9,571 nt of DNA from an uncultured archaeon (GTDB lineage Archaea; Asgardarchaeota; Jordiarchaeia; Jordiarchaeales; Jordiarchaeaceae): contig CAZECW010000214.1 in the NCBI GenBank assembly GCA_964510585.1, positions 1 through 9,571 of the forward strand. The letters are read 5' to 3'. Both the position numbers and the translations under genes were made by a program. Positions 1-9,571 of this stretch are shown here, piece after piece (position 1 is the first letter of the stretch; the number at the start of each line of letters is the position of its first letter). The notes beneath the pieces were generated by a model. That model had not been told where the DNA came from. It saw only the letters and a list, made by a program, of their open reading frames with translations, and did no database searches.

Positions 1-139
1 CCCCCATGAGGGTGCCAACATAGACGCCGTTCCCTTGAGGGAAGGGCGTGTTAACTGGGTGATGGCACACCCATTGCTTCGAAGGCTCCCGATGAGCCAG
101 AAGCAAGAATCTCCCGACTTTAGTCGCGGAGAGTGTCAA
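1..139 (+). mobile_element. Right end of an IS200/IS605-family insertion sequence (probably tnpB-bearing); the element continues beyond the left edge of the window
   Basis: GAAT (107-110) lies directly before an imperfect hairpin CTCCCGAC-TTTA-GTCG(C)GGAG (111-131, one bulged C), followed by AGTG-TCAA (132-139). This is the layout of the IS608 right end (guide GAAT, bulged TTTA-loop palindrome, cleavage site TCAA). The + frame across it reads QESPDFSRGECQ, a tail common at IS605 tnpB 3' ends. Confidence 0.88.
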
Positions 140-232
140 CATCGTCCAACTGTAAAGATATCACGTCAGATCCAACAGAATCCTTCAGGTTCTTCGAATT
201 ATCTAAAGCAACAATCTTCCCAAAATCCATAA
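2..232 (+). CDS. Possible C-terminal tail of TnpB reading through the IS right end into flanking DNA (5'-partial)
   Basis: Frame is open from base 2 (PHEGANIDAVPLREGRVNWVMAHPLLRRLPMSQKQESPDFSRGECQ...) to TAA 230-232. No RuvC or Zn-finger motif is in view, and another frame ends PMRVPT* at 21-23, so the true tnpB frame cannot be fixed. Confidence 0.3.
   Translation, partial: PHEGANIDAVPLREGRVNWVMAHPLLRRLPMSQKQESPDFSRGECQHRPTVKISRQIQQNPSGSSNYLKQQSSQNP
6..159 (+). ncRNA. Putative TnpB omegaRNA (reRNA) scaffold 3' portion plus flank-derived guide; 5' end probably outside the window
   Basis: Stems seen: 6-17/63-74 (imperfect), enclosing 24-34/39-49 (ACGCC-G-TTCCC/GGGAA-G-GGCGT, loop TTGA); 74-80/100-106 (TTGCTTC/GAAGCAA) with inner 84-88/94-98 (GGCTC/GAGCC); right-end hairpin 111-131. 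Established: TnpB omegaRNAs overlap the tnpB 3' end and right end and take their guide from the flank. Expression is not shown. Confidence 0.6.
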
Positions 233-860
233 TAGCAATTCTGCTACAAAGATAATCCGCCTCCTCCAAGTAGTGAGTAGTAAGAATAATAGTAACCTCC
301 TCCTCCCGAGCCATTCTCCTAATATAATCCCAAATCCGGCGCCTAGTTTGGACATCTAAGCCCAAGGTAGGTTCATCGAGGAACAGTACGTGTGGGAAAT
401 GCATTAGTCCTCGGGCTATTTCTAGTCTCCTTTTCATTCCTCCAGAGTAGTTTATGACTAGACTTTTGGCGTGTTCAGTTAGCTCTACCAAGTCTAGGAC
501 TTCGTTTATTCTTTCTTTTCTTTTCTGTTTGGGAAGTCCGTACATTCGGGCGTGGAAGTCTAAGTTTTCCTCTCCTGTTAGCCTTATGTCTAGGCTGGGG
601 TCTTGGAAAACCATTCCGATGTTGCTTCTAACCTCATCTTTTTGTGTCTGTATGTTGTATCCCCATACTTCGGCCGTTCCGGATGTAGGCCTGATGAGTG
701 TGGCTAGCATTTTTAGGGTGGTGGTTTTACCGGCACCGTTGGGGCCGAGCATTCCGAACAGTTCCCCTTTTTCTATTTCGATGTTTAGTTTGTCCACTGC
801 GGTGAGGCCTTTGAATTTTTTAGTTAATTCATGTGTTTTGATTGCGTACATATCGTTCAT
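120..860 (-). CDS. ABC transporter ATP-binding subunit, DrrA/CcmA-like (ABC-2 exporter); C-terminally truncated by the IS insertion
   Basis: Walker A GPNGAGKT (aa 39-46), Q-loop VFQD, signature YSGGMKRR, Walker B VLFLDEPT, H-loop TTHY. The final DTLRD* is the reverse complement of the IS right end (stop TAA at 120-122 lies in the IS hairpin loop). Confidence 0.93.
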   Translation of the reverse strand: MNDMYAIKTHELTKKFKGLTAVDKLNIEIEKGELFGMLGPNGAGKTTTLKMLATLIRPTSGTAEVWGYNIQTQKDEVRSNIGMVFQDPSLDIRLTGEENLDFHARMYGLPKQKRKERINEVLDLVELTEHAKSLVINYSGGMKRRLEIARGLMHFPHVLFLDEPTLGLDVQTRRRIWDYIRRMAREEEVTIILTTHYLEEADYLCSRIAIMDFGKIVALDNSKNLKDSVGSDVISLQLDDVDTLRD

Positions 861-978
861 CCGCCTGTTTTCCTACGTGGCACTGGTTGGGCTTTTCAAA
901 TTTTTTATGTTTTTGAGTTTTTTGTTGGGGTTTGGTTAGCTCTCTTTTTTTAATGGGAACAATTTTTGTTTTTAACTG

Positions 979-1037
979 TTTTTATTTAATATTGCTTTAT
1001 ATTTTTATTTTTTATTTAATATTGCTTTATATTTTTA
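979..1037. repeat. Tandem direct duplication, 30-bp period (29 identical bp: TTTTTATTTAATATTGCTTTATATTTTTA x2)
   Basis: 979-1007 is identical to 1009-1037; it sits in an AT island (961-1110, 11 G/C in 150 nt). Confidence 0.9.
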
Positions 1038-1516
1038 GTTTTTTAAAAATTTATATTTTTAATTTATAATTATATAACATTAATATTTTTATGTTTTTAA
1101 AAATTAAGTATTAATCTATATACCCTGTGAAGCGGCTGGAAAACAAAAAGAGAAAGTCTAAGCATAAATCAAAGTCCTCTTTTACCTTTTTATTTGGTTT
1201 TAAGTTTTGGTGATCGTTTTGCAAATTTTTCCTACCTAATTTTTTGTTTTTTTAGTTGTTCGGAAAATTTTTGCTCATTGATTAGTGGTTGGAGCGAAAA
1301 TTCTAAGGCGTTGCCCATTTTTAAGGGTCTGGAAACACTTTTTAGGGGGTTGCCCTATTGTTGTATTCTTGTTAAATTTGTGGTGTTGGCTTTTGGGCTG
1401 CAATTTGTTTTTAGTGTTTGAGTTGCTTTTTTGTTTTAGATTTTTTTTAAGTTTCTGAAAAGCCTTATAGTTTCCTGTGCGAATATTTTATTTAACTGTT
1501 TGTAGGGTGATATGGA

Positions 1517-2332
1517 TTGTCTGGTAAACCCAGTTATGCGCTTATGCTTCAAATTGAACATGGAGAAAAAGTTCCTCTTCCCTTTAAGCAAGAAAACTTG
1601 TCCAGTAGCAGTATCGTTGCCACCATAGATGAGCAGAATAGCGCCTTGTATTTGTGGTTTGGGAAGGAGTGTAGCGATTTGGTCAAAAGATCCGCTTTGC
1701 GCACCGCTCAGTCTATAAAGAAGTCAGGATTTGCATATGGGCAGCTCCACATTGGACACGACTTAAGGGAAATAAAAATAGTAGACGAATCCAATTTAAA
1801 TGATCCCGAAATTCAAAGGAACCATGAAGAGTTAACCGCAATTTTCAAGCGTAAATTTACAATGAAGGATCAGTTCGTGATGGAAATTGGAAGACCCCAA
1901 ATTGCTCCCCAGCCCGCAGAAAAACAAGCATTTACACCGCCCATGCCTGAACCCAAAATCATTGCTCCTAAACCAACAGCTGCACCTCAGCTTGCTCCAA
2001 GTGTTGAGGAGGCTCCCCTAGAACAGCCAGTTGCTCCCAAGCCTACTAGTCCAAAGGCGGTAGCAACAACTGTTGAGCCTGAATTGATTGGGCAAGTTAA
2101 GCTGGGACTTTTATCTGTTTTGTTGGCTTCCAAGTTTTCCGGTTTCCAGTTAAAGACCACCCTGTCAAGTGATGGTAAGCCGGTCTACGAGTTCTTTAGT
2201 AGCGGAGGCACCCTATGTAAAGCTTCCCTAGATGGATCAGATTTAGTTATTTATCCTGAGTCTGAATTCGGTGGAAGAAGAGAAGAAATAATTGCTGCTT
2301 TGAAGAAGAAAGTCAGTTCACTCAACTTTTAG
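1517..2332 (+). CDS. Gelsolin/villin-like domain protein (Asgard-type): N-terminal gelsolin-like domain, Pro/Ala-rich linker, C-terminal domain of unknown function
   Basis: aa 28-69 LSSSSIVATIDEQNSALYLWFGKECSDLVKRSALRTAQSIKK fits the gelsolin-repeat pattern (L.S....lD......lYlW.G..s....r..A...A..i). aa 126-188 contain 17 Pro in 63 residues. TTG start with GGTGAT RBS at 1506-1511. Confidence 0.72.
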   Translation: MSGKPSYALMLQIEHGEKVPLPFKQENLSSSSIVATIDEQNSALYLWFGKECSDLVKRSALRTAQSIKKSGFAYGQLHIGHDLREIKIVDESNLNDPEIQRNHEELTAIFKRKFTMKDQFVMEIGRPQIAPQPAEKQAFTPPMPEPKIIAPKPTAAPQLAPSVEEAPLEQPVAPKPTSPKAVATTVEPELIGQVKLGLLSVLLASKFSGFQLKTTLSSDGKPVYEFFSSGGTLCKASLDGSDLVIYPESEFGGRREEIIAALKKKVSSLNF

Positions 2333-2333
2333 A

Positions 2334-2400
2334 CCCTTTCCCCTCTTTTTATTTGCTATAAAAACTCAGTTTTCATAGTTTGTCTAAAACGCTTTAGCGT
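2334..2400. terminator. Probable terminator region between convergent genes (pyrimidine/T tracts; small ACGCT-TT-AGCGT palindrome 2389-2400)
   Basis: CCCTTTCCCCTCTTTTTATTT follows the stop at 2332; T runs on the minus strand follow the trmI stop. Archaeal terminators are oligo-T tracts. Confidence 0.35.
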
Positions 2401-2410
2401 ATGTAGGTTT

Positions 2411-3184
2411 TTATATTATTTTTCGGGCGAAGGTCATATATCCGGTGTGTCCTATCATTCTAGTTTCAGGTCGGGTTTTGCCTTCTTCCACATTTATGTA
2501 CCTGACCAGGCATTCTAGTGTCCTCAGGTCGGCGAACTTTTCTCTCTCTAGTTCCTTTACTGTTTTCTGAACTTGGTCGATGGTTGGCGAGTACGAGGCG
2601 AAGTTACCTCCCCCTCGGAGAGCTTCGTAGGCGGCTTTAACTGCTAGCCATGGCGTGGCTATGTCCAGTATGACTGCGTCCACCTGCTCTTCCTCTATGC
2701 CCTCCAGAATGTCCTTGTTTTTGAGTTCAACATATTCAATTACTCCTGCTTTTTCCAAGTTTTTTCGCGCAATGTTTTGGAACTCCTCCCGATTCTCGTA
2801 ACTGTAAACTTTGCCACCTGGCCTAACGTAATTTGCCAAGATTATGGTCAGGGCTCCGCTTCCGGTGCCTGCCTCCACCACTCTGCTCCCCGGAACTATG
2901 CCCGTGTTTAGTAGTATGAGGCCTATGTCCTTGGGGTATATTATCTGGGTGGCTCTTTGCATCTTAAGGATTAGGTCCATGGGTGTGGGTTTGACCACGT
3001 AGAACTTGTGGTTGGTGCTGCTCATAACCGTGGTTCCATAGGGTTTTCCTATAATGTCGTTGAAGTTTACTGCGCCTTTATGGGTGTGGTGGATTTTTCC
3101 CTCCTCGGCTTTGAGGAGCCATCTTCTATTCTTATCATAAATTAATAGTATATAGTCTCCAACCTTTACGCTCATTGGGCTCAC
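2411..3184 (-). CDS. trmI: tRNA (adenine-N1)-methyltransferase, TrmI/GCD14 family (m1A57/58); real start may be ATG at 3175
   Basis: N-terminal HTHKGAVNFNDIIGKPYG, TQIIYPKD, SAM motif VVEAGTGSGALT, YSYENREEF, DAVILDIATPW, C-terminal TRPETRMIGHTGY. A GTGAG RBS-like element lies 4 nt before ATG 3175. Confidence 0.93.
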   Translation of the reverse strand: MSPMSVKVGDYILLIYDKNRRWLLKAEEGKIHHTHKGAVNFNDIIGKPYGTTVMSSTNHKFYVVKPTPMDLILKMQRATQIIYPKDIGLILLNTGIVPGSRVVEAGTGSGALTIILANYVRPGGKVYSYENREEFQNIARKNLEKAGVIEYVELKNKDILEGIEEEQVDAVILDIATPWLAVKAAYEALRGGGNFASYSPTIDQVQKTVKELEREKFADLRTLECLVRYINVEEGKTRPETRMIGHTGYMTFARKII

Positions 3185-3194
3185 TTCATTCCCT

Positions 3195-4229
3195 TTACAG
3201 GTTCGGTTTTCCTATTATTAGTATTTGGGCACCGCATCTTGAGCACTTATTTTCAGGAGTAATTCGATATTTGGTGATACTAAAAATGTATCTCTCTATA
3301 AGTAGTTCCCCACAATTAGGGCACCAAGTATTTTCACCCATGTGTCCCGGCACATTTCCAATGTAAACATATTTTAAACCTTCACTTAGTCCCACTTCTC
3401 TGGCACGTTCCAGTGTTTGGATTGGTGTGGCTTCTCGGTCAGTCATCTTGTATTCGGGATGGAACCGGGTTAGGTGCCACGGAATGTTTTCATCCTCCTC
3501 CCTTATTCTTCTGGCTATGCGTCTCAGGCAATCCACATCATCATTTACCCGCGGGATAACCAGAGTAGTTATCTCAATATGTATTCCTCTCTTCCTTGAC
3601 TCATGAATGTTGCGCCACACATAATCAACGTCTGCTCCACAGTACTTCTGAACAGTTTCTTTACATCCCTTAACATCAACATTCATAGCGTCCAAGCCGC
3701 TCTCTATGAGGAGATCCAAAGCTTGGAGAGTCATATAGCCATTGGTAACATAAGTATTGTAGTATCCCATCTTTTTTGCAAGTCTAAAAACATCTAGAGA
3801 ATACTCCAAGAGGAGAGTGGGCTCATTAAAAGATATGGAAGTCCCCTGACACTTATAGGCCTTAACGAGACGCATAAACTGCTCTGGACTCACATAATTC
3901 TTAAACTCATCTGGAGGATGCTTCGATATCTCCCAATTCTGGCACCAAGGGCATGTAAAATTACAGCTCCAGGAGCCAACGGTTAAGGCTTTTGAGCCGG
4001 GATAAAAGTGGAAAAATGGCTTCTTTTCAATGGGATTAGCACTTAGTGAGGAGATGTCGCCATAGATTAGTGTGAAGAGTTTTCCTCCAATGTTTTTTCT
4101 TGTTTTGCAAAACCCCACTTCTCCCTCTGGAATTACACACTTACGCATACAGGTAAGACACCTTATTCTTCCATCATCTGTTTTCTCGCTTAGTACTGCT
4201 TCTCTCAACTGGAAACTGTTATTTTTCAT
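3195..4229 (-). CDS. amrS: AmmeMemoRadiSam-system radical SAM enzyme (PFL-activase-like family)
   Basis: CxxxCxxC motif CNFTCPWCQNWEIS, preceded by NPIEKKPFFHFYPGS; N-terminal CLTCMRKC...GFCKTR; SFNEPT; RFHPEYKM; YVYIGNV; C-terminal CPNC...CSRC. GAGGT RBS upstream. Confidence 0.88.
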   Translation of the reverse strand: MKNNSFQLREAVLSEKTDDGRIRCLTCMRKCVIPEGEVGFCKTRKNIGGKLFTLIYGDISSLSANPIEKKPFFHFYPGSKALTVGSWSCNFTCPWCQNWEISKHPPDEFKNYVSPEQFMRLVKAYKCQGTSISFNEPTLLLEYSLDVFRLAKKMGYYNTYVTNGYMTLQALDLLIESGLDAMNVDVKGCKETVQKYCGADVDYVWRNIHESRKRGIHIEITTLVIPRVNDDVDCLRRIARRIREEDENIPWHLTRFHPEYKMTDREATPIQTLERAREVGLSEGLKYVYIGNVPGHMGENTWCPNCGELLIERYIFSITKYRITPENKCSRCGAQILIIGKPNL

Positions 4230-4429
4230 CTAAAAACCTCTTTTATTTTTAGCGTGAGACACACGGCTTTTAAAAAGGATTAGTAATAGGGTTCCAAAAA
4301 TCATAATAGGCGGATTCTTTTAAATTCTTTCTTTGAGTATCCTGATTAAAGTTTGTTAACGGTTTATTGTGGGAGGTTTATTGGGGAATGTGAGAATTTG
4401 AAAAACCATTTAAAAAAGTCTTTTTTCAA

Positions 4430-4460
4430 AGAATAATTTTATAAATAAATTCTTTATATA
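4430..4460 (+). promoter_or_regulatory. Candidate archaeal promoter (BRE/TATA) for the 4506-4871 gene
   Basis: GAATAA-TTTTATAA (about 4430-4444) and TTTATATA (4453-4460), 45-70 nt upstream of the likely start. Motif match only. Confidence 0.4.
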
Positions 4461-4505
4461 ATAATCATCAATATTTGGTTCACCAAATTGGTGGAGGCTG
4501 ATATT

Positions 4506-4871
4506 ATGCCTGAAGAAAGGCAGCTGGAACCCGCAGTGCCTCTTAAACTCAGCAGCCTGGAAGACTTGGCGAGGATGCTTGTTTTTTGGGTTGCTAGAGA
4601 GCGGGGGGCTTCAATATTGTATTTTGAAAAGGATGGCAAGCATATATATGGAGCACTGACGGTGAGCTTTCCGGGATACTATGAGCTTAGGGGTGTTCCC
4701 CTATTTATCTGTGTGATTGGAAAGGAGGCTCCCAAGGGACAGTTTCTGCGGTATCAAGGGCAGCCCGAGGAATCTATTGCCTTTGTAAAATCCATAGAAA
4801 TAGATCCAAAATATCAATACATTCCCATAATAAAACTTGCTGAACCCCCCAAATTTGTTGGAAAACTATGA
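4506..4871 (+). CDS. Conserved hypothetical archaeal protein (resembles a small uncharacterised crenarchaeal-type family); ORF track start is TTG 4488
   Basis: Motifs LSSLEDLAR, YYELRGVPLF and YIPIIKLAEPPKF resemble, from memory only, a small Thermoprotei protein family. GGAGG at 4493-4497 favours ATG 4506. Confidence 0.65.
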   Translation: MPEERQLEPAVPLKLSSLEDLARMLVFWVARERGASILYFEKDGKHIYGALTVSFPGYYELRGVPLFICVIGKEAPKGQFLRYQGQPEESIAFVKSIEIDPKYQYIPIIKLAEPPKFVGKL

Positions 4872-5133
4872 GAAACGAAACCACCTAATACTCTTTCCAG
4901 CTCTGACTTATTTTTTCCTAATTTTTGTAAAAAACCTAGGTTCTAAGAGAGAAGAATCCTTTTTCCGTAACAAACTTTCGGAAAGCATTTGAACTTATGA
5001 CAGAATTAAAAAGTTGAAAAGTGGTGTTCATCGTGTGTGCGGGGCTAGGAAAGTATTCTTTTTATTAGTTTTTATTCGATTTCCTAAGTTTCTGTGAATG
5101 ATTGCTGAAAAGAGAATGGTGTTAGAATGCATT

Positions 5134-6489
5134 TTACCAAATCACTTCTTTGGGGGAGGCTCTGGCAAAGCTCCAGATAAAAACAAGGAACCAAAGTAAT
5201 ACAGTTACAGCCACGGCAGAGGTCATTATTATGCTGTTTGTTTGTATAAGGTACCATATTTGAAATGTTAGGTTAAGGTAGATTGTGTTTCCCGTGTCTA
5301 TGAAGAAGTATACCAGTACTTTGGGAATTTCATGAATGGGAATGTATAAGTTTGACCAGTAATGATACGGAACCCACTTTATTACCAAATCTAGCAGGGT
5401 ATAAAGGTATAGTGATAAGTATTTTGGTATTGTGGCTAGTTGGATTATGAATTTGCCTGTGAAATAATCTACTCCCAGAAAGGATCCCGCGAATATGAAG
5501 CCCACCAGCGAAGGGTTGAACCCAGTTCCTCTTTGAACCCCCTTAACTAGACAAACCAAAGTCACGAAACCTATTATTCCGAGGCAAGCATAATTAATAT
5601 AGTTGAAAAGGAGCTCTGGATCTCCTCCCCAAGTGACATAGCCTGAGGGACTCAAGCCTGGAAAATAGATGTAGGGAACAGTCAGGTACGCTAAAATTAG
5701 GAAAACGATGAACTCAAAAATTGCGAGTAACCTGTAAGGCACCTCGGTCATTTTTATACCATATGTTTGCGCTTCGAATTCTCCTGCTCCCGCAAATATT
5801 AGCCAGATTATGGAGCCAATTGCTAACGCGTCAACTATGCACATTGAGACCACGTACACCATAATCATGGTGTTTGTCCATATGCCCCAAATCCAATTCG
5901 CCAGAAGGGCGAAGATTTGTTCACGGTAAAAAATATATGCGGCGTAGGCAGGCAGAGGGCAAATCATAAGCACCAGGAGAGCTCCATAAGCTATGCGGAT
6001 GTCTCTGCTCGCCTTCCAAACCCATTCACTCCTAGTTATGATTCTACCCGCAAGGATAATTCCTGCAAAGACGCTTAGAATAGGCGAAATTGTGGGAAGA
6101 ACAAAAAACAGGATAACTATTAGGGCGTTGAAACCATAGAAAATCCGGTAGCGGAGGGGAATAATTGTAGAACTGCTATTCATTATGGAAAAGGTGTTGG
6201 CAAGCCTTGTCCTATTTATAACTATGAACAAGAGCCAAGGAAGAGAGAAAAAGATTGGGACAACCACATAATTCATAAGATAATCAGTACGATTAAAAAC
6301 TTGAAAAGCTTGAATAAAAAATTGATACACAGGAACATTAGCCAGGAACGGGTCTATGGGGAAGGGATACTGGTAAATTTTGTAGGGCGAGATAGCAAAA
6401 AGAAAGGCAAAGTATACTGGCAAACCTAAGGCGCAGATAACAACCAGCAACCTAACGGCTAAAACGCCACCAATCCTTCTACTCACCAC
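5134..6489 (-). CDS. Polytopic integral membrane protein of unknown function (about 10-12 hydrophobic segments)
   Basis: 451-aa ORF dominated by long hydrophobic runs; GTG start with GGAGG (6499-6495) 5 nt upstream; no recognised family motif. Confidence 0.8.
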   Translation of the reverse strand: MVSRRIGGVLAVRLLVVICALGLPVYFAFLFAISPYKIYQYPFPIDPFLANVPVYQFFIQAFQVFNRTDYLMNYVVVPIFFSLPWLLFIVINRTRLANTFSIMNSSSTIIPLRYRIFYGFNALIVILFFVLPTISPILSVFAGIILAGRIITRSEWVWKASRDIRIAYGALLVLMICPLPAYAAYIFYREQIFALLANWIWGIWTNTMIMVYVVSMCIVDALAIGSIIWLIFAGAGEFEAQTYGIKMTEVPYRLLAIFEFIVFLILAYLTVPYIYFPGLSPSGYVTWGGDPELLFNYINYACLGIIGFVTLVCLVKGVQRGTGFNPSLVGFIFAGSFLGVDYFTGKFIIQLATIPKYLSLYLYTLLDLVIKWVPYHYWSNLYIPIHEIPKVLVYFFIDTGNTIYLNLTFQIWYLIQTNSIIMTSAVAVTVLLWFLVFIWSFARASPKEVIW

Positions 6490-6550
6490 TCAGGCCTCCA
6501 AGTAAGTGAAGTGAGCTTAAAACAATATTACCTTTAATAAGGAGCTTCAC

Positions 6551-6567
6551 TATAATAAAAGGTTTCC
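6551..6567 (-). promoter_or_regulatory. Candidate BRE/TATA promoter for the membrane-protein gene
   Basis: Minus strand reads GGAAACC-TTTTATTATA about 60-75 nt upstream of GTG 6489. Motif match only. Confidence 0.3.
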
Positions 6568-6670
6568 GTTTACCCAAAGGAATTAAAAATTAACGAGACA
6601 CGCAAACATCAAAAAACTACAAAAATAGTTTGGGGGTGTACATATAATGTAACAAAATTCCAATTTCATT

Positions 6671-7198
6671 CTATTTTGGCTTTAGCACGAATTCCCATTC
6701 ACACCAAATTTTTTCGCTATGCTTATCTGGGGGGCATACGATACAGTTCACTTCTATTTCCGGATTGAAAGCTTTGGCAAACTCCTTGAGGTAGGCCCAT
6801 CTAACCTTTTTGCAGGGAAATTCACTTAGACCCTTCCTAGCTCTGGCCTTTTGGGTGCGGCAACTGGTGACCCTAAACACCGCTTGGTCTGAGGAAACTT
6901 GCCACTCCTTCGCCTCTTGGTACAAAGCCCAGCTAGTAGCCCTCAAAGCCTTAATAAAGGACTCTAAATCCCTACTTTTCAGCTCTAAAAGTTCGGACAA
7001 GTCTCTGGCCTCCATCTTGGCTAAACTACTCCAACAGTTTCTATCTATGTTCGTAGCGGCGTCGGTACCAAAACTTTCCTCTATTCCCAGAAAATAGAGT
7101 CCGTCCACTCTCCAAATGTTACTTATTTGCAGAGAAAGAAGATTAACAAGCTTTTCTTTGGGTAGACTTTGCAACCAAACTGCATCCTCGTCATTCAT
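6671..7198 (-). CDS. DUF6125-like protein (Cys-containing; probably V4R/ATC-hydrolase-like superfamily)
   Basis: IWRVDGLYFLGIEESFGTDAATNIDRNCW and CRTQKARARKGLSEFPCK...CIVCPPD...WCEWEF match the family pattern as recalled. GGTGAG RBS 5 nt before ATG 7198. Confidence 0.72.
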   Translation of the reverse strand: MNDEDAVWLQSLPKEKLVNLLSLQISNIWRVDGLYFLGIEESFGTDAATNIDRNCWSSLAKMEARDLSELLELKSRDLESFIKALRATSWALYQEAKEWQVSSDQAVFRVTSCRTQKARARKGLSEFPCKKVRWAYLKEFAKAFNPEIEVNCIVCPPDKHSEKIWCEWEFVLKPK

Positions 7199-7439
7199 AC
7201 CTACTCACCGCAAAGAAGATGCCTCATTCCATAATAAATATCTTTGCTTAAATTATTCAGACTCAAAAATACACACAGGCTAGCAATCTCATACAGTTCC
7301 CAGAGTGTTCCTTCTGGATATGTTACTTTAGAAAAAGGTTTGCTGGATTAAACAGTCTCAGCGATGGAGCTTTATTCGATGCCTCTTTTGAATTCTATAA
7401 ACTTAGTGCAGTTTTTACCAGTAATCTTTTAATTCGGAA

Positions 7440-7928
7440 GTGAATCCTTTATGGGTGGAGGTATCTAAAATTAGAGACGGAAAACATGTTCTAATAATTG
7501 GTGTAGGCAACCTGTTGCTCGGTGACGAAGGGGTAGGGGTGCATATAGTTGAGAAGTTAATGGAGATGAGTTTACCACCCGGTGTTGAAGTTGTGGATGG
7601 TGGTACTGGTGGTATTTCACTTCTTAATCTAATGGAGGAAGCAGACAAAGTAATCATAGTAGATGCTGTTTTGGGTGGTGGTGCGCCGGGAGAAATTTAC
7701 GTGGTGGGGAAGGATAGGTTGATGAATGGTAAGATTAAATTTTTTTCTCTACACGAACTGGACTTGTTATCCGCTCTCAGGATTGGTAAGGAGCTAGGTA
7801 AACTGCCCCCAGAACTGGTGTTGGTGGGGGTGGAACCCAAAAATTATGGGGAGTTTAACATGGAGCTTTCTCCGGAGGTAAGGGCTGTTGTTCCCAAGGT
7901 GATTAAGGTGATACTTGAACTCCTCTAA
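7440..7928 (+). CDS. [NiFe]-hydrogenase maturation endopeptidase (HyaD/HybD/HycI family); start uncertain
   Basis: VLIIGVGNLLLGDEGVGVHIVE, EVVDGGT, VIIVDAV, SLHEL, LVLVGVEP; the Glu/Asp/His metal-ligand triad of HybD-type enzymes appears present. Confidence 0.92.
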   Translation: MNPLWVEVSKIRDGKHVLIIGVGNLLLGDEGVGVHIVEKLMEMSLPPGVEVVDGGTGGISLLNLMEEADKVIIVDAVLGGGAPGEIYVVGKDRLMNGKIKFFSLHELDLLSALRIGKELGKLPPELVLVGVEPKNYGEFNMELSPEVRAVVPKVIKVILELL

Positions 7929-7993
7929 TTTTTAGCCTCTTTCGTGGATAGTTTTTTTAACTAGTTTTAATTTTCTTTTTTTGGTGGCTCTTT

Positions 7994-8773
7994 ATGTCGC
8001 TTTTTAGAGAAAAGCTTGAAAAATGTGCTAGGGAGAAGGAGAGCCGTGTGATTCTAGCTCTTGACCTATCCTTGCCGGTTGGAGAGAAAGACTTTAAGAA
8101 GAAACTTTTGAAGAAGGCACGTTGGGTTTTGAGTGAGGTTAGTGAGTATGTTGCAGGTATTAAGGTAAACTTTCAGTTGTTGCTTCCCCTGGGACTTTTT
8201 GATGGCCTTCAATTGCTGATTAGGGATGCTTCTGGTTATGGTCTTCCGCTCATTGCAGATTTTAAGCTTAACGATGTTGAGCATACCAATGAGTGGGCTT
8301 CCCGCCACTTCTTCGATGCGGGTTTTGATGCTCTAATTGCCAATCCCTTTGTGGGTTGGAAAGGAGGTCTAGAAACAGTTTTTGGTGTGGCCAAGAAGTC
8401 GGAGAGGGGTGTTATCCTCTTAGTGTATATGTCTCATCCGGGCGCCAATGAGGGCTATGGCCAGAGAGTAGTTGGAGAGGATGGAACCATAAGCTTCCAA
8501 TACGAGGTTTTTGCTGAGAGAGCTAAATCTTGGGGAGCTGACGGAGTTGTAGTTGGCGCAACACAGCCCAAAATGGTTGAGAGGGTTTACCAAATCGTTG
8601 GGAGAAAAATTCCCATATTTAGCCCGGGCATTGGCATCCAGGGAGGCGTAATCAGCGAGGCTTTCAGAGCAGGCACCACCTACGCGATTGTGGGGCGCTC
8701 AATATATGAGTCAGAAGATCCCCGAAAAGCTGCAGTGGAGATAAAGGAAAAAATCAATGAAGTAGTAAAATAA
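7994..8773 (+). CDS. pyrF: Orotidine-5'-phosphate decarboxylase
   Basis: VILALD, GIKVN, catalytic DFKLND (DxKxxD), DGVVVGAT, PGIGIQGG, IVGRSIY. GGTGG RBS at 7983-7987. Confidence 0.95.
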   Translation: MSLFREKLEKCAREKESRVILALDLSLPVGEKDFKKKLLKKARWVLSEVSEYVAGIKVNFQLLLPLGLFDGLQLLIRDASGYGLPLIADFKLNDVEHTNEWASRHFFDAGFDALIANPFVGWKGGLETVFGVAKKSERGVILLVYMSHPGANEGYGQRVVGEDGTISFQYEVFAERAKSWGADGVVVGATQPKMVERVYQIVGRKIPIFSPGIGIQGGVISEAFRAGTTYAIVGRSIYESEDPRKAAVEIKEKINEVVK

Positions 8774-8826
8774 TTTAATTAAAAAGCAGGTTTGGAATCT
8801 TTTTTCTAAATTCTTTAGTTTTGTCT

Positions 8827-9351
8827 TTATTTATTTTGTTGGGTGGCTGGTTTTTTTATGGTTTTTATTATTTCTTCGAGTTTCTGGAGAAGTTCTGGAT
8901 AAACTTTTTTGTAGTCTTCTAGTTCCTGTCCTGTTTCTTCCACGAAGTTGATGAATTCCCTTATGGCCTTAATCTTTTTGTCAAAATTTATTGCCAGTTC
9001 GTTTTCCCGCCTTATCAGTGTTTCCATGTCTATCAGTCCTTCGAGGGCGTTTCTGAGGTAAAAGAAGGTTTCCTCCGCGTTGGTGGCAGTAATGGCTTGT
9101 TTAACCCAGAATAGGTGGGAAAAAAACTCGTTAATGGCCCTCTTTCTTAATTCTAGGTACTCAATTATTCTCTGAACATACATACGGGTGTCCTCTGCCA
9201 TTTCCAAGTATTTTTCGGCGTGTTCCCTGATAGCTTCTGCCGACTCTATCTCCCCGTTGAATCTTTTTCTTATCTCGTCGGTTAGCCTTTGACACAATTC
9301 CAAGTACTCTTGAACCTGCTTCTTTTGCGCTTCCTCCAATTTACTTCCCAA
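8827..9351 (-). CDS. Hypothetical all-alpha / coiled-coil protein
   Basis: 174-aa ORF, E/K/L/I-rich with amphipathic helical pattern and almost no Pro/Gly; TTG start after GCTGAT-AGGT. Confidence 0.75.
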   Translation of the reverse strand: MGSKLEEAQKKQVQEYLELCQRLTDEIRKRFNGEIESAEAIREHAEKYLEMAEDTRMYVQRIIEYLELRKRAINEFFSHLFWVKQAITATNAEETFFYLRNALEGLIDMETLIRRENELAINFDKKIKAIREFINFVEETGQELEDYKKVYPELLQKLEEIIKTIKKPATQQNK

Positions 9352-9463
9352 ACCTATCAGCTATGCCTTACTATTTATCTTTAACCAGACACCAAAGTTG
9401 AAACCAAATTTTACCTAGTCTTTTTGGGCGTAAAAAGTTTCTGGTGCAATTTGAACCGAAAAA

Positions 9464-9524
9464 TTGGAGTAGTGCTTCTGCAAGTAAATAACTAGTGATA
9501 AAAATGCCAGAAACACTACTCCAA
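9464..9524 (-). repeat. 17-bp inverted repeat / RNA stem-loop (27-nt loop)
   Basis: TTGGAGTAGTGCTTCTG (9464-9480) versus CAGAAACACTACTCCAA (9508-9524): 16/17 Watson-Crick; the single mismatch is a U-G wobble on the minus-strand RNA. Confidence 0.75.
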
Positions 9525-9569
9525 ACTGTTATTCTCATCCTGCCCATTTATGTTTTGCTGACCCTGCTG
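9516..9569 (-). CDS. Possible 3' end of an upstream minus-strand gene (partial; QQGQQNINGQDENNSLE*)
   Basis: Open minus frame from the window edge to TAG at 9516-9518; low-complexity Q/N tail. Only 17 codons are visible and the other two minus frames stop earlier. Confidence 0.35.
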   Translation of the reverse strand, partial: QQGQQNINGQDENNSLE

Positions 9570-9571
9570 AT

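Follow-up and report, generated by a model that had tools for sequence, protein, structure and literature searches.

The window, i.e., the whole stretch of 9,571 nucleotides analysed here, starts at base 1 of contig C214, in a genome assembled into 217 contigs. The neighbouring genes of this window are ordinary and encode a TrmI/GCD14 tRNA methyltransferase, a radical SAM protein, a DUF6125 protein and an OMP decarboxylase (Table 1). Three other sizeable frames have no Pfam match (positions 5134-6489 on the minus strand, 451 aa; 1517-2332 on the plus strand, 271 aa; and 8827-9351 on the minus strand, 174 aa). At the left extremity, a minus-strand frame encoding an ABC-transporter ATPase runs into a segment of 139 nucleotides that starts at the first base of the contig and carries several hairpins. 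The host is probably an Asgard archaeon, as initially proposed, a reasonable reading considering that it encodes a full ESCRT-II EAP30 domain (70 bits, above the Pfam cut-off), which among prokaryotes is typical of Asgard archaea, and that a Jordarchaeia MAG encodes a relative of its TnpB protein (see below). A search for profilin, another Asgard marker, gave no match in the genome and was uninformative, since the control genomes likewise gave none.

Table 1. Features of the window and of its first 139 nucleotides, with the evidence for each of them.
Feature	Position	Strand	Evidence or remark
Mini-transposon, right part (element positions 137-275)	1..139	+	29 full internal copies and 40-51 contig-end halves, median 98% identity to consensus
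tnpB relic, last ~46 codons	2..139	+	BLASTP to TnpB C-termini; open frame into flank to 232
Scaffold hairpin H1	24..49	+	MFE; both-side pair changes between subfamilies, register uncertain, 65% of cells paired
Scaffold hairpin H2, near-invariant loop with TGGCA	56..73	+	Compensatory UA<->GC (7/7) and GC<->CG (7/6; 11/10 in 24 relatives)
Predicted pseudoknot, 5' strand UGGCAC	63..68	+	Pairs with 133-138; RNAalifold, 24 related right ends
Scaffold stem H3 (base 75-80 with 100-105)	75..105	+	Base common to longer TnpB-linked scaffolds, 98% paired in 24 relatives
GAAT immediately before hairpin, where IS608 has its right guide tetranucleotide (G_R)	107..110	+	Read directly; near-invariant in relatives; role inferred from IS608
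Right-end subterminal imperfect hairpin H4 (putative TnpA site as ssDNA; last RNA stem)	110..132	+	Fold and alignments
Predicted pseudoknot, 3' strand GUGUCA	133..138	+	Adjoins guide position
TCAA, right cleavage site and last four element bases	136..139	+	Copies lose similarity beyond; empty site joins TTAC to 140
Flank in would-be guide position, begins CATCGTCCAACTG	140..159	+	By position only; same 20 bases after TTAC at G009 empty site
ABC-transporter ATPase gene cut by insertion	120..860	-	Pfam ABC_tran; 246 codons
TrmI/GCD14 tRNA methyltransferase	2411-3184
Radical SAM protein	3195-4229
DUF6125	6671-7198
OMP decarboxylase	7994-8773

The initial annotation had described, near the end of the 139-nt segment, a succession of GAAT, a bulged hairpin with a TTTA loop, AGTG and TCAA, and reading positions 107 to 139 base by base recovered exactly this arrangement. 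The two arms of the hairpin (CTCCCGAC at 111-118 and GTCGCGGAG at 123-131) enclose the loop TTTA (119-122), with a single bulged C at position 127 and an additional T110-A132 pair, and AGTG occupies positions 132-135. In IS608, the right guide tetranucleotide G_R is also GAAT.

A search of the genome with the 139 nucleotides as query led to 40 matches with 98-100% identity, most of them corresponding to the first or last 138-141 nt of contigs. In the copies located inside contigs, the similarity ends exactly after TCAA (window position 139) and extends for another 136 nt to the left. The resulting 275-bp consensus contains no gene, only the frame of the tnpB relic, and has both ends of the element. 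A second search with this full consensus detected 75 left ends and 66 right ends with readable flanks, hence at least 75 insertion sites. The genome contains 29 complete internal copies and contig-end halves (40 right and 51 left), and the median identity to the consensus is 98%. Other copies ending at position 139, which had been proposed as a check, are thus present, about 75 of them in 3.8 Mb, and share the same TCAA end. The same 138-141 nt are found at the extremities of dozens of contigs, so that the first base of the window is a contig break and not a biological limit, as produced by a k-mer assembler stopping at repeats. The element therefore explains the stopping point of contig C214 and of dozens of other contigs, contributes about 20 kb of repeat, and is responsible for much of the fragmentation of the assembly.

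The first 139 nucleotides of the window are the right-hand half of a 275-bp gene-less derivative of the IS200/IS605 type (a PATE or MITE) that carries a TnpB guide-RNA scaffold. The name PATE (palindrome-associated transposable element) comes from haloarchaeal elements. The best overall explanation of the locus, to which we assign a probability of roughly 0.85, is that an IS608-like insertion sequence of the IS200/IS605 family gave rise to a protein-free derivative, one copy of which has its right end here.

The tetranucleotide TTAC is present directly 5' of the left end in 73 of the 75 readable left flanks. The left end then starts with 18 nt ending in AAAG, followed by a hairpin nearly identical to the one of the right end and in the same orientation (arms CCCCCGAC and GTCGTGGGG on the left), whereas the right end is composed of GAAT, the hairpin and 8 nt ending in TCAA. 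Both extremities of the element thus have subterminal imperfect hairpins in place of terminal inverted repeats. Among the 66 readable right flanks, the first base after TCAA is A in 40 and G in a single one, a bias that goes beyond the TTAC target motif.

The sequence located to the right of position 139 is 91-92% identical to loci present in three congeners and 87% identical to a locus in a fourth one. In these four congeners, the homology runs leftward without interruption through the insertion point, which corresponds to an empty site. This site reads CCTTAC|CATCG in the congener G009, and the bases preceding the insertion point are CCCTAC, ACCTAC and CCTCAC in the other three; (C/T)(T/C)AC is therefore directly followed by the equivalent of window base 140 in the empty sites, and TTAC is present once in the filled site. 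The left half of the window's copy was found on contig C166, which ends with half of the split ABC-transporter gene, CCTTAC and then 55 nt of the MITE left end, with AAAG and a hairpin resembling that of the right end. A left end, which according to the initial annotation should be looked for upstream, is thus present on another contig; the interval between C166 and C214 is absent from the assembly and the middle of the window's own copy is deduced from its two ends. Together, the left flank on C166 and the empty sites of the congeners place TTAC outside and TCAA inside the element, without any duplication of the target site, and these are hallmarks of the IS200/IS605 family. The locus therefore gives proof of both boundaries of the element from an empty site.

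The same comparison clarifies the status of the ABC-transporter gene. Its intact orthologue in G009 is a protein of 334 aa with a DrrA1-3_C domain at residues 223-308, and when C166 is joined to window base 140, a protein of about 335 aa similar to this orthologue is recovered, indicating that the 246-codon frame is a truncated gene and not a short native gene. The insertion falls inside the C-terminal DrrA1-3_C domain of this DrrA-like ATPase, which it splits, and the element contributes the last six codons (VDTLRD) of the remaining frame as well as its stop codon, located at positions 120-122 in the loop of the hairpin.

The position of this stop codon in a hairpin loop, in a stretch situated at a contig end, could suggest that the structure belongs to the host, as the terminator of the ABC ATPase gene or a regulatory hairpin at its 3' end, or that it results from an artefact of the assembly. 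We consider such a reading practically untenable: the orthologues in the four congeners extend for about 90 codons through the insertion point and lack the sequence, and the 139 nt are not restricted to this locus, being found at about 75 unrelated sites as well as in six metagenome data sets. The empty sites and the unrelated insertion sites refute both the terminator and the assembly chimera. Readings as a CRISPR repeat or as a tRNA-derived element were also rejected; tRNA and tmRNA searches of the window found none, and Rfam gave no family at gathering scores for the window, nor at E <= 1 for the full copy.

On C166, the 55 nt of MITE sequence are followed by 140 nt that do not belong to the MITE (C166:8033-8172). 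The same 140 nt are present at four other contig ends (C120, C126, C156 and C192), next to unrelated flanks, which indicates that a different element with inverted repeats has inserted into the window's copy. The partner terminus of this second repeat, an imperfect inverted copy, is present at four contig ends (C7, C55, C81 and C169). The second repeat thus has imperfect terminal inverted repeats, its two termini starting with GACTTTTTCGGGCTTAGCG and GACATTTTCGGGCTTAGCG; its interior is absent from the assembly, and a derivative of about 380 bp is located inside a contig (C122:7254-7634). The nested element lies 55 nt from the left end of the window's copy, just upstream of the TATA-like region, and was inserted later than the MITE.

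The initial annotation proposed two alternatives for the sequence lying just left of the window, a non-autonomous MITE derivative or the gene of an RNA-guided nuclease, and only the former holds. The MITE-specific scaffold is always preceded by MITE sequence, and never by tnpB, in all copies that can be read through, i.e., in the internal copies of the genome and in the copies found in 23 metagenome stretches. It could be argued that only 139 nt of the repeat are present on the contig, so that nothing further left can be read directly, and that the left half on C166 departs from the MITE sequence after 55 nt. A full-length tnpB or tnpA-tnpB insertion sequence, with a nuclease gene to the left of the first base, is nevertheless very unlikely, since MITE copies match the 139 nt at 100% identity, including in the short H3 stem specific for the MITE, and this short H3 is preceded by MITE sequence in 29 of the 29 internal copies and in every metagenome contig reaching further left. 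Moreover, the right ends linked to TnpB in this genome are only 77% similar to the window, or resemble it over the last 41 nt alone. The left end found on C166 is that of a MITE, and it is followed by the terminus of the nested inverted-repeat element.

The element can be related to insertion sequences of the same genome. Pfam profiles detected Y1_Tnp transposases at four loci. One of these TnpA proteins (P0002, 129 aa) has the HUH motif at residue 60 and the motif SYLFST, with the catalytic tyrosine, at residue 105; its best relative among solved structures is the ISHp608 transposase (E-value of 1.6e-28). On at least nine contig ends, the tnpA genes follow left ends that are located after TTAC and are 90-98% identical to the first 55-60 nt of the MITE, and tnpB comes after tnpA in these IS copies. 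Over its first ~100 nt, the MITE can be aligned with the IS left end, followed by the sequence preceding tnpA, in which two TATA-like boxes are read (MITE positions ~56-63 and ~74-81), and by a decayed start of tnpA. On the other side, positions 2-139 of the window align in frame with residues 377-424 of the TnpB protein P0001 encoded by contig C81 (BLASTP E-value of 1e-7) and with a TnpB fragment encoded by C8 (4e-6), so that the tnpB remnant that had been anticipated is present as a relic of the TnpB C-terminus within the window itself. At the nucleotide level, the tnpB 3' end and right end present on C8, C45, C54 and C152 (hereafter the C8 type) are 77% similar to window positions 43-139 (97 nt), and the right end of C81 is 93% similar to the last 41 nt of the window. 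As judged from these alignments, the MITE is composed of a left end, the putative promoter region of tnpA, the last ~45 codons of tnpB and a right end. The tnpB 3' end and the right end are the place where omegaRNAs of TnpB proteins are encoded, and the guide region has thus been kept.

The parental insertion sequence is present in pieces in the genome bin, some of them with the left end, tnpA and the 5' part of tnpB (C169, C7, C162 and others) and some with the 3' part of tnpB and the right end (the C8 type). This gene is split over contig ends, and the bin lacks the middle of the tnpB of C169/C8 type. A single related tnpB is complete, that of P0001 (424 aa; C81:5072-6787, minus strand; loci L012/L017), a protein with OrfB_IS605 and Cas12f1-like_TNB (Zn ribbon) domains, both above the Pfam cut-off. 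Its frame has no stop codon inside the element and runs through the right end, a TGA being the first flank triplet after TCAA; the tnpA located upstream is degenerate, having lost the HUH motif, and belongs to the same open frame. P0001 has an Asp in MDLGV (182-186), CPFC at 329, CGKC at 346 and an Asp in NADAV (354-358), and the RuvC-II position reads LGRLRG, with Gly instead of Glu, next to a RuvC-III motif of the NADxx type. Clades with a rearranged RuvC domain have been catalogued, in which such sites are compensated by another Glu (Altae-Tran 2023, PMC10691335), and the active-site pattern predicted for P0001 would fit these clades.

A search for a tnpB gene associated with the scaffold of the MITE itself, with its short H3, found none in the genome, nor upstream of the copies in the 23 metagenome stretches. 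The nearest TnpB-linked scaffolds are those of the C8 type, 77% alike, and of the C81 type, whose resemblance to the MITE is limited to the last 41 nt and to the helix bases. The suggestion that the locus could belong to an uncharacterised TnpB clade specific for Asgard archaea is not supported: relatives of P0001 that are 67-83% identical to it are encoded in MAGs assigned to Bathyarchaeia, Nitrososphaeria, Methanomethylicia, Archaeoglobales, Thermoprotei and other groups, and the relative from the Jordarchaeia MAG is 54% identical. Judging from these homologues, putative TnpBs of this kind have a wide distribution among thermophilic archaea. At the right end, the last ~35 nt (AAGAAT, the hairpin and AGTGTCAA) differ very little between archaeal phyla of hot environments (loci L049-L076), and nearly all located right ends of the relatives of P0001 close with almost the same 35 nt. 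Such a nearly identical end next to TnpB proteins that are 67-83% identical points to a wide horizontal spread of a single IS family.

The RNA corresponding to positions 1-139 has a predicted folding energy of -61.9 kcal/mol, compared to -42.2 +/- 3.8 for 200 dinucleotide shuffles, none of which folds as well (z of -5.13); the opposite strand folds about as well, as expected of hairpin-rich DNA. The four stems reported initially within these 139 nt were recovered in the fold (H1 to H4 in Table 1). The minimum free energy structure of the single sequence places H2 in a long-range stem, whereas the alignments back a local hairpin. The tip of H3 corresponds to a short version specific for the MITE, much shorter than in the C81-type scaffold.

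Covariation in the stems, whose absence would have weakened the proposal, was looked for in related elements from several archaeal phyla, and compensatory changes were found in both alignments used. In the first one, comprising the window and 14 diverged right ends from the genome and from relatives, the four helices are 82.5% paired, versus 37-57% with slid partners, and 12 pairs are changed on both sides; RNAalifold alone recovered H2, H4 and part of H1. In the second one, comprising 24 related right ends, H2, the base of H3, H4 and the pseudoknot are 96.3% paired, with eight pairs changed on both sides, none of 500 shuffles reaching such a high value and slid controls being 35-50% paired. 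The predicted pseudoknot between the loop of H2 and the six bases preceding the final A is 98.6% paired and near invariant, with one compensatory change (AU to GC). In the relatives, 95-97% of the cells of H4 are paired and three pairs are changed on both sides. H2 and H4 are the best supported helices, H4 being also explained by the DNA hairpin. Since TnpA also requires H4, GAAT and TCAA at the DNA level, specific arguments for an RNA come solely from H1-H3 and the pseudoknot. Within the MITE copies, 1.06% of paired positions differ from the consensus versus 2.0% of unpaired ones, a weak difference that is not independent of phylogeny. The uniformity of these copies says little about selection, since all of them descend from one recent progenitor.

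These data suggest a possible life cycle for the element. The Y1 HUH TnpA of a related autonomous IS would move the MITE in trans, as single-stranded DNA. The former tnpA promoter would drive the synthesis of an RNA of roughly 170-190 nt ending in the flank, whose scaffold, formed by H1-H4 and the loop-to-tail pseudoknot, would be bound by a TnpB produced from another locus. Cutting of the vacant site (TTAC followed by CATCGTCC...) could then be guided by the first ~16-20 bases of the flank, and such cutting would favour the retention of the copy through repair from the filled allele. We consider it about an even bet that a guide-RNA mechanism of this kind operates in the MITE. More tentatively, the ~75 copies might form a mobile library of stand-alone guide RNAs with a retained tnpA promoter, relying on TnpB in trans for their own retention, or be used by the host for regulation, a scenario that we regard as rather unlikely on present evidence.

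Alternatively, the element would be the same and its RNA scaffold an inert relic, the MITE being solely a substrate of TnpA with no functional guide RNA. We give this possibility somewhat less than even chances. The 3' part derived from tnpB could be present merely because of the endpoint of the founding deletion, and its retention needs no selection if all copies derive from one recent founder, as suggested by their median identity of 98%. The lack of a cognate TnpB with the exact scaffold in the genome or in the 23 metagenome stretches and the heavy shortening of H3 compared to TnpB-linked scaffolds point in the same direction. Yet TnpA needs only the hairpin, G_R and C_R, and about 130 nt have been kept; in IS608, about 45 nt of the right end sufficed for complex formation (PMC3201880). 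Every helix and both strands of the pseudoknot are intact in the MITE, and a TATA-like region, read in the sequence only, is kept upstream of the scaffold. Furthermore, congener MITE families derived from a C8-type scaffold, and not from the MITE of the window, have also kept the scaffold from H1 to the end, as seen in G008. Gene-less elements of about 205-260 bp with similar left ends and a C8-type scaffold are present in G008 (L031, L033, L035 and L039) and in G009 (L036 and L038).

A scan of the full copy for promoters and terminators found nothing; its patterns, those of bacterial sigma-70 promoters and intrinsic terminators, are uninformative for an archaeon. Three public runs labelled as RNA matched only 5-6% of the sampled words, and their contigs, which are 90-99% alike when compared to the complete copy L040, are sequences of relatives. 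On L040, these contigs cover C81-type right ends of relatives and the left flank of a relative, not the MITE, and give no evidence either way on transcription. One contig of a relative follows the left flank up to L040 position 301 and then diverges, its continuation being unlike the right flank and providing no clean empty site.

Among 11 genomes of its class, the high-copy 275-bp family is present only in the genome of its own species. An exact search with the 29 nt of the specific short H3 detected the MITE in 23 metagenome stretches (JGI contigs, loci L080-L102) from six Ga data sets, where the copies are again mostly located at contig ends, suggesting that the organism or a close relative has been sampled repeatedly. 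The window's own flank is present in none of these 23 stretches, and viral contigs gave no match to the MITE-specific H3.

The element is thus a gene-less derivative that has retained a compact TnpB guide scaffold of about 130 nt. If the RNA is made and used, it would provide a naturally trimmed omegaRNA together with a thermophilic TnpB family (TAM TTAC) for testing, and would extend the use of TnpB in trans by non-autonomous elements outside of bacteria, a principle that is already published. If the guide library proves true, it would be the first demonstration of a system of this kind in an Asgard archaeon, based on a minimised scaffold variant not carried by any sequenced tnpB.

The ends of the element can be compared to those of IS608 from Helicobacter pylori, a member of the IS605 group, in which TTAC precedes the left hairpin by 19 nt, TCAA follows the right hairpin by 10 nt, and the left guide tetranucleotide G_L is AAAG (PMC3201880). 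Both elements insert 3' of TTAC without duplication, close with TCAA at the right end, and have a tetranucleotide immediately preceding each hairpin, AAAG on the left and GAAT on the right. They differ in the spacing on the left (19 nt in IS608 versus 18 nt here) and on the right (10 versus 8 nt), in their hairpin sequences, which are unrelated, and by the loss of both genes in the element described here. The latter therefore represents a clean archaeal case of an IS608-type element that obeys the TTAC/AAAG and TCAA/GAAT rule established in Helicobacter.

The putative omegaRNA can be compared to that of the ISDra2 TnpB of Deinococcus radiodurans (Karvelis 2021, PMC8612924; Nakagawa 2023, PMC10097598). 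In both cases, the region encoding the RNA includes the 3' end of tnpB and the right end, and several stems are present or predicted. As in ISDra2, the guide would correspond to the flank located just past the transposon end and the TAM to the target motif of the transposon, an assignment made here by position. In ISDra2, bases located just 5' of the guide (-5 to -3) form a pseudoknot with bases -105 to -103 (PMC10097598), and the one predicted here would involve bases -7 to -2 and -77 to -72. Unlike these common features, the two RNAs share no sequence similarity, and the scaffold has no Rfam match. The related TnpB also differs from that of ISDra2 by the Gly replacing the RuvC-II Glu and by its NADxx RuvC-III motif, and belongs to a family known from sequence alone.

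Finally, PATEs encoding omegaRNAs have already been described in Geobacillus stearothermophilus (Meers 2023, PMC10055086). As in the element analysed here, they contain no protein gene, have both IS200/IS605 ends, are present in many copies, are expected to be mobilised in trans and have kept the TnpB guide-RNA region; with this region kept and no TnpB gene in a PATE, TnpB would also have to act in trans. In contrast to the Geobacillus PATEs, the present element is found in a hot-spring, probably Asgard, archaeon, with about 75 copies in 3.8 Mb, has kept the former upstream region of tnpA as a possible promoter, and carries a scaffold variant without a matching TnpB gene in the data searched. 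It is a high-copy archaeal member of an already published kind of element, the omegaRNA-bearing PATEs, with ends similar to those of IS608.

Follow-up and report, generated by a model that had tools for sequence, protein, structure and literature searches.

Gelsolin-type regulators lie at the heart of the case for a dynamic, regulated actin cytoskeleton that predates eukaryotes. The gene at positions 1517 to 2332 in the 9,571-nucleotide stretch of archaeal DNA analysed here (the window) raises the question of whether it encodes such a regulator, and of what kind. The original prediction had read a gelsolin-type domain at 1517-1891 (aa 1-125), in a protein with one such domain plus extra domains, encoded alone among the housekeeping genes of an Asgard host.

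The gene and its host

The gene and its putative ribosome-binding signal are located as follows.

1506..1511, plus strand: Shine-Dalgarno-like motif GGTGAT, read in the sequence, 6 nt 5′ of the TTG start
1517..2332, plus strand: the whole gene, encoding a 271-aa protein with a gelsolin domain, a linker and a C-terminal domain; TTG start, stop codon TAG at 2330-2332

The open reading frame is a real gene under constraint, because the TTG start and the GGTGAT motif are kept in five orthologues from Jordarchaeia/Freyarchaeota MAGs (L011-L015) and synonymous changes far outnumber non-synonymous ones. Compared with the 93%-identical orthologue L011, the codons of the N-terminal domain showed 28 synonymous and 3 non-synonymous differences, those of the linker 18 and 8, and those of the C-terminal domain 12 and 7. 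Purifying selection thus includes the C-terminal domain. The median identity was 76% for the gelsolin-homology (GH) domain, 67% for the C-terminal domain and 48% for the linker, which is the fastest-evolving part of the protein. The peptide quoted in the original prediction, IDEQNSALYLWFGKECSDLVKRSALRTAQSI, represents residues 37-67 of the 271-aa protein.

Expression data came from the X14 RNA-Seq metatranscriptome, which has two short contigs, about 96% identical, over 1505-1830 and 2074-2256. They give a weak hint that the gene is transcribed in a relative, since this is one study with contigs only and DNA carry-over is possible. None of the X14 RNA-Seq contigs lay upstream of 1505. This contig end is 12 nt 5′ of the TTG, at the edge of the Shine-Dalgarno-like motif, and DNA contigs extend further upstream. 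Coming from one study and from contigs only, the end at 1505 may hint at the start of a short-leader transcript.

The host is an Asgard archaeon (Jordarchaeia/Freyarchaeia), in agreement with the prediction. A homology search with the whole protein found 21 close homologues, and the close homologues all came from Jordarchaeia/Freyarchaeota (Freyarchaeia) MAGs. The window's DNA occurs in hot-spring metagenomes, and its genome is 3.78 Mb in size and 96% complete. Its gene complement includes a eukaryote-like actin (PF00022, 456 bits), a 201-aa two-domain gelsolin (2DGel, 87 bits) and a second gene, P0023 on contig C65, of the "one GH domain plus X" (Gel+X) type. With the actin, the 2DGel and the other Gel+X gene, the host has a substrate for a GH protein. 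Searching the genome for profilin with Pfam PF00235 gave no match; Asgard profilins are known to be divergent, which makes this null result weak.

The N-terminal domain is a complete gelsolin-homology domain

We assign the following elements to the N-terminal domain.

1517..1891, plus strand: GH domain, aa 1-125, ProGel-like (AlphaFold2 model, structure search, and profile A3 against the PDB)
1628..1663, plus strand: DWG signature, D38 ... W47-x-G49 (family alignment; the motif is defined in PMC7444086)
1676..1726, plus strand: long basic helix, aa 54-70, DLVKRSALRTAQSIKKS (AlphaFold2 model; the most conserved surface element)

In the AlphaFold2 model of the full-length protein, which was built from 21 homologues, aa 1-125 formed a single compact domain with a pLDDT of about 90-96. 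The modelled strands cover residues 6-14, 17-21, 33-38, 43-48, 85-90 and 114-124, while the long and the short helices cover residues 54-70 and 97-110, respectively. The model thereby has the mixed β-sheet between a long and a short helix that characterizes the gelsolin fold.

Two independent structure searches gave the same answer. We scanned 48,161 PDB representatives by VIA-align, and the top match of the N-terminal domain was the Thorarchaeota ProGel (7C2F), with a Z of 12.1 and an rmsd of 1.9 Å over 87 of 88 residues. Domains of fragmin, the Thor, Heimdall and Loki 2DGels, adseverin, gelsolin and villin followed at Z 8.4-10.5, and all 18 chains at Z ≥ 8 were gelsolin-fold domains. The gelsolin-like domains of Sec23/24 matched at Z 6.3-8.8. 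Foldseek placed 7c2f_B first, and every chain among its best 50 was gelsolin-type.

Profile searches led to the same family. The profile A3, representing 76 diverse N-terminal domains of the family, had 34 matches in the PDB at E ≤ 1, and all 34 belonged to the gelsolin superfamily (gelsolin, villin, adseverin, CapG, fragmin and Asgard gelsolins). It matched ProGel (7c2f_B) as a single domain at E 8.6e-8 over 60 gapless residues, and villin and gelsolin at E 1.3e-13 and 1.6e-8, both values being summed over repeats. With the profile A1, 27 of the 29 PDB matches were in the gelsolin family. In a library of 1.8 billion proteins, the full-length family profile reached multi-repeat proteins of ~800 aa at E 3e-8 to 1e-4. 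A single-sequence phmmer search found gelsolin at E 4.3e-5 and did not reach ProGel (7c2f). Together, these searches show that aa 1-125 are a complete GH domain, closest to the Thorarchaeota prototype ProGel, and the domain read in the original prediction is confirmed.

Pfam annotation sees little of this. The Gelsolin model PF00626 scored 13.4 bits (E 0.07-0.23), below its gathering cut-off of 21 bits, and a Pfam scan of the whole 271-aa protein gave no match at E ≤ 1. The sub-threshold score reflects divergence and not a different fold. Because the score lies under the cut-off, standard annotation misses the GH domain, and for the same reason the named homologues are all "hypothetical protein" lacking a Pfam domain.

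The DWG signature, an Asp hydrogen-bonded to a Trp and then an obligate Gly, sets gelsolin and ProGel apart from cofilin, which carries a WP motif (Akil et al., PMC7444086). D38, W47 and G49 were invariant in the 21 close homologues, and in the wide family alignment they were kept in 69/76, 70/76 and 76/76 members, respectively. We rejected an ADF/cofilin identity for the N-terminal domain: ADF-H domains matched it at Z 4.8-6.5 only, compared with 8.4-12.1 for the gelsolins, and it has DWG, not WP.

The Ca2+-binding residues had been described as not assignable by eye. The type II Ca2+ ligand positions of gelsolin, an Asp where strand B begins and a Glu where the long helix begins, are occupied here by S31 and V56, an assignment that relies on sequence alignment only and may be off by one residue in either direction in strand B. 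Of the 76 family members, only 11 have an acidic residue at position 56. Judged by this alignment, the acidic ligands of the type II site are absent from the GH domain. ProGel has no Ca2+ sites (PMC7444086), so with S31 and V56 in place of the ligands, and with an acidic residue at position 56 being rare, the domain is ProGel-like in this respect too.

The long helix aligns to that of ProGel without gaps. Its conserved residues, K/R57 (72/76), R58 (65/76), R62 (71/76) and A64 (69/76), fit the KK..R.A pattern of ProGel, and we regard the helix as a putative actin-cleft-binding element.

Among the known gelsolins, ProGel (7C2F) thus shares with this protein the DWG motif, the missing Ca2+-site ligands and the basic pattern of the long helix (KK....R.A). 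However, ProGel stands alone with ~90 aa, whereas this 271-aa protein continues into a linker and another domain, and the sequence identity is only about 14-15%. The GH fold also matches the second domain of the Asgard 2DGels (7C2G, 7C2H, 7WHF and 7WHG) at Z 8.8-10.4. Unlike the 2DGels, the protein has one GH domain, and we saw no central WH2-like LRRV/LKDV motif in it; the 2DGels bind four Ca2+ and are Ca2+-regulated (PMC7444086), whereas no Ca2+ ligands are seen here. The eukaryotic gelsolin, villin, adseverin and fragmin (PF00626) have the same fold (Z 8.4-10.5) and the DWG core. They differ in having between three and six repeats, with Ca2+ sites of both types I and II, as against a single repeat without those ligands.

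The linker, the C-terminal domain and their distribution

Beyond the GH domain, the protein has two further parts.

1892..2071, plus strand: Pro-rich disordered linker, aa 126-185, 27% Pro (pLDDT, composition and low conservation)
2072..2329, plus strand: C-terminal α-β4-α domain, aa 186-271, found only in Asgard archaea (stand-alone model; it has no family name)

Residues 127-182 had a pLDDT below 50 in the AlphaFold2 model, and residues 185-271 formed its second confident globular part, with a pLDDT mostly above 90. The linker has ~60 aa here and 7 to 129 aa across the family. The C-terminal domain (C-domain, ~85 aa), when modelled alone from a 52-sequence alignment, reached a pLDDT of 93.5 and a pTM of 0.84, with a predicted topology of a helix, a four-stranded meander and a helix.

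The C-domain is not a second gelsolin repeat. By profile search, the protein contains only one GH domain. Foldseek with the C-domain gave a best E of 0.045 and returned no gelsolin-fold chain, and exhaustive structural alignment gave a best Z of 5.6 (the tool states Z below 6 as its background level), with no match standing out and none to gelsolin. A Pfam scan of the 52 C-domain members yielded only scattered, unrelated noise (best E 0.017), and the PDB sequence search with the family had no match, its best E of 0.67 being among hits scattered over unrelated entries. In the ESM Atlas, the C-domain matched uncharacterised Asgard clusters only. The expectation of one GH domain with extra domains is therefore borne out, the remainder of the protein being a Pro-rich linker and a non-gelsolin α/β domain. 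Reading the C-terminal "LKKKV" (aa 262-266) as WH2-like was considered and rejected, as the motif lies inside the confidently packed last helix and K265 occurs in only 46% of the wider family.

An exhaustive HMMER search gave 107 family representatives at 50% identity, and iterative searching placed the C-domain in about 60 of 97 tail-bearing members. The members are labelled Frey-, Hod-, Hel-, Odin-, Hermod- and Loki-/Promethearchaeota. A six-frame search across 301 Asgard-phylum genomes found the C-domain in 124 (~40%), usually in a single copy, and did not find it in 177. Its presence is sharply divided by taxonomic family, for example 64/68 genomes of a large Loki-lineage family, 19/19 and 7/7 in others, versus 3/76, 1/29 and 0/11. 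The GH domain preceded the C-domain in 29 of 30 sampled frames, and the one exception was cut by a contig end. The C-domain thus defines an Asgard-only family of its own, joined in essentially every case to this GH domain. Of the 41 Asgard genomes sampled for actin, 36 had it; with the C-domain not found in 177/301, the protein does not count among actin's core partners.

Short paralogues of 182-216 aa occur in Jordarchaeaceae and relatives (P0019-P0022 and P0026). They have the same GH domain with a Pro-rich tail and a 12-residue N-terminal extension (MADEFAERKVKN...), and they carry no C-domain. This group was not found in the window's own genome.

The gene stands alone among housekeeping genes, as predicted. 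Its neighbours in the window encode an ABC ATPase, TrmI, a radical-SAM enzyme (rSAM), a DUF6125 protein, HycI and PyrF, and the order GelX-TrmI-rSAM is kept in relatives, down to an orthologue of 61% identity. Of the 110 Loki-lineage loci (L016-L045 and L076-L155), 102 have an ATP-dependent DNA ligase gene immediately downstream and in the same orientation; this order is kept in the Loki lineage and absent in Jordarchaeia. Among the conserved neighbours in the Jordarchaeia and Loki-lineage loci, there was no cytoskeletal gene. In the sequence stretch examined, no Roadblock/LC7 gene adjoined this gene or its C65 paralogue, and all 17 Roadblock matches lay on other contigs.

A few other features of the window are recorded here. 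The spacer at 861-1516 (656 bp, GC about 26%) separates the divergent ABC-ATPase gene from the gelsolin gene. It holds a tandem repeat at 979-1045 (30 bp, 2.2 copies, 97% match), with further AT-rich repeats up to 1105, and had no blastn match in the orthologous loci. An Rfam scan of the whole window returned nothing. The ORF at 4488-4871 (plus strand, 127 aa, no Pfam family) is 100% identical in protein sequence to its orthologues in two MAGs (L011 and L013), while the genes around them are only 90-95% identical, making the small protein unusually conserved. Two other products belong to no Pfam family, a 451-aa polytopic membrane protein (5134-6489, minus strand) and a 174-aa coiled-coil-like protein (8827-9351, minus strand), with 69% and 63% identity, respectively, in the Freyarchaeia chromosome CP147778.

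Relation to published Gel+X proteins and possible function

The class to which this protein belongs has been described before. 1DGelX was defined as the combination of a single gelsolin domain with an unknown domain, X, and its GH domain in Thorarchaeota shares 35% identity with ProGel (Akil et al. 2020, PMC7444086). In the absence of Ca2+, the Thor protein both severs and nucleates actin; it binds actin with a Kd of 7.7 μM compared with 337 μM for ProGel alone (about 40-fold tighter), and its C-terminal extension was proposed as a filament-binding element (Akil et al. 2020, PMC7444086). In L. ossiferum, B35_GelX comprises a GH domain, an extensive linker and X (bioRxiv 10.1101/2025.11.30.690169; Nature 2026, PMC13716822), and five GH proteins co-immunoprecipitate with Lokiactin (PMC13716822). 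As both 1DGelX and B35_GelX have been published with the GH-linker-X layout, the architecture class is already known.

The paralogue P0023 (283 aa; locus L004:919-1770, minus strand, contig C65) is the ProGel-like Gel+X protein of this genome, with a Pro-rich linker and a C-terminal domain of ~120 aa. Its GH domain finds ProGel directly by phmmer (E 9.4e-9, ~33% identity). Its C-terminal X domain has no sequence match in the PDB. X domains of the P0023 type occur in 267 of the 301 Asgard genomes (88 of the 90 high-quality ones), often in several copies, as compared with 124/301 for the C-domain, and 28 of 29 frames had them joined to a GH domain. When we aligned the C-domain profile (A2) with that of the P0023-type X (A6) by hhalign, the probability was 1.75%, and on this profile comparison the C-domain is taken to be unrelated to the X domain of the P0023 family. 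From the reported identity figures and descriptions, we infer that the published 1DGelX and GelX proteins belong to the P0023 type.

Could the protein nonetheless be the Jordarchaeial orthologue of Thor 1DGelX and B35_GelX, so that both the family and its X domain would be known already? The layout is the same, a single GH domain followed by a long flexible linker and an X region at the C terminus, and both are restricted to Asgard archaea. Moreover, published counts list several "1DGelX" genes per Loki genome, which could include this family, and an ESM Atlas cluster labelled Thorarchaeota (264 aa) has the C-domain fold at a TM of 0.70. However, this GH domain is 14-15% identical to ProGel in structure-based alignments and does not reach it by phmmer, whereas the published domain is 35% identical to it and the other paralogue in the genome reaches it readily. 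The X domain of that paralogue is near-universal and unrelated to the C-domain by hhalign, and publications present X either as a coiled-coil model or as disordered, whereas the C-domain is a compact α/β domain in our model (pLDDT 93.5). On these grounds, orthology is unlikely, and the protein is probably not an orthologue of the characterised 1DGelX; the reported figures and descriptions would set it apart as a member of a separate, more divergent Gel+X family.

We think it fairly probable that the protein is a regulator of the Asgard actin cytoskeleton, of the "one gelsolin domain plus X" class. Most likely, it is a Ca2+-independent regulator that presumably binds actin. The missing ligands lead us to expect activity without Ca2+, and in assays Thor 1DGelX was Ca2+-independent. 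The long basic helix would bind the cleft lying between subdomains 1 and 3 of actin, as in the ProGel, G1 and cofilin complexes. This contact alone would be weak, and with the flexible tether of ~60 residues, the C-domain would be within range of a second site. The tethered C-domain would in this way add a second contact, which could be another site on actin, self-association or a cellular anchor, and turn a weak binder into an effective regulator. The outcome would be severing, capping or bundling, as reported for Thor 1DGelX.

Some observations count against a role on actin, and several of them would fit a gelsolin fold that has been re-used for another function. The Sec23/24 gelsolin-fold domains are, to our knowledge, not known to bind actin, and they match the N-terminal domain at up to Z 8.8 (from 6.3); the PF00626 score is sub-threshold, and no conserved neighbour is cytoskeletal. 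ProGel, the closest solved relative, binds G-actin very weakly (PMC7444086). The neighbours are housekeeping genes only, with a co-directional DNA ligase immediately downstream in 102/110 Loki-lineage loci, and many Asgard genomes that encode actin lack the family. On this view, the protein would act as an adaptor, with its real partner bound by the C-domain or the Pro-rich linker. We consider this rather unlikely, since the actin-binding gelsolins and the Asgard ProGel and 2DGels score clearly above Sec23/24 (Z 8.4-12.1), the PDB matches of the A3 profile were all actin-binding gelsolin-family proteins with no Sec23/24 among them, and the DWG motif and the basic long helix, both common with ProGel, are the most conserved features. 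An actin role might also take another form, if the C-domain were a KA1-like module that binds membrane or lipid and anchors the GH domain, and with it actin remodelling, to the cell membrane. KA1-type domains make up about 9 of the C-domain's 50 weak structural matches (Chk1, Kcc4p, SAD-B, the AMPK-α C-terminus, METTL16 and TUT1 KA-1), but their Z of 4.3-4.8 is within the tool's background, and equally good matches are unrelated to them (the spermine synthase N-domain, XisI and the RNase H3 N-domain). Lipid-binding KA1 domains are basic, while the C-domain is not (pI 6.5 here, family median 5.7). GFP-1DGelX was concentrated at nuclear-envelope/ER-like regions in human cells (Akil et al. 2020, PMC7444086), an observation made on a protein that is probably of the other Gel+X family. 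Membrane anchoring by a KA1-like domain is thus highly unlikely, and we keep to the reading of the protein as a Gel+X-class regulator of actin.

Tentatively, we propose that Asgard archaea have two independent "gelsolin + X" lineages. In the one described here, a diverged ProGel-like GH domain would be joined to an undescribed 85-aa α-β4-α domain, which may serve as a new module, for actin binding, self-association or anchoring, that empowers a single weak GH domain. How single GH domains gain function through accessory domains was a question raised by the authors of the 1DGelX study, who left it there, as domain X was not produced or crystallised. The C-domain (85 aa, pLDDT 93) is a compact, well-folding target for this question.

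In summary, the protein adds a divergent member to the set of Asgard gelsolins; its Gel+X layout is known, and its own X domain is probably undescribed. The finding is incremental: the protein class, its restriction to Asgard archaea and its likely role were known already. The Asgard gelsolin inventory rests largely on domain annotation, which this family escapes; being invisible to Pfam, the family may be missing from the published counts. That inventory would be enlarged by a further GH protein, bearing a conserved partner domain of its own, in ~40% of the sampled Asgard genomes.
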